Positions 1 to 64,000 of a stretch of 64,000 bases of DNA are shown piece after piece. Origin of the DNA: Myxococcota bacterium (lineage in GTDB: Bacteria > Myxococcota_A > Polyangia > Nannocystales > Nannocystaceae); assembly GCA_039028615.1 (NCBI GenBank), contig JBCCHT010000013.1, forward strand, positions 32,001-96,000, in the 5' to 3' direction. A model generated the notes under the pieces. That model was not told where the DNA came from. It saw nothing but the letters and a program-made list of their open reading frames with translations, and searched no databases. Each line of letters opens with the position of its first letter. Within the stretch, counting starts at the first letter, position 1. The position numbers and the translations under genes were made by a program.

Positions 1-1
1 G

Positions 2-892
2 CACCGGATCCTCGCAGTCGCTGTAGTCGTCGCAGACCATCGTCTCGGGTAGGTTCGGGTCCTCGAGCCGCGTGCTCTCGTCCGTGCATCCGTTGGTCTC
101 GAGCAGCCAGTCTCGCGACTCGTCCGAATACCCCGCCCAGCTGTCGGTGAGCCCGTACAGAAAAAGCGACGGTACCGAGGGGCACTCGATGGACGCGAAG
201 TAGTCTTCCGGGTAGCCGAAGCCGAAGGCCACCAGGGCCATGCCCGCGAGGTATTGGCCGCGATGGCAGGCGAGGAAGTTCGAGAACCCGCCGCCCGCCG
301 AGTAGCCGATGCTGTAGAGCTTGGCCAAGTCCACGCAGTACTCGTCCGCCATGTGCTGGGCCAGCGTGTCGAACAACGCCAGGTCTTGGTCGCTCCATCC
401 CGCCGGATCGCCGAGCCCCTGCGGGTAGACGTGCAGCGCCGTCGATGCGCCCGGCGACGGCACGCCCAGCCACGTGGTGGCCTGCATCGCCGAGTTGCCC
501 GCACCGTGCCAGTTGAAGAACAACGGCAGGGGGTCTTCGCCCGTGTACGAGCCGGGGATCTTGAGCCAGACCTCGCGATCGATGCCGTCGACCTCGAGCG
601 TCAGCTCCACCGTGCCCGTCTCGGTGGGCGGCGTGCCGCAGCCGGCCGAAGGCGTCGCGGGTTCGTCTACACCGGTGCTGTCCGATCCGCTGCCGCTGCT
701 GCTGCCGGGGTCGGTCCCGGAGCCATCGACATCCGCGGAGCCCGACCCCGTGCTCGACGTGTCGGTGGGAGCCTCCGTGTCGACGGAGGCGGGCGGGGGG
801 TCACCCTCGGGCGACGGGCACCCGGCGAGCACGAGCGTGGTGGCGGCGAGGAGCGAACGAAGACGTGGGGGGCAAAGCGACGATGCGTGCAT
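2..892 (-). CDS. Secreted lipoprotein esterase, PHB-depolymerase/feruloyl-esterase-like alpha/beta hydrolase (3' end runs off the window)
   Basis: Manually translated (absent from ORF track because it is truncated): MHASSLCPPRLRSLLAATTLVLAGC lipobox, Ser/Thr/Asp/Gly linker, PSAGCG, PLFFNWHG, VYPQG, nucleophile motif GYSAGG. Confidence 0.8.
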   Translation of the reverse strand, partial: MHASSLCPPRLRSLLAATTLVLAGCPSPEGDPPPASVDTEAPTDTSSTGSGSADVDGSGTDPGSSSGSGSDSTGVDEPATPSAGCGTPPTETGTVELTLEVDGIDREVWLKIPGSYTGEDPLPLFFNWHGAGNSAMQATTWLGVPSPGASTALHVYPQGLGDPAGWSDQDLALFDTLAQHMADEYCVDLAKLYSIGYSAGGGFSNFLACHRGQYLAGMALVAFGFGYPEDYFASIECPSVPSLFLYGLTDSWAGYSDESRDWLLETNGCTDESTRLEDPNLPETMVCDDYSDCEDPV

Positions 893-1397
893 GAGTCCAG
901 ATGCGCCACGAAGGGGGAGGCGTGGCGCCGTGCCGGTACTGGGGTTCGCGCTCCGAAAAACCGATAGGAAAAACTCGGGGGTTCACGGCCCATTGCCAGT
1001 GCGCTTTGCCGACGTCGGGCGCGTCGCTTTTGGGGTTGAGATCTGCGACCGACTCGGGATCGGTCGCTCATGTCCCGCGCCGGGTGGTCCGATGTCGGCC
1101 CCGAGCGGTTCGAGAGCGCCGTGCGTCGATCAGAATCCTCGCGTGACGACTCGAACGTTGTTGGCTGCGCGATTTGGCTCTCCGCGACGCACATCGATCC
1201 ACATTGGGCCCACTCTGCGACGAGGTGCGAAAGCATGTGTAATGTAGTGTCATTTACTCGGTTTACTTTGCCTGATCCCGCCGGTAGACTCAGTTCCAAG
1301 GTTGGGGAAGGGATCGGCCTCGACCATGGAATCCGTCGCTCGTCGTTCGTGACCCGCCCGGCACGACACAGGGACGGCACGGGTCTTCGGGGAACCC

Positions 1398-3242
1398 ATG
1401 CTGGTCAACCACAGCGTCACATCGAACTCTGGGCCCATCCTGGGCACCGCTTCCGTGAGCTGCGAGTCGCCGGCAATCATCGATGCCGAGCTCGGCCTCG
1501 CCCCGCAGGTCCTCGAGGACACGTTGCAATGGGCTCGTGGTCGAGCCGACGAGCTGCTCGCGGCGCTCGACGACCAAGAACTCCGCGAGTTGTTGGGGCC
1601 GTTCATTCCCTTCGAGGCGAGTCCGCAGCCCGAGGCTCCCGCGGCCGCGACGTCCCGCCCGGTGACGGCCGAGTTCGATGCCGTGCCCGCCAACGACGTG
1701 GCACCCGAGCCCGTGCTGGAGGCCGTGCCCCCGGCGGTCGAGTCCCAAGCTGCGCCCGAGACGGCCAAGACCGGAGCGGAGCAACGCAAGGATCCGCGGA
1801 AGGCCCTGGTCGACCCGGTCCTCGTGAAGGTCGACAGCTGGTCGGAGCTGGTGCGGCTGTACACGCGCGACATCTCGTGCGGCGGCATGTTCATCCATAG
1901 CGAGGCGTTGCCTTCGCTCGAGTCTCAGGTCTCGGTCGAGCTGTTGCTCCCGGAGGAAGCAGGCTCGCTGCACTTCCAGGGCGTCGTCGTGCACGTGGTC
2001 GAAGCCTCGGGAGCGACGTCGCCCGGGTTCGGCATTCAGTTCGTCGGTCTCACCGCCGAGAGCCGCCGAACGCTGCAGCGCATCATCGAGCGCGCCGAGC
2101 AGGCCGCGTCCACGCCCCGCGAAGAAGGGCCTACGCTGCAGGAGCTGGGCTTCACCTGTGCGCCGAGCCAACGAGGCGGTCTACGGCTCACGCTCTCCGA
2201 AGCCGAGCTGAGCCAGCTCCGCGAGCTTCGGTCGGAACTCGCCGCCATGAAGAAGTGTGGCGACCTCGAGCTGCTCGGGGTCGGATCGGCCGCCGATCTC
2301 GACGAGCTTCGGGTCGCCTTCGAACGGCTCGCCGAGCGTTGGCATCCGGGCATTGCTCATCGCGACGCGCCGGCCGAGATTCGTACGCTGGTGACCGAGG
2401 TCTTCCTCCGCATCGAGCAGGCCTATCAGCGCGCCAGCTCGGCGGCGCGCCGTCAGGCTCAGCGTGCGTTCCAGCCGGCTGAAGCCCGCCCCGTGGGCGG
2501 ACACGAAGATGCAGCGGTGGGCTCCGTCGCGACCGTCGTGCGCTCGGCTGCCGCCGGTGAGGTGGCGGGCACGGGCGAGCACGAATCGGCCAGCGCGACG
2601 CCTGCCGCCGCGCCCCGTCGGAAGCGCCCCATCACCGGGGTGCAGGAGGCGGCCAAGCCCGATGCGCCGAAGAAGCGGCGACCGATCACGGGTGTGCAGG
2701 AGGCTGCCGATGCGGGGACCCCGAAGGCTGCCGCGAGTGCCCGACGAAGCCGGCCCACCACCGGGGTGCAGGAGGCGGCCAAGCCCGTCGCTCGCTCGGC
2801 CGACGAGGCGTCTCCCGAGACGGCGGCCAAGGGTACGCCCACGCCCGCCCGCGCGGGGGCACGCCGCCGGGTGGGGCGGCTGGTCGAACGCGGGGAGCGA
2901 CTCGCTCGCAAGCTCCAGCGCCGAGAGCATGCCGTGCCCAAGCTCAAGCCGCGGAGCCCTCGTCCCTCCGCACCGGGCCACAGCGCACCGATGAAGGTCG
3001 CGTTGCAGCACATCCAGGCCCGGAGCTGGGCGGACGCGATCAAGCCGCTGCAAGAGGCCCTGCAGCTTCAGCCCTCGAACGAGCTCGAGGTCCTGCTGCA
3101 GATCGTCCGGGCCCGCCAGGCCGCGGTCGAGCGGGACTTCGCCACCGCCCGCCGACACTACGAAGCGGTGCTGGCCGGCAACCCCGAGCACGCCGTTGCA
3201 CAGCGCGAGCTATTGATGATCTCCGCGGTGCACGACTCCTAG
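1398..3242 (+). CDS. PilZ domain + J-like domain + C-terminal TPR protein
   Basis: RKDPR and DISCGG PilZ motifs; LLGV...LAERWHPG...FLRIEQAY J-like domain; TPR-like C-terminus; start codon uncertain. Confidence 0.75.
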   Translation: MLVNHSVTSNSGPILGTASVSCESPAIIDAELGLAPQVLEDTLQWARGRADELLAALDDQELRELLGPFIPFEASPQPEAPAAATSRPVTAEFDAVPANDVAPEPVLEAVPPAVESQAAPETAKTGAEQRKDPRKALVDPVLVKVDSWSELVRLYTRDISCGGMFIHSEALPSLESQVSVELLLPEEAGSLHFQGVVVHVVEASGATSPGFGIQFVGLTAESRRTLQRIIERAEQAASTPREEGPTLQELGFTCAPSQRGGLRLTLSEAELSQLRELRSELAAMKKCGDLELLGVGSAADLDELRVAFERLAERWHPGIAHRDAPAEIRTLVTEVFLRIEQAYQRASSAARRQAQRAFQPAEARPVGGHEDAAVGSVATVVRSAAAGEVAGTGEHESASATPAAAPRRKRPITGVQEAAKPDAPKKRRPITGVQEAADAGTPKAAASARRSRPTTGVQEAAKPVARSADEASPETAAKGTPTPARAGARRRVGRLVERGERLARKLQRREHAVPKLKPRSPRPSAPGHSAPMKVALQHIQARSWADAIKPLQEALQLQPSNELEVLLQIVRARQAAVERDFATARRHYEAVLAGNPEHAVAQRELLMISAVHDS

Positions 3243-3306
3243 CTCACAGCGCACAGGTCGCGAGGTGCATGGTCTTGGGCGATGGCTCGCGGCATAGTCG
3301 CGTCGC

Positions 3307-3990
3307 GTGAGCGAGACCCAATCCGTCCACGAGCGACTCGACGCCGACGCACTGTCCACCCGCGATGCCTATCGGTTGATGACCGACATCGTTGCGCCGC
3401 GACCGATCGCCTGGGTGTCGACCGTCGACGGGCACGGGAAGCCGAACCTCGCTCCCTTCAGCTACTTCCAGGCCGTCTGTTCGACGCCGCCCACCGTCAT
3501 CGTCGCCATCGGCAATCGCCCCGACGGTCGGCCCAAGGACACGCTGCGGAACATCCTCGACACGCGTGAGCTGACCATCAGCCACGTCTGCGAGCCGCTG
3601 GCCGAGCCCATGAACACCACCTCGGGGACCTTCGAGCCCGAGATCGACGAGTGGGAGATGGCCGCCCAGGACGGAGCCCCGCTCGCGTCCGAGCCCTCTC
3701 GGCTCGTCTTACCGCCCCGGGTCGCCCGTGCGCGCGCGGCGATGGAGTGCCGCATGATGCAGGCCATCCCGCTCGGTGAGGGCAAACACGGCGGCCCCTC
3801 GACCACGCTCATCATTGCGCAGGTGCTGTGCTTCTGGCTCGCGCCCGGCCTCGCCCGGCGCGACGACAAGGGCCACCTGCTGCCCATCGAACCCGCGGAG
3901 CTGGCGTCGGTCGGCCGTCTGGGCGGGATGTCGTATGCTCGCACCCGGGAGACCTTCGAGCTCGCCCGGCCCAAGGTCCCCCGGTCCTGA
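3307..3990 (+). CDS. Flavin reductase family protein (DIM6/NtaB-like)
   Basis: PRPIAWVST, NLAPFSYF, KDTLRNI, GRLGG motifs. Confidence 0.9.
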   Translation: MSETQSVHERLDADALSTRDAYRLMTDIVAPRPIAWVSTVDGHGKPNLAPFSYFQAVCSTPPTVIVAIGNRPDGRPKDTLRNILDTRELTISHVCEPLAEPMNTTSGTFEPEIDEWEMAAQDGAPLASEPSRLVLPPRVARARAAMECRMMQAIPLGEGKHGGPSTTLIIAQVLCFWLAPGLARRDDKGHLLPIEPAELASVGRLGGMSYARTRETFELARPKVPRS

Positions 3991-4007
3991 CTGCGTCTGG
4001 AGGCGCC

Positions 4008-4991
4008 GTGAACGACACCAAAACCAGTGCTGCGACCACCGCGCCCGTCGACGACCTGTTCGTCGCGGCCCCCTCCGCCGTCTCGGTCTACGAGGTCGGT
4101 CCGCGCGATGGTCTGCAAAACGAAAAGCAGATCCTGCCCACCGAGCGCAAGATCGAGATGGTCGAGGGACTCATCGACTCGGGGCTCGAGCGGGTGGAGA
4201 TCACCAGCTTCGTGAACCCCCGCTGGATCCCCGCCATGGCCGACCACATGGAGGTCGCCAGCCGGGTCAAGCGCCGCGACGGCGTGCGCCTGTCCGCCCT
4301 CGTGCCCAACATGCGCGGCCTCGACGGGGCGACGCGGGCCGGCATGGAGGAGGTCGCCGTGTTCATGGCCGCCTCCGAGACCCACAACCACAAGAACATC
4401 AACAAGAGCACCGCCGAAGCGCTCGAGACCTACCGGGGGGTCGTGGGCGAGGCGGTGTCGCGGGGCATGAAGGTGCGCGGCTATGTCAGCTGCGTCTACG
4501 GCTGCCCCTACGAGGGCGAGGTCTCGCTCGACAACGTGCTCGAGGTCTCCCACGCCCTGCTCGAGATGGGCGTGTACGAACTCAGCCTCGGTGACACCAT
4601 CGGCGTCGGTACGCCGCGCCAGGTCGAGTACATCTTCCGCGGGCTCATGCGCTCGGGTATCGAGCTGCCCCAGGTCGCCGTGCACTTCCACGACACCCGG
4701 GGCACCGCGCTGGCCAACATCACCGTGGCCCTGCAGTTCGGCATCGGCACCATCGACTCCGCCGTCGGTGGCCTCGGGGGCTGTCCCTACGCACCCGGGG
4801 CTTCGGGCAACGTCGCCACCGAAGACGTCGTGTACATGCTGCACGGCATGGGCGTGGACACTGGGGTCGACCTCGACAAGCTCGTCGGTATCTCGGCGCG
4901 CCTGGGGGGCCAGCTCGCTCGCGAGCTGCCGAGCAAGTACCTCAAGGCCCATCTCGGTCACTGCGCCCGGTCCGGGCAAGCGGTGTACTGA
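4008..4991 (+). CDS. Hydroxymethylglutaryl-CoA lyase
   Basis: EVGPRDGLQNE, LGDTIG, HFHDTRG, GGCPYAPGASGNVATED; GTG start chosen just after the upstream stop. Confidence 0.93.
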   Translation: MNDTKTSAATTAPVDDLFVAAPSAVSVYEVGPRDGLQNEKQILPTERKIEMVEGLIDSGLERVEITSFVNPRWIPAMADHMEVASRVKRRDGVRLSALVPNMRGLDGATRAGMEEVAVFMAASETHNHKNINKSTAEALETYRGVVGEAVSRGMKVRGYVSCVYGCPYEGEVSLDNVLEVSHALLEMGVYELSLGDTIGVGTPRQVEYIFRGLMRSGIELPQVAVHFHDTRGTALANITVALQFGIGTIDSAVGGLGGCPYAPGASGNVATEDVVYMLHGMGVDTGVDLDKLVGISARLGGQLARELPSKYLKAHLGHCARSGQAVY

Positions 4992-5028
4992 GCCGCGGCC
5001 CGGGTTTCCCGGTCGGTCGGGTGAGGCG

Positions 5029-5910
5029 TCAGCTCTTGCCCGGGCCGCCTGCTCCGGTACCGAAGTTCGCGGAGACAGAGCCTTCGCCCGCGATGCGGAT
5101 GGGGTTGCCCCCCGGCACACACAGGTACGGATCGAAATCCTCGATGCCGACCCTGCGCAGGATCTGCTCGTCGAGCAGCGCCTGTCCGGTGAGGGTGGGG
5201 GGCTCGTGGCTCAGGATGGCCATGGTGGCATCGGACAGGATCTCGGGCTTGCGCCACTGCGCCGGGCCGCCGAGGCCGAAGCCGATGGACGCTTGCGACT
5301 CGATCATGGTGGCGGGCCATAGCGCGTTGGCGGCCACGCCGTGCTTGGCGACCTCGTGCCCCAGGCCGTGGGCGAGCAGCGTCATGCCGAACTTCGAGAT
5401 CGAGTAGGCCACCTTGCCCGGCACCATGCCCAGGTCGACCGGCGGCGACATCATCACGATGTGGCCCCAGCCCTGTTTGATCATGTGGGGCAGGCAGGCC
5501 TGAGCGGCGAGGAAGGACGCGCGGGCGTTGACGTCCATCACCAGGTCGAAGCGTTTGGCCGGCGTGTCGACCACGTGCTTCCACCACAGGGCACCCGCGT
5601 TGTTGATGAGGATGTCGACCCGGCCGAGCTCCTCGACCGTGCGTCGCACCATCGTCTCGATTTGGTCGGGTTCGCGGACGTTGGTCGGGACCGCGATCGA
5701 GCGACGGCCCAGGGCTTCGATCTCCGCTTGGGTCTCGAGGATGGTGCCGGGCAGGGTGGGGTGGGGCTCGACCGTCTTGGCGGCCACGCACACGTCACAG
5801 CCGGCCCGAGCCAGCGCCAGGGCTACGGTCTTGCCGATGCCGCGGCTGCTGCCGGTCACGATGGCCACTCGTCCGCTCAGGTCAGGGGTCTCGAACATCG
5901 ACTGCGTCAT
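5029..5910 (-). CDS. SDR oxidoreductase (HSDL2-like)
   Basis: TGSSRGIG, AAKT..PHPTLPGTI, NNAG, YSISK catalytic motif, NALWP. Confidence 0.9.
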   Translation of the reverse strand: MTQSMFETPDLSGRVAIVTGSSRGIGKTVALALARAGCDVCVAAKTVEPHPTLPGTILETQAEIEALGRRSIAVPTNVREPDQIETMVRRTVEELGRVDILINNAGALWWKHVVDTPAKRFDLVMDVNARASFLAAQACLPHMIKQGWGHIVMMSPPVDLGMVPGKVAYSISKFGMTLLAHGLGHEVAKHGVAANALWPATMIESQASIGFGLGGPAQWRKPEILSDATMAILSHEPPTLTGQALLDEQILRRVGIEDFDPYLCVPGGNPIRIAGEGSVSANFGTGAGGPGKS

Positions 5911-6277
5911 ACCAGATGAAGTGGCGCTCGCACGGAGGTGGATGGCAGACGCCCCTGGAGCGGTCTTCGTGGTCGCTGGTGGGTAGTTGCAAGTGCCACC
6001 AGGTGCGCCCGGGCCAGGGCCTTTGTTCGGGTGAACACGGCGATAGCGACATCGCTGTCGCAGTGTCTCCAGCGGGTTCGGACATCGGCGTCATGCAGCA
6101 ATCCCAGGCATGCAATCGAGATCACGGACCGTCGATCGAAATCGACTTTTTTGGTCGTCGGTTGCATCCAACCCGTGTGCTCGGGCGACCAACGGGGTGG
6201 AGCGGCGACGCTCCGGTTCTTAGTTGGATTCGAGCTTGGTTTGGCCGGGGAGGACCCCGGCGGTGTTGGAGGTTGTC

Positions 6278-7168
6278 ATGGATGGATTGAAGAGTGTGCG
6301 TGCGTTGGTTGGTGGTGCAGTCGTGGCGTGGGCCTGGTTGGGTCTCGCGACGCCGGCCAATGCTGGGGCTCCCGAGTGCAATGGAGTGCATGTCGATCGT
6401 GGAGCGCAGTGCAAGGTGGAGGTCTCGGCGGGGTGCAACGCGAGCTGTGACGTGGGCGCCGTGCTCGACGTCTGCGCGGCCGACCTGATGGCGTCGTGCC
6501 AGGCCGGCTGCGATCTCGACTCGACGGTGACGTGCAGCGATCCGTGTCGAGAGGCGTGTGAAGATTCGTGTCGGGCCGACGGTGGTCAGGTCATCTGCAA
6601 CGACAACTGCATGTTCGAGTGCGAGGGCGCCTGCAACGAATCGTGTGCCGATGCCGAGGACCCCAGCCAGTGCTTCGCCAGCTGCGAGGCGACCTGCTCG
6701 GGGGAGTGCGAGGAGGCCTGTTCCGACGTACCGCCCGACGCCGATTGCAATACCGCCTGCCAGGAGTGCTGCCATGGATCCTGTCGGGCGCGGGTGAACC
6801 TGGACTGTCAGATCGGCTGCCAGGCCACTGGGTTCGCGAGCTGCCAGGACAGTGCCCTGGAGGCGTGCAGTGCGTCGTGCGGCATCGAGGGCACCCTGTT
6901 CTGCGATGAGCAGTACGTCATGTCCGGCGTCGGGATCGACGACTGCATCAATGCCCTGCAGGGCCGTGGGGTCTACGTGGAGGTAGATGTCGACGTGGAC
7001 ATCGACGTCGACATCGACGAGGAACTCGAGGATGCCTTCGGTGGATCCGAGGATTCCGACGGCAAGCCGGTCGGGCTGTGCAGCGTCTCGTCGCGAGGCG
7101 GTGGCTGGTCCTCCCTGGCCGTGCTCGGGTTGCTGGGTCTCGTCGCGATGCGTCGCCGTCGGGTGTAG
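6278..7168 (+). CDS. Cys-rich surface protein with MYXO-CTERM sorting signal
   Basis: Signal peptide; many CxxxC repeats; C-terminal GLCSVSS...LAVLGLLGLVAMRRRRV. Confidence 0.8.
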   Translation: MDGLKSVRALVGGAVVAWAWLGLATPANAGAPECNGVHVDRGAQCKVEVSAGCNASCDVGAVLDVCAADLMASCQAGCDLDSTVTCSDPCREACEDSCRADGGQVICNDNCMFECEGACNESCADAEDPSQCFASCEATCSGECEEACSDVPPDADCNTACQECCHGSCRARVNLDCQIGCQATGFASCQDSALEACSASCGIEGTLFCDEQYVMSGVGIDDCINALQGRGVYVEVDVDVDIDVDIDEELEDAFGGSEDSDGKPVGLCSVSSRGGGWSSLAVLGLLGLVAMRRRRV

Positions 7169-7320
7169 GTCGGCGCCGTGAAGGTTCGGGCCCGGTGCTC
7201 GCTGTGTGCGAGCCCCGGGCTCGTTTGCGTGATGGAGTGGGCGTGGGAGTTTTGCGCTGGGCCTTGCTTGACGGTTCCGCGGGCCCGGTGCCATCGTTCG
7301 AGCCCCTTCACGACGAGCCC

Positions 7321-8337
7321 ATGTCGACGCCAGCCACCAAGACCAAGCCGCGCATTCTCTCTGGAGTGCAGCCCACCGGTAACATCCATCTCGGCAACTA
7401 CATCGGTGCGATTCGTCAGTGGTGCGCGCACCAGGCCGACTTCGACAGCTTGTTCTGCGTCGTCGACCTGCACGCGTTGACGATCCCGGAGGTCGTCGAG
7501 CCCGAGGTGCTGAAGCGGAAGAACCGGGAGATTTCGGCGCTGTATCTGGCGTGTGGCATCGACCCGGAGGTCTCTACGATCTTCGTGCAGTCGGATGTGC
7601 ATCAGCACGCCGAGCTGGGGTGGATCCTCGGGTGCGTCACGCCGCTGGGGTGGCTGTACCGGATGACGCAGTTCAAGACGAAGTCCGACAAGCGCGAGAG
7701 CGTGGGCACGGGGTTGCTGACGTATCCCGTGCTGCAGGCGGCGGACATCGTGCTCTACGACGCGGACCAGGTGCCGGTCGGGCAGGATCAGAAGCAGCAC
7801 ATCGAGCTCGCGCGGGATGTGGCGCAGCGCTTCAATCAGCTATTCGGGGATACGTTGACGGTGCCCGATGTGATGATCCCGAAGGCGGGGGCGCGGATCA
7901 TGGGGCTGGATGATCCGACGTCGAAGATGAGCAAGAGCGTCGGGGCCGAGGTCAAGGGGCATGCGATCGGGATGCTCGATACGCCGAAGCAGATTCGCAA
8001 GGCGATCATGCGGGCGGTGACGGACTCGGGGACGGAGGTTGATTTCTCGGCGATTAGTCCGGGGATTCGGAATTTGTTGACGCTATATGAGGTGCTTTCG
8101 GGGGAGTCGAAGGAGGCGATCGAGGGGCGGTTTGCGGGGAAGGGGTATGGGCATCTGAAGAAGGATGTGGCTGAGGTCGTGTTGGGGACGATCGAGCCGG
8201 TGCAGGCGCGGTGGAAGGAGCTGATGGATGATCCGGGGTATTTGGATGGGGTGCTGGATCGGGGGGCGGAGCGGGCTCGTGGGATTGCAGCTGAGGTGTT
8301 GGGGCGGGTGAAGGTGGCGGTGGGGCTTGGCCGCTGA
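7321..8337 (+). CDS. trpS: Tryptophan--tRNA ligase
   Basis: SGVQPTG, HLGN (HIGH), YPVLQAADI, VPVGQDQKQHIELARD, KMSKS. Confidence 0.97.
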   Translation: MSTPATKTKPRILSGVQPTGNIHLGNYIGAIRQWCAHQADFDSLFCVVDLHALTIPEVVEPEVLKRKNREISALYLACGIDPEVSTIFVQSDVHQHAELGWILGCVTPLGWLYRMTQFKTKSDKRESVGTGLLTYPVLQAADIVLYDADQVPVGQDQKQHIELARDVAQRFNQLFGDTLTVPDVMIPKAGARIMGLDDPTSKMSKSVGAEVKGHAIGMLDTPKQIRKAIMRAVTDSGTEVDFSAISPGIRNLLTLYEVLSGESKEAIEGRFAGKGYGHLKKDVAEVVLGTIEPVQARWKELMDDPGYLDGVLDRGAERARGIAAEVLGRVKVAVGLGR

Positions 8338-8340
8338 GGG

Positions 8341-9866
8341 GGGAGAGACCGGCCCGAGGGGAACTGATTCGCCGGAAATGACGTGGTGCTAACGGGCCAG
8401 GCAAGGCCGCCGGGCTGGCGCGGACGGGACAGCGTGGAGCAGCCGACGCAATGATCTGGCGTCGTGGTCGACAACGGATCCGTGACACCTGCGCGGAGGA
8501 TCATTGACGGGCAAACGGTGATGGTTCAGCGGCGGACGATGTACCGGATGTTCCTGCTGCTGCCGACCACTCGGACCAAGGCAATCCTGGGGTATTGCTT
8601 GGGCTACGTTTGCGAGAAATACAGTGTTGAACTGCACGAGTTCATATTTCTGAGCAACCACTACCATCTCGTCGTCACTGACCCTCGTGGTGAGCTGCCA
8701 GCGTTCATGCGGGACCTCAACAGCCTGATCGCTCGGGCGCTGAACTCATCGTACGGGCGGTGGGAGGCGGTGTGGTCGTCGGAACCGTACTGCGCACCGG
8801 TGCTTTGCGATGCGGAAAGTGTGCTCTCGAAGTGCATCTACACCCTGTGCAACGCGAATGAGGCGGGCCTCGTTCGGTATGTGAGGGAGTACGACGGCTT
8901 GTGTAGTTGGGGATTGGACTACGGAAGCTGTCTCGACTTCGCGCGGCCCGACGGGTTCTTTTCGTCGGATCTGCCATCGCAGGCGTCTGTGATTCTCTCT
9001 CGGCCCAAGCAACTCTGGCCGGGCGCAGAGGACCGCACGGTTCGTGCGGAGATACGCCGCGCGGTGCGGGAACGGGAGGGGGACAACGCGTGTCGCATTC
9101 GAGCCGCGGGCGGTGCGTTCCTGGGGATGAAGCGAGTCCTTCGACAGCGGGTGACGGACACTCCGAGTTCGCGGGCTCCGCGGAGAGGGCTCCGGCCCCG
9201 GGTGGCAGGCCGGAGTCGATGGGCGCGAATTGAGGCGCTCGAGCGGAACGCGCGTTTTCAGGTGGAGTATCGGGCGGCGCGGCTTCGGTTTGACCGCGGG
9301 GAGCGAAACGTCGAGTTTCCGCTCGGGACCTACAAGCTACGGGTGGAGTCGAACGTTCGTGTTGGCTTGGTGGGCGCAGGTCGGTCGCCGCCGTAGCTGG
9401 AACTCATTGTGGTGAATTGCAGTCGGCGGGCAGGTCCCGTCTAGCGGTGCTGGTTGTTTTGGAGATCGCCGCGGATAGAAGTCCGCGCCTGCGCATTTCT
9501 TCGGTGAATTGGAGGTCGAATCTGCAGAGGCACGGCCGAGCGTGAGCGCTGCAAGACCTCCGACCGCCGCACTGAGTTACCGAACTCGGTTGGTCAGAGA
9601 ATATCGGACCGATTGATCGAAAAGACCCTCGGGCGGGTCTCTCCCCGGTGAATTGGAGGTCGAATCTGCAGAGGCACGGCCGAGCGTGAGCGCTGCAAGA
9701 CCTCCGACCGCCGCACTGAGTTACCGAACTCGGTTGGTCAGAGAAGATCGGACCGATTGATCGAAAAGACCCTCGGGCGGGTCTCTACCGCACTGAGTTA
9801 CCGAACTCGGTTGGTCAGGGAAGATCGGACCGATTGATCGAAAAGACCCTCGGGCGGGTCTCTCCC
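8341..9866. mobile_element. RAYT-like (HUH/Y1) element bounded by inverted 20-bp hairpin motifs
   Basis: Left GGGAGAGACCGGCCCGAGGG (8341-8360) is the reverse complement, with one mismatch, of CCCTCGGGCGGGTCTCTCCC (9626-9645, 9847-9866); encloses the transposase ORF and repeat array. Confidence 0.7.
8482..9396 (+). CDS. REP-associated tyrosine transposase-like protein (Y1_Tnp/HUH family, myxobacterial type)
   Basis: HUH motif LSNHYHLVV, FMRDLNSLIARALN, GRWEAVW, candidate catalytic Tyr in KCIYTLCN, C-terminal FPLGTY; lower GC than neighbours; GTG 8482 preferred over 8464. Confidence 0.85.
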   Translation: MTPARRIIDGQTVMVQRRTMYRMFLLLPTTRTKAILGYCLGYVCEKYSVELHEFIFLSNHYHLVVTDPRGELPAFMRDLNSLIARALNSSYGRWEAVWSSEPYCAPVLCDAESVLSKCIYTLCNANEAGLVRYVREYDGLCSWGLDYGSCLDFARPDGFFSSDLPSQASVILSRPKQLWPGAEDRTVRAEIRRAVREREGDNACRIRAAGGAFLGMKRVLRQRVTDTPSSRAPRRGLRPRVAGRSRWARIEALERNARFQVEYRAARLRFDRGERNVEFPLGTYKLRVESNVRVGLVGAGRSPP

Positions 9867-9880
9867 AAAGACCCTCGGGC
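9502..9880. repeat. Tandem array of 144-bp multi-hairpin units (2 full, one 79-bp partial, one 14-bp remnant)
   Basis: Unit 1 9502-9645; unit 2 9646-9786 (one internal substitution); partial 9788-9866 equals the last 79 bp of a unit; remnant AAAGACCCTCGGGC 9867-9880. Confidence 0.95.
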
Positions 9881-9885
9881 ACCCG

Positions 9886-11037
9886 CTAGCCTTCAACGCG
9901 CGGCAGATCCTGCGACTTCCGCCGAAAGATCAACCGCTCCAACGCCTGACTAATCCCATCCACCAGCTCATTCAACGACCGCGGATCCACCGGATGCCGA
10001 GTCCCCGACGCATACACCAGCAGCGGCACCCGCTCCCGCAACCGAACCGGCAGCACGAGCACATTCCCCGTGATCGACCCCATCGCCTGATCAAACGCCT
10101 TATTGATCTTCGACGTATTCCGCCACGGCCCAAAGTACGGCGCCCCGCGCTCGATCACATCCCGAAACGCCGAAGGCCCCGTCGTCGGAATCCGAACCTG
10201 CGTCACCGCCTCGAGCAACAGGTCATCCCCCCGAGCATCCCGCCCCCGCAGCTGCTTTTGCAGATGCACGAACATGATCACCCGGTCGAACCCCTCGGCG
10301 AGAAAGTCGAGCAGCACCCGCGTAATCTCGTCCCGGTCCGCCGCCGCGACCAACCGCGGCAACACCCGCGCGAACGCAGCGGGGGACAGCGGAGGAAAAT
10401 TCTCATCCACGAGCCGCCCGCTGTCGGTCCGCACGGTGGCAACCGGCACGGGCGTCGCCGACCGCTGTCGTGTTGGCGGCGGAGCAGCTCGAGTCTGCGC
10501 CGGAGTCTCCGACGCGGGCGGATCACTCACGGCGGGCGCGGGGGCAGGCGCGGGCTCATCCTGCCCCGCACCGATCGGCAGGTTCGCGGGTCGCGGTCCG
10601 TAGTACCGCTCGAGCGCACGCCGCAACGCGGTCAGCGGCGCGACCGCTCGTACGAGATATGCCCCGGTGTGATTGGCGACGGCATCGACCGCCCGGAGGT
10701 CGGTGGGATCGGCCATCGCCAGCGTCAGGTTGCCCACGTCGTCGACCGACACGGGCAGGACCTCGTGGTACCAAGCGAGCTCGATCGGCAGGTGCCGCAA
10801 GGTCTCGCGCTCGAGCTGATCGAGCAGGTCGGCTTCGACCTCGGGGATCATCAGCTTGCTCTGGAGGAAGCGGACCAAGTCCTCCTCACTCGACAGACCA
10901 CGGTGGATGATCACCTCGACGGGCGGCACCCGATTGGCGTAGGCGAAGTCTCGAATGCGCACCGACTCCCCCTCGGGGAGCAGGCCCGCCCGCTGCATCA
11001 TGGTGGCCAGATTGCTCAACGCGAGTGGATCATTCAT
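9886..11037 (-). CDS. GspE/PilB N-terminal (T2SSE_N) domain protein without ATPase, with Pro/Ala linker and GAF-like C-terminal domain
   Basis: LPIELAWYHEVLPV...LTLAMADPTDLRAVDAV...ALERYYG; no Walker motifs; ATG 11037 avoids overlap with iscS. Confidence 0.75.
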   Translation of the reverse strand: MNDPLALSNLATMMQRAGLLPEGESVRIRDFAYANRVPPVEVIIHRGLSSEEDLVRFLQSKLMIPEVEADLLDQLERETLRHLPIELAWYHEVLPVSVDDVGNLTLAMADPTDLRAVDAVANHTGAYLVRAVAPLTALRRALERYYGPRPANLPIGAGQDEPAPAPAPAVSDPPASETPAQTRAAPPPTRQRSATPVPVATVRTDSGRLVDENFPPLSPAAFARVLPRLVAAADRDEITRVLLDFLAEGFDRVIMFVHLQKQLRGRDARGDDLLLEAVTQVRIPTTGPSAFRDVIERGAPYFGPWRNTSKINKAFDQAMGSITGNVLVLPVRLRERVPLLVYASGTRHPVDPRSLNELVDGISQALERLIFRRKSQDLPRVEG

Positions 11038-11092
11038 CGGACGCGCATCTCTCGTCAATTTCGATGCAATCGGCGTGCTATACGGAGCCGCC

Positions 11093-12268
11093 GTGATCGA
11101 TCTCGACCACAACGCGACCACCCCGCTCGACCCCCGTGTACGGGCGAGTATGGGGGAGTTGCTGGCCCGGGAGGACCTGGGCAACCCCTCGAGCCAGCAC
11201 GGCCGAGGCCGTCAGGCGCGGGAGGTGGTCGAGGCCGCGCGTCGCCGGGTGGCGCAGGCGGTCGAAGCCGAGCCGCTGGGGGTGACGTTCACGTCGGGCG
11301 GCACGGAGGCCAACAATCTCGCCATTTTGGGCGTGGCGCGGGCGCTGGCGAAGGCGGGGCGGCCCCATGGGGTGCTGACCTCTGCGCTCGAACACCCGTC
11401 TGTAGCGGCCGCAATCGATGTTCTGGCGGCCGAAGGGCACCCGGTGAAGCGCATCGAGGTCGACGCCCAGGGTCGCATCGATCCCGACATGGTCGCCGCC
11501 CGGCTCGGCGCGGAGCCGCGCCTGGGCATTGTCTCGCTGGCGGCGGCAAACCACGAGCTGGGCAATGCGTACGACATCGCCGCCATCGCGCGGGCGGCCC
11601 GCGAGGCGTCGCCACAGGTGCGAGTCCACTGCGACGCCGTTCAGGCGGTAGGGAAGCTGCCGGTTTCCTTCCGCGGCTGGGGTGTAGACCTGCTCAGTAT
11701 CTCCGCCCACAAGCTGGGAGGCCCGGCGGGGGCCGGGGCTTTGGTGCACGACCGCGGCCTGAAGCTCCAGGCGCTGCGCCACGGCGGGGCCCAGGAGCGA
11801 GGCCGACGCCCGGGCACCGAGGCCACGTTGCTCGTGCACGGCTTCGGCCACGCCATCTCGCTCGCCGCCTCCGAGCAGCCCGCTCGCCACGCGAACATGG
11901 CCGCCCGCCGCTCTCGCCTGGTGCGGGGGCTCCAGGCCCTGGGCGCCCGGATTCACGGCGATCCAGACCATCACACGGGAAACACGGTCAATGTCGGCTT
12001 CGAGGGAACCGAAGGGGAGCTGGTGATGATGAACCTCGATCTGGCCGGAATCGCGGTCTCGACGGGGGCAGCCTGCAGCGCGGGGCTCCCGGAGCCCTCG
12101 CCCGTGCTGCTCGCACTGGGGCAGTCGGTGCCCCTCGCCCGCGAGGCCGTTCGCATGTCCCTCAGTCCCAACACGAGCGACGCGGACATCGACGCGGTGC
12201 TGACGGCCCTGGCCGAGGCCCTGCCTCGCATTCGCAAGGCCGGCACGGCCGTACGGAGCGCATCATGA
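11093..12268 (+). CDS. iscS: Cysteine desulfurase (IscS/NifS family)
   Basis: DLDHNATTP, GNPSS, FTSGGTEANN, SAHKLGGP (PLP Lys), STGAACS. Confidence 0.93.
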   Translation: MIDLDHNATTPLDPRVRASMGELLAREDLGNPSSQHGRGRQAREVVEAARRRVAQAVEAEPLGVTFTSGGTEANNLAILGVARALAKAGRPHGVLTSALEHPSVAAAIDVLAAEGHPVKRIEVDAQGRIDPDMVAARLGAEPRLGIVSLAAANHELGNAYDIAAIARAAREASPQVRVHCDAVQAVGKLPVSFRGWGVDLLSISAHKLGGPAGAGALVHDRGLKLQALRHGGAQERGRRPGTEATLLVHGFGHAISLAASEQPARHANMAARRSRLVRGLQALGARIHGDPDHHTGNTVNVGFEGTEGELVMMNLDLAGIAVSTGAACSAGLPEPSPVLLALGQSVPLAREAVRMSLSPNTSDADIDAVLTALAEALPRIRKAGTAVRSAS

Positions 12269-13341
12269 GAGTCGTGGTCGCCATGTCCGGGGGCGTCGAC
12301 TCGTCGATGGCCGCGGCCCGCATCGTCGACGAAGGCCACGACGTGGTCGGCATCACCATGCGGCTGTACGACGCGTCCGAGGACGAGCGCCGCGGTCGAG
12401 GCGGCAGCTGCTGCTCTCCGGCCGAGGTCGACATGGCCCGCCGGGCATGCGGCGTGCTCGGTATTCCGCACTACAGCGTCGACGAGCGCGAGCACTTCGA
12501 GGCCGAGGTCATCGATCCCTTCGTGCGGGACTATGTCGCGGGGCGAACCCCGAACCCGTGCACCCGCTGCAACCAGCACATCAAGTTCGGGCCCCTGCTG
12601 ACCCGCGCGCAGGCGCTGGGGGCCGACGTGCTGGTGACCGGCCATTACGCGCGCATCGAGGACGGCGCGCTGCTCCGCGGCGTCGATCCCCGCAAGGACC
12701 AGAGCTACTTCTTGTTCGCGATGGGCAAGGACGCCCTGTCCCAGGTTCGCTTTCCCCTCGGCGGCATGACCAAGGACGAGGTCCGCGAGCAAGCGGAGCG
12801 CCTCGGCCTGCCCAATGCTCAGGCGCCCGACAGCCAGGAGCTGTGCTTCGTGCCGGGGGGAGACCACGGTGTCGTGGTGGAGCGTCGGGCGGCGGCACTG
12901 GGCCTGTCCACCGATGCGCTCGCCCCTGGTCCCGTGGTCGACGGTCGCGGCCAGGAAATCGGCGAGCACCAGGGCATCCACCGGGTCACGGTCGGCCAGC
13001 GTCGCGGCATGCAGATTCGCGGCACCGACAAGCGCTACGTGCTGCGGGTCATCCCCGAGTCACGCACGGTGGTGGTGGGGTCGGCCGAGCAAGCGACGGC
13101 GCGCCGCCTGTACGTCGAGGAACTCCAAGACCTGGCGCTGCCCCCCGTGGGCGGATCGATGCGAGCCGCCGTGCAATGGCGCCACCGCAGCGCCCCCGCA
13201 CCGGCCACCGTCTCGATCGAAGCCGATCGAGCGGTCGTCGAGTTCGACGAGCCCGTGGGCGCGGCGGCGTGTGGCCAGGCCGCGGTGATCTACGACGGTG
13301 ATCGGGTGTGCGGCGGCGGCTGGATCGCGGCCACCGAGTAG
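12265..13341 (+). CDS. mnmA: tRNA 2-thiouridine(34) synthase
   Basis: AMSGGVDSS, GRTPNPCTRCN, TGHYAR, KDQSYFL, DSQELCF, TVGQRRG; ATGA overlap with iscS. Confidence 0.96.
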   Translation: MRVVVAMSGGVDSSMAAARIVDEGHDVVGITMRLYDASEDERRGRGGSCCSPAEVDMARRACGVLGIPHYSVDEREHFEAEVIDPFVRDYVAGRTPNPCTRCNQHIKFGPLLTRAQALGADVLVTGHYARIEDGALLRGVDPRKDQSYFLFAMGKDALSQVRFPLGGMTKDEVREQAERLGLPNAQAPDSQELCFVPGGDHGVVVERRAAALGLSTDALAPGPVVDGRGQEIGEHQGIHRVTVGQRRGMQIRGTDKRYVLRVIPESRTVVVGSAEQATARRLYVEELQDLALPPVGGSMRAAVQWRHRSAPAPATVSIEADRAVVEFDEPVGAAACGQAAVIYDGDRVCGGGWIAATE

Positions 13342-13357
13342 CGCCCCCGAGTGCCGC

Positions 13358-13768
13358 TCACCCCTTGAGCAGGCCGTCCTGCTTGCCGCTCTCGATGATC
13401 TCGAGGGTGAGGCCGGCGATCTCGTCGTCGCTGAGGCCCAAGCCGGAGGCGACCTTGCGCAGGTAGGCGTCCTCGTCGAAGTCGAGCTCGTCGTCGGAGT
13501 CGTTGACCGAGGCGACCAGCTCGATCACCGTCTTCTTGTCGTCCGCGCCGAGGTCCTTCAGCGAGCCGGTGGCGGCGGCGATGTCGTGCTTGGCGGGGTT
13601 GAAGGCCCGGATGCGATCCTCGATGCGGGAGGGCACGGTCACCGTCCCGACCAAGCGGGCGATCATCGTGCGGATCGCGGTCAGCTCTTCACCTTCGAGC
13701 CGTTTGTCGGCATAGGCGGCGCCGAGCAACAGGTCGGTAATCGTGTCGGTGTGCTGCCTCAGCGCCAT
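13358..13768 (-). CDS. TerB-like family protein
   Basis: LLLGAAYADKRLEGEE and DSDDELDFDEDAYLRKVASGLG acidic TerB pattern. Confidence 0.75.
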   Translation of the reverse strand: MALRQHTDTITDLLLGAAYADKRLEGEELTAIRTMIARLVGTVTVPSRIEDRIRAFNPAKHDIAAATGSLKDLGADDKKTVIELVASVNDSDDELDFDEDAYLRKVASGLGLSDDEIAGLTLEIIESGKQDGLLKG

Positions 13769-13833
13769 CGTCCCGAATGGTACGTCGCGGCTCCAGCGCG
13801 CGTCCACCAGGCCCGCTATACTGGCGAGACGTC

Positions 13834-14661
13834 ATGACGCGTCTTCCCAAGGTTTTGACGGGTTTGCCCGACCCGGAGACTCCGGTCGCGGACGATACTG
13901 GGCCGCCTGCACCGGGAGGGCTCACCGGCCTCATGGCCCGTTTGCAGTACGACTTCGCCGACCGGGCGTTGTTGCGGGTGGCGTTGACGTTGGGGTCGTG
14001 GGCCAACGAGCACCGCGACGCGGGCTGGCCGAGCAACGCGTGCCTCGAGTTCTTCGGTGATGCGGTGCTGGGGCTCATCGCCGCCGATGCGTTGTGGCGA
14101 CGGTTCCCCGACTTGGCCGAGGGCGAGCTGACGCGCTTGCGCGCCGCGCTGGTCTCCGAGCCGAGCTTGGCCCAGGCCGCCCGCGACATCGAGCTGGGCG
14201 AGTGGCTGTTTCTCGGCCGCGGCGATCTCAAGCGGGGAGGGCGAGACCACCCGAGCACCTTGGCCGACGCGGTCGAAGCGGTGCTGGGCGCCATCTTCCT
14301 CGATGCCCGCGAGGCGGGGCGTCCGGCGCTCGATGCCGTGGCCGAAGTCTTCGAACGGCTCGCGGGGCAGCGCCTGGTCGACCTCAAGCCCGAGCACGGC
14401 CTCGATCCCAAGTCGCGATTGCAGCACTGGGCCCAAGGCAAGTTTCGCGTCACGCCCATCTACGTGCGCGTCGGTCAGCCTCCGCCACCCGACGACCCGA
14501 GCTGGTCGGCCCGCGTCGAGCTGCGCTTTTCCGACGGGCGCGTGGCCGTGCTGGGACAAGGGCAGGGGCGCAGCCTCAAGCAAGCGGAACGGGCCGCCGC
14601 TCGCGAGGCATTGGCTCGGATCGATGCAGAAGCGGAAGCCGAGGCCGCTGAACAAAAGTAA
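13834..14661 (+). CDS. rnc: Ribonuclease III
   Basis: NACLEFFGDAVL, EGELTRLRAALV, LADAVEAVLGAIFLD, dsRBD DPKSRLQ...KQAERAAA. Confidence 0.93.
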   Translation: MTRLPKVLTGLPDPETPVADDTGPPAPGGLTGLMARLQYDFADRALLRVALTLGSWANEHRDAGWPSNACLEFFGDAVLGLIAADALWRRFPDLAEGELTRLRAALVSEPSLAQAARDIELGEWLFLGRGDLKRGGRDHPSTLADAVEAVLGAIFLDAREAGRPALDAVAEVFERLAGQRLVDLKPEHGLDPKSRLQHWAQGKFRVTPIYVRVGQPPPPDDPSWSARVELRFSDGRVAVLGQGQGRSLKQAERAAAREALARIDAEAEAEAAEQK

Positions 14662-14781
14662 ACGCCGCGTGCTCCGACGCGGCGTTAGCCAGTTCCAGGA
14701 TGCTCGGCCTCGAGCCCAAGCGCGGCGGAGCCATGGTCTCGCGAGGCACGGCCGTGGCCCCGCCTGTGGAAGAGCGGAGCG

Positions 14782-15714
14782 CTACTCGGGGATCCAGCAG
14801 CCGCCCACGTGCTCGAGCGACGGCGGAGGATCGCCGGCGTACCACGAGTTGCACAGCACGCCCGGGCCCATGTCGGCGCACCCGGGGTTGGTGCCGTCGG
14901 GCGCGTTGAGGGTCATGTCGCAGTAGGGCGAGCAGCAGCCGGTTCCGCCCTGGCAGTCGGGCAGCGAAGCCGGGTTGTAGTTGCAGAACAAGCCCGCGGC
15001 ACAGCTGTTGGAGTACTCGCAGGCGTCGCCCTGCAAGAACGCCCCGTCGCCCCATCCGGTGGCGCAGTTGAAGCCATCGAAGCCGGTGGCGGGCATACAG
15101 ATGGCGATCTCCGCCGCGCAGTCCTGAAGGACTGGATCGCAGTCCTGGGTGCAGGAGATCAGCGTGCCGTCGTTGTCGATGGCGCAGGTGGTACCGTCGG
15201 GGCACTCGGGGGCGGCCTCGGATCCCGAGCACATCGCGATGCACACGCCCTGACCCTCGTCGTTGATGAAGCTGCAGTAGTGCCCGATGTCGCAGTCGTC
15301 GATGCCCTCGCCGATCTGATTGCCGTCGCACAGGTCACCCTCTTGGCCGGGGTTGTCGACCACGGGCACACAGCGGTTGCCGTCGCCTCCGGGAGCGCCG
15401 ATCGAGTAGTGGGCACACTTTTCCCCGTCGGGGCAGTCCTGCTCCCAGACGTCGCACTGGATCGCCTGCGGGGTGTCGGGGTTGGGCACGAACCCACCGT
15501 CGTCCATCGGGTCTGCGGTCTCGTCTCCGCTGTCCTGAGGATCGGGGGTGGGGCTGGTCTCGCCGGAGGCTCCATCACCCGAGGTGGAGGTCGCGGGCGT
15601 CGAGCCCGGCGGGAGCCCCCCGTCATTGCCATTGGCGGGATTCGTATCGTCCGCGCCACAAGCAACGGCGACCGCGGTGAACAGTGACAACCCAACCATC
15701 GTGGAAAGACGCAT
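14782..15714 (-). CDS. Cys-rich myxobacterial lipoprotein
   Basis: Lipobox AVAC, acidic linker, CDVWEQDCPDGEKC and further Cys-rich modules; start could be 15723. Confidence 0.75.
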   Translation of the reverse strand: MRLSTMVGLSLFTAVAVACGADDTNPANGNDGGLPPGSTPATSTSGDGASGETSPTPDPQDSGDETADPMDDGGFVPNPDTPQAIQCDVWEQDCPDGEKCAHYSIGAPGGDGNRCVPVVDNPGQEGDLCDGNQIGEGIDDCDIGHYCSFINDEGQGVCIAMCSGSEAAPECPDGTTCAIDNDGTLISCTQDCDPVLQDCAAEIAICMPATGFDGFNCATGWGDGAFLQGDACEYSNSCAAGLFCNYNPASLPDCQGGTGCCSPYCDMTLNAPDGTNPGCADMGPGVLCNSWYAGDPPPSLEHVGGCWIPE

Positions 15715-15727
15715 GATGAGCATGGCT

Positions 15728-15739
15728 ACGCTATAGCGT
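15728..15739. promoter_or_regulatory. Palindromic operator copy 1 (ACGCTATAGCGT)
   Basis: Perfect 12-bp palindrome, identical to the copy at 15852-15863. Confidence 0.6.
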
Positions 15740-15848
15740 TTTTCTGTGTCAACAAAAACTTGATGATGAGACGTTATGGACGATTGGTGGCGTTCTTGGT
15801 TTCGCCATCGCGAATGTGGCGCCGATTGACGACCACGGCAGAATCATA

Positions 15849-15877
15849 TTGACGCTATAGCGTAATGGTTCTACGCT
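15849..15877 (+). promoter_or_regulatory. Sigma70-type promoter (TTGACG-17 bp-TACGCT) overlapped by palindromic operator copy 2
   Basis: -35 at 15849-15854, -10 at 15872-15877, ACGCTATAGCGT at 15852-15863. Confidence 0.6.
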
Positions 15878-15942
15878 CGGTTCGACGCGCATATGGGAGT
15901 GATTTCCAGTTCGGTTCGAGGGGACCGTCCACCGTCGGAGCG

Positions 15943-16926
15943 ATGCGCATGGCTTTGACGCTACGGGTGCTCGACGCCGAGGCCATCGATGCGGTGGGCG
16001 ACATGCGAGCGCTGATCGAGGCGGTCGGTCATGCCTTCGCGGAGCTGTCGCGAGGGGTCGTAAGTGCCCCCGAGCGCGCGGTGGTGTCGAGCCCGGGCGG
16101 AACCACGCTGGTGATGGGAGCCTCGGTGCCCGAACAAGGCCTGGTGACCAAGGTCGTCTCGGTGTTCGGCGGCAACCAGGCGCAGGGGCTGCCCACGACG
16201 ATCGGCCTGGCGGTGGTGCTCGACCCTCGCACGGGCGCACCCATCGGCCTGTGCGACGGCGCTCGCTTGACCGCCTGGAGAACGGGCGCGGCCTCGGGTC
16301 TGGCGACGTCGAAGCTGGCGCGCCCCGACGCGAAGATCGGTGCCCTCATCGGCTGCGGGGCGCAGGCCCGCACGCAGCTGCTCGGGAGCGTGGCGGTTCG
16401 CGAGCTCTCGGAGGTCCGGGTCTTCGGTCCCCGCCCATCTCGAGTCGCCACGTTCATCGAACACATGCAGCCTCGGGTCTCCGCCCGCTTGGTGCCCGCG
16501 TCCGGTGCCAAGGCGGCGATCGATGGCGCCGACGTCGTCTGCGTAGCCACGTCCTCCCGCACGCCCGTGCTCGACGGCGCCGATCTGGCCCCGGGGACCC
16601 ACATCAACGCGGTCGGCACGTTCCGGCTCGACATGCGTGAACTCGACGTCACCACCGTTCATCGTGCCTCGGTCTTCATCGACCAGCGCGCCGCGGCCCG
16701 GGCGGAGGCCGGGGACCTCATGGCCGCGGAGCAGGCCGGGGTCACCTCGAGCGAGGCGTGGACGGAGCTTGGGCGTGTGGTCTCGGGCGACGCCCCGGGG
16801 CGACGCTCGAACGACGAAATCACCCTGTTCAAGTCGGTCGGGCTGGCCGTGCAAGACGTGGCCGCCGCGGCCGTGTTCTTCGAGGCGGCCCAGGCGGCCG
16901 ACCTCGGTCATCGGATCTCGCTATGA
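15943..16926 (+). CDS. Ornithine cyclodeaminase/mu-crystallin family, likely delta1-pyrroline-2-carboxylate reductase
   Basis: KVVSVF..N, LTAWRTGAAS, GCGAQA, HINAVG, FKSVGLAVQD; context next to proline-racemase-family gene. Confidence 0.85.
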   Translation: MRMALTLRVLDAEAIDAVGDMRALIEAVGHAFAELSRGVVSAPERAVVSSPGGTTLVMGASVPEQGLVTKVVSVFGGNQAQGLPTTIGLAVVLDPRTGAPIGLCDGARLTAWRTGAASGLATSKLARPDAKIGALIGCGAQARTQLLGSVAVRELSEVRVFGPRPSRVATFIEHMQPRVSARLVPASGAKAAIDGADVVCVATSSRTPVLDGADLAPGTHINAVGTFRLDMRELDVTTVHRASVFIDQRAAARAEAGDLMAAEQAGVTSSEAWTELGRVVSGDAPGRRSNDEITLFKSVGLAVQDVAAAAVFFEAAQAADLGHRISL

Positions 16927-17918
16927 ATCGCATTCGGACCATCGATGCCCACACCGCGGGCGAACCTCTTCGCATCATCACCGCGGGTTGGCCTGATTTA
17001 CCTGGCGACACCATCCTGCAGCGCCGCGCTTGGGCGCGGGAGAACTGCGAGCCGCTGCGTCGCGCGCTGATGTGGGAGCCCAGGGGGCACGCGGACATGT
17101 ACGGAGCGCTGCTCGTCCCGCCCGCGACGCCCGACGGTGATCTCGGCGTGCTCTTTTTGCACAACGAGGGCTACAGCACGATGTGCGGCCACGGGATCAT
17201 CGCCCTGACCACGGTGGTGCTCGATCGCGGGCTGGTGAAGCCCCGCGAGCCCGACGTGCTGCGCATCGATACGCCCGCGGGGCGGGTGGTCGCCCGCGCG
17301 CGTCGCCACGAAGGCCGGGTCGAAGACGTCACCTTCCGCAACGTCGCGTCGTTCGTGCAGGAGCCGGAGGCCACCGTCGAGGTGCCGCAGTTGGGCACCG
17401 TGCGCTACGACCTCGCGTTCGGCGGTGCCTACTACGCCTATGTCGATGCCACCGCGCTCGGCCTGTCGCTTCAGGCCGACAACGCCCATGCCGTCATCGA
17501 GGCGGGCCGGGCAATCAAGCGGGCCATCGCGGCTCGAGGGGCGCCACAGCACCCGGACGGCGACGCCGATCTGGGCTTTCTCTACGGCACCATCTTCGTC
17601 GATACGAGCCGTCCCGAGGTGCACAGCCGCAACGCGTGCGTCTTTGCCGAGGGCGAGCTCGACCGTTCACCGACCGGCACCGGGGTCTCCGGGCGGGTCG
17701 CCATCCACCATGCCCGCGGCGAGCTGCCGACCGGGCAGTGGGTGACCATCGAGAGCATCTTGGGCACGAGCTTCGACGTGCGGGTGCTCGAGACCACCAC
17801 CGTCGGGGGGCTACCCGCCGTCGTGCCCGAGGTGCGCGGGGCGGCGTTCGTCACCGGCGAGCACGAATTCATCATCGATCCGCGCGATCCACTGCGACAA
17901 GGGTTCCTTCTGCGATGA
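16923..17918 (+). CDS. Proline racemase family, likely trans-3-hydroxy-L-proline dehydratase
   Basis: IDAHTAGEP, EPRGHADMYG, MCGH (Cys) and DRSPTGTG (Thr) active-site pair. Confidence 0.88.
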   Translation: MNRIRTIDAHTAGEPLRIITAGWPDLPGDTILQRRAWARENCEPLRRALMWEPRGHADMYGALLVPPATPDGDLGVLFLHNEGYSTMCGHGIIALTTVVLDRGLVKPREPDVLRIDTPAGRVVARARRHEGRVEDVTFRNVASFVQEPEATVEVPQLGTVRYDLAFGGAYYAYVDATALGLSLQADNAHAVIEAGRAIKRAIAARGAPQHPDGDADLGFLYGTIFVDTSRPEVHSRNACVFAEGELDRSPTGTGVSGRVAIHHARGELPTGQWVTIESILGTSFDVRVLETTTVGGLPAVVPEVRGAAFVTGEHEFIIDPRDPLRQGFLLR

Positions 17919-19189
17919 CCATCCCTCACCGTCTTCCCGGCCTCGATGTGCGCGAGCACGTGTTCGAGGTCCCCGTCGACTACCAGCAGCCCAAGGGCGA
18001 GACGCTCAGAGTCTTCGCCCGCGAGGTCGTGGACCCACGGCGCGCCGACGAGCGTTTGCCGTGGATGGTGTTCCTCCAAGGTGGCCCCGGGTTTGGCTCG
18101 CCGCGCCCCACCGAAGCCTCCGGCTGGGTCGGCCGCGCGGTGCAGACCCATCGCGTGTTGCTGCTCGACCAGCGGGGCACGGGACGCAGCACGCCGATCT
18201 CGGTCGAGTCGGTGCAGCGCTTCGACTCGCCGAACACCCTGGCGGCCTACCTGGCCCACTTCCGCGCCGACAACATCGTGCGGGATTGCGAGTTCATTCG
18301 GCGGAAGTTGATCGGCGACGAACGATGGACGCTGCTCGGCCAGAGCTTCGGGGGCTTCTGCTCGGTGCGGTACTTGAGCGCCTCGCCGCAGGGGCTGGCG
18401 GCCGCGATCATCACGGGCGGGCTTCCCTCGCTGACCGCCCACGCGGACGACGTGTATCGGCACACCTATCCCCGGGTGCTCGAGCAAAATCGCCGCTACT
18501 TCGCGCGCTATCCTGAGGACCAAGCCCGCTTCCGTGCCGTCGCCGAGCATCTCGAGGCCAACGACGTGCGCCTGCCCGAGGGCGGTCCGCTCACCCGCAC
18601 CAAGCTCCAGCAGCTGGGGCTCTTGCTCGGCTTTCACGATGGCCACGAACAAGTCCACTACCTGCTCGAAGAGGCCTGGACGCCGGGCGGAGATTCGCTG
18701 TCGTACACGTTCTTGCGGGGCTTCGAGCACGCGTTGCCCTACGACACGAACCCGCTGTTCACCGTGCTCCACGAGGCCTGCTATGCCCAAGGCGGCCCCA
18801 CGGGGTGGTCGGCTGAGCGCATTCGGGCCGAGTTCCCCCAGTTCGACGACCCTCAGCACTTTCTCATGACGGGGGAGATGATCTACCCGTGGATGCTCGA
18901 GCAATGGCCTCGCTTGCGGCCGCTCGCTGAAGCCGCCCAGCTGCTCGCGGACAAGGAGGACTGGCCGCAGCTGTATGACGCCGAGGTGCTCGCTCGCAAC
19001 GAGGTGCCCGTCGTGGCGGCGGTCTACGACGACGATATGTACGTCGGGCGCGAGTACTCGGACGAGACGGCAAAAACCATCGGCAACCTGCGTGCGTGGG
19101 TGACCAATGAATACCCGCACAGCGGACTGCGAGCGCGGGGCGACGTGGTGCTCGGGCGCCTGCTCGACATGCTCGATGGCCTGGTCTAG
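17915..19189 (+). CDS. pip: Proline iminopeptidase (alpha/beta hydrolase)
   Basis: FLQGGPG, LDQRGTGRS, FRADNIVRDCE, GQSFGG, YDDDMYV, HSGLR. Confidence 0.9.
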   Translation: MTIPHRLPGLDVREHVFEVPVDYQQPKGETLRVFAREVVDPRRADERLPWMVFLQGGPGFGSPRPTEASGWVGRAVQTHRVLLLDQRGTGRSTPISVESVQRFDSPNTLAAYLAHFRADNIVRDCEFIRRKLIGDERWTLLGQSFGGFCSVRYLSASPQGLAAAIITGGLPSLTAHADDVYRHTYPRVLEQNRRYFARYPEDQARFRAVAEHLEANDVRLPEGGPLTRTKLQQLGLLLGFHDGHEQVHYLLEEAWTPGGDSLSYTFLRGFEHALPYDTNPLFTVLHEACYAQGGPTGWSAERIRAEFPQFDDPQHFLMTGEMIYPWMLEQWPRLRPLAEAAQLLADKEDWPQLYDAEVLARNEVPVVAAVYDDDMYVGREYSDETAKTIGNLRAWVTNEYPHSGLRARGDVVLGRLLDMLDGLV

Positions 19190-20091
19190 GCGTCGTCGCC
19201 CCGCGCGATGAGCTGGCCTCGGCGCTGGGCCGCGTCGCGGAGGGCCGAGGCCACATCCCCGCGAAAACCTCCGCCGACGCTGTCGTGCATGCCCAGCAGC
19301 GTCCGGCCCGGCCATCGCAGCACGGCTCGCCAGCTGCGGTCGATGGCCTCCGGGTCGATCATCTTCCGATGCACCGCGACTCGCCCGAGCTTCACGGTGC
19401 GGCGGACGACGAAGGGCAGGGCGGCGTGGGCCTGCGGCGTGAACGAGGGGGCGAGGTTTTCTCCTCCGATCACGGTGTCCGTGGCCCGGTGGTAGAGCCA
19501 TAGCTCGTCGTAGGGATCGGTGCTCGACAGCAGCCGCCGGGCGGCGACGATGGTGGCCCACAGCGAGTCGGCACCGCCCGCGAGCGGCGAAGCGAACTCG
19601 GGCGGCCCGAGGAACTCGGTGAACGTGACCGCTTCGAGTTGCGCGGCGTAGTGGGGCAGGGGATCGCCCGGATCCATGGTGTCGACCCGCGGCCGGGCCA
19701 GCAGCTCTCGCCCTTGGGTGGTGTGCGGGACGCGTCGCGCCCCGACGCGGAGCTGCGCCTGCGGAAACTCGTCGTGCCAGGCGCCCATATAGGCGTGGTG
19801 CCCTCCGCTGGTCGACACGACCTCGCGGACGTCGAGCCCGGTCTCGGCGCACACGCGACGCACCGCGGGAAACGCCTGCACGGGGTCGGTGGCGTTGAAC
19901 ACGACGAGCCCCGGGCGCCCCGTGCCCGCATCGGTGAGCCGCAGGATGAACGAGCGATTGTTGGCCTCGGGGAACCGGGACAGCCCCGCGCCGTGGTGCC
20001 GCGTGGCGAGCAGCCAAAAGCCCTCGGCGACCGGGACGGCCTGTCCGTAGGCCTCGCGCTGCAGCGCCAGCCCGTCATCACTCGGAGGCAT
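19186..20091 (-). CDS. Hypothetical protein, possible metallo-beta-lactamase-like fold (DUF4336-like)
   Basis: SGGHHAYMGAWHDEFPQA, ELWLYHRATDTVI, GMHD; codon usage fits a real gene. Confidence 0.55.
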   Translation of the reverse strand: MPPSDDGLALQREAYGQAVPVAEGFWLLATRHHGAGLSRFPEANNRSFILRLTDAGTGRPGLVVFNATDPVQAFPAVRRVCAETGLDVREVVSTSGGHHAYMGAWHDEFPQAQLRVGARRVPHTTQGRELLARPRVDTMDPGDPLPHYAAQLEAVTFTEFLGPPEFASPLAGGADSLWATIVAARRLLSSTDPYDELWLYHRATDTVIGGENLAPSFTPQAHAALPFVVRRTVKLGRVAVHRKMIDPEAIDRSWRAVLRWPGRTLLGMHDSVGGGFRGDVASALRDAAQRRGQLIARGDDA

Positions 20092-20180
20092 GTCCTCGGT
20101 GTATCGCGTCGTGGCGCCGATCTGACCGCGGCAGGCCGGGTTGCTTCACCCGTGTCGGCCGACGTATAGCCCGAGCGACG

Positions 20181-20888
20181 ATGCCGACCCCGCTGGACAT
20201 CCTCTTCCGGGATGAGCACCTCGTGGCGGTGCGCAAGCCCTCCGGGATGGCCGTGCATCGCAGCGACCAGGTCCAGGACCATCGCCCGGCGCTGCAGACC
20301 CTGCGCAATCAGCTGCGGCAGTGGGTCTACCCCGTGCATCGTCTCGACCGCGGCACCTCGGGCGTCCTGCTCTTTGCCCTCGATCCCGACACGGCCGCCG
20401 CCGTCGGTCGTCAGCTCACCGAGCGCCAGGTGGACAAACGCTATCTCGCGGTGGTCCGGGGCTATGCGCCCGAGGACCTCGAGATCGACTACGCCCTCCG
20501 GGAAGACAAGCAGCAGACGGCCAAGCCCGCGCAGTCGACCCTACGGCGTCTCGGTACCGTGGAGTTGCCGATCCCCGTCGGTCGCTATCCCCAGGCGCGC
20601 TACTCCTTGGTCGAGCTACAGCCCCACACCGGTCGGTCTCGCCAGCTCCGCAAGCACATGGCGCACATTCGTCATCCGATCGCGGGCGACGTCAGCCATG
20701 GTGAGGGGCGGCACAATCGGCTCTTCCGCGAGCACTTCGGCGTGCATCGCCTGCTGCTGCACGCCCATCGTCTCGAACTGACCCACCCGCATGGTGGCGA
20801 GCCGCTTCACATCGAAGCTCCGGTGGGCGACGAACTCCGCCGACTCTTCGACGCTCTCGGCTGGAACAACCTGCCCGCCGCTCGATGA
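20181..20888 (+). CDS. truC: tRNA pseudouridine(65) synthase TruC-like (RluA family)
   Basis: KPSGMAVH, VHRLDRGTSG, GRYPQARYSLVELQPHTGR, HPIAGD..HG. Confidence 0.85.
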   Translation: MPTPLDILFRDEHLVAVRKPSGMAVHRSDQVQDHRPALQTLRNQLRQWVYPVHRLDRGTSGVLLFALDPDTAAAVGRQLTERQVDKRYLAVVRGYAPEDLEIDYALREDKQQTAKPAQSTLRRLGTVELPIPVGRYPQARYSLVELQPHTGRSRQLRKHMAHIRHPIAGDVSHGEGRHNRLFREHFGVHRLLLHAHRLELTHPHGGEPLHIEAPVGDELRRLFDALGWNNLPAAR

Positions 20889-21020
20889 CGAAACTCGGCT
20901 CTTCCGTACCCCGGGTCGAGTCGGCGACAAAGTCCGAAATCCGGCCTCCATTCGGGCTTGCGTTCGTCGTCGTGTCAGCCATCCTGCGCGACGTTCGTAT
21001 AGGCGGACGCGACGACCTTC

Positions 21021-22166
21021 ATGCCCGACTCCTCCTTCTCCCTCGACGAAACCGCGATTCGGCGAACCGCGCTGGCGTTGTTCACTGACCCGCAAATGGA
21101 CGTGCGAGCCAACCTCGCGCTGTCCCCCGTGTCCCTGTGGCTCATGTTGGTGGTGCTGCAGGCGGCGGCCCGCGGGGAGACGGCACGGGCGCTCGCGGAA
21201 CTCACCGGGGTGACGGGAGCGGTGGGCCCCATCATCGACGCGCCTTTCGCTGCACTCGGCTCGGCCGGGCCCGCGGATGCAGCGAAGCGGGTGACGGCGT
21301 CGGCCCTGCACGCGGGCATCCTGCTCGCCATCGACGAGGGCTACCCGCTCCACGAGTCGTTCATGCGCGAGGTGAGGGGCCCGCTCACCGAGGTCATGCG
21401 CTTGCCCTTCGCAGACGCGGAGCCCAGTGCCGCGGCGATCAACGCTTGGATCTCCAGATCCACCCACGGCCTCATCGCGGAGCCGGTCCTCCCTTCGGCT
21501 CTGGCCGCACCCGTGCGGATGTTGCCGACCACGGCGGTGGGTTTCGACGCGCGCTGGCGCGACCCCATGAACCCGGCGGGTCGACGGCGCTTCGATGGCT
21601 TCGACCGGCGACTCGAAGTCCCGATGTCGACGCTGACCAAGCGGCTGCCCTACGCACAAAACGACGACGTCCAAGCCGTTGCGTTGCCCTACGCCGACAC
21701 TCCGTTCGAGGCCATCGTCCTCCGTCCCCGGCGGTCCGGTCCCGAGGCGTTTGCCCGCGCCCGGGCGACCCCCACCGACGACCTTCTCGCTCAGTTGGAA
21801 GAGCACCGCGTCGAGGTGCACCTGCCTTCGTTCGCGCTCGAGTGCGACGTCACCCTCGGCGAATCCCTCGCGCGTCTCGCCCCGGCGCCGATCTTCGGGC
21901 TCGACACCGACTACGGTGGGGCCAGCGCCGAACCGGGCCTCACCGTCGAGGCCCTACGCCAGCTCGTACGCATCGAGGTCGACGCCCTGGGGACCAAGGC
22001 CGCGGCCGTCACCACCGCGAAGGTCTTCGGTCATATCCCCGTGAAGCACAAGGAGCCCGAGACGATCCGATTGCACTTCGATCGCCCCTTCCTCCTGTTC
22101 ATCTGGGACCCGCAGAGCCAGGTGGTGCTCTTCATGGCCCAAATCGTCGAACCCCAGGCGAGCTGA
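21021..22166 (+). CDS. Serpin family protein
   Basis: NLALSPVS, AINAWISRSTHGLI, hinge EVDALGTKAAAVT, FDRPFLLFI. Confidence 0.85.
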   Translation: MPDSSFSLDETAIRRTALALFTDPQMDVRANLALSPVSLWLMLVVLQAAARGETARALAELTGVTGAVGPIIDAPFAALGSAGPADAAKRVTASALHAGILLAIDEGYPLHESFMREVRGPLTEVMRLPFADAEPSAAAINAWISRSTHGLIAEPVLPSALAAPVRMLPTTAVGFDARWRDPMNPAGRRRFDGFDRRLEVPMSTLTKRLPYAQNDDVQAVALPYADTPFEAIVLRPRRSGPEAFARARATPTDDLLAQLEEHRVEVHLPSFALECDVTLGESLARLAPAPIFGLDTDYGGASAEPGLTVEALRQLVRIEVDALGTKAAAVTTAKVFGHIPVKHKEPETIRLHFDRPFLLFIWDPQSQVVLFMAQIVEPQAS

Positions 22167-22181
22167 GGCGACGCGGTGCGG

Positions 22182-23909
22182 CTAGTTGGGCGCGTCGCCG
22201 TGCCGCATCCGCAGCCACATGCCGACTTGCTGCACGGTGAGCAGCCCGGTGGTCCGCGTCAGGTCGACGCTGCCGTCGAGGTCGCGTTCGAGGCCGTTGA
22301 GCTCCATGTGCAGGCGCATCAGGACGTTGTCGGCCAGCGCTTGCTGATGCTCGCCGATGCCCAGCGCGGCGCAGCGCTCGGCGAACTCGCGACCGATGGC
22401 GCCCACGAGCTGGCGGGCATCGAGCAGGTTGTCGGCGGCCCAGGCGAGGTCGTCGGCGGTGAGCGGTGCCATGGTGGGGCCGGCCCCGGGCAGTCGCGCG
22501 TGCACCAGTGCGGTGCGCAGCAGGTCGCCCATGCACAGCCGCTCGGGCTCGTCGATGCGATCGAGCCACACGGGGTCGATGCCGAAACCATCGGGGTCGA
22601 AGCACAGCTGAGCCAGGGCCCCGGCCTCGGCGACCTTGATGGTGGCTCGGGCCACGTCGGGCAGCCCGGTCAGGGGGCGGGTGCCCTTGCCCTTTTCGAG
22701 GGGAAGCTCGGGGAAGAGCTGGCACAGAGTGGCGATGGTGGGACCCCAGGGGCGATCGAGCAGGGAGCCGGGGCTGCCCAACGAGACGCGGCCGCTCTTG
22801 TGCAGGGCCATGGCGGCCGACCGCACCTTGTCGAGCCCGCCGTAGCCGACGCGGAACACCGAGCGCAGGCCGATGGCCGCGACGCGCTCGGCGAGGAAGA
22901 CCTCGGTCTCCGTGTCCTTGGGTGCCTCGCGACCGAGCAGCTCCAGACCCAGCGAGATGGTGGCCTGGGTCTGATCGATCGCCCGCTCTTGCAGCTTCTC
23001 GTCCCCGGCGTCGAAGCGCTGGGCGGACATCATCTCGGCGACCAGCAGCAAGAACTCGCGCGTGCGCAGCCCGTGCTCGGCCGGCTCGAGCCGCATCATG
23101 ACCCGGCGCAGCAGCTCGGGCCCGCGCCAGCGCATGGCGGGCTCGAGCCCTTCGACGTCGCTGAGGTGGCGGAAGTCCATGGCTTCCTGCGTGGCGGCGA
23201 CCCGATGGTCGAGCGGACGCAGCAGCAGCATGGCTTGCTCCCACTCCACGAACCCGAGCTCGGCGAGCCGACCGTTGCGGAAGCGCAGCAGGTCTTCCTC
23301 GGCTTCGGCGGTCATCAGGGCCTGGATGGAAAGGCATAGCTTGCGGCCTTCGCCCAGGTCGTCCTCGAATACGCGCGAGATGGTCTGTAGGGTGCTGCGG
23401 CCGAGCTCGTCGTCGGGCACGCCCACGATGAAGTAGCCGTCGGGCGTCTCCCAGGTGTGCAGCGAGCCCATCGAGGCGAAGATCTGGTCGCGGGAATCGT
23501 CTTGGTCGGGGGCGATGTCTGCGACCATCGTGCCCGCGGCCAGGGCCACCGTCCAAAACTCGGGGTCCATCTCGTACATGAGGTCCGCCAGCGCGCCGCG
23601 GGGGCGATCGCCGGTCCCGAACTCGGCAATGGCATGCAGCCAGACCCGAGCGCGGCGAATGTCGATGCGGTCGCGGACCCAGCCGTCGAGATCCATCAAG
23701 CTGGTGAGCTGCTCGGGCGTGGCGTGGGGCAGCAGGATGTCGAGGCGCTTTTCGTCCCGCAGGCGTCGGGCGATCCGCACGAAGGTCGCAGGGGCCAACG
23801 CGGGGATGAGCACGGGGGCGTCCTCCCGCGCTTCGAGGACCAGCGGATCGTCGTCGAGGGCCCGCAGGTCGTCGGCGTCGAGGAGGGTGGGGGAATGCGG
23901 GCCGGCCAC
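22182..23909 (-). CDS. DUF6178-like conserved protein
   Basis: ATPEQLTSLMDLDGW, EEDLLRFRNGRLAELGF, SVFRVGY resemble this deltaproteobacterial family. Confidence 0.65.
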   Translation of the reverse strand: MAGPHSPTLLDADDLRALDDDPLVLEAREDAPVLIPALAPATFVRIARRLRDEKRLDILLPHATPEQLTSLMDLDGWVRDRIDIRRARVWLHAIAEFGTGDRPRGALADLMYEMDPEFWTVALAAGTMVADIAPDQDDSRDQIFASMGSLHTWETPDGYFIVGVPDDELGRSTLQTISRVFEDDLGEGRKLCLSIQALMTAEAEEDLLRFRNGRLAELGFVEWEQAMLLLRPLDHRVAATQEAMDFRHLSDVEGLEPAMRWRGPELLRRVMMRLEPAEHGLRTREFLLLVAEMMSAQRFDAGDEKLQERAIDQTQATISLGLELLGREAPKDTETEVFLAERVAAIGLRSVFRVGYGGLDKVRSAAMALHKSGRVSLGSPGSLLDRPWGPTIATLCQLFPELPLEKGKGTRPLTGLPDVARATIKVAEAGALAQLCFDPDGFGIDPVWLDRIDEPERLCMGDLLRTALVHARLPGAGPTMAPLTADDLAWAADNLLDARQLVGAIGREFAERCAALGIGEHQQALADNVLMRLHMELNGLERDLDGSVDLTRTTGLLTVQQVGMWLRMRHGDAPN

Positions 23910-23942
23910 GAGGCGTGAGGTACTATCTCAAGGGGGCTCGAC

Positions 23943-25094
23943 GTGCCACCTCGACACCCGAGCATCGCCCACGCGCTGGGTTTCGTACGACGCCGACTCG
24001 GCGCGCTGGGCCCGTGGGAGTCCGCGTCGCCATGGCGGCGGCGGGTGCACGTGGCGTGCTCGGGCGGCCCCGACTCGGTGACGTTGGTGGGTCTGCTGCA
24101 CCTGCTGGCCGAACGCGAGGGGCTCGTGCTGTCGGTGGGGCACGTGGACCACGGGCTGCGCCCCGAGTCCGCGGACGAAGGACGGCTGGTGCAGGCGCTG
24201 GCCGAGTCGTGCGGGCTGCCCTTCGCCTCCACCCGCCTTCAGCTCACGACCGGGTCGGGGTTGGCCGCGCGCGCCCGCGAGGCCCGACGCGAGGCGCTCG
24301 CCGAGCAGGCCCGAACGCACGGGGCTTCGGTTGTCGCGCTGGGGCACACCGCCACCGATCAAGCGGAGACCATGCTGCTGCACCTCAGCCGCGGGGCGGG
24401 GCTCGAGGGCTTGGCGGCGATGGCCGAGCTGGATTCCGCGGACCCCACCGATCCGGCGACGATGGCACGCTGGCGGCCGCTGCTCGATCTCGACCGCGTC
24501 CAGACCCGCGAGCTCGCCACCCGCATGGAGCTGACCTTCGTGGACGATCCGACGAACGTCGATCCTCGGCATCCCCGGGTGAAGGTTCGGCACGAGGTCT
24601 TGCCCGTGCTGCGTGCGCTCAACCCCAAGGTGGAAGGGGCGTTGGCTCGGGCGGCCGCGCATGCCCGTCAGGCCGACGATGCGCTCGCCCAGTGGGTGGA
24701 GACGGAGTGGACGCAGCGGCGATCCGAGGCGGATCGGACCCCGGGAATCGACGGATCCGGCGCCGAGCCATCCATGGGCCAAGCTCACGCCGGGCCCCCC
24801 CCTGGCCCGAAGGCGTCCGTAACCTCGGGGGCCTGGTGGTCGACCGAAGGAATGGAGGGGCTACCCGTTGCAGTACGAACACGGTTCGTTCGGCGGGTCT
24901 GTCGAGCCGCGGGGGCGCCGGACGATGCGCTGGCCGCCCGTACCCTCGCGTCGATCGACGACGCGCTCGCTTCCCCGGGTCCTGCCCGGTCGTGGGATCT
25001 TCATCCTCACCTTCGCTTGTGCATTGCTTCGGGGCGCCTGTGGATCGAGCCCTCCACGGACTGCGCACCCCGCGGTCAACCATTGACCCTCTAG
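23943..25094 (+). CDS. tilS: tRNA(Ile)-lysidine synthetase
   Basis: ACSGGPDS, VDHGLR, GHTATDQAET, RPLL, DDPTN; upstream of ftsH. Confidence 0.92.
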   Translation: MPPRHPSIAHALGFVRRRLGALGPWESASPWRRRVHVACSGGPDSVTLVGLLHLLAEREGLVLSVGHVDHGLRPESADEGRLVQALAESCGLPFASTRLQLTTGSGLAARAREARREALAEQARTHGASVVALGHTATDQAETMLLHLSRGAGLEGLAAMAELDSADPTDPATMARWRPLLDLDRVQTRELATRMELTFVDDPTNVDPRHPRVKVRHEVLPVLRALNPKVEGALARAAAHARQADDALAQWVETEWTQRRSEADRTPGIDGSGAEPSMGQAHAGPPPGPKASVTSGAWWSTEGMEGLPVAVRTRFVRRVCRAAGAPDDALAARTLASIDDALASPGPARSWDLHPHLRLCIASGRLWIEPSTDCAPRGQPLTL

Positions 25095-25132
25095 AGACCC
25101 AGGGCTATGCTCCCCGCTGCCGGTAAACGCGC

Positions 25133-27064
<1,932 letters not shown>

Positions 27065-27082
27065 GCGTTACCCGTCGCCAAC

Positions 27083-27125
27083 GAAAAACCGCCGCTCCCG
27101 GACTCCGGGGCGGCGGTTTCTTCTT
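27083..27125. terminator. Intrinsic terminator between convergent ftsH and TlpA-family genes
   Basis: AAACCGCCGC...GCGGCGGTTT stem with A run before and T-rich tail after. Confidence 0.8.
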
Positions 27126-27140
27126 GGTTGCCTCGGGGCG

Positions 27141-27692
27141 TTAGGTCTGAGCCTCGGCCAGCGCCGACTCGATCTGCTTGGTCAGCTCGGGATCGTTGGG
27201 GTGAATCATCCCGTTGCGACGCCACAGGATGTTGCCCTTGCGTCCGATGAGGATGGAGGTCGGGTACCCCGTGATCTTCCAGTCCGACAGCGCCAAGCCC
27301 TCGGGGTCGAAGAGCATGGGGTAGTGCAGCCCGTGCTGACGCACGCGGACGTGGACTTGCTGCAGCATCTGACGCTTGTCGACGCTGACGCCCAGGACGG
27401 AAAAGCCCTTGGGGTTGAGGTCGTCGTGCAGCCGGGCCAGCTCGGGCAGCTCCTTGTTGCAGGGCTTGCACCACGTGGCCCAGACGTTGATCAGCACGAC
27501 CTGCCCGCGAAGATCGGACAGCGCCACGCGCTCGCCGTCGATGGTCTTGCCGGCGAGGGTCGGGGCCGGCTTACCGACGGGGGAGCCGGCGTTGCGGCCG
27601 AAGGGGGACGCGTCGTCACCCGAGCCGCACGCCAGGGGCAGGCTCGAGGTCAGGGCAACGGCGAGGGACAGCGCGAGTTTGGAGTGCTTCAC
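27141..27692 (-). CDS. TlpA/ResA-family thiol-disulfide oxidoreductase lipoprotein
   Basis: Lipobox PLAC, WATWCKPC, GYPTSILI; GTG start 27692 chosen. Confidence 0.88.
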   Translation of the reverse strand: MKHSKLALSLAVALTSSLPLACGSGDDASPFGRNAGSPVGKPAPTLAGKTIDGERVALSDLRGQVVLINVWATWCKPCNKELPELARLHDDLNPKGFSVLGVSVDKRQMLQQVHVRVRQHGLHYPMLFDPEGLALSDWKITGYPTSILIGRKGNILWRRNGMIHPNDPELTKQIESALAEAQT

Positions 27693-27818
27693 GGCAAGCC
27701 AGCGGGAACGAACGATCCCGCGCGTGCGGCAGGCCGTCAAGCGCGAGGGGCCACGCGAAAAGACCTCGCGCGCCGTGGGCACGCGAGGTCTCCTTCAACG
27801 CGGGGGGAGTGGTTGGCT

Positions 27819-28385
27819 TCAGGCGGCGGCCGCCACCGAAGAGCCGTAGCCCATGGTGTTGGCGTACTCGGTGAGGCTGTTGCGCATGAGGCGACGGGCA
27901 CGATGCAGTCGGCTCATGACGGTGCCGAGCGGGATGTCGAGAGCCTCGGCGGCCTCCTTGTAGGCGAGCCCCTTGAGGTCCACCAGCTCCACCACCTCGC
28001 GGTAGTGCGCGGGTAGGGCGTCGAGGGCCTCGTGGACTTCGTCGGACAGCGAATCGGAATGCCAGGACCCCTCTGGGGCGTTGGCTTCTTGCATGCGGCG
28101 GCGGTCGAACAGGTGCTCCACCAAGTCGCTGCGAGCGGCCGCGGCATTGACCACCCGAGCGTGGCGATGCCGAGAGATGAACGTGTTGACCACGATGCGC
28201 GCCAGGTAGGCGCCGACGCTTCCGCCCTGGTCGAAGCGGTCCCAGTTGGCCCAGGCGCGGCACAGAGCTTCCTGCACCAAGTCCGAGGCCTCGCTCGGCT
28301 GTCGCGTCATCCGCATACCCAGGCGGAACAGGCGGGGCATGTGGGGTTCGACGAGCGCGGTGAAGTCGGGGGCGGCGGCGGTCAT
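27819..28385 (-). CDS. ECF sigma-70 factor
   Basis: DLVQEA..RAW, YKEAAEALDIPLGTVMSRLHRAR. Confidence 0.93.
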   Translation of the reverse strand: MTAAAPDFTALVEPHMPRLFRLGMRMTRQPSEASDLVQEALCRAWANWDRFDQGGSVGAYLARIVVNTFISRHRHARVVNAAAARSDLVEHLFDRRRMQEANAPEGSWHSDSLSDEVHEALDALPAHYREVVELVDLKGLAYKEAAEALDIPLGTVMSRLHRARRLMRNSLTEYANTMGYGSSVAAAA

Positions 28386-28551
28386 GCCCCCCTAAGGAGC
28401 AAGAAGGTGACCGAAGCGGAAAAGTCTTTGATCTCGCGGAGTTGACCCATGACGCCTGTCCAGGTGTCGTGTTTGATTGCAATACGCACCTGTGGTTGCA
28501 CTTTATTGTCGCAAACACTCCAGACGGCGCGGAGACGGCGTCTTTTTGTGT

Positions 28552-30498
28552 CTAGGGGGCGGGATCGCGGGCGGGCAGGGTCTCGATCTCGGGGCTGCCC
28601 TCGCCGCGGGCGAAACCGGGAACCAGCGCCCAGCGCCACGCGCCATGCCCCACCGTGGGTACCCACAGCCGCCATCCATCGAGCTGCACTTCGACTTCGC
28701 TCGGGGGGTCGGCCCAGGGAAAGCTGGGGGCGCGGCGCAAGAACAAGCCGGGGCGGGTGGTCGCGCTCGGGTTCGAGTCTCGATGCTCCCGGGCGAACGC
28801 GGCCGCGGCTCGGACGGCGGGATCCGAGTCCTCCAGCGCGAGCAGGGCCAGGCGAGCCCGGGTGGTGCGGTCGATGTCCTTGGCGTCCACGAACGCCAGC
28901 CCCACGGCGGCGTTCGTGCGGACGGTGCCGCGGGGGTCGACCAGCAGCGCAGCCAGGCGCTCGGTGTCGCCGTGGCGGCCCAAGGCGAGGGCGACACACG
29001 CTCTGATCTGCTCGTGGGGGTCGGTGGCGAGCTCGGCCCACCGCCGGGCATCGCGACGCTCGGGCGTGCGCGCGCCCAAGGCCGCGATGGCGAGGCAGCG
29101 GTCCGCGGTCGCGATGGTGCGATCGCGAGCCCAGCCCTCGAGGCGCGCGCGGGCCTCGGCATCGCGCTCGGTGCTCCAGCCATCGGGGCTGGCGGCCAGG
29201 CTCAGCACCCAGCTGCGGCGGCTGGCGATGACCCCGGGCCGAGCCACTTCCGCGACGGCCATGGGCACCCGCCAGGCGGGGTCGCGCTGCGCCAGGGTCC
29301 AGCCCGCTCGCAGTCGGGCGAGTCGGTCGCCCTCGCGCATGCGCTGGCGCCAGGCGGGTCGATCGTCGTCGCCGGGCCAGGGGGAGGGCAGCAGCGAGGG
29401 CACGGCGGCCGGGTTCAGGGCGGAGACGAGCAGCTGGACCTCGACCTCGATGGGCGGCGCGAGTCCGCGGGCGAGCGCGTCTTCGAGGGCGGCGCGGGCG
29501 TCCTCGCCGAAGAGCAATAGGGCCTGCAGGGCGGCTTCGCGGCGAGGCGGCTCGTCGAGGCGCGCGACCAGTCCTTCGATGAGCTCGGGGCCCGGGTCGG
29601 CACGTCGACCGATGGTGTCCGCGATCTGCATCTCGTTGAGCCCGGGCGGCGGGTTGTCGAGCAGCGTCAGCAGGTCGGTCTCGACGCTGGGATCGGGCTG
29701 CATGGCCAGCGCCTCGAGGAGCTCGGTCGCGACCGAGGCCTCGTTGGGCGTGGCGATGGCCCGGCGCAGGGCCGGGACCGCGGTCGGGTCGCGGCGATGA
29801 CCCAGCGCTTGGGCGGCGGCGGCTCGGACGGTGGGCTCGGGGTCGCTGAGCAGGCGGGCGATGGACAAGGTGCCGTCGCCGGGCCCCAGCAAGCCCAGGC
29901 TGAGCACGGCCCGGCGTCGCACCAGCGCGGAGACGTCGGCGAGCTTGGCCAACAACGCGGTGCGCACCTGCGGGCGAACCTTGGGGCCGAGCGGGGCGGT
30001 GCCCAGGAAGTCGGCCGCCTGGGCGCGGATGACCTCGGCCGGGTCGCGCAGGGCCTCGATGAGGATGGCGGCCTGGGTGGGCCCGAGGTCGAGGGCGAGG
30101 ACCTTGAGCGCGGCGACCCGAACGGTGGCTTGACCTCCGCGTGACCACATCGCGGCCGCGTGGGGGATGCAGGCCGAGATTTCGCGTTCGAAGCACAGGC
30201 GCAGGGCCTCGCGACGCACCTGGGCGGAGCCGTCGTCCAGAGCGTGCAGGACCGAGGGCTCGATGGCCCCGGTGGCGAACTGGTCGAGCTGCTGGATGGC
30301 GGTGACGCGCTGACGCTCGCCGAACACGTGCTCGCCGCGGGCGTCTCGCATGAGCGGGGCGGCCACGCGGTGAATCTCGGTGGGCCAGGTGGGCCAGCGT
30401 GGAGCGGCCGACGCGGTGACGGGTACGCCCAGGCCGATGCACAGCGCCAAGGCCAGGCCGCCGCGCCGACGGCCACGGTGTGTCGATGAGCTGCTCAC
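28552..30498 (-). CDS. Exported HEAT-repeat protein
   Basis: Signal peptide; repeated LxD....VR..AA.ALG. Confidence 0.8.
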   Translation of the reverse strand: MSSSSTHRGRRRGGLALALCIGLGVPVTASAAPRWPTWPTEIHRVAAPLMRDARGEHVFGERQRVTAIQQLDQFATGAIEPSVLHALDDGSAQVRREALRLCFEREISACIPHAAAMWSRGGQATVRVAALKVLALDLGPTQAAILIEALRDPAEVIRAQAADFLGTAPLGPKVRPQVRTALLAKLADVSALVRRRAVLSLGLLGPGDGTLSIARLLSDPEPTVRAAAAQALGHRRDPTAVPALRRAIATPNEASVATELLEALAMQPDPSVETDLLTLLDNPPPGLNEMQIADTIGRRADPGPELIEGLVARLDEPPRREAALQALLLFGEDARAALEDALARGLAPPIEVEVQLLVSALNPAAVPSLLPSPWPGDDDRPAWRQRMREGDRLARLRAGWTLAQRDPAWRVPMAVAEVARPGVIASRRSWVLSLAASPDGWSTERDAEARARLEGWARDRTIATADRCLAIAALGARTPERRDARRWAELATDPHEQIRACVALALGRHGDTERLAALLVDPRGTVRTNAAVGLAFVDAKDIDRTTRARLALLALEDSDPAVRAAAAFAREHRDSNPSATTRPGLFLRRAPSFPWADPPSEVEVQLDGWRLWVPTVGHGAWRWALVPGFARGEGSPEIETLPARDPAP

Positions 30499-32900
30499 GC
30501 GCCCAGAACCATCCAGCCGGCCACGCCGGCGGCAGCGGCCAGCGCCACGACGACGATGGCCACCGAAGAACCGCGACCCTTGCTCGGGGCCGCGTTGGCG
30601 GCGGGGGCCGGGGCCGAGGCGGACGAAGTGCCGCGCTTGGCCTGACGCTCGGCGTCCTCGATGGCGCGCCGATCCTCGCAGGCGACTCGCAGGACGCGGA
30701 TGTCGACCGCCATCAGCTCCTTGTTCGTCTCTTCCTGGCGCAGCAGGTCCACGCTGCGCAGGCGACCGGAGCGGATCATCTTGGCGAGGGACTCCATCCC
30801 GTAGGGCCCGTACTCCTTGCCGTCACGCGTGACGTAGTAGCGATGCTGCTCCGCGTCCTCGGCTTCGCTGCCGTCGGGGTCGACGGGGTCGTCGGAGAAG
30901 CTGCCGAAGAACGTGCCGCTCTCGGTGGGGCCGCTGGCGGGGTCTTGGTCGGCTTCCTCGCCATCGATGGTGGCGAGGCGCTGGGCCGTCTCCTCGAACT
31001 CGCCGACCTCGAGGCCGAGCATGGAGCCGCTGCTGTGGCGCTTGCCTCCGTCTTCCTCCTCGAGCATGTCCTCTTCGAGGAGCTCGGCTTCGTCGTCGTC
31101 CTCGAAGCCGAAGCGGGAGTCACCATCGCCGACGTTCTCGGTGTACTCGTGCAGGGCCGAGTCGGCGTCGACATCCGCGATCCGCCGCGTGGCGCGGTCG
31201 AGCTCGTCCATGTCCCGGCGGGCGGCGTCCGGGTCGGGCGTGTGACCGCCGACGGCCGGGGTGGGGGGCGGCGTGTTTCGAGGTCCGCCGAAGCCGGGGC
31301 CCGCCCCCGGAGGCGCGGTGCCGGGCGAGCCGGGCGAGCCGGGGTAGCCGGTCGGGGGAGCGCCGGGATAGCCGGTGGGAGGCGCCCCCGGGTAGCCGGT
31401 CGGTGGACCTCCGGGGTAGCCGGGAGGCGCTCCTTCGGCGCTGGGATAGCCCGGCGGTGGCGGATAGCCGGGAGGACCCCCGGGATAGCCTGGAGGCGGG
31501 CCTCCCTCGGCGCCGGGGTAGCCCGACGGTGGACCGCCCTCAAAGCCCGCGGGAGGGGCTCCCTCGGGTCCGGGGTAGCCGGGATACCCCGCGAGGGGGC
31601 CTCCTTCGGGCGGCGGATAGCCGGGAGGGGCGCCGGGGTAGCCGGGAGGCGGCGCGCTGCCATAGGGATAGCCAGCGGGCGGATACGGCGGGTAACCGGG
31701 GGGGTAGCCGGGAGGGGCGCCGGGGTAACCGGGAGGGGGAGCCTGTCCCGGGTAGCCCGGAGGCGGAGGGTAGGGAGGGTAGCCGCCCCCTTGCGCCGGC
31801 ATGGCCGGCGGCGTGGTGCCGTAGGCGGGCACGTCGGGCATGGCCCCGGTGAAGTCGGGTGGCGGCGGAATGGCGGCCTCGAGCGAGCCGTGCTCGGGAG
31901 CCTCGGGCAGCTCGACGGGCACGCCTTCGGCCGGCGCGGCCAGGTCTTCCCAGCCCGCGAACTCGTCCTCGGCCGGGGGCGGAGGAGGGGGGGCCGAGGC
32001 GGCCGCGGCCAGACCCGCGCGGAACTCCTCGTCGAGCTGCCCCGGCGGCCGGGTCACGGTGCGGATGCCGACCGAACGCAGCGCGTCTCGGAGCTCGGTC
32101 TTGAAGGCGGTGATGTCGGGATGGCGCTGGTCGGGGTCGGGGTCGGTGGCCTGCTCGAGGCAATCGATGAGCGCCTCGGATCCGGTGAGCCCGAGGTCGC
32201 GCACGGGCTGTCCCGCCTCGACCAGCGATTGCCCCGTGACCAGCTCGATGAACAACGCCGCCACGCCGAAGACATCGGTGGCCATGCTCAGCTGCGGCGG
32301 CGACAGGACCTGCTCGGGCGCGATGTTGGGCAACAAGCCGCCGTAGCGAAAGCGGCTGAACCCCCGCGTACGAGGCAGCGAGCGGCCGATGCCCACGGCG
32401 CCCAGCAGCACGCGCCCCTCGTCGGAGACGTGCACGGTATCGGCGGTGATGTAGCCGTGCACCAGCTGCTCGTGCAGCGCCCCCAGCCCGTTGCAGATGT
32501 GGGCGATGAGCGAGTACGCCCCCTCTTCGTCGAGGTCTTGTCCGCGTTTGCGTCGCTCCCGGGCGAACTCGCGGACGGTGCCGCCCTGGGGCCAGGCCTC
32601 GGCGGTGAACACCTTCACGCCCGCCGTGCCCATGCCGTAGCTGGGCAGCAGGTTGCGATGCTTGGTGTGGCGCCCCAGATCGATGTCTCGCTGAAGCTGA
32701 TGGCGGAGGTCGGGCTGGGCCACCAAAATGGGGTCGAGCACCGTTACGAGCAGCGGGACGTCGTCCTGGCGCGCTTCGTACCAAAAGCCATGGGGGCACT
32801 CGCCGAGCCCGCGCTCGATGATGATCGGCGTGGACTCGCGCACGCCGGGGGCCTGGACCTCATCGGTTTCGAGTGGGGTGCCCCGGGCAAGGATCTCCAC
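30495..32900 (-). CDS. Ser/Thr pseudokinase with Pro-Gly-Tyr repeat region, GYF_2-like domain and C-terminal TM anchor
   Basis: Kinase fold remnants (APE, TDVFG, DPDQR) with degenerate catalytic motifs; YYVTRDGKEYGPY GYF_2-like segment. Confidence 0.75.
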   Translation of the reverse strand: MEILARGTPLETDEVQAPGVRESTPIIIERGLGECPHGFWYEARQDDVPLLVTVLDPILVAQPDLRHQLQRDIDLGRHTKHRNLLPSYGMGTAGVKVFTAEAWPQGGTVREFARERRKRGQDLDEEGAYSLIAHICNGLGALHEQLVHGYITADTVHVSDEGRVLLGAVGIGRSLPRTRGFSRFRYGGLLPNIAPEQVLSPPQLSMATDVFGVAALFIELVTGQSLVEAGQPVRDLGLTGSEALIDCLEQATDPDPDQRHPDITAFKTELRDALRSVGIRTVTRPPGQLDEEFRAGLAAAASAPPPPPPAEDEFAGWEDLAAPAEGVPVELPEAPEHGSLEAAIPPPPDFTGAMPDVPAYGTTPPAMPAQGGGYPPYPPPPGYPGQAPPPGYPGAPPGYPPGYPPYPPAGYPYGSAPPPGYPGAPPGYPPPEGGPLAGYPGYPGPEGAPPAGFEGGPPSGYPGAEGGPPPGYPGGPPGYPPPPGYPSAEGAPPGYPGGPPTGYPGAPPTGYPGAPPTGYPGSPGSPGTAPPGAGPGFGGPRNTPPPTPAVGGHTPDPDAARRDMDELDRATRRIADVDADSALHEYTENVGDGDSRFGFEDDDEAELLEEDMLEEEDGGKRHSSGSMLGLEVGEFEETAQRLATIDGEEADQDPASGPTESGTFFGSFSDDPVDPDGSEAEDAEQHRYYVTRDGKEYGPYGMESLAKMIRSGRLRSVDLLRQEETNKELMAVDIRVLRVACEDRRAIEDAERQAKRGTSSASAPAPAANAAPSKGRGSSVAIVVVALAAAAGVAGWMVLGA
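31320..31800 (-). repeat. Coding low-complexity repeat (PPGYPG/PPTGYPG)
   Basis: More than ten GYP-centred units in the 801-aa protein. Confidence 0.9.
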
Positions 32901-32993
32901 GGCGGCACGATACCAGCTTTGCCCTGACTGCCGAATGGCCCCGGTCGCATGGGCTCCCAGCGGTGACTGGGCGATTGTGCGCCGACGATTGGG

Positions 32994-34391
32994 CTACTGC
33001 GGCTCGTCTTTGCCGAAGGCTTCGTCCACCGACTTCATGTTGCCGTCGTTGCGACCGCCCCGGATGCCCGAGAGCAACGATGCGCTACCGGCCTGCACCT
33101 CGTAGGGCGCCCCTTGGTCGGCGGACAGGGCCACCAGCCAGGGCTCGACGAGATCGCGGACGTCCTTGGTGGTGGCCCGCATCTGGCCCATGGACATGAT
33201 GACCTTCATGCCGAACTTCCGCTCGGGGCGAAGCAACAAGATCTCGTCGTCGCCTCCGTCGGGGCGCATGGCCATGGTGACGCGGGGACAGACGTAGACC
33301 CACTCGTCGGGGGTGGCATCGTCGTAGGCCCGCATCAGCGCGGCGTTGGAGCGCTCATCGGCGAGGATGCCCAGCGCGTGCACGATGGCGCAGCGGACAT
33401 CGAGCGAGGCGGAGGGCAGGCGCTTTTCGAGCACGTCGACCACGACCCGACCCTCGCGCTGGTCTCGGTGCTGCGCGAGAGCCCAGGCGGCGAGGCGCTG
33501 GGTGGGCTCGTCGGCGGCGTGCAGCAGCCCTTCGAGGATGGGCACCGAGCTGGTGACCTGGATCGAGCCCAAGGCGTACAGCAACCGGGGGTCGACCGTC
33601 TCACCCGCGTCGATCTGCGCCTGAATCTCGGTGTGGATGTACGGCGCCATGGGGCGATGCTGGAGCCGGCCCAGGGCCACCAGCGCCTCGCGACGAATCT
33701 CGGGGTTCTCGGAGCGGGCGGCGGCCACCAGAGGCACGACCACCGGGCGCTTGACGGGCAAGTCGTGAAAGCGGCCCAGCGCCCACGCGGCCCAGGGCGC
33801 GGCCGGGCCCTCGCTCTTGAGCGCCGCGGTCAGGGCGGGCAGCACCGGCTTGGCCCGCTGGATGGACAGCTTGGCCACCGCGGACCGCTGGAGCTCGGGG
33901 TCGTCGTAGCGCAGGTCGGCGAGGTTGTTGCCGATGGTGCGCTGGTACGTATCGAAGTCGTCGTTGACGAGGTTGAACAGGAAGTAGGTGACCGCCCCGG
34001 ACAGCACCACCACCATGGGGAAGCGGACGCCGCCGCCCTTGAACGAGGCGACCAGCTCCATGTCGTCGCCGCTGCGCTCGATCTGCTTTTCGGACCTGCC
34101 CTCGAGATAGGTGCGACGGAAGGCGCCGTGGAAGAGCAGTTCGTCGATGAGGAAGGCATCGAACAGCGCGACCACGAACATGGCCGCGTAGTAGCCGAAC
34201 ATCCACAGGCTCTCGGAGCCGGCCTCGACCCGACCCGCCCGCATGGACCGGGCCACGAAGATGGCGACGACGAAGCCGGCCATGTTGGCGAGCAAGGTCA
34301 GCGACACGAGCTTTGCGCGAAGCGCACGTCCCCGCCGGACGGGATTGGAGGCCGCAGGGGCAGGGCGGGGGTCGGACATGGCTCCACTCAT
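32994..34391 (-). CDS. Membrane protein (about 3 TM) with HEAT repeats
   Basis: Hydrophobic N-terminal helices; AAWALG, REALVALG, AAWALA, IVHALG repeats. Confidence 0.75.
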   Translation of the reverse strand: MSGAMSDPRPAPAASNPVRRGRALRAKLVSLTLLANMAGFVVAIFVARSMRAGRVEAGSESLWMFGYYAAMFVVALFDAFLIDELLFHGAFRRTYLEGRSEKQIERSGDDMELVASFKGGGVRFPMVVVLSGAVTYFLFNLVNDDFDTYQRTIGNNLADLRYDDPELQRSAVAKLSIQRAKPVLPALTAALKSEGPAAPWAAWALGRFHDLPVKRPVVVPLVAAARSENPEIRREALVALGRLQHRPMAPYIHTEIQAQIDAGETVDPRLLYALGSIQVTSSVPILEGLLHAADEPTQRLAAWALAQHRDQREGRVVVDVLEKRLPSASLDVRCAIVHALGILADERSNAALMRAYDDATPDEWVYVCPRVTMAMRPDGGDDEILLLRPERKFGMKVIMSMGQMRATTKDVRDLVEPWLVALSADQGAPYEVQAGSASLLSGIRGGRNDGNMKSVDEAFGKDEPQ

Positions 34392-34495
34392 ACCGAAAAA
34401 CCACGACCACTGCGGGGGGCGAGGGTTCCGCGCCGTCCCCGAAACCGCCGATTTCTGGCTTCTCGCGCGCAGGTGTTCCTACGGTGCTCGGCAGC

Positions 34496-36046
34496 ATGCC
34501 CGACGTCTCTGCGCATCCCGGGTCCGAGTCCACTTCCGAAGGCTCCCGCACGGCCACGCCGGACACGGAGGGGCCCCCCGAGGTTTCGATCCCCGTGCAC
34601 GATGCGCCGGAGTCCTCGGTGCGCGGGCAGGGGTTCTTGCGCCGGGTCTGGATCGCGGCCGAGAGCGTGGGCATGGCCAGCGGCATGGCCATGGCGCTGC
34701 TTCTGCTGGCCGATACGCGAGCCGCCGCCCTGGAGGCGCCCACGGTGGTGCCGGGGGTCAAGCTCGCCGGGCAGTCGGTCGGCGGGCTGCAGGCCGAGGC
34801 GCTCAGCGACCAAGCGCACTCGCTCGGGACCGAGGCGCTGGATCGGCCGCTGACGCTGTCGGCGGGCGAGGCTCAGGTGGAGACCTCGGCGCGGGCCCTG
34901 GGGGCCAACCCGGTCGCCGACGCCTCCATCGCCAATGCCCTGGCCGTGGGCCGCAGCGGGGACCCGTGGGTCGACCTGCGCGACCGCGTGCGGGCCTCTC
35001 GAGGAGAGATCGACCTGCCGATCGGCTACCGCTTCGTCGACGGCCCCGCGTTGACCGAGCTTCTGGCCCTGGCGCCCCAGGTGGACCGGCCTTCGCTGCC
35101 TACGCGCATCGATCTGGAGCGGCGCAAGATCGTCCCCGCCAGCACGGGCTCCGCCTTGCTCGCCTTCGACTCGTTGTCCGCCGTCGCCGTCGGCCTGGCC
35201 GAGGGCACCGATCGCATCGACCTGGTGGTGCAAGACAAAGACCCCGCCGAGGACCCGCTGGCCGACCTGGCCGACGAGCTGAACGTCAGCATCGTGCTCG
35301 GCAGCTTCGACACGCCGTACAGCTCCACCGACAACGACCGCACCCACAACCTCAAGGCGGGCGCGGCGGCCATCGACGGCACGGTTCTGCTGCCCGGTGA
35401 GGTGTTTTCCTTCAACGACATCGTGGGTCCCCGCAGCGCCGAAGCGGGCTATCGCTATGCGACCGGCATCGCGGCGGGCCAGCTCGTGGACACCATGGGT
35501 GGCGGCATCTGCCAGGTCAGCTCCACCCTGTTCGGCGCCGGGTTTTTCTCCGGCCTCGAGGTCGTGCGGGCGCGCCCCCACAGCCGCCCCAGCTCCTACG
35601 TCGACATGGGCCTCGACTCCACCGTCGTGTTCCCCGACATCGACATGAAGCTGCGCAACGACTTCGACTTTCCCATCGTGCTGCACATGACGGTCAGCCA
35701 GGGGAAGGTGCGGGCGGAGGTCCTGGGACCGCGGCGCCCCTATCAGGTCGCCTTCGAGCGCGAGCTGACCGAGCGCAAGCCCTACAGCACGGTGTGGCGC
35801 GACGACGACCGCCTGCGCGAGGGCACGGAGACCGTCGCCCAGCGAGGGATGCGGGGCTACACCCTCAAGCGCATCCGAAAGCTCTACCAGGGCGGCGAGG
35901 TCGTGAAGACCGAGGACTGGGACCTGCACTACCCGCCCACCACCGAGATTTTGCGGCGCGGCACCAACCCCGCGGGCGACGTGCCCGAGGCGAAGACGCT
36001 GCCGCCCCTGCGAGACCCGGCGCCCGCCCTCCGCATCGTGCAGTAA
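34496..36046 (+). CDS. VanW family protein with peptidoglycan-binding domain
   Basis: RTHNL, PGEVFSFNDIVGPR, GGGICQVSSTL, PHS..SSYV. Confidence 0.9.
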   Translation: MPDVSAHPGSESTSEGSRTATPDTEGPPEVSIPVHDAPESSVRGQGFLRRVWIAAESVGMASGMAMALLLLADTRAAALEAPTVVPGVKLAGQSVGGLQAEALSDQAHSLGTEALDRPLTLSAGEAQVETSARALGANPVADASIANALAVGRSGDPWVDLRDRVRASRGEIDLPIGYRFVDGPALTELLALAPQVDRPSLPTRIDLERRKIVPASTGSALLAFDSLSAVAVGLAEGTDRIDLVVQDKDPAEDPLADLADELNVSIVLGSFDTPYSSTDNDRTHNLKAGAAAIDGTVLLPGEVFSFNDIVGPRSAEAGYRYATGIAAGQLVDTMGGGICQVSSTLFGAGFFSGLEVVRARPHSRPSSYVDMGLDSTVVFPDIDMKLRNDFDFPIVLHMTVSQGKVRAEVLGPRRPYQVAFERELTERKPYSTVWRDDDRLREGTETVAQRGMRGYTLKRIRKLYQGGEVVKTEDWDLHYPPTTEILRRGTNPAGDVPEAKTLPPLRDPAPALRIVQ

Positions 36047-36122
36047 CGCAGAGGCCCGTTTTTTTGGGGGATCGCCTCCGTTGGCGTATCTCCAAAAGAG
36101 ATCTCCAGAAAGACGAGCAGCC

Positions 36123-36839
36123 ATGCGTGAGATGCATAAATGGAAGGACAAGGTCGAGCTGTCGCTCGACAACCGCCAGATTTTCTTCTTGTTCTTCGGG
36201 CTGTCGGTGGTCGGCTGCTTCGTGTTTGCGCTCGGCGTCATGGTCGGGCGTCGCGTGGAGTGGAATCCCGAGGGGGAGGTCGCCGCCCTGTCCGGCGAAA
36301 AGAGCCTCGCCCTGCTCGGGATGGAGCAGACCCCGGCGGAGCCGCTGAGCTTCAAAGAGGGCCTGAGCGACTCGGCGACCGCCGAGGTTCCGCCGACCCG
36401 TGACCCCTCCGAGCCCCCGCGCGACGAGGACGAGGTCAAGGCCGAGAAGAAGGCCGCCGCCGAGGCAGCCAAGGCCGCGAAGGCCGAGGGCACCGAAGAG
36501 GTGAAGCCCGCGCCCAAGAAGGTGCCGGTCGCCTCGCCCGAGGTGCCGCACGGCGCGACCCTGGCCAGCGGTAGCAACAAGGCCCCCGCCGCGCCCAAGG
36601 CCACGGGCAAGAAGTTCACCCTGCAGATGAAGGCGTTCTCGCGCGGCGAAGAGGCCGAGGCGTTCGCCGCCAAGCTCCGCGCCAACGGACACCAGGTCCG
36701 CGTGGAGGCGCACGAGGTCAAGGGACGCATCTGGCATCGGGTGCGGCTCGGCACCTTCGACACCTGGGCCGATGGGCTCGCCGCGAAGCAGGACTTCGAG
36801 GCGCAGGAGAAGGTCATCGCCTACGTCGTGCGGCACTGA
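36123..36839 (+). CDS. SPOR domain protein (FtsN/DedD-like)
   Basis: N-terminal TM, Ala/Lys/Pro linker, FTLQMKAF...WHRVRLGTF. Confidence 0.85.
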   Translation: MREMHKWKDKVELSLDNRQIFFLFFGLSVVGCFVFALGVMVGRRVEWNPEGEVAALSGEKSLALLGMEQTPAEPLSFKEGLSDSATAEVPPTRDPSEPPRDEDEVKAEKKAAAEAAKAAKAEGTEEVKPAPKKVPVASPEVPHGATLASGSNKAPAAPKATGKKFTLQMKAFSRGEEAEAFAAKLRANGHQVRVEAHEVKGRIWHRVRLGTFDTWADGLAAKQDFEAQEKVIAYVVRH

Positions 36840-36859
36840 GCCGAACGAGACGTTCGCCC

Positions 36860-36894
36860 GAAAGCCCGGCTGGTCGATGACCGCCGGGCTTTTT
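36860..36894 (+). terminator. Intrinsic terminator after SPOR gene
   Basis: AAAGCCCGGC...GCCGGGCTTT stem with T tract. Confidence 0.8.
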
Positions 36895-36896
36895 CA

Positions 36897-38705
36897 TTGG
36901 TTTTACGTGTCACACTGGGGACGTTGGGCGACGGGGACGACGAGCAGGGGGAGGGCCACGAGCCGGTCGAGATCGAGCTCGACGAGGTGGACGGGGTCCT
37001 CGAGCGGGCGCGGCGGGAGCAGTGGCCGTCGCTGACGATGACGGTGGAGACCTGGACCTGGCCTTCGGACGATCACGAGCGGGTCTTCGTCCTTCCGCTG
37101 TCGCTCTCCGCAGAGCAGGTTCGGGCCATCGGGAAGCTGTCGAGCCTCACCTCCCTGAACCTGTGGGGGCACGGCATCACCGACGAGGACGTGGGGACGC
37201 TACGAGGGCTTTCGAATCTCACTTCGCTGAAGCTTCGGCGCAACCAGATCGGGCCCGAGGGGGCCCGGGTGCTGGCGGGGTTTTCGAACCTGACGACCCT
37301 CGAGGTCACGGGCAACCGGCTCGGCGACGAAGGAGTGCGTTCGCTTTGGCCGCTGTCGAAGCTGTCGATGCTGGAGCTGAGCAACAATGGGATCGGAGTC
37401 GAAGGCGTGTGCGCCCTGGCGGAACTGGAGGCACTCACCGAGCTCCATGTCTCCTACAACGAGCTGGGAGACGAGGCCGCTCGAGCGTTGGGAGCGTTGT
37501 CGAACCTCGAGACGTTGGACGCGACGGACAACGGGATCGGAGCCGCGGGGGCGCAAGGGCTGGCGGAACTGTCGAACCTGCGGGCGCTGCACATCAGCTA
37601 CAACGAGGTGGGCGACGAAGGAACCCAGGCGTTGGCGCGGCTTTCCGAATTGCGCACGCTGTACCTCTACAAGAGCAGGATCGGGGACGATGGGGCGCGA
37701 GCGTTGGGCGAGCTGCTGCAGCTGCGCGAGCTGGGTCTGTCCGACAACGGGATCGGAGACGAGGGGGCGCGAGGGCTGGGGGTCCTGTCGAAGCTCGACA
37801 CGCTCTACCTCGATCGCAATCGGGTGCGCGCCGCGGGGGCTCGAGCGCTGGGGCAGCTGTCGAAGCTCGACACGTTGAAGCTGGGGGACAACATCCTCGG
37901 AGACGAAGGCGCGCGAGCGCTGAGTGGGTTGTCGAAGCTCACCGCGCTGCACCTGGACGACAACGGGGTCGGGGACGACGGCGTGCGATGGTGGCGAAAC
38001 CTGTCCGCCCTCCGGACGCTGTACCTCGGCGACAACGCGATCGGAGACGAAGGGGCCCGAGTCTTGGGCACGCTGTCGGAGCTGCGGACCCTGGACCTCA
38101 CGAACAACCGGATCGGCGACGCCGGGGCGCGGGCTTTGGGGGCGCTGCCGAACCTCACCTCGCTGGGGCTGGGCGACAACCAGATTCGAGCCGAAGGGGC
38201 GCGAGCGTTGGCCGGGTTGTCGACGCTGGACACGCTGTATCTCCACTACAACCGGATCGGAGACGAAGGCGCGCGTGCGCTGGGCGGGCTGTCCCAACTC
38301 CGCGATCTGTACCTGGACGGCAACGGAATTGGAGATGAGGGCGCGGCGGCGTTGGGCGGGCTGTCGAAACTCAAGACGCTATTTCTCGCCGACAATGCGA
38401 TCGGAGACGACACGGCGCGGGTGTTGGGCCGGCTTTCCACGCTCACCCAGCTGGAGCTCGGCAACAACCGGGTGGGGGACAAAGGGGCGCGGGCGTTGAG
38501 GACGCTTCACGAGCTCGTCGAGCTGAACCTGTTCAACAACCGGGTCGGGGCCGAAGGCGCGCGGGTGCTGGTGGTCTTGCCCGTGCTCGAGGCGCTGTAC
38601 TTGAGCGGGAACGACGGTCCGGGCCTCCCCGCCCAGGTGCTCGGGGACGAATACGACAACTGTCTGGAAGACCTGCAGGCCTACTTCGCGGGGCTCGACG
38701 AGTGA
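36897..38705 (+). CDS. Leucine-rich repeat protein (20 full 24-aa repeats plus one partial)
   Basis: Consensus LSxLxxLxLxxNxIGDEGARALxx; start codon uncertain. Confidence 0.9.
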   Translation: MVLRVTLGTLGDGDDEQGEGHEPVEIELDEVDGVLERARREQWPSLTMTVETWTWPSDDHERVFVLPLSLSAEQVRAIGKLSSLTSLNLWGHGITDEDVGTLRGLSNLTSLKLRRNQIGPEGARVLAGFSNLTTLEVTGNRLGDEGVRSLWPLSKLSMLELSNNGIGVEGVCALAELEALTELHVSYNELGDEAARALGALSNLETLDATDNGIGAAGAQGLAELSNLRALHISYNEVGDEGTQALARLSELRTLYLYKSRIGDDGARALGELLQLRELGLSDNGIGDEGARGLGVLSKLDTLYLDRNRVRAAGARALGQLSKLDTLKLGDNILGDEGARALSGLSKLTALHLDDNGVGDDGVRWWRNLSALRTLYLGDNAIGDEGARVLGTLSELRTLDLTNNRIGDAGARALGALPNLTSLGLGDNQIRAEGARALAGLSTLDTLYLHYNRIGDEGARALGGLSQLRDLYLDGNGIGDEGAAALGGLSKLKTLFLADNAIGDDTARVLGRLSTLTQLELGNNRVGDKGARALRTLHELVELNLFNNRVGAEGARVLVVLPVLEALYLSGNDGPGLPAQVLGDEYDNCLEDLQAYFAGLDE

Positions 38706-38758
38706 AGGCAAGGGCGGTCCGGCTGTCGTGTCGGTCGTGGTCGCGGTAGCCTGGGTGG

Positions 38759-39529
38759 GTGATTGGCTCGCGCTGGATACCGTGGGTGCTGGGAGCCTCG
38801 CTGTCGGCCTGCGGCGGACGCTCGCCCGACGCCAAGGGTGACGAGCCGCGGCCGCCCCCGAAGTCCGAGTCGCCATCGGCCGACGCCGAGGACTCTTCGG
38901 CGCCCGTACCCTTGCGGGGCCGCATCGAGCTACGCCCCCTGGCCGACGATTCCGAGATTGCGCACCGGATCGCCAAAGGGCCCGTGCCCGATGCCGTGCG
39001 GGCGCGCCTGCTCCCGCGTCCTCGGGTCGACACGGGAGCCGAGGAGGCCGTGTTCGAGGCCGATGAAATCGGCACGCTGCACGAGTGGGCGCGGACCCTC
39101 GAGCACGACCTGCCGCCCGGCTACCGCGTCGCCTACGAGAAGACCGAGCCGGTCGGCCAACCCACGCTCACGCAGCCGATGCACAAGGGGTGGCGCCTGC
39201 ACCTCATCCGCACCGACGACGGCTTTCAGATCCACGATGCCACCGGTCGGGTCCGCCGCTCGAAGTACGGCGGGGCGCCCGAGATGATGGTCGAGCTCAC
39301 CGAGGCGGACGGCAAGCGCCTCGACGAGCTCAGCGGGCGCATGGTGGGGCGCAAGATCGCCATCATGCTCGACCACCAAGTCCTGTCCGCGCCGCAGATG
39401 AACGAGCGCATCAGCGGCGGGAAGTTCGTGGTCACTCTCGGCCACGGGAGCCAGGATGCCCGCGACTTGGTCGCCAAGCTCGCGAAGATCCCGGTGTCCG
39501 AGGTCGTGCTGCCTCCCGCGGACGACTGA
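38759..39529 (+). CDS. Lipoprotein with SecDF P1 head-like domain
   Basis: Lipobox LSAC; VGRKIAIMLDHQVLSAPQMNERISGG. Confidence 0.7.
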   Translation: MIGSRWIPWVLGASLSACGGRSPDAKGDEPRPPPKSESPSADAEDSSAPVPLRGRIELRPLADDSEIAHRIAKGPVPDAVRARLLPRPRVDTGAEEAVFEADEIGTLHEWARTLEHDLPPGYRVAYEKTEPVGQPTLTQPMHKGWRLHLIRTDDGFQIHDATGRVRRSKYGGAPEMMVELTEADGKRLDELSGRMVGRKIAIMLDHQVLSAPQMNERISGGKFVVTLGHGSQDARDLVAKLAKIPVSEVVLPPADD

Positions 39530-39592
39530 GGCCGTGCTCGGCCCTCGCCGCCCGCCTGGACAACCCGGGGCGCAGGCGCGACGCTGCACCGC

Positions 39593-40648
39593 ATGGCCGA
39601 CTCGTCCCGTACCGCCCAGCCCGGAGACCTCGTCTGCGTCACCGGAGCGTCTGGTTTCATCGCCAGCCACATCGTGGCCGAGCTTCTGCGGCAGGGCTAT
39701 CGCGTGCGGGGCACGGTGCGGAACCCCAGCGACGAGGCCAAGACGGCGCACCTGCGGGCGATCGAGACGGAGACGGGCGGACAGCTCGAGCTGGTGGCGG
39801 GTGACCTCATGCAGCCGGGGGCGTTCGACGAGGCGGTCGCCGGCTGTCCCTTCGTCTGCCACACCGCCTCCAGCGTGCGCCTGGCCGCCGACGACCCGCA
39901 GCGCGAGATCGTGGACGTGGCCGTGCAAGGCACGCTCAACGTGCTCGGCTCGGTCGCCAAGGCGGGGGAGGCCCATCGGGTGGTGGTGACCTCCTCGGTC
40001 GCGGCCATCATCGACGAAGAGGTCCAGGACGAGGTCTACTTCACCGAGGAGCACTGGAACGAGTCGGCGCGGGTCGACGTCAATCCCTATCCGCTCTCGA
40101 AGACCGAGGCCGAGCGCGCGGCGTGGACGTTCGTGGACGAGCAGCCCGCCGACCATCGCTTCGAGCTGGTCACCATCAACCCCAGCTGGGTCTTGGGCCC
40201 CGTGCTGGCCAAGGTGCATGGACGCTCGAGCCCGGCGGTGATGCGCGACCTGCTGACGGGCAAGTTCCCCATGACGCCCAAGCTGGCGTTCAACTTGGTC
40301 GACGTTCGAGATGTGGCGCTGGCCCACGTGCGGGCCCTGCAGCGACCGGACGCCGCGGGACGCTTCATCATCAACAACCAGCGCAAGATCCTGCCGGAGC
40401 TGTCTGCGATGCTCCGCGAGGACTTCCCCGGCAAGAAGGTCCCGCGCTTCGCCATGCCCAACCCGCTGATGTACGTGGTAGCGCTGTTCGACAAGCGCAT
40501 CACCTGGTCGTTCTTGCGCAAGAACCTCGACGCGGTCACCCGGCTCGACAACGGTAAGTCGCTCAAGGTGCTGGGCATCGACTACCGCCCCGTGCGCGAG
40601 ACCGTGCGCGACACGGGGCAGGCGTTCATCGACCTCGGCGAGGCCTGA
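39593..40648 (+). CDS. NAD(P)-dependent epimerase/dehydratase (dihydroflavonol-reductase/aldehyde-reductase-like)
   Basis: VTGASGFIASH, HTAS, VVTSS, YPLSK, VDVRDVA. Confidence 0.9.
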   Translation: MADSSRTAQPGDLVCVTGASGFIASHIVAELLRQGYRVRGTVRNPSDEAKTAHLRAIETETGGQLELVAGDLMQPGAFDEAVAGCPFVCHTASSVRLAADDPQREIVDVAVQGTLNVLGSVAKAGEAHRVVVTSSVAAIIDEEVQDEVYFTEEHWNESARVDVNPYPLSKTEAERAAWTFVDEQPADHRFELVTINPSWVLGPVLAKVHGRSSPAVMRDLLTGKFPMTPKLAFNLVDVRDVALAHVRALQRPDAAGRFIINNQRKILPELSAMLREDFPGKKVPRFAMPNPLMYVVALFDKRITWSFLRKNLDAVTRLDNGKSLKVLGIDYRPVRETVRDTGQAFIDLGEA

Positions 40649-40837
40649 GCACGCTTTTCTCGCGCGGTTGCGGTCGATCTGGCACGGGCCGTTCGTTTGA
40701 CATCTCGTCATGACACGACGTCGGGTCCGGGGGCCGCGGGGCTGCCGATTTGCCTGGGTCACGGGCCGGTGTGCGAGCTAACTGCCTGTTTCGATTGACC
40801 GCGTCGCGTGGGCCCGGCCGTTGCTTTGGATCGGGGC

Positions 40838-43153
40838 ATGAACTTCGGTCACTGGCTTCGTTCGTGTTCCGTGTTGGCGGCCCTCACCCCGGCCGTCGCC
40901 CATGCGGCACCTGCTGCCGATCGACCGGAGCCCCCGTCGTCGGAGCCGCTGTCACCCGTCGAGCCGCGCGACACCTGCAAGAAGCAATCGCCCCACGCCA
41001 AGTTTCGGATCACGCTCGATCGCGAGGCACGACTGGTCGACCTGGTCCGGTGGATGAGCAGCGTCAGCTGCACGAAGTTCATCTGGAGCCCGGCCGTGCG
41101 CGACGGCAAGGTTACCGTGGTCTCACCCGAGCCGGTCACCATGCAACAGGCCTACGCGGCCTTCTACGCCGCATTGGAGACGATGGGGCTCACCGTGGAG
41201 GAGTCGGGGCGCTACCTCAAGATCGTCGAATCCAAGACCGCGTCTCGCGAGGTCGTGCCCGTGTATCGGCCGGGGCAGTCGGCGCCCGTGCAGGACCGCT
41301 TCGTGACTCAGCTGTATCGCCCGCACGAGGGACGGGTCGGCGACGTGGTGTCGGTCATCGAGCACCTCAAGGGCGAGCGCGGCACGGTGACCGCCGTCGG
41401 TGACCTCATCATCATCACCGACACGGGCACCAGCATCGACCGCATGTTGAAGGTCGTCCGCGAGGTCGACGTGGCCCCAGGGGAACGGGATGCGATCTTC
41501 ATGATGCCGCTGCGGCACGCCGAGCCCGAGGAAATCGCCCGCATCGTGGGCGAGGTGTTCATGGACAAGTCGGGGCCATCCAGCGGCGCGAGCTCGTCCA
41601 AGGGCAAGACCAAGACCAAGGGCAAGGCCAAGTCCCCGCCCGCATCGTCGTCGCGGGGGTCCACGGGCAGTGTGGGCGTGGACGAGGCCCGGGTCACGGG
41701 CATCTCCATCGACGCTCGGACGCGGACGTTGCTCATCACCGCGCCGCGGGCTGGGTTCCCCACCGTGCGGCGCTTCATCGAGCGCCTGGACGTGCCCGTG
41801 CCCGACGACGGCGGCACGCTGTTCGTGCTCCCGCTCAAGCACGCCGACCCCGAGGAAATCGCCCAGGTGCTGGGCAATCTCCCCACGAAAGGCGGAGCGG
41901 GGGGCCAGGGGAAGCCGGGGGCGAACGCGGCCCCAGCCCCCGGAGGAGTATCCATCGGGGGCGAAATCCACATCACCGCCGACCCGTCGACGCGCTCGCT
42001 GGTGGTGATGGCCTCGACCCACGACTTTCTCGCCTTGCGCCGGGTGGTGGAGGCGTTGGACGTCGAGCGGCGGCTCGTCTACATCGAGGCGTTCATCCTC
42101 GAGCTTTCGACCGAGCACAGCTTCGGTACCGATGCCTCGGCGCACTACGGCAGCGCCAGGGACGACGGCACGCTGGGCTTCGTGGGCAGCTCGCCCGGCA
42201 ACCTCAACTCGGCCGTGCTCGACACCAGCATCCTGACGGGGCTGGCCGCGGGGGTCATTGGGCCGGCCTTGCCGGGTTCGGACATCTTCGGGCTCGGCCA
42301 GGACCTGCCGTCGTTCGGCGTGGTCATTCAGGCGCTGGAGACCAACAAAGACGTCAACCTCGTGTCCGATCCGCACCTTTACACCTCCGACAACAAGACC
42401 GCCCGCATGGAGGTCGGCCAGAAGATTCCCGTGCCGGTCGGTTCCAATACCGTCAACGGCATCAACCCGGTGACCACGACCCAGTACACGCGCGAGGACA
42501 TCGCGCTGAAGCTGGAGGTCACGCCGCACGTGGGGGAGGGCGGGGCGCTGACCCTCGACATCATGATCGAAAACCAGGAGGTCGATAACCCGAACGCCGA
42601 GGGCGGTCCCACCACGAACAAGCGACGACTCGAGCTCGAGGAGGTCATCGCTCGCGACGGGCAGCCCGTGGTGCTGGGCGGCCTGGTCCAGGAAAAGGAA
42701 GAAATCGCCGAGCGACGGGTGCCGGGGCTGGGGGCCATCCCGCTTTTGGGCTGGCTGTTCAAGAAGCACGACCGGATCCGCCGCAAGACCAACCTGCTGG
42801 TGGTGTTGGTGCCGCATGTGCTCGACTCGCCCGACGACGCGCGACGCATCCACGCCCGTCGCATCGCCGAGCGCCGCGAGCTGCTCGAGCGGGAGACGGC
42901 CTTCAAACGTCGCGACCTCGACGCGCACGTCAACTACCGTCGCAAGTCCGGCTTGCTCGCCGCCGTCCACGCCGAGTCCCGGCGCATGAACGAGGAGGCC
43001 ACGCTGCGACAGGACGCCGAGGCCCAGATCGAGCGCTCGGTGGCCCACAGCATCGCTCCGGACGGCGTCTACGAGGTCACCGCCGCGCCCGAGCCCGCGC
43101 CGGCCGCCCCCGAGGTCGACCCGCGACTGCCCACGGGCGACGCCCGGCCGTGA
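40838..43153 (+). CDS. gspD: Type II secretion secretin GspD
   Basis: Signal peptide, N-domains (LRHAEPEEIA, LKHADPEEIA), VYIEAFILE, DNKTARMEVGQKIP, VPGLGAIPLLGWLFK. Confidence 0.9.
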   Translation: MNFGHWLRSCSVLAALTPAVAHAAPAADRPEPPSSEPLSPVEPRDTCKKQSPHAKFRITLDREARLVDLVRWMSSVSCTKFIWSPAVRDGKVTVVSPEPVTMQQAYAAFYAALETMGLTVEESGRYLKIVESKTASREVVPVYRPGQSAPVQDRFVTQLYRPHEGRVGDVVSVIEHLKGERGTVTAVGDLIIITDTGTSIDRMLKVVREVDVAPGERDAIFMMPLRHAEPEEIARIVGEVFMDKSGPSSGASSSKGKTKTKGKAKSPPASSSRGSTGSVGVDEARVTGISIDARTRTLLITAPRAGFPTVRRFIERLDVPVPDDGGTLFVLPLKHADPEEIAQVLGNLPTKGGAGGQGKPGANAAPAPGGVSIGGEIHITADPSTRSLVVMASTHDFLALRRVVEALDVERRLVYIEAFILELSTEHSFGTDASAHYGSARDDGTLGFVGSSPGNLNSAVLDTSILTGLAAGVIGPALPGSDIFGLGQDLPSFGVVIQALETNKDVNLVSDPHLYTSDNKTARMEVGQKIPVPVGSNTVNGINPVTTTQYTREDIALKLEVTPHVGEGGALTLDIMIENQEVDNPNAEGGPTTNKRRLELEEVIARDGQPVVLGGLVQEKEEIAERRVPGLGAIPLLGWLFKKHDRIRRKTNLLVVLVPHVLDSPDDARRIHARRIAERRELLERETAFKRRDLDAHVNYRRKSGLLAAVHAESRRMNEEATLRQDAEAQIERSVAHSIAPDGVYEVTAAPEPAPAAPEVDPRLPTGDARP

Positions 43154-43884
43154 CGGCTGCTAGCGTGCCTGCCATGGCCCTGCCCCGAACCATCGACGTC
43201 ACCACCTCTTGGATGGCCTCCGTGCTGCGTCTGGGCGCGGGGATGTTCGCGGTGCACGCGGGGACTCGACGCCCCGAGCAGCCGCTGGAGCTGTACGAGT
43301 TCGAGGGATGCCCGTTTTGTCGCAAGGTTCGCGAGGCGCTGACCATGCTCGACCTGCCGGTCGTCGTCTACCCGTGCCCCAAGGGCGGCGAGGTCTACCG
43401 ACCCAAGGTCGTGCAGGAGGGCGGTCGCGAGATGTTCCCGTACCTGGTCGACCCCAACGCGGGCATCGGCATGTACGAGTCGAGCGACATCATCCGGTAC
43501 CTGTACGAGACCTACGGCAATCGCTCCGCGCCGTGGTGGTTGCACAGTGACATCTCGTTGCCCCTCGGGTCGCTCGCCTCCGTGGTCCGCACGCCGGGCG
43601 GGGTGTTTCGCCGGGCCTCGGTCGCTCCGGTCGAGCCGCTCGAGCTGTACAGCTTCGAGGCCTCGCCGTACTGCCGCATCGCTCGCGAGGCGCTGTGCGA
43701 GCTCGAGCTTCCGTACCGACTCATCAACGTCGGCAAGCGCAGCGCCGCTCGAGCCGCCTTCCGCGAGCGCTCGGGCCGGATGATGGTGCCCTGGCTGCAC
43801 GACCCCAACTCGGGCACGGACATGTTCGAGTCGGGGGACATCGCGGCCTACCTGCGTCGCACCTACGGTCGGGCCGACGCTTGA
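43150..43884 (+). CDS. Tandem GST-N/glutaredoxin-like domain protein
   Basis: ELYEFEGCPFCRKVRE...FPYLVDPN and ELYSFEASPYCRIARE...VPWLHDPN. Confidence 0.85.
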   Translation: MTAASVPAMALPRTIDVTTSWMASVLRLGAGMFAVHAGTRRPEQPLELYEFEGCPFCRKVREALTMLDLPVVVYPCPKGGEVYRPKVVQEGGREMFPYLVDPNAGIGMYESSDIIRYLYETYGNRSAPWWLHSDISLPLGSLASVVRTPGGVFRRASVAPVEPLELYSFEASPYCRIAREALCELELPYRLINVGKRSAARAAFRERSGRMMVPWLHDPNSGTDMFESGDIAAYLRRTYGRADA

Positions 43885-43943
43885 AAACGCGGTGATTCCA
43901 ACCGCTTGCCCGACCCTCCTTCGATCCTGCTAGAACCGCCGAA

Positions 43944-46604
43944 ATGGCGGCTCCTCACACCTCGGCGGACACGCCGGTGATGAAGCAGTTCCTCGAGATC
44001 AAGTCCCGCTACCCGGACTCGATCTTGATGTTTCGGATGGGGGACTTCTACGAGATGTTCTTCGAGGACGCGGTCGTGGCTGCGCCGGTCCTCGACATCG
44101 CGCTGACCTCCCGCGACAAGGGAGTCGAGAACGCGGTGCCCATGGCCGGCATCCCGCACCACGCGCTCGGGGGATACCTTCGTACGCTGGTCGAGCGCGG
44201 GATGAAGGTCGCCATCTGCGAGCAGATGGAGACGCCCGAGCAGGCGCGCAAGCGCAAGGGCCCCAAGATCGTCCGACGCGAGGTCGTGCGGGTGGTGACC
44301 CCGGGCGCGCTGGTCGACGAGGAGCACCTGCGCTCGGGCGAGCCCAACTTCCTCGCCGCGGTGGTGGCCGACGAGGACAAGATGCCGGGCGGCTGCAGCC
44401 TGGCCATGCTCGACATCTCCGCGGGCGAGTTCGTCATCATCGACGCGGACTCGGGTACGACCGCAAGCGCGGAGCTTGCGCGATTCGACCCGCGCGAGGT
44501 GCTGGCCGCCCCCGCGATTCACCCCTGGCTGAACACCGCGATGGGCCCCGAGCCGCCGCGGCTGGAGTCGATCCTCGAGGGGCCGTCCAAGCTGGAGCTC
44601 AAGCGGGTGCAGGCGCTGGCCAAAGAGGCGGGGGCCAAGCTGGGGCCGCGGGCGGCAGCGGCCGGGGCTGCGGCGCTGGCCTACGCCGAGGCGACGCAGC
44701 CGGGGCAGACGCTGCTGCTGCATCGCGTGCGTCGGCACGTGCCCTCCTCGCACCTGGTGCTCGACGAGGCCTCGGTCCGCAACCTCGAGCTGTTTCGGAC
44801 GCTGCGCGACGGCTCGCGCAAGGGCTCGCTTTTGTGGTCCATCGACGAGACCCGCACCGCGATGGGGGCACGCACGCTGCGGTCCTGGCTCGGGGCGCCC
44901 TCGCGAGACATCGAGACCATCCGGGCCCGCGCCGACGGCATCGAGGCGCTGCTGCAGGAGCCCGGGCTGCGGGAGCAGCTGCAATCGCGGCTCAAGGACG
45001 TCCGCGACATCGTACGGCTGGCCGCGCGCGCTCGCCTGGGCACGGTGACGCCGCGGGAGCTGGGCAACCTGCGCCTGTCACTGGAGGCCCTGCCGAACCT
45101 CGCCAGCCTGGTGGGTGAGCTGGCCGAGCGCCGCACCGACGGCACGCTGCCCGCCTTGCTCGACCTGGGCGAGGACCTGCTCACGGATCTGCACGCCGAC
45201 CTGGCCGGGACCCTGGTCGACGACCCTCCGGCCCATGCTCGCGACGGCGGCATCATTCGCACGGGGGCCGACAAAGCCCTCGACGAGCAGCGAGCCCTGC
45301 GAGACGGCGGACGCGAGGCTCTGGCGGCCATCGAGACCCGCGAGCGCGAGCGGACCAGCATTCCCACGCTCAAGGTCCAGCACAACCGGGTGTTCGGCTA
45401 CTTCCTCGAGGTGCCCAAGGCTCACCTGTCGCGGGTGCCGGACGACTATGTCCGCAAGCAGACGCTGGCCAGCGCCGAGCGCTACGTCACCGAGGAGCTG
45501 GCGGGCTACGAGTCCAAGGTGCTGGGGGCCCAGGCCCAGGCGCTGGCGCGCGAGCAGGAGCTGTTCCTCGCCATCCGCAAGCGGGTGAGCGACCAGGGCG
45601 AGCGCTTGGGCCGAGTGGGCGAGCGCCTGGCGGTGGTCGACGTGCTCACGGGGCTGGCCGAGGTCGCCTCGCGTCACGACTTCTGCCGACCGACCATCGT
45701 CGAAAACCCCATCCTCGAGATCGAGCAGGGCCGCCACCCGGTGGTCGAGCGCATGCTCGGGGCGGGGCGCTTCGTGCCCAACGATACCCGGCTGCGGGCG
45801 CAGGGCGGCTCGGTGGGCGTCGACGATGCCCGCGTGCAGCTCATCACCGGACCCAACATGGGCGGCAAGAGCACGGTGATGCGCCAGGTGGCGCTCATCG
45901 CCATCTTGGCGCACATGGGCAGCTTCGTGCCCGCGGTCAGTGCCACCGTGGGGCTGGCCGACCGGGTGTTCACCCGCGTGGGGGCGGCCGACGACCTCGG
46001 GCGTGGCGACTCGACGTTCATGGTCGAGATGCGGGAGACGGCGCAGATCCTCTCGCACGCCAGCGAGCGCAGCCTGGTGCTGCTGGACGAGATCGGCCGC
46101 GGCACGGCGACCTTCGACGGCCTCGCGCTGGCGTGGGCCATCACCGAGTACCTGCACGATCAGGTCGGCTGCCGCACCATGTTCGCGACCCACTATCACG
46201 AGCTGTGTGCGCTGGAGAACAGCCTGGCCGGGGTCCGCAACATCCACGTCACCGTGCACGAGCAGCGCGGGCGCATCGTGTTCCTGCACCAGGTGCAGCC
46301 CGGCCCGGCGGGTCGCAGCTACGGCATCCAGGTGGGGCGCTTGGCCGGGCTCCCGGCTCGGGTGCTGCGACGCGCCGACCGGATCCTCGGACGGCTCGAG
46401 GCCAACCCCCACGCCGGGGGAGCGCCGCAGATGGACCTGTTCACGCCTTCGGCCCCCATCGAGCCCAGCGGCGGTCCCCGCTCGGACGACCCGGCGGTGC
46501 AGGAGGTGCTCGAGACGCTCGCCGATCTCGATGCCGACGACCTGTCGCCACGCCAGGCTCATGACCAGCTGCGGGCCATCCTCGAGCGTCTGCACGGCGG
46601 CTGA
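43944..46604 (+). CDS. mutS: DNA mismatch repair protein MutS
   Basis: FRMGDFYEMF, TGPNMGGKST, STFMVEM, DEIGRGT, FATHYHEL, clamp motif QMDLF. Confidence 0.98.
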   Translation: MAAPHTSADTPVMKQFLEIKSRYPDSILMFRMGDFYEMFFEDAVVAAPVLDIALTSRDKGVENAVPMAGIPHHALGGYLRTLVERGMKVAICEQMETPEQARKRKGPKIVRREVVRVVTPGALVDEEHLRSGEPNFLAAVVADEDKMPGGCSLAMLDISAGEFVIIDADSGTTASAELARFDPREVLAAPAIHPWLNTAMGPEPPRLESILEGPSKLELKRVQALAKEAGAKLGPRAAAAGAAALAYAEATQPGQTLLLHRVRRHVPSSHLVLDEASVRNLELFRTLRDGSRKGSLLWSIDETRTAMGARTLRSWLGAPSRDIETIRARADGIEALLQEPGLREQLQSRLKDVRDIVRLAARARLGTVTPRELGNLRLSLEALPNLASLVGELAERRTDGTLPALLDLGEDLLTDLHADLAGTLVDDPPAHARDGGIIRTGADKALDEQRALRDGGREALAAIETRERERTSIPTLKVQHNRVFGYFLEVPKAHLSRVPDDYVRKQTLASAERYVTEELAGYESKVLGAQAQALAREQELFLAIRKRVSDQGERLGRVGERLAVVDVLTGLAEVASRHDFCRPTIVENPILEIEQGRHPVVERMLGAGRFVPNDTRLRAQGGSVGVDDARVQLITGPNMGGKSTVMRQVALIAILAHMGSFVPAVSATVGLADRVFTRVGAADDLGRGDSTFMVEMRETAQILSHASERSLVLLDEIGRGTATFDGLALAWAITEYLHDQVGCRTMFATHYHELCALENSLAGVRNIHVTVHEQRGRIVFLHQVQPGPAGRSYGIQVGRLAGLPARVLRRADRILGRLEANPHAGGAPQMDLFTPSAPIEPSGGPRSDDPAVQEVLETLADLDADDLSPRQAHDQLRAILERLHGG

Positions 46605-46816
46605 GCCGAGTCGGGGATGCCCTGCGCCCCGGGGATCGGGCTCGCCGGATCCACTGGGTCCGACGATCGCGTAGTCCCGACGGACCTCCAAACATCACCG
46701 GATCTCGGCGCCCGCGATCGGCCCCGACGCCCGACTGGATCGCGGTGGCAGAATCCCCGTGGGCCCGGGTGCCGCCCTGACAATGTCGGACTGGGTGTGT
46801 TAGCGTCGCACCGATC

Positions 46817-47875
46817 GTGATGACGACCATGCGGACTCTATCGTGTACGACCATGGCCCTCGCGCTCGCCCTCTTCGGGGGCTGTGGCAAGGGGGGAAAC
46901 ACCGTCAACCCGGACCAGGGCAGCAACCTCGTCGGTTCATTCGAGGATGATGGCTCGAGCATCGACGACGAGGACCTGGGGGGCTTTGACGACGAGGACG
47001 ACGAGTTCGCCGACGATGGCTCCGAGGTCGAGGTCGAGAAGCTCGCCGACCTCCCCAAGCGCGCCAAGCCGGTCAAGAAGTGCAAGGGCAAGGGCAAGAA
47101 GCGCAAGTGCGGCATGACCGACCCCAAGCCCAAGGTGAGCGCGTCCTATGGCGCCCGCACCCTCAAGGGCGACTTCCGCTGGGGCATGAACACCCGCGAC
47201 GTCTTCAAGCTGCTGTCGCGCGAGATCGACGCCGAGTACGACAAGCGCCAAGAGTCGGCCGGCGGCGACGCGATGGCCCAGGACAACGCCCGCACCTGGC
47301 GGTCCGACCAGGTCAAGAGCCTCAAGGCCAACCACACCCGCTTCAAGTCGGCCTCCAAGCACCGCTGGGGCGTCTCGCTCATCCAGTACGAGTACGAGGA
47401 CGACTCCGAGGAGGAAATGCTGTGGGTGAAGGCCAACCCCAACCTGCGGAAGTTCTACTTCTTCAAGGACGGCGAGCTGTGGAAGATCTTCTACGCCTAC
47501 AGCCCCGAGAGCTGGCCCGGCAAGCCCTACGCCGACGTCGTCGAGGAGAAGTTCAAGAAGTGGTTCGGCATCAGCCCCGACGAGCGCGTCAAGCAGGACC
47601 CGGAGACGGCCGCCCCGCTGGTGCGCTTCTTCGAGTGGAAGTCGTCCGACGGTGACATCGTCCGCTCCTTCGACATGACCGCCGTGCACGGCGTCATCGG
47701 CCTGGCGGTCATCGATCAGGGCACCGAGGACTCGGTCGGCGAGCGCCTGCCCAACGTCGGTCGCGACGAGGACATCGGCGGTGTGGTCGGTGACGTGCTC
47801 GGTGGCTCCGACGTCTGCTACGACAACGACGGCGAGATCGTCGAGTGTGACGACAGCGGCGGCGACGGCCTCTAA
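46817..47875 (+). CDS. Hypothetical lipoprotein
   Basis: Lipobox FGGC; strongly C/G-ending codon usage; acidic and Lys-rich segments. Confidence 0.75.
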   Translation: MMTTMRTLSCTTMALALALFGGCGKGGNTVNPDQGSNLVGSFEDDGSSIDDEDLGGFDDEDDEFADDGSEVEVEKLADLPKRAKPVKKCKGKGKKRKCGMTDPKPKVSASYGARTLKGDFRWGMNTRDVFKLLSREIDAEYDKRQESAGGDAMAQDNARTWRSDQVKSLKANHTRFKSASKHRWGVSLIQYEYEDDSEEEMLWVKANPNLRKFYFFKDGELWKIFYAYSPESWPGKPYADVVEEKFKKWFGISPDERVKQDPETAAPLVRFFEWKSSDGDIVRSFDMTAVHGVIGLAVIDQGTEDSVGERLPNVGRDEDIGGVVGDVLGGSDVCYDNDGEIVECDDSGGDGL

Positions 47876-47955
47876 GCCCCGCCGACCTTCGTTGCTCAGG
47901 CGCGCCCCGTGGCTTCATGTCGCGGGGCGTCGTCGTATGAGAAGCTCGACCGCGC

Positions 47956-48882
47956 ATGAGCGCCGCCGCGGACCCCTTTGCGCCCCTGGAGCCGGGCGAG
48001 TACGTGCTGCTGCGAGGAGGCTACGGAGGCTTCGCCAAGTACATCTGGAGCGTGATCTTCGGGGGCTTCGCCATCTTCAGCGTGCTGACGCCCATCGGCA
48101 TCCTGATCTTCGGCACCCTGACCACGCAGGACTGGGTGCCATCGCTCGTCTTGGGCCCGCTGATGGCCCTCATCGCCGCCGTGCCCTGGCTCCGCTCGGG
48201 AGCCTACCGCCTGACCAACCGACGGCTGTCGTTCAAGCCGTCGCTGCGGGCGGTTCGCGAGGCGAGGTTGTCGGAGATTACGGCGCTCGAGGACGTCGGC
48301 GATCGCAAGCAGGGGCTGCGGGTGCTGACCGCCGACCAAAAACTCGACCTGCGCAACGTCAGCAAGTGGCAGCGGCTGTGGGGGGCCATCTTGCTTTATC
48401 GCATCGAGGGCATGGACGAGCCGCTGCCGCCGGCCAAGGGCCGGGTGAGCCACGTCCGCATGCGGTGCTTCCACCAGACGGGGCGCGGGCGCTTCGGCCG
48501 GGGCACGCTGGTGCTGCGGCCCACCTACGGGGTGTTCTTGCCCGACGGCTCCGAGGTGAACGCGTTGCGTGAGGGCATCGCGGCATTGGTGAGCAGCACG
48601 ACCACCATTCACGCCCAGCTGCCCACCATGGAGTACGTGGGGCGGCTGGCGATCGCCGGAGACGACATCTTCGACGACCGGCTGCGGGCGCTGGCGAGGC
48701 GCATCGATGCCACGGCGCTGACCCCGGGGCAGCTGCCGGGCCTCGTGCGCCCGGTCCGGCTGTGGAAGGCCCGCACGATGGTCCGATTGCGCGAGGGCTT
48801 CGTGATGATGCAGGGCTCGTGCCCCACTGCGATGGCCGAGGCGGCGCCCTGGTTGGACACCTGGGGCCGCCCGCCGGGCTGA
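47956..48882 (+). CDS. Hypothetical membrane protein, possible bacterial PH domain
   Basis: Two TM helices followed by YRLTNRRL. Confidence 0.6.
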   Translation: MSAAADPFAPLEPGEYVLLRGGYGGFAKYIWSVIFGGFAIFSVLTPIGILIFGTLTTQDWVPSLVLGPLMALIAAVPWLRSGAYRLTNRRLSFKPSLRAVREARLSEITALEDVGDRKQGLRVLTADQKLDLRNVSKWQRLWGAILLYRIEGMDEPLPPAKGRVSHVRMRCFHQTGRGRFGRGTLVLRPTYGVFLPDGSEVNALREGIAALVSSTTTIHAQLPTMEYVGRLAIAGDDIFDDRLRALARRIDATALTPGQLPGLVRPVRLWKARTMVRLREGFVMMQGSCPTAMAEAAPWLDTWGRPPG

Positions 48883-48897
48883 GTCGGTGTGCCGCCC

Positions 48898-51321
48898 TCA
48901 GTGGCGGAAGTAGAGCACCGCCGAGCGCTGCTCGAGCCCGGTCTCGAACTCCACCGACTTCGAACGAATGCCGGGCGGGCGCTCGACCGGCAGGTGGGTG
49001 GGGTGGGGCACCCCGAACACCACCTCGGTCATGAAGTTGGTCCACAGCGGGGTGGCGGTGGTGTAGCTGGCCTCTTCGTCGCCCATCGAGCGCTCGTACT
49101 CGTCGTCGCCCATCCAGGCGGCGGTGACGTAGCGACCGGTGAAGCCGAGGAACCAGGTGTCGGTGGTGTTCTTGGCCTTGGACGCGGTGCCGCTCTTGCC
49201 CCCCGCGGGCAGGCCGATCTTCTGCGCGCGCCGGCCGATGCCCGAGGTCACCACGTCTCGCATCATGCGGGTGATGAGGAACGCCGTGCGCTCGTCCACG
49301 AGCTGGGTGGGGGCGTCGGCGGTGGCCAGGCGCCCCATGGCGTCGAGGCGCCCGGCGACGTCCATGGACTCGTCGTAGGGGTGGCGATGGTCGAGCACGA
49401 CCACGCCGCGCTTGTCGGTCACCCGACGCACGTAGCGGGGCTGCCAGCTCTGGCCCCCGCGCACGAAGATGCCGAAGGCTCGAGTCAGCTCGTCCATGCG
49501 CACGCACGAGGCCCCGAGCGACAGCGCCTTGTCGGCGATGAGCTCGGTGGTCAGCCCCAGCCGTCGCGCCCAGGTCACCACGTTGGCCGCGCCCAGCTGC
49601 TTGAACAGCCGAATCGAGGGCAGGTTGAGCGAGTGGATGAACGCGTTGCGCAGCAGGATCCGGCCGGACAAGGTGCCGTGGATGTTCTGCGGGTTCCACT
49701 CTTCGCCGGGGTCGGGCTCGTACGCCTTGTCCTCGAGCATCGAGTCCATGGCGAAGCGCGGCGTGTCGAGGGCGAGGCCGTAGTAAATGGCCTTGAACAC
49801 GCTGCCGGGCTGCCGACAGGCCTGCGTCGTGCGGTTGAACTGCGAGTGATCGTAGTCCCAGCCGCCCTGCATGGCGACGACGTAGCCGGTCTGGTGATCG
49901 GTGGTGTACAGCGCGGCCTCGGTGCGCGGGCTCTGGCTGAGGCGCGAGACGATGAGGTCGGGTCGCTCGGGGTCGGGCGGCGTGCTGCGGGGGTTTTCGA
50001 CCCGCTGGATCCACACCACGTCGCCGGCCTCGAGCGCATTGCGGACGTCGTGCAGCTCGACCCCGTTGCGCCCCGTGTTGCGGTCGTAGCGGGAGGCCCA
50101 GCTCATGTGGCGCAGCGGCACGATGCCCTGCGCGTCGCCGACCTCGACCCAGGCGTTGAACTTGTTGACCTCGGTGACCAGGGCGAGCACGTAGCGGCTC
50201 GAGTCCTCCAGCGGGGTGGGGCCGTAGTGGTCACGGAGGCGCTGGCGGAACGCCTCGCGCTGGGACTCGGTGCGCAGGTTGGCCTCGGGCCCGCGCCAGC
50301 CCTGGCGCCCGTCGAGCTTGCGGACGCCGCGGTCCACCGAGGCGGCGGCGTGGTGCTGCAGCGCCAGCTGCACCGGGGTCTCGATCTGGAGGCCATCGGT
50401 GAGCACCGACTCTTCGCCCAGGGCGTCGATGACCTCGCGCCGGGCCTGCTCGCCGTAGTAGGGCGCGCGCTCGCGGAAGGGGTCGGGCGCATCGTCGGCC
50501 AGCACGATGGGCTCCGCGTCGGCGGCATCGCGCTGCTCGGCGTCGATGTAGCCGGCCTCGACCATGTCTTGCAGCACGACACCCCGGCGACGCTCGGCCC
50601 GCTCCATGCTCGCGAAGGGGCTGTAGCGGCTGGGGGCGCGCGCCAGGCCGGCAATCATGGCGCACTCGGCCAGGCTCAGGTCGGCGAGCTCCTTGCCGAA
50701 GTAGCGACTGGCCGCGGTGGCCACCCCGTAGGCGCCGTGCCCGAGGAAGATCTTGTTGAGGTAGACCTCGAGGATCTGCGACTTGTCGAGCCGCGACTCC
50801 ATGCGCACCGACAAGATCGCCTCGCGAAGCTTGCGGGTGATGGTCTGCTCGCGCGTCAGGTAGCCCTTGGCGACCTGCTGGGTGATGGTGGAGCCGCCCT
50901 GCGCGATGGTGCCCGACCGGAAGTTGGCCACCACCGCCCGCGCGAGGCCGCGGTAGTCGAGGCCGCCGTGCTCGAAGAAGCGGCGGTCCTCGGCGGCCAT
51001 GAATGCCTCGATGAGCTGCGTGGGGATCTCGTCGTACCCCGCGTAGGCACGGTGCTCCCGGGCCACCTCGACCAGCATGGCGCCGCTGCTGGCGTAGACC
51101 CGGGTGACCCCGGGGGCGAGCGACGCGTAGCTCTCGATCGAGCTGACCTGCGGCAGGTCGGTGGCGAAGTGGCGGTAGGTCGAGACCCCGGCGAGCACCA
51201 GGACCCAGAACAGCCCCACGAGGGCGAACACCACATAGCGAAAGAGCCAGCCAATGAGGCCGGCTCTCGCGGGGTTCTTAACCCAAACCCGGGTGGGCTT
51301 AGCCGTCTCCGCCGCTTCCAT
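48898..51321 (-). CDS. mrcA: Penicillin-binding protein 1A (transglycosylase/transpeptidase)
   Basis: AAEDRRFFEH, GGSTITQQ, RKLRE, RQPGSVFK, SLN, KSGT. Confidence 0.93.
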   Translation of the reverse strand: MEAAETAKPTRVWVKNPARAGLIGWLFRYVVFALVGLFWVLVLAGVSTYRHFATDLPQVSSIESYASLAPGVTRVYASSGAMLVEVAREHRAYAGYDEIPTQLIEAFMAAEDRRFFEHGGLDYRGLARAVVANFRSGTIAQGGSTITQQVAKGYLTREQTITRKLREAILSVRMESRLDKSQILEVYLNKIFLGHGAYGVATAASRYFGKELADLSLAECAMIAGLARAPSRYSPFASMERAERRRGVVLQDMVEAGYIDAEQRDAADAEPIVLADDAPDPFRERAPYYGEQARREVIDALGEESVLTDGLQIETPVQLALQHHAAASVDRGVRKLDGRQGWRGPEANLRTESQREAFRQRLRDHYGPTPLEDSSRYVLALVTEVNKFNAWVEVGDAQGIVPLRHMSWASRYDRNTGRNGVELHDVRNALEAGDVVWIQRVENPRSTPPDPERPDLIVSRLSQSPRTEAALYTTDHQTGYVVAMQGGWDYDHSQFNRTTQACRQPGSVFKAIYYGLALDTPRFAMDSMLEDKAYEPDPGEEWNPQNIHGTLSGRILLRNAFIHSLNLPSIRLFKQLGAANVVTWARRLGLTTELIADKALSLGASCVRMDELTRAFGIFVRGGQSWQPRYVRRVTDKRGVVVLDHRHPYDESMDVAGRLDAMGRLATADAPTQLVDERTAFLITRMMRDVVTSGIGRRAQKIGLPAGGKSGTASKAKNTTDTWFLGFTGRYVTAAWMGDDEYERSMGDEEASYTTATPLWTNFMTEVVFGVPHPTHLPVERPPGIRSKSVEFETGLEQRSAVLYFRH

Positions 51322-52681
51322 CGACGTTGGGATCGTCGGCGTACTTCTTGAGCGCGGTCAGAGCCTTCTCCTCGGACTTGTCCATCTCCGCGAGGCTCTC
51401 TTCGACTCGGCCCAGGGCCATCTTGTAGAAGTTGGCGGCGTTGTTCCCTTGCTCGATGCCGATGGCGTACTCGTAGACCTTGCCCTCGGCGAGCAGTAGC
51501 ACGACTTGGCCGGGGCCCATGCCGCGCATCATGACCTTGGGCTCACCGCTCAGGTCGTTGACCTTGTACGCGATGGCCTTGGCCGCCTCGGCGCCACAGG
51601 GCTTGAGCTTGGGCGCTTCGCCCTCGGCGGGAGGCTTGTCGCCCTCGGCCGGAGGAGCACCACACAGGCTGTCGCTCACGGCGACCAGCTGCGCGCCCTT
51701 GGGGCCGAAGGTCACGCCGTACAGCGACGGACCGCCGACCTTCATCACCTTGCCGTAGCCGTGCAGCACCTTGGCCATGAGGCCGAGGTCGTTTTGGAGA
51801 TCGGTGACCTGCTCGTAGAGCTGGAAGGTCGCCTTGACGCCCTGCGGGTCGACCGAGGCGAGCTGCCAGCCGAACAGCTCGCTGATCTGCGGCTGCTTGT
51901 CGAAGGCCTTCGACATGAGGCCCGAGACCTTGTCGGCCGCGGCGGCCGGGTCTTGGGCGACCTCTTTTTTGAGGTCTTCCATGCCTAGGCTGACCGTCTT
52001 GCGGGCCTCGCTGATCTTGCCGACCTGGTCGACCATGACCTTGCCCTTGGCCTTGCCCTGGTCGATCTGCCCTTGCTTGGAGTTGATGGTGTGGCCCAGC
52101 CACCCGCCCACTCCGCCGATACCCGCAGCGATGAGCGCCGCGAAGATCACGATGCCCTTGCCGCCGCGCGGCTTGATCTCGGGGCCGCCGTCGATGAGGC
52201 CGGCGTCGGGATCGAAGCCACCCATGCCACCGCCCGCGCCGAACGGGTTGTCGTCGGTCTGGGTGGGAGCGGGGGCCGCGGGCGCCTGATAGTGCTGCTC
52301 GGCGTGGGCGGCCGCTTGCACGGCGGCCTCGACCGGCTGACCCGGAGGCGGGACGTCGGGCGCGGCGACCTGACCCGGAGGCGGAACCTCGGGCACGGGC
52401 GCGGCGACCTCACCCGGAGGCGGGACGTCGGGCGCGGCGACTTGACCCGGAGGCGGAACCTCGGGGGCAGCGGCAGCGGGCGCGGCGACCTCACCGGGGG
52501 CGGGCACCTCCGGAGCGGCGACCTGTCCGGGGGCCGGCACTTCCGGAGCGGGAGCAGCGGGGGCCGCTACTTGTCCGGGGGCCGGGACCTCGGCAGCGGG
52601 TGCATCCGCGCTCTTGGTCTTCTTGGCGAGGCGCGCCTTGAGGGCGGCCAGATCGGTTCCTGGTTTCTTGGGTTTGCTCAA
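51299..52681 (-). CDS. Hypothetical single-pass membrane protein with Pro/Ala repeats
   Basis: TTG start with GGAG upstream; DLAALKARL N-terminus; repeat region; TM IVIFAALIAAGIGGVGGWLG. Confidence 0.7.
   Translation of the reverse strand: MSKPKKPGTDLAALKARLAKKTKSADAPAAEVPAPGQVAAPAAPAPEVPAPGQVAAPEVPAPGEVAAPAAAAPEVPPPGQVAAPDVPPPGEVAAPVPEVPPPGQVAAPDVPPPGQPVEAAVQAAAHAEQHYQAPAAPAPTQTDDNPFGAGGGMGGFDPDAGLIDGGPEIKPRGGKGIVIFAALIAAGIGGVGGWLGHTINSKQGQIDQGKAKGKVMVDQVGKISEARKTVSLGMEDLKKEVAQDPAAAADKVSGLMSKAFDKQPQISELFGWQLASVDPQGVKATFQLYEQVTDLQNDLGLMAKVLHGYGKVMKVGGPSLYGVTFGPKGAQLVAVSDSLCGAPPAEGDKPPAEGEAPKLKPCGAEAAKAIAYKVNDLSGEPKVMMRGMGPGQVVLLLAEGKVYEYAIGIEQGNNAANFYKMALGRVEESLAEMDKSEEKALTALKKYADDPNVDGSGGDG
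52330..52592 (-). repeat. Seven coding repeats (E/D)VP(A/P)PG(Q/E)VAAP
   Basis: Visible in both protein and DNA (about 33-bp units with short spacers). Confidence 0.9.
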
Positions 52682-53148
52682 GGCCTGGTCTCCCCCGGAG
52701 GTGGCGATTGAACGCGTCGGAAGGAAGCGTGCGCTGGAGTCGATCGCGAGCGCGTCAAAGCGGCTTCGTGCGCGACCATAAAGGGGCTTTCCAGCGCGGC
52801 ACAATAGATACAGCACCGGGCGTGTGTCAACGCCGCGCACGGGGCTGAGATTGCGGTGCGTGGTCGGCCGAACACGTGCCCCTTGGACGCGAATCGGCCG
52901 GGCGGGGTTGCCGCTTTGTTCGACTGGAACGCATTTAGTTCACGTGATCGGTGGATCGCGATGGGTTTATGCGTCGGTGATGATTGTCTCACCGAGGCCT
53001 GGGAACGAACCGATCCGGGACGTGAATCACAGGCGATCCGCGTTTCACCCCCGTTACACGGCGGCGGTCCGAGTGCGTTCCGAGTTGCGCTCTCGAAGTC
53101 GCCGCCGAGATCGCGTGCCCGTTGGCCTCGCGCTAGGTTGGTCGCAGC

Positions 53149-54507
53149 ATGAGCGGCCAACGTCCGTCACCGCCCGTCCTCGGCGTGTTTGGGGGGGCCT
53201 TCGACCCGCCTCACCTCGGTCACGCCCTGGTGCCCGCCTACCTCCGGCTACGCGGGTTGGCGCAGCGAGTACTGGTGGTGCCGTGCGCCGATCATCCGCT
53301 GGGGAAGGACCTGTCGCCCTTCGAGGAGCGCATCGCGTTGGTGCGGGCCGCGATGAGCACGATGGGTGAGGGCGTCGAGGTCACCGACATCGAGGCTCGG
53401 CTGTTTCAGCAGCACGGGGGCCCGAGCTACACGATCCGCATGCTCGATGCCGTCGAGCAGGAGTACCCGGAGATGGACGTGCGGTTGGTGATCGGCACCG
53501 ACATCGTCTCCGAGGTGCATCGTTGGCACCGCTGGGAGGAGATCGAGCGCCGATTTCGCCCCATCGTGGTGCCACGAGCGGGGCACGCTCCGGCCAACGT
53601 CTGCGCGCTCCCCGAGGTCAGCAGCACGCAGGTGCGGGCGTGGCTGCGGGAGGGCGGTGAACAGGCCGAGGCGGGGCTCGAGGCCAACGTGCCCGCCCCC
53701 GTGCGGGCGTTCTTGCGGCGCAGCACCGAGGCACCGGTGTGGCTGGTGGGGCGCGGGCACGTCACCTCGCACGCCGAGCCCTGGCTACGGGCGCTAGGCC
53801 ATCGCGTGGTGCGGGTCGCGGCGCGAGCCCTGGTTAACGAGGGGAGGCTCCCCGACGAGATGCCCGCCGCGATTTGGGTACTAGCGGCCGATCCCGCCAT
53901 CGTCTCGGTGGCGAAGGCGCTGGCGGCGGCCGAGCTGCCGACCACGGTGCCCGTGCTGCATGGCGCGGGGGCCCGACGGGCGGCCGAAGTGTTGGCACCC
54001 GTGGCCGAGCGGGGTCATCCCGTCGGCACCTTGCACCCGATCTGTAGCCTACGGAGCGAGCGGCCGTGGCCGTCGCGCCTGGGTGAGGCTGCGTTCGGTC
54101 TCGAGGGCGATCCCGCTGCGGTCGAGGTGGCGAAGGCGTGGGTCGGGGGACAGCCGTGGCTCGATCTCCAGGGCTTCGACGATGCGCGTCGCCGGGCCTA
54201 TCACGCCGCGTGTGCGCTGGCGGCCAACCATCTCGCGGTGCCCTACGTCGCGGCCCGTGACGTTTTGCAGGGGCAGGGGCACGAACCCGGGGCGGTCCAG
54301 GGGGCGCTGGCGACACTGCTGCGGAGCTCGCTCGAGAACTTGTTGGCGCAGGGCGTGCCCGCGGGCATCACGGGGCCGGTTTCGCGGGGCGACGAGGCGG
54401 CGGTGCGAGCCCACGTCGCTGCTTTGGACGAGGACACCGCCCAGCTGTATCGCACGCTCAGCGAGCGGCTCGCGGGGATCGTGCGAGCCCATTCGATGCC
54501 CAAGTAA
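53149..54507 (+). CDS. nadD: Nicotinate-nucleotide adenylyltransferase fused to Rossmann-like/DUF2520 domain
   Basis: FGGAFDPPHLGH, SYT, IGTD, WHRW, VSST, then LHPI, YHAACALAANHL, TGPVSRGD. Confidence 0.85.
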   Translation: MSGQRPSPPVLGVFGGAFDPPHLGHALVPAYLRLRGLAQRVLVVPCADHPLGKDLSPFEERIALVRAAMSTMGEGVEVTDIEARLFQQHGGPSYTIRMLDAVEQEYPEMDVRLVIGTDIVSEVHRWHRWEEIERRFRPIVVPRAGHAPANVCALPEVSSTQVRAWLREGGEQAEAGLEANVPAPVRAFLRRSTEAPVWLVGRGHVTSHAEPWLRALGHRVVRVAARALVNEGRLPDEMPAAIWVLAADPAIVSVAKALAAAELPTTVPVLHGAGARRAAEVLAPVAERGHPVGTLHPICSLRSERPWPSRLGEAAFGLEGDPAAVEVAKAWVGGQPWLDLQGFDDARRRAYHAACALAANHLAVPYVAARDVLQGQGHEPGAVQGALATLLRSSLENLLAQGVPAGITGPVSRGDEAAVRAHVAALDEDTAQLYRTLSERLAGIVRAHSMPK

Positions 54508-54516
54508 CGCCGCCCG

Positions 54517-56793
54517 TCAGGCGAGCACGAGGCGTCCGCTCTGCAGCTCGACCTCGGCGCGTGAACCCGCGCGGAGTCGACCGCGGAGTACCGCCTCGGC
54601 GACGAGCGACTCGACCTCGCGGGTCAGCAGGTGTCGCAGCGGGCGGGCCCCCAGGGCGGGGTCACGACCGGCGAGGCGCACGAGGTGGGTGCAGGCGTCG
54701 TCGGACAACGCGTAGCGGATGCCTCGCTCGCGCAGCAAGCGTTCGCTGGAGTCGTTCGCGAGGCGGCGGCAGATCTTGAGCATCTGGGCCTCGTCCAGCG
54801 GCTGCAAGACCAACGGCGCCTCGATGCGGTTCCACAGCTCGACCGGGAACGCTGCGCGGGCGGTGGCGAGGACCTCGGACTCGTCGAGCTTCGAGGCGTC
54901 GTGGGGCAGCACGCAGTCCGCTCCCAGGTTCGACGTCATGACGATCACCGCGTGGTGGAAGTCCACGGTGCGGCCGCGACCGTCGGTGAGCCGGCCTTCG
55001 TCGAGCACCTGCAGCAGCAGCTGGTGCACCTCGCGGTGAGCCTTTTCGATCTCGTCGAGCAACACCACGCAGTGCGGACGGTGGCGCAGGGGATCGGTCA
55101 GGGCTCCGCCTTGCTCGTGCCCCACGTATCCCGGAGGCGCTCCGACGACGCGTGCGACGGCATGGGACTCGGCGTACTCGCTCATGTCCAGGCGCACCAG
55201 GGCGTCGTTGCGCTCGTAGAGCGCTTCACCGAGGGCCTTGGCGATCTCGGTCTTGCCCACGCCGCTGGGGCCGAGCAGGAGGGTCGACAGCACCGGTCGG
55301 CGGCTGCCGAACCCGGCGCGGTTGCGTCGGATGAGCCGCGAGAGGGTGGACGTGACGTGGTCGTGCCCCACCACGCGGGCGCACAGGCGTTGCTCGAGCT
55401 CGAGCAGCAGCTGGTCGCCTTGGGCCTCGATGCGCGCGGGAGGCAGGCCGCTTCGCTCGCTGACGATGTCGATCCACAGCGAGCGGTCGACCTCGGCCCG
55501 GCGCTCTCGGGTGGCTCGAGCGCACGCCAAATCCAGCAGGTCGAGCGCCCGGCCGGGCATGGCGAGACCGGTCAGGTAGCGCTCGGCGAGGCGTCCCAGC
55601 TCGCCGAGCTTGGCGTCGGGAGCCAGGGGCAGGCCGTGGGCTTCGAGCACGGCCGGGGCGGCCGCGGCCAGGGCATCCGCGAGTTCACCGCGGGGCAGGG
55701 GAGGAAGCGTGATTCGATCGACCGACGCCGCACCGCCCGGCAGCCACAGATCCAGGCGGGCGTGACTCTCGGGAGACGCGACGGTCAGGACGGGAGGCTC
55801 GCGACGGCTCCAGGCGCGGGCGAGCGCGGAGAAGAACGGCGGCACGGCGTCCGACGGCACGCGATCCAGATCGTCGACGATCGCGACGCCACCCGCCTTG
55901 GCGATGGCATCGAGGTCGTGACCGAGGGCTTCCTCGTCGTCATACGCGGTCGCGTGCAGCACGAACACCGGGGCGTCGATGACTCGTGCGAGGTGTCGAG
56001 CGACCAAGCTACGGCCGCTGCCCGGGGCGCCCACGAGTACGGGCGGCCGTGGAGCATGGCGCAGCATCGCGTCGGCGAGCTGGGCGAGGACCGACTCGCG
56101 GCCGTGCAGCGGCGGCAAGGTGCTGCGGTTGACCGACTGGAGCGTGTGTTCGTGGCTCGTGCTGCGATCGGGCACCGCCACAGGGGCGGGTGCCGGGGTC
56201 GGCTCGGCCGACGTCGGCAGGGGGGCGCGGCGGCGACCGACTGGCGCAGCAACGTCCTCCTCGGCGGCCGAGACCTCCGGGAGGTTGGGCTCTTCGGGCG
56301 GCGCCGACTGGCTCGCGCGTTGTCGGCGGCTGCGCCAGGCCCGGTTGCTCGGCGCGGGTTCGCCCGTTGGGCGGGCCTTCGGGGTCCGGCGAGGGCGTTC
56401 ACCCGCGGCGCGAGGGCCCACGGGCTGCGGATCTCGCAAGCGGTCGATGATCGCCCGCCGAAGCGACGCACAGCGCACGCCGAGCCGCTCCAGCAGTTGA
56501 TAACCGTGGCTGTCCGCGCTGCGCACGATGGCCAGCAGCTGCTCGAGATCGGACGACGATGCGCCGCGCTGGGCCAGACGCAGGTGCCAATCCGCGGGTT
56601 CCGCCGCCAGCTCCGCATGCAGCTGGGCCTGGGTCTCGAGTAGCCGCGAGGGATCCACCCCCTGACTGATGAGCATCTCTCGCACAGGAGAACGCCCAGC
56701 AAGCTGCAGGAGCAGATCGCAGGAACAACGGGGGCCGGCCGCCGGGGTCGTCGCGCGCGACCCTGGGGAGCGGACTCGTCGGGATCGCGGCAT
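54517..56793 (-). CDS. ClpA/B-like AAA+ ATPase with degenerate first ATPase domain
   Basis: D2 GPSGVGKTE, DMSEY, GAPPGYVG, LDEIEKAH, GARPLR; D1 GAPGSGRS/IVDDLD; start uncertain. Confidence 0.85.
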   Translation of the reverse strand: MPRSRRVRSPGSRATTPAAGPRCSCDLLLQLAGRSPVREMLISQGVDPSRLLETQAQLHAELAAEPADWHLRLAQRGASSSDLEQLLAIVRSADSHGYQLLERLGVRCASLRRAIIDRLRDPQPVGPRAAGERPRRTPKARPTGEPAPSNRAWRSRRQRASQSAPPEEPNLPEVSAAEEDVAAPVGRRRAPLPTSAEPTPAPAPVAVPDRSTSHEHTLQSVNRSTLPPLHGRESVLAQLADAMLRHAPRPPVLVGAPGSGRSLVARHLARVIDAPVFVLHATAYDDEEALGHDLDAIAKAGGVAIVDDLDRVPSDAVPPFFSALARAWSRREPPVLTVASPESHARLDLWLPGGAASVDRITLPPLPRGELADALAAAAPAVLEAHGLPLAPDAKLGELGRLAERYLTGLAMPGRALDLLDLACARATRERRAEVDRSLWIDIVSERSGLPPARIEAQGDQLLLELEQRLCARVVGHDHVTSTLSRLIRRNRAGFGSRRPVLSTLLLGPSGVGKTEIAKALGEALYERNDALVRLDMSEYAESHAVARVVGAPPGYVGHEQGGALTDPLRHRPHCVVLLDEIEKAHREVHQLLLQVLDEGRLTDGRGRTVDFHHAVIVMTSNLGADCVLPHDASKLDESEVLATARAAFPVELWNRIEAPLVLQPLDEAQMLKICRRLANDSSERLLRERGIRYALSDDACTHLVRLAGRDPALGARPLRHLLTREVESLVAEAVLRGRLRAGSRAEVELQSGRLVLA

Positions 56794-56939
56794 ACCGTCC
56801 ACGGCTCGCACGCTAACGGCTGAGTACGGGCCCACCAAGAAACCGACGGAGCCGTCTCACATGCGTTCCACGGCGGGTTGAACGGTGATCTGCGCCGCTT
56901 TTGCCGGGGCCGTGGGTCGGCCTATCCTCCTTGCCGTCC

Positions 56940-57284
56940 ATGGCGCGCTATCAGATCCACGTTTGCGACGGTCCCAGCTGTGGGGTCACCCACGACAGCG
57001 ACGCGCTCGTCGAGCGCCTCGAGAAGGCCATCGCCGACAATCCCAAGCTGACCGGGCGCGTCGGCGTTCGCTGCTACTCCTGCTACGGCCGCTGCGACGA
57101 GGGCCCCAACCTCTTCGTGCAGACGCTCGCCGAGGGGGAGGACGGCGACCAGGAGCCAGAAGAAGACGTGCTCGAGAGCCAGCGAGGCTTCTACCCGGAC
57201 ATGACCGACGACAAGGCTCTGCGCGTGCTCGAGGAGCACTGCGGCGAGGGCAAGGCCATCGAAGGCCTCGTCGACAACTATTGA
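56940..57284 (+). CDS. Thioredoxin-like [2Fe-2S] ferredoxin
   Basis: VCDGPSC ... CYGRCDEGPN ... HC..GK. Confidence 0.85.
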   Translation: MARYQIHVCDGPSCGVTHDSDALVERLEKAIADNPKLTGRVGVRCYSCYGRCDEGPNLFVQTLAEGEDGDQEPEEDVLESQRGFYPDMTDDKALRVLEEHCGEGKAIEGLVDNY

Positions 57285-57365
57285 GCCGAGGGGCCCGAGC
57301 CGCGGCCGTCATCGCGGGTCGTCGACGGCGGCGCACGACCCCACCGGCTCGGGGCTCGGGAGGCG

Positions 57366-58208
57366 TCAGGCCGAGAACACCTGATCGAGTGCCTCGGCCG
57401 TAGCCGCGCGGCGGATCCACAGCCGAAGCTGTGAACTCGAGGAGCAGGCATCGAGCCGAGCCCGTTGTTCCTCCGTCAGGTCGAGCCTCCGTGCGTTGAG
57501 CAGGCACTGCAGCGCATGTCGTTCACCGTTGAGATTGCCTTCGGCATACAGCCGCTTCGCCCACTCGCTTTGGGGGGTGTACCAATCAAATCCCAGCATG
57601 AGTTCGTTCCTCGTCGTTTGGTCGATCGTTCTCAAAAAGACGTCCCAGTAGACGCCAGCCCGTGGAGGCTCCCGCTCGGTCAACAATCGTCGCAGCACCT
57701 GCCCGATAGTCCGGGCCTCCGGATCACCTCGATGGGTGAGTCCTGAAAGTAGCGTCATTTCCACGCTCGTGCGAGCGTCGAATTGAGTGATCAAGGGGAC
57801 GTCGCCAGGTCCGATGACGATCGGCCGAAGGGCAGTCTGCCCGGTACAAAAGGGACCAGATGCCCATGTGGCAACTTTGGGATCGAGAGCCACGACGACC
57901 AGGAATGCAGGGCAGCGATATCGGTGATGCGCTTCGGCCTGATACGCGGGCCACGACCGTGCCTTGTCTCGATCGATGGAAAGCTGAATCTCGACGATGA
58001 GTACGCATTGGGGGCCGTTTCGAGGACATTGGACGAGAAGCACGAGGTCCGCATCGAGCTCGATCTGTCGACTGAACGAGGCGGCACCTCGGGTGAATTG
58101 CAGCGTGGAAATCTCGGGAAGACCCAAGTCTTTCGTCACACTTCCGAGCAACTCACGGGGTGCCTCACCAAAGAGCTCGACGAGCAGTTGGTGAAGGACG
58201 GAGGGCAT
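57366..58208 (-). CDS. Rpn/PD-(D/E)XK-like putative nuclease (myxobacterial/actinobacterial type)
   Basis: MPSVLHQLLVELF, ADLVL, IVEIQL, SWPAY, QSEWAKRLYAEG, LRLWIRRAATA; lower GC than neighbours. Confidence 0.7.
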   Translation of the reverse strand: MPSVLHQLLVELFGEAPRELLGSVTKDLGLPEISTLQFTRGAASFSRQIELDADLVLLVQCPRNGPQCVLIVEIQLSIDRDKARSWPAYQAEAHHRYRCPAFLVVVALDPKVATWASGPFCTGQTALRPIVIGPGDVPLITQFDARTSVEMTLLSGLTHRGDPEARTIGQVLRRLLTEREPPRAGVYWDVFLRTIDQTTRNELMLGFDWYTPQSEWAKRLYAEGNLNGERHALQCLLNARRLDLTEEQRARLDACSSSSQLRLWIRRAATAEALDQVFSA

Positions 58209-58341
58209 GGGACCACACGTTGCGGAAGCCGTTCCACAATGTCCGACGAGTGATTCCAGTCGCTTGGCGAGGGCAACGCTCAAAGTGGCCCACTGGTGGG
58301 CCGTCACCCCGGTCCGCGGATGGGCCACTTCAGGTGAAACG

Positions 58342-58370
58342 AAAAGTGCCAGTCGATCACTGGCACTTTT
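58342..58370. terminator. Intrinsic terminator downstream of the dehydratase gene
   Basis: AAAAGTGCCAGT-cgatc-ACTGGCACTTTT perfect 12-bp stem. Confidence 0.85.
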
Positions 58371-58386
58371 TGTTACGGCTTCCGAC

Positions 58387-59394
58387 TCAGCCCGTTGAGC
58401 GTTCGAGCCATGCCTGACCGGCCACGACATGCTCGGCGAAGGCGCGCGGCTCGACGTTGGCCCCGCAGACGATCAGACCCACGCGCTTGCCGGCCAACCT
58501 CTCGCGGAGCGGACCGAGCAGCGCGGCCGTCGTGGCGGCCCCGGCCGGCTCGACCGCGAGCTTCATTTCCTCGAACAGCAGCGCCATCGCTCCGCGCAGC
58601 TCGTCGTCGTCGACCTTGACCAGCTCGTCCAGGTAGCGACGACACAGACCAAAGCTGTAGTCGGCGGCGTACGGTGCCCCCAGGCTGTTGGCGATGGTCT
58701 GCACTTTGTCGATCGACTCCGGCTTCCCGGCGGCGAAGCTGCGGTGCATCGAGTCGGCGCCCGTGGGCTCCACCCCATAGACGGCGGTGTCCGGCGAGCA
58801 CTGCTTGACCGCCGCGGCAATGCCTGCCGCCAGCCCGCCGCCGCCGATGGGCACGATGACCGCGTCCAGTCCTGGCGCTTGCTCGACCAGCTCGAGGCCC
58901 ACCGTCGCCGTGCCCAGAGCCACCGTGTAGCCCTCGAACGGATGCACGAAGGTCCGGCCTTCCTCGGACTCGATACGTTTCGCTTCTTCAAAGGCGCGAT
59001 GCACATCGTCGACCAGCACCACCTCGGCGCCCAAGCGACGGCACCGGGCGATGCGAGCGGGGTCGGCCGATCGCGGCATGACCACCTTCGCCGTGCTGTC
59101 TTGCTGTCCCGCGGCAAAGGCCACGGCCATGGCGTGGTTGCCCGCACTCACGGCCGTCACGCCGCGCGCACGGTGATCGGCGTCGAGGTCCATCAAGTGC
59201 AGCAGCGCGGCGCGGGCCTTGAAGCTCCCCGTGGCCTGCAGAGCCTCGACCTTGAGCACGACCTCACCCGCGGCGCCGAAGCGCTCGCGCAGGCGGGGGC
59301 CCTCCCAGGACCACACGGGCGTGGTTTGCACCGCGGTGCCCAGGCGGGCACGAGCCTGACGGATCTGCTCGGGAGTGGGAGCGGCGTCGGTCAT
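58387..59394 (-). CDS. PLP-dependent threonine/serine dehydratase family
   Basis: LKVEALQATGSFKARA, SAGNHA, PIGGGGL, VEPAGA, CGAN. Confidence 0.92.
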   Translation of the reverse strand: MTDAAPTPEQIRQARARLGTAVQTTPVWSWEGPRLRERFGAAGEVVLKVEALQATGSFKARAALLHLMDLDADHRARGVTAVSAGNHAMAVAFAAGQQDSTAKVVMPRSADPARIARCRRLGAEVVLVDDVHRAFEEAKRIESEEGRTFVHPFEGYTVALGTATVGLELVEQAPGLDAVIVPIGGGGLAAGIAAAVKQCSPDTAVYGVEPTGADSMHRSFAAGKPESIDKVQTIANSLGAPYAADYSFGLCRRYLDELVKVDDDELRGAMALLFEEMKLAVEPAGAATTAALLGPLRERLAGKRVGLIVCGANVEPRAFAEHVVAGQAWLERSTG

Positions 59395-59451
59395 CGCGGC
59401 GCAGAGTACACCGCAGGCTGCCCGCGGGCGGTACGGAAACGAGAGCCTCCG

Positions 59452-61167
59452 TCACGCGGCGGGCTGGACCCCGCGCAAGACCCCGCGCTCGGCCAGATCG
59501 GCGAGGAGCGCCGCAATGCGGCCGAGCACTGTCTGGTCCATCGTCTCGCCCGCGGCGGTGGTGCCCGCCTCGATTGCCGCCTGCACGGTCGCGCCCTCGT
59601 CGACCAAGCGTCGCAGGACCTCGGCCGCGAGGGGGCTCAGCGCCAAGGTGCGGACCTCGTCGTCCTCGTCGCGATAGACCAGCAGCTGCGTCGGCTCGGC
59701 CACGGGCACGGTTCGATCGTCCTCGTCTTCGGACAGAGTCTGTACGGCGTGGTCGAACTGCGCGATGCGAACCGCACCGTTCCACACCAGCGGTCGATCG
59801 AGCACCAGCTGCGTGCTCATGTCGGGCGGCGGCGGCGGGTCGTAGGCGGCATCGATCTCCGACTCGATGATCTCCAGGCGAGCGAGGTCGATGAGGTAGC
59901 CGGGCACCTGCGGATCCTCGGCCCACGCCGCTTCGGCCCATTGCACGAACTCGTTCGGGACATCACGAAGGTACCGCGAGCTCGGGGGCGCGTGGTGAAG
60001 CCACCGTCGCAGCGCTAGTGTGAACCCGTCTTCGCCGAGGCGGGCCAGGGTCCGCGGCACGAATGCTCGGGTGACCGACTCCAAGCCACCACGCACGAGC
60101 TTGCGATAGACGAGCAGCCGCTGCGCCCCCACGCGGGCCATGGCGTCCTCGTCGGGCGAGACCACGCCCTGGTTCGTCAGCCACCCGGCGGGGTCGGCCC
60201 GCAGTCCTTCGTCGCCGTCCTCGTCCACGATGATGCGCGACAGCCCGCGCTGAACACCCGCCAGCGATGCAATTCCCGGCACCTCCACCCGCTCGGGCCC
60301 TCGCGGCGCAGGCGTGGCCGAGTCTCGATGGCGAGTGACCGCCTGGTCGTAGACTTCTTTCAGCGCGGCGACCTGGCGTCCGAGCTCGGGCAGCGGCGGA
60401 ATGTCGTGGTCCCGCTCGTAGACGACGGGAAGCGGCCCCGTGCGTTCGATGACCCAGGCCATCAATGACTGCACCTGCTCGTTGACGTCGGTGCCGTGCG
60501 TGTCGATGAGCAGATCGTCGAGGTGAGGCCGCCGGGCTCCGCCCGCGACGTGCAGCTGCACCACCCGTGAAAGCGGCAGCGCCTGCAAGAACTCCACGGG
60601 GTCGAAGCCGTGGTTGTGCGCATTGACGGCGACGTTGTTGACGTCGAGCAGCATCCCGCAGTCCGCTCGCTCGAGGATCTCCCCGATGAGCTGGGCCTCC
60701 GGCATCTGCCCCGCGGGCACCAGGTAGTACGAGATGTTCTCGACCGCGAACCGGCAGCCGAGCGCATCCTGGATGCGGCCGATCTGGTCGACACAACGGA
60801 CGATGGTCTGCTCGTCGTGCGGCAGCGGCAGCAGGTCGTGGAGGATTGCGCCGTCGCTGCCGCTCCAGCACAGGTGATCGCTGTGGAAGGGGCTGCCCAT
60901 GCGCCCGATGAAGCGCCGCAGCTCGGCGAGGTACGTGGGGTCCAGCGGCGTCGTGCCGCCCACGTTCATCATCAAGCCGTGGGTGAGGATGGGGAACCGC
61001 TCGGCGACTCGATCGAGGGCGCCGGGGATCGAGCCCCCGCGGCGCATGTAGTTCTCGGGCGAGACCTCGAAAAAGCCGATCGACTCTGGACACTGCCCAT
61101 CGGCGACCTCGTCGAGGAAGGCCCAGCGCAGGCCCAGGCCCACACCCACGGTAGAGGCGGCAGTCAT
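59452..61167 (-). CDS. DUF692 (multinuclear non-heme iron oxidase, MNIO) fused to DUF2063/BufC-like partner domain
   Basis: GLGLR, EVSPENYM, THG, SDHLCW, DLLPLP, ENISYY, LLDVNN, HVAGG, DTHG, ERD; then RLLVYRKLV, DLARLE, LLVYRD. Confidence 0.88.
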   Translation of the reverse strand: MTAASTVGVGLGLRWAFLDEVADGQCPESIGFFEVSPENYMRRGGSIPGALDRVAERFPILTHGLMMNVGGTTPLDPTYLAELRRFIGRMGSPFHSDHLCWSGSDGAILHDLLPLPHDEQTIVRCVDQIGRIQDALGCRFAVENISYYLVPAGQMPEAQLIGEILERADCGMLLDVNNVAVNAHNHGFDPVEFLQALPLSRVVQLHVAGGARRPHLDDLLIDTHGTDVNEQVQSLMAWVIERTGPLPVVYERDHDIPPLPELGRQVAALKEVYDQAVTRHRDSATPAPRGPERVEVPGIASLAGVQRGLSRIIVDEDGDEGLRADPAGWLTNQGVVSPDEDAMARVGAQRLLVYRKLVRGGLESVTRAFVPRTLARLGEDGFTLALRRWLHHAPPSSRYLRDVPNEFVQWAEAAWAEDPQVPGYLIDLARLEIIESEIDAAYDPPPPPDMSTQLVLDRPLVWNGAVRIAQFDHAVQTLSEDEDDRTVPVAEPTQLLVYRDEDDEVRTLALSPLAAEVLRRLVDEGATVQAAIEAGTTAAGETMDQTVLGRIAALLADLAERGVLRGVQPAA

Positions 61168-61212
61168 CGTGGCTCCATCATCGAGCCGTGGCTCGCCGGG
61201 AGCAAGGGGCGT

Positions 61213-62004
61213 TCACGAGGCCTTGGGCGAGGCGCTGAACGACAGGCTCACCTGGGCTTCTTCGCCGACCTTGTCGGACAGTGCGCCGAGCGTCTTCTTG
61301 GCCAGCGCTCCGAAACCGGTCCGCGGACGGACATCGTGCTCGGGCAGGGCCACGGCGAAGGGCGAGCGGGTCTTCACGTCCACCCGGGTGGGACGGTCGC
61401 CGTCGTAGTGGAAGGTCGCGGAGAGATCGACCGTCTTTTCCACTTTGTGCTGATGGAGCAGGAACTCGCCCTTGACCGTCAGCTCGACCTTGCGTTCGGC
61501 GCCCGACAGCGACGCGGGGGAAGCCGAAGCCTCGACCACTTCCTGCAACGAGAACTGTACGCGGCGGTTCTTGGCGAGCTGATCGGCCGGAGCGTCGTCG
61601 CCGATCTCGAGCCAGTCCTGCATGTGCTCGTTCTGTAGCTCGGATTTCTCGCGCTCACCGTACTTGCCCGCCTCTTCGGCCTTCTGCATGAAGATCTCGA
61701 GGTCGCTGATGTCGACCGCGATGAGCCCCGTGCTCTGGGTCAGGTCGTGCAGGTCGATGTGCAGCGAGCCGGACAGGGCCGAGTCGGGGACGCTGCCTTC
61801 TTGGCGCTCGAACGGGGCCTGCATCTCGAAGCCGACCTTGGACCCGCCGCTTTGGACCATCCACTCCATGGCCGCGGCGCTCTTGGGCTGGGCCTCCTCC
61901 AGCTGTTCGGCCTTGGGGGCGAGCTTCACGTCCTCACCTCCACAGGCCACGGGCAGCGCCAAGACGGCGAACAACGACGAAGTGATTGCGATGGTGCGCA
62001 GCAT
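61213..62004 (-). CDS. YceI-like lipoprotein
   Basis: Lipobox PVAC; SKVGFEMQAP, NEHMQDWL, VKGEFLLHQHKV. Confidence 0.6.
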   Translation of the reverse strand: MLRTIAITSSLFAVLALPVACGGEDVKLAPKAEQLEEAQPKSAAAMEWMVQSGGSKVGFEMQAPFERQEGSVPDSALSGSLHIDLHDLTQSTGLIAVDISDLEIFMQKAEEAGKYGEREKSELQNEHMQDWLEIGDDAPADQLAKNRRVQFSLQEVVEASASPASLSGAERKVELTVKGEFLLHQHKVEKTVDLSATFHYDGDRPTRVDVKTRSPFAVALPEHDVRPRTGFGALAKKTLGALSDKVGEEAQVSLSFSASPKAS

Positions 62005-62081
62005 AGGTCTCGACTCGAACTACGCCCGAAGTGCCCCAGGGGTTACCGGTCGTGGCGTTCGTCCGGGTAGACTCCGCCTCG

Positions 62082-62693
62082 GTGCCCAAGCGACTGCGAT
62101 ATCCGGCGACGTCTCGCAACCGAGAGGTGATTTTGGAGGTCCTGCGCGGCTGTTTGCCGCCCCAGGGCCTGGTGCTCGAGCTGGCCTCGGGCTCCGGGGA
62201 GCACGCCGTGACCTTTGCCGCGGCGCTGCCCGGCCTGCGCTGGCAACCCACCGACCCGGAGCTCGCCGCCCGCGAGAGCATCGCGGCGTGGACCGAGCAC
62301 GAAGGGTTGAGCAACGTCGCGGCGCCGCTGGACCTCGATGCGACGCGCTGGCCTTGGCCGGTCACCGAAGCCGACGCCATCGTGTGCATCAACATGATCC
62401 ACATCGCACCGTGGGACGCGACGCTCGGGCTGCTGGCGGGCGCGGGCCAGGTCCTCGGGAACGGGGCGCCGCTGCTGCTCTACGGTCCGTACTACGTCGA
62501 CGGGCAGACCGCTCCGAGCAACGTGGCGTTCGACCAGTCTCTGCGGAGCCGCAATGCGACGTGGGGAGTCCGGGAGCTCAGCGAGATCGAGCGCGAGGCG
62601 AAGCCGCACGGACTGACGCTCGCGTCGGTGGTGCAGATGCCGGCCAACAACCTATGCGTCGAGTTTCGCAAGCAGGACGGAGCGAGCTCGTGA
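62082..62693 (+). CDS. DUF938 SAM-dependent methyltransferase
   Basis: RNREVI, LELASGSGEH, WQPTD, INMIHIAPW, YGPY, SNVAFD, MPANN; start could be 62031. Confidence 0.9.
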   Translation: MPKRLRYPATSRNREVILEVLRGCLPPQGLVLELASGSGEHAVTFAAALPGLRWQPTDPELAARESIAAWTEHEGLSNVAAPLDLDATRWPWPVTEADAIVCINMIHIAPWDATLGLLAGAGQVLGNGAPLLLYGPYYVDGQTAPSNVAFDQSLRSRNATWGVRELSEIEREAKPHGLTLASVVQMPANNLCVEFRKQDGASS

Positions 62694-63547
62694 CGCGGGG
62701 GCGAGTCGGCGGCGCCCTGGTGGCGATGCTGTCGACCGCCGCATGCGGTGAGCCCCAGCTCCCTGCGGGGTGGACCACGGAAGAGTCGATGGCCTTCCAG
62801 CGCGAGCACGATGCGGCGATCGGGGCCCAGAGCAGTCCGCTGTCCGCGATTGCCTCGCACTACGTCAGCCCGGGCGACTCGCTGACGCTCGGGGTCGTCG
62901 ACGGCACCCTGGTGACCGACACGGGCGGGGAGGGGCCCACGCTTCGCCTCGAGGTGACCGACGCGGGCGCACGCTGCCTGACCGGCTGCGGTCCCGAGCC
63001 GCTGGCGCTGACGGAACGCAAGACGCTCTCGCTCGGCCGCTTCATCCTCGAGACGAGCCCCCAGTCGGGCACCTTGCGGGTCGTGGCGCACGATCCGAAG
63101 GCCCCGGCCCGGGTCGCGTACAAAGGCGTGCCGTGGTTTTCCGCCGACGCGAGCTTCATCGTGCCTGCCCGTTTCGAGCCCGATCCCGCGGGGGCGAGCG
63201 TCGAGCTTTCGACCACGCGGGGCCTGACGAAGGCGTTTGAGCGGGCCGGGGTGTTCGAGGCGAAGGTGCAGGGCAAGCCGATTCGGCTCGTCGGCTATGG
63301 TTCTGGTGAGCCGGGACAGCCGCTGTTGGTGCCGCTCACCGATGAAACCTCGGGGACGGACTCGTATCCCGTGGGACGTTATCTACAGGTCGTGGTGCCG
63401 AGCAGCGGTCCGGCCGTCCTCGACTTCAATCGCCTCACCAACCCCTGGTGCGCCTATAGCGAGCACTACAACTGTCCCGTGCCTCCTGCGGACAACGCAG
63501 TGCCGGTCGCACTCGAGGGCGGAGAGAAGATCTTCGGACCGCACTGA
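62690..63547 (+). CDS. DUF1684 family lipoprotein
   Basis: Lipobox TAAC; DETSGTDSYPVGRYL, LDFNRLTNPWCAYSEHYNCPVPP, GGEK. Confidence 0.88.
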   Translation: MTRGRVGGALVAMLSTAACGEPQLPAGWTTEESMAFQREHDAAIGAQSSPLSAIASHYVSPGDSLTLGVVDGTLVTDTGGEGPTLRLEVTDAGARCLTGCGPEPLALTERKTLSLGRFILETSPQSGTLRVVAHDPKAPARVAYKGVPWFSADASFIVPARFEPDPAGASVELSTTRGLTKAFERAGVFEAKVQGKPIRLVGYGSGEPGQPLLVPLTDETSGTDSYPVGRYLQVVVPSSGPAVLDFNRLTNPWCAYSEHYNCPVPPADNAVPVALEGGEKIFGPH

Positions 63548-63602
63548 ACGGGTCCCTTCGTTGGTGGCCCATGGCCTGCTTAGGCTATGCTGCGGGTCCA
63601 CC

Positions 63603-64000
63603 ATGGCACCCAACGAACTCGACGCCGTGCTCACCTATGTCATCTGGGCCACCTTGGGGGGGCTCGGGTTGGCGCTGATGCTGTTTGTCGTGGCCAAGGT
63701 CGGTGACCGCTCGGCCCGAGCCGCCGGCATCTTGGCGGGCCTGTCCGCGTTCCTCTACGTGGGAGCGGGCGTGGCCGGAGCCGCGATTCGAGTGGAGATG
63801 GGGGTCACCTCGGGCGACGCAAAGCCCGACGCCAAGGGCAAGACGCCGCCCGTGGCCGAGCCCGCACCCGAGCCGAAGCCCGACCCGGCCATCGATGAGG
63901 CGGCCAAGCGCCTGAGCGAGGCGGTGGCCAGCGAAGACTGGGATGCCGCCGGGCAAGCCCACGACGCCCTGAAGGCGCTCGACGGAGCGCATCCCGACCT
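63603..64000 (+). CDS. Hypothetical membrane protein (3' end runs off the window)
   Basis: Manual translation MAPNELDAVLTYVIWATLGGLGLALMLFVVAK...; two hydrophobic helices then Pro-rich linker; open to the edge. Confidence 0.65.
   Translation, partial: MAPNELDAVLTYVIWATLGGLGLALMLFVVAKVGDRSARAAGILAGLSAFLYVGAGVAGAAIRVEMGVTSGDAKPDAKGKTPPVAEPAPEPKPDPAIDEAAKRLSEAVASEDWDAAGQAHDALKALDGAHPD

What the first reader, a model, noticed from the sequence alone, without database searches (positions are those of the whole stretch)
7500..10450. Mirror-image cytosine-depletion halo in host genes on both sides of the RAYT-like element
Seen in sequence (hand counts): trpS has 30/60 C-ending codons at its 5' end (7321-7500) but only 6/98 in 8041-8334, next to the element. 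GAT, TAT, ATT, TTG, GGG and CGG replace GAC, TAC, ATC, CTC, GGC and CGC, with intermediate values between. The convergent T2SSE_N gene shows the same on the opposite strand: 29/60 in 10681-10860 versus 5/64 in 9889-10080. In both cases the depleted strand lies 5' of the motif GGGAGAGACC(C/G)GCCCGAGGG, and the effect fades within about 0.5-0.8 kb. trpS keeps its motifs, so the shift appears largely synonymous. Inference: a long-resident HUH nuclease repeatedly nicks or exposes ssDNA at its hairpins, causing localised strand-specific loss of C (deamination and/or abasic-site bypass). That would be element-directed local mutagenesis; I do not know of this being described for RAYT loci.
Basis: partly seen in the sequence, partly recalled or inferred. 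Interest (0 to 1): 0.88.

Follow-up and report, generated by a model that had tools for sequence, protein, structure and literature searches.

The report
Cytosine-loss halos flanking inverted-repeat elements
Next to a transposon-like insert, the ends of two ordinary genes have lost almost all cytosines from one DNA strand in a mirror-image pattern, and the same scar surrounds about ninety other repeat-element ends in this genome, so such elements appear to damage their neighbours strand-specifically.

Summary
GC skew reaches +0.58 left of the element and -0.34 right of it; the genome-wide sd is 0.088.

The depletion is derived. The trpS, MshEN-gene and DAO tails of same-genus genomes keep C3 near 0.5, against 0.04-0.09 here. 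The change is almost purely synonymous: C is replaced by G at four-fold sites and by T at two-fold sites.

It is not peculiar to the RAYT-like element. Four other repeat families (A-D), built as inverted units around 0.2-1.3 kb interiors, show the same polarity. Of 93 outer flanks, 79 have signed skew above 0.2, against 0 of 93 controls. The skew decays over about 0.6 kb in 3'-facing, 5'-facing and intergenic flanks alike. Ordinary convergent gene ends lack it (0 of 4285).

Homologues of the transposase in other genomes rarely show it (1 of 25 loci).

Best reading: the strand whose 3' end faces an element is repeatedly exposed as single-stranded DNA, by break resection or post-replicative gaps, and loses cytosine. 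This matches the known break-associated polarity in yeast and human. The HUH nuclease as the agent is unsupported. The mechanism is inferred, not shown.

The parts
7321..8337 (+). trpS (tryptophanyl-tRNA synthetase), an intact host gene whose 3' part carries the left halo
   Evidence: Pfam tRNA-synt_1b, E 5e-71, residues 8-287. It ends ...VGLGR* like all 4 same-genus orthologues.
7501..8339 (+). Left halo: the + (coding) strand is depleted of C, most strongly from 8041
   Evidence: C3 per 30 codons is 8,8,12,7,7,6,2,2,0. Skew is +0.32 to +0.58 over 7900-8399. Orthologues hold 10-20 C3 per block throughout.
8340..8360 (+). Left terminal inverted repeat, GGGGAGAGACCGGCCCGAGGG, 2 nt after the trpS stop codon
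   Evidence: Inverted-repeat pairs I1-I3. The motif is found nowhere else in the genome at up to 3 mismatches, apart from one 3-mismatch hit on C2.
8464..9396 (+). RAYT-like Y1 (HUH) transposase ORF, 310 aa, lower GC than the host
   Evidence: Pfam Y1_Tnp scores 23.8 bits against a cut-off of 23. NCBIfam REP_Tyr_transpos scores 34.1 bits against a cut-off of 80. There is one paralogue at 66% identity on C8.
9502..9866 (+). Right end: a 144-nt unit in two and a half tandem copies, each ending in the inverted 20-nt motif (9626-46, 9770-89, 9847-66)
   Evidence: Direct-repeat family D1 and inverted pairs I1-I3. Doubled depth in an independent assembly.
9886..10400 (-). Right halo: the - (coding) strand is depleted of C
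   Evidence: C3 per 30 codons falls 10,4,4,2,1 toward the stop. Skew is -0.28 to -0.34 over 9900-10299. Tail C3 is 0.09 against 0.50-0.53 in 5 of 5 same-genus orthologues.
9886..11037 (-). MshEN-domain (T2SSE_N-type) gene, convergent with trpS
   Evidence: Pfam MshEN, E 1.6e-15. Orthologues at 72-80% identity in 5 of 5 same-genus genomes.

Best explanation
The halo is a mutational scar, not an adaptation, and it belongs to a whole class of inverted-repeat mobile elements in this genome rather than to the HUH transposase.

Proposed mechanism (inferred): at such an element, the strand that runs 5'->3' toward the element is repeatedly left single-stranded for a few hundred bases. That is the + strand on the left and the - strand on the right. 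Two routes give this polarity. One is 5'->3' resection of both ends of a break formed in the element. The other is blockage of DNA polymerases at the element, with synthesis re-primed beyond it, which leaves daughter-strand gaps of the same polarity.

Cytosines on the exposed strand are lost, by deamination to U giving T, or by abasic sites bypassed by translesion synthesis. Purifying selection lets only synonymous changes through. The genome's strong preference for G/C at third positions then drives four-fold sites to G and leaves T at two-fold pyrimidine sites.

Shown here: the polarity, the distance decay, the synonymous nature, the derived state, and the link to the elements.

Inferred: single-strand exposure, the source of breaks or gaps, and the chemistry.
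For: 1. Derived and in situ.
- trpS C3 is flat in 4 of 4 same-genus orthologues, none of which has the element.
- Tail C3 is 0.09 against 0.50-0.53 (5 of 5) for the MshEN gene, and 0.04 against 0.45-0.51 (4 of 4) for a second halo gene, DAO.
- At conserved residues where the outgroups have C3, this trpS keeps C at 32 of 58 sites in columns 0-209. In columns 210-338 it keeps C at only 6 of 35 (15 G, 14 T). G>C changes fall from 6 to 0.

2. Element-linked and general.
- 93 outer flanks of families A-E: 79 have signed skew above 0.2 in the proximal 200 bp and 88 are above 0. Of 93 controls taken 1.15-1.5 kb away, 0 are above 0.2.
- 44 of the 61 most skewed regions in the genome lie within 600 bp of a unit, although such DNA is 0.96% of the genome.
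- The second RAYT-like copy has +0.44 and -0.45.
- 85 of 93 halo flanks are unique sequence.

3. Depends on position, not on gene orientation.
- Mean signed skew per 100 bp is .38 .25 .21 .16 .08 .05 .01 for 70 3'-facing flanks.56 .27 .18 .10 .12 for 9 5'-facing flanks, and .44 .39 .27 .20 .21 for 13 intergenic flanks. 3'-facing and 5'-facing flanks do not differ (Mann-Whitney p = 0.79).

4. Mutation filtered by selection.
- In 26 flanking genes, third positions change (C .60 to .31, G .31 to .53, T .07 to .14) while first and second positions barely move.
- trpS amino-acid replacements at outgroup-invariant columns are 6 of 53 in the halo against 5 of 156 upstream.
- T>A skew rises on the same strand: AT skew is -0.19 against 0.00.

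5. The polarity and net spectrum match break-associated single-strand damage.
- At human meiotic hotspots the flanking 2 kb carry C>N and A>N on the forward strand and their complements on the reverse. The single strand lies left of the break on the forward strand and right of it on the reverse. C>G, C>T and A>G are ascribed to translesion synthesis (passages of PMC7615360).
- Inverted repeats in yeast raise mutation in reporter genes on both sides (abstract of PMC3681665).

6. Related units in a second same-genus genome (G004) carry skew of -0.3 to -0.6 on the expected side in 5 of 5 loci.
Against: - No break, gap or single strand has been observed. Only Logan contigs of one metagenome run were available, and they show no variant.
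- Halo strength does not rise with arm length or arm identity (Spearman -0.06 and -0.03). It rises with the interior length of the element (rho 0.80, n = 21). A simple hairpin or SbcCD-type cleavage model predicts the opposite.
- At four-fold sites C is replaced mainly by G, not T. This needs either direct C>G changes or a strong G/C third-position pressure acting afterwards. The two cannot be told apart, because the nearest genomes are only about 75% identical in protein.
- The orientation test rests on my own crude gene caller and on only 9 5'-facing flanks. In 4-5 well-supported 5'-facing genes the skew stops at the gene start.
- The direction of cause is not proven. Elements might prefer sites that are already skewed.
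Confidence: 0.5

Rival explanations
1. One reading: the resident HUH (RAYT-like) nuclease nicks at its terminal hairpins, and the nicks expose flanking single strands that lose cytosine.
For: Both copies of the transposase in this genome have mirror halos. One homologous locus in another genome (L087) has +0.58 and -0.42. Both copies are old, at 66% identity to each other, which fits long residence.
Against: About 90 flanks of families A-D show the same halo without any HUH gene. Pfam Y1_Tnp finds only this ORF in the genome. The terminal motif occurs only at this locus. Only 1 of 25 readable homologous loci elsewhere has a halo. A nick processed 3'->5' into the flank would expose the opposite strand (inference).
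Confidence: 0.1
2. Transcription-linked damage: host genes read into a structured element, RNA polymerase stalls or R-loops form, and the non-template (coding) strand stays single-stranded and loses C. G-richness then stabilises further R-loops.
For: 70 of 79 genic flanks are gene 3' ends facing the element, and there the depleted strand is the coding strand. In several well-supported 5'-facing genes (S9 peptidase, C1 33161-35524, C17, C51 33645) the skew stops at the gene start.
Against: 13 intergenic and 9 5'-facing flanks show the same signed skew and the same decay. In two 5'-facing genes with good coding signal (C8 2886-3539, C54 192-896) the coding strand is C-rich, the opposite of what this model predicts. 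Ordinary convergent gene ends show nothing.
Confidence: 0.12
3. Selection on sequence: for example G-rich, Chi-like signals that protect the DNA beside a fragile site, C-rich G-poor antisense RNA that lets Rho stop transcripts leaving the element, or quadruplex-forming G runs.
For: The G-rich strand has the orientation that a Chi-type signal would need for ends entering from the element (inference). Outward transcripts would be C-rich and G-poor.
Against: No k-mer stands out: the best 8-mers occur in at most 14 of 93 flanks. The shift is a blanket change at nearly all synonymous sites and in every neighbouring-base context. That is too diffuse for per-site selection. Amino-acid replacements rise in the trpS halo.
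Confidence: 0.07
4. The skewed gene ends are recombinant patches that travelled with the element from another lineage.
For: Unit B is 87-91% identical between two same-genus genomes whose housekeeping proteins are only 72-80% identical. The elements therefore move or are conserved. trpS and the MshEN gene are neighbours only in this genome.
Against: The trpS tail is as close to its orthologues as they are to each other, block by block. The change is graded, with no sharp border. A donor with the right skew on each side of every element would still need explaining.
Confidence: 0.03

Closest known systems
Strand-asymmetric mutagenesis around meiotic double-strand-break hotspots in human (Hinch et al., Science 2023; PMC7615360, passages read)
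   Same: C>N and A>N occur on the forward strand left of the centre and their complements on the right. The range is set by resection. C>G, C>T and A>G are ascribed to damaged single strands and translesion synthesis.
   Different: There the signal is de novo mutations at programmed SPO11 breaks in a eukaryote. Here it is a fixed, near-saturated compositional state in a bacterium, centred on mobile repeats. No break has been demonstrated, and the range is shorter (about 0.6 kb).
Mutagenesis of flanking genes by fragile inverted repeats in yeast (Saini et al. 2013; PMC3681665, abstract read)
   Same: Inverted repeats raise mutation on both sides, dependent on distance, end resection and a translesion polymerase.
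   Different: That is an experimental rate measurement at reporter genes up to 8 kb away. Here the halo does not scale with arm length or identity, and it grows with spacer length.
REP / REPIN - RAYT systems (listing and abstracts only)
   Same: A Y1 HUH protein related to RAYTs, flanked by inverted copies of a short motif. Elements sit between convergent genes.
   Different: The protein scores far below the RAYT cut-off. Its motif is not dispersed. Homologues are multi-copy in many genomes of the class. The 12 listed REPIN/RAYT papers had 0 occurrences of 'GC skew'.
Replication-linked GC skew of bacterial chromosomes (general knowledge, recalled)
   Same: G>C and T>A on the strand more often single-stranded. 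The sign switch from + to - matches the polarity of a terminus.
   Different: The chromosomal skew is weak and spans megabases. Here the amplitude is 0.4-0.6 over about 0.5 kb and recurs at at least 21 complete elements.
Kataegis, or break-associated strand-coordinated clusters (recalled; the reviews listed were not read)
   Same: Runs of C changes on one strand that switch strand across a break.
   Different: Kataegis is usually enzymatic, with a TC context. Here depletion is similar in all contexts and is, if anything, weaker after T.

Membership tests
RAYT (REP-associated tyrosine transposase) | Y1 HUH domain scoring above the curated family cut-off | tested here: not met
   NCBIfam NF047646 scores 34.1 bits against a cut-off of 80, although it covers 27-143 of 146 profile positions. 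Pfam Y1_Tnp scores 23.8 bits against a cut-off of 23.
RAYT (REP-associated tyrosine transposase) | Gene flanked by inverted copies of its cognate repeat | tested here: met
   The 20-21 nt motif lies at 8340-8360 and is inverted at 9626-46, 9770-89 and 9847-66.
RAYT (REP-associated tyrosine transposase) | A dispersed population of cognate REP/REPIN copies in the same genome | tested here: not met
   At up to 3 mismatches the motif occurs only at this locus (4 copies), plus one 3-mismatch hit on C2.
RAYT (REP-associated tyrosine transposase) | Single copy per genome, inherited vertically | tested here: inconclusive
   There are two copies at 66% identity here. Homologues were found in 158 of 301 genomes of the class, with up to 14 matches per genome.
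IS200/IS605 | TnpA scoring above the family cut-off | tested here: not met
   NF033573 scores 17.4 bits against a cut-off of 55.
Break- or gap-associated single-strand DNA mutagenesis | Mirror polarity: C lost on the strand whose 3' end faces the centre | tested here: met
   Window. Of 93 flanks, 88 have the expected sign.
Break- or gap-associated single-strand DNA mutagenesis | Decay with distance over a resection- or gap-sized tract | tested here: met
   Mean signed skew falls from .38 to .01 over 600 bp.
Break- or gap-associated single-strand DNA mutagenesis | Spectrum of C>T, C>G (and A>G) on the exposed strand | tested here: inconclusive
   Net composition changes are C -0.125, G +0.094, T +0.048, A -0.018. 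Polarised trpS sites give C>G 15 and C>T 14. Direct events cannot be separated from later G/C third-position pressure.
Break- or gap-associated single-strand DNA mutagenesis | Physical breaks or single strands at the site | not testable with these tools
   Only contigs of one metagenome run were available.
Hairpin/cruciform cleavage of long palindromes (SbcCD type) | Effect grows with arm length and identity and falls with spacer length | tested here: not met
   Spearman correlations are -0.06 (arm length), -0.03 (arm identity) and +0.80 (spacer), n = 21. Elements with arms of only 15-21 nt have strong halos.
Chromosomal replication origin or terminus skew switch | One switch per replichore boundary, on a megabase scale | tested here: not met
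   There are 61 extreme islands and at least 21 complete elements, each with a local + to - switch.

The most novel reading that the evidence does not exclude
A class of inverted-repeat cassettes in this marine, high-GC, 12-Mb genome and at least one same-genus genome acts as chronic break or gap sites. Their neighbours, including essential genes such as trpS, carry a saturated, strand-specific 'evolutionary kataegis' footprint. This would be the first bacterial counterpart of the mutational asymmetry at meiotic hotspots. It would mean that mobile elements mutagenise adjacent host genes directionally, and that the polarity and length of single-strand tracts can be read directly from genome sequence.
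Probability: 0.35. Interest if true: 0.88.

Novelty: new variant of a known kind. Interest (0 to 1): 0.8.

Why it matters
If the reading holds, mobile elements impose a local, strand-specific mutation pressure strong enough to remove nearly every synonymous cytosine from the ends of neighbouring essential genes, and to raise amino-acid replacement there.

That would be a new cost, or a new evolutionary lever, of carrying such elements. It would be a natural record of where and with what polarity bacterial DNA becomes single-stranded. It would also be a simple sequence signature, a mirror-image skew island, for finding fragile or recombination-prone sites in uncultured genomes.

There is a practical warning too. 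Codon-usage or skew-based detectors of foreign DNA will mislabel these native gene ends.

Tried and rejected
- tRNA scan of 8000-10500: 0 genes.
- Rfam on the window region and on three other loci: nothing credible. There was one chance miRNA-type hit at E 0.43 and otherwise 0 hits.
- Chi-like or other enriched k-mers in halos: none.
- Neighbouring-base context of the lost C: depletion occurs in all contexts, with no deaminase-type hotspot.
- Arm length or identity as a predictor of halo strength: no correlation.
- Gene-orientation dependence: my first impression was that halos stop at 5'-facing genes. The distance-matched test did not confirm this (p = 0.79, n = 9). It remains open because the gene calls are my own.
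- Halos as part of the repeats: rejected, since 85 of 93 are unique sequence.
- Assembly artefact: rejected.
- Sequencing runs: one DNA holder, kept as contigs only; no RNA holder is listed; one odd joint (7476 to 7646, depth 5, side 21) is probably from another organism.
- Solved structures: phmmer with the transposase found nothing meaningful (best E 0.75).
- Earlier findings of this scan: 2 valid look-ups returned nothing.
- Literature: searches turned up no description of skew halos beside bacterial repeats or transposases. These were five word searches of an open-access library, so this is not proof of absence.
- Longest-ORF extraction of orthologue tails picked wrong frames for several loci. 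It was replaced by tblastn-guided extraction.


Full report
**The observation**

The region holds trpS (7321-8337, +; Pfam tRNA-synt_1b, E 5e-71) and a convergent MshEN-domain gene (9886-11037, -; E 1.6e-15). A 1.5-kb insert lies between them.

Per 30 codons, trpS C3 runs 14,16,8,8,12,7,7,6,2,2,0. The minus-strand gene falls 10,4,4,2,1 toward its stop.

The 200-bp GC skew reaches +0.58 at 8100-8299 and -0.34 at 9900-10099. Across the 12.27-Mb genome, 300-bp windows have sd 0.088, and only 262 of 244,841 windows reach |0.4|. By third-position skew of the last 100 codons, the two genes rank about 3rd-5th of 5147. An independent assembly of a public run gives identical letters.

**The change is derived and occurred in place**

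- Four same-genus trpS orthologues (74-77% amino-acid identity) have flat C3 of 10-20 per 30 codons, and none has the element downstream.
- The MshEN-gene tail has C3 0.09 against 0.50-0.53 in 5 of 5 same-genus genomes. The gene heads agree, at 0.48 against 0.46-0.53.
- Block by block, the trpS tail is as similar to its orthologues as they are to each other. It is therefore not a foreign patch.
- At conserved residues where the outgroups carry C3, this genome keeps C at 32 of 58 sites in the first 210 columns. In the last 129 columns it keeps C at 6 of 35 (15 G, 14 T). G>C changes drop from 6 to 0.
- In the last 100 codons of trpS, four-fold sites read G45 T7 A2 C3 and two-fold pyrimidine sites read T16 C3.
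- Replacements at outgroup-invariant residues are 6 of 53 in the halo against 5 of 156 upstream.

**The element**

The 310-aa ORF at 8464-9396 is a distant relative of RAYTs. NCBIfam REP_Tyr_transpos scores 34.1 bits against a cut-off of 80, and Pfam Y1_Tnp scores 23.8 bits against 23.

The element is bounded by a 20-21-nt motif at 8340-8360 and three inverted copies. Each inverted copy closes a 144-nt tandem unit. The motif occurs nowhere else in the genome.

One paralogue (66% identity) lies on contig C8, with its own terminal motif. It also has a mirror halo of +0.44 and -0.45.

**The phenomenon is genome-wide and not tied to the HUH gene**

The 61 most skewed regions often come as + then - pairs 1-3 kb apart. 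The DNA between them holds four further repeat families: A (79 hits), B (30), C (15) and D (20). Units are 226-250 nt long.

They are typically arranged as one or more units, an interior of 0.2-1.3 kb, then inverted units, and they mostly sit between convergent genes. Cargo differs between elements. One carries a SEFIR/TIR-domain gene, another an Exo_endo_phos protein, and others carry ORFs with no family.

The evidence for a general halo is as follows.
- Of 93 outer flanks, 79 have signed skew above 0.2 in the proximal 200 bp and 88 have the expected sign. None of 93 controls taken 1.15-1.5 kb away exceeds 0.2.
- 44 of the 61 extreme regions lie within 600 bp of a unit, against 0.96% of the genome. 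Two more are the left flanks of the two RAYT-like loci.
- Pooled halo composition is A .142, C .234, G .415, T .209. Controls are .160.359.321.161.
- In 26 flanking genes only third positions change.
- 85 of 93 halo flanks are unique sequence.
- Ordinary gene ends lack the pattern. None of 4285 genes with a downstream gap under 200 nt has third-position skew above 0.6. Of the 18 genes that do, 17 have a gap of 500 nt or more.
- A DAO gene beside a B element has tail C3 0.04, against 0.45-0.51 in 4 of 4 orthologues.
- B-like units in same-genus genome G004 carry -0.3 to -0.6 on the expected side in 5 of 5 loci. One locus in G002 has no adjacent halo.

**Tests of mechanism**

1. Transposase homologues occur in 158 of 301 genomes of the class and are often multi-copy. 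Of 25 loci with both flanks readable, 1 has a mirror halo. Many of these copies may be young, so this weakens the HUH hypothesis without excluding it.

2. Signed skew decays alike beside 70 3'-facing, 9 5'-facing and 13 intergenic flanks (p = 0.79). This argues against purely transcription- or mRNA-based models. The caveat is that the gene calls are my own, and in several solid 5'-facing genes the skew stops at the gene start.

3. The sign does not flip across each arm. The interior keeps a weak skew of the same sign, so the whole element is the centre of symmetry.

4. Halo strength is unrelated to arm length or identity but rises with interior length (rho 0.80, n = 21). Arms of 15-21 nt suffice. 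This speaks against a simple hairpin-cleavage model and is unexplained.

5. No enriched k-mer and no base-context hotspot was found.

**Interpretation**

The depleted strand is always the one whose 3' end points at the element. This polarity is expected in two cases (inference). One is the 3' tails left by 5'->3' resection of a two-ended break. The other is template gaps left when polymerases are blocked at the element and synthesis restarts beyond it.

An origin-like process, or outward transcription, predicts the opposite sign (inference).

The polarity and the net changes (C down, A slightly down, G and T up) match published findings. At human meiotic hotspots, C>N and A>N mutations lie on the forward strand left of the break, and C>G, C>T and A>G are ascribed to translesion synthesis (PMC7615360, passages). 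In yeast, inverted repeats cause mutagenesis of flanking genes (PMC3681665, abstract).

I therefore read the halo as a long-term mutational scar of recurrent single-strand exposure beside resident inverted-repeat elements, filtered by purifying selection and by the genome's G/C third-position bias. The agent that makes the breaks or gaps is unknown.

**Novelty**

Five word searches of the open-access library found no description of such halos beside bacterial repeats or transposases. This is not proof of absence.

Noticed in passing
window 7321-11037; loci L002-L005, L051-L058: trpS and the MshEN-domain gene are neighbours only in this genome. In all five same-genus genomes they lie on different contigs. 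The element may therefore sit at a rearrangement junction.
   Followed up: partly
L034:4654-5643 (G000 C18 62653-63642): A SEFIR/TIR-domain protein gene (Pfam E 5e-11 and 6e-11) is the cargo of a B-type element. The element has inverted arms of about 250 nt and lies between convergent DAO and DUF4349 genes. It could be a defence-type cassette.
   Followed up: partly
G000 contig ends (e.g. C8 148, C18 23, C21 1, C42 1, C50 1, C55 1, C91 1): Many contigs begin or end inside A-D units, so these repeats are a main cause of breaks in this assembly. True copy numbers are probably higher than counted.
   Followed up: no
L097, L099-L102 (G004) versus G000 unit B: Unit B is 87-91% identical in DNA between two genomes whose housekeeping proteins are only 72-80% identical. 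The units are either moving between species or strongly conserved.
   Followed up: no
21 complete elements, G000: Halo strength rises with the length of the element interior (Spearman 0.80) and is unrelated to arm length or identity. None of the models considered explains this.
   Followed up: partly
L087 (G155 C318 22254-26105): This is the only one of 25 homologous transposase loci in other genomes with a clear mirror halo (+0.58 and -0.42). It lies in a different genus of the same family.
   Followed up: no
L036:2419-3613 (G000 C53): A RES-domain toxin and Xre-type antitoxin pair lies directly beside a skew island and an A unit.
   Followed up: no
window 7570-7877: Summed contig depth doubles here and a unitig breaks at 7777-7806 in the independent assembly. 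A second, related trpS sequence is probably present in the same metagenome.
   Followed up: no
units A and B (e.g. L033:3790-4021, L034:4292-4541): Families A and B share a core of about 110 nt (71% identity) that holds a TTGACG box. No Rfam family matches. The function of the unit is unknown.
   Followed up: partly
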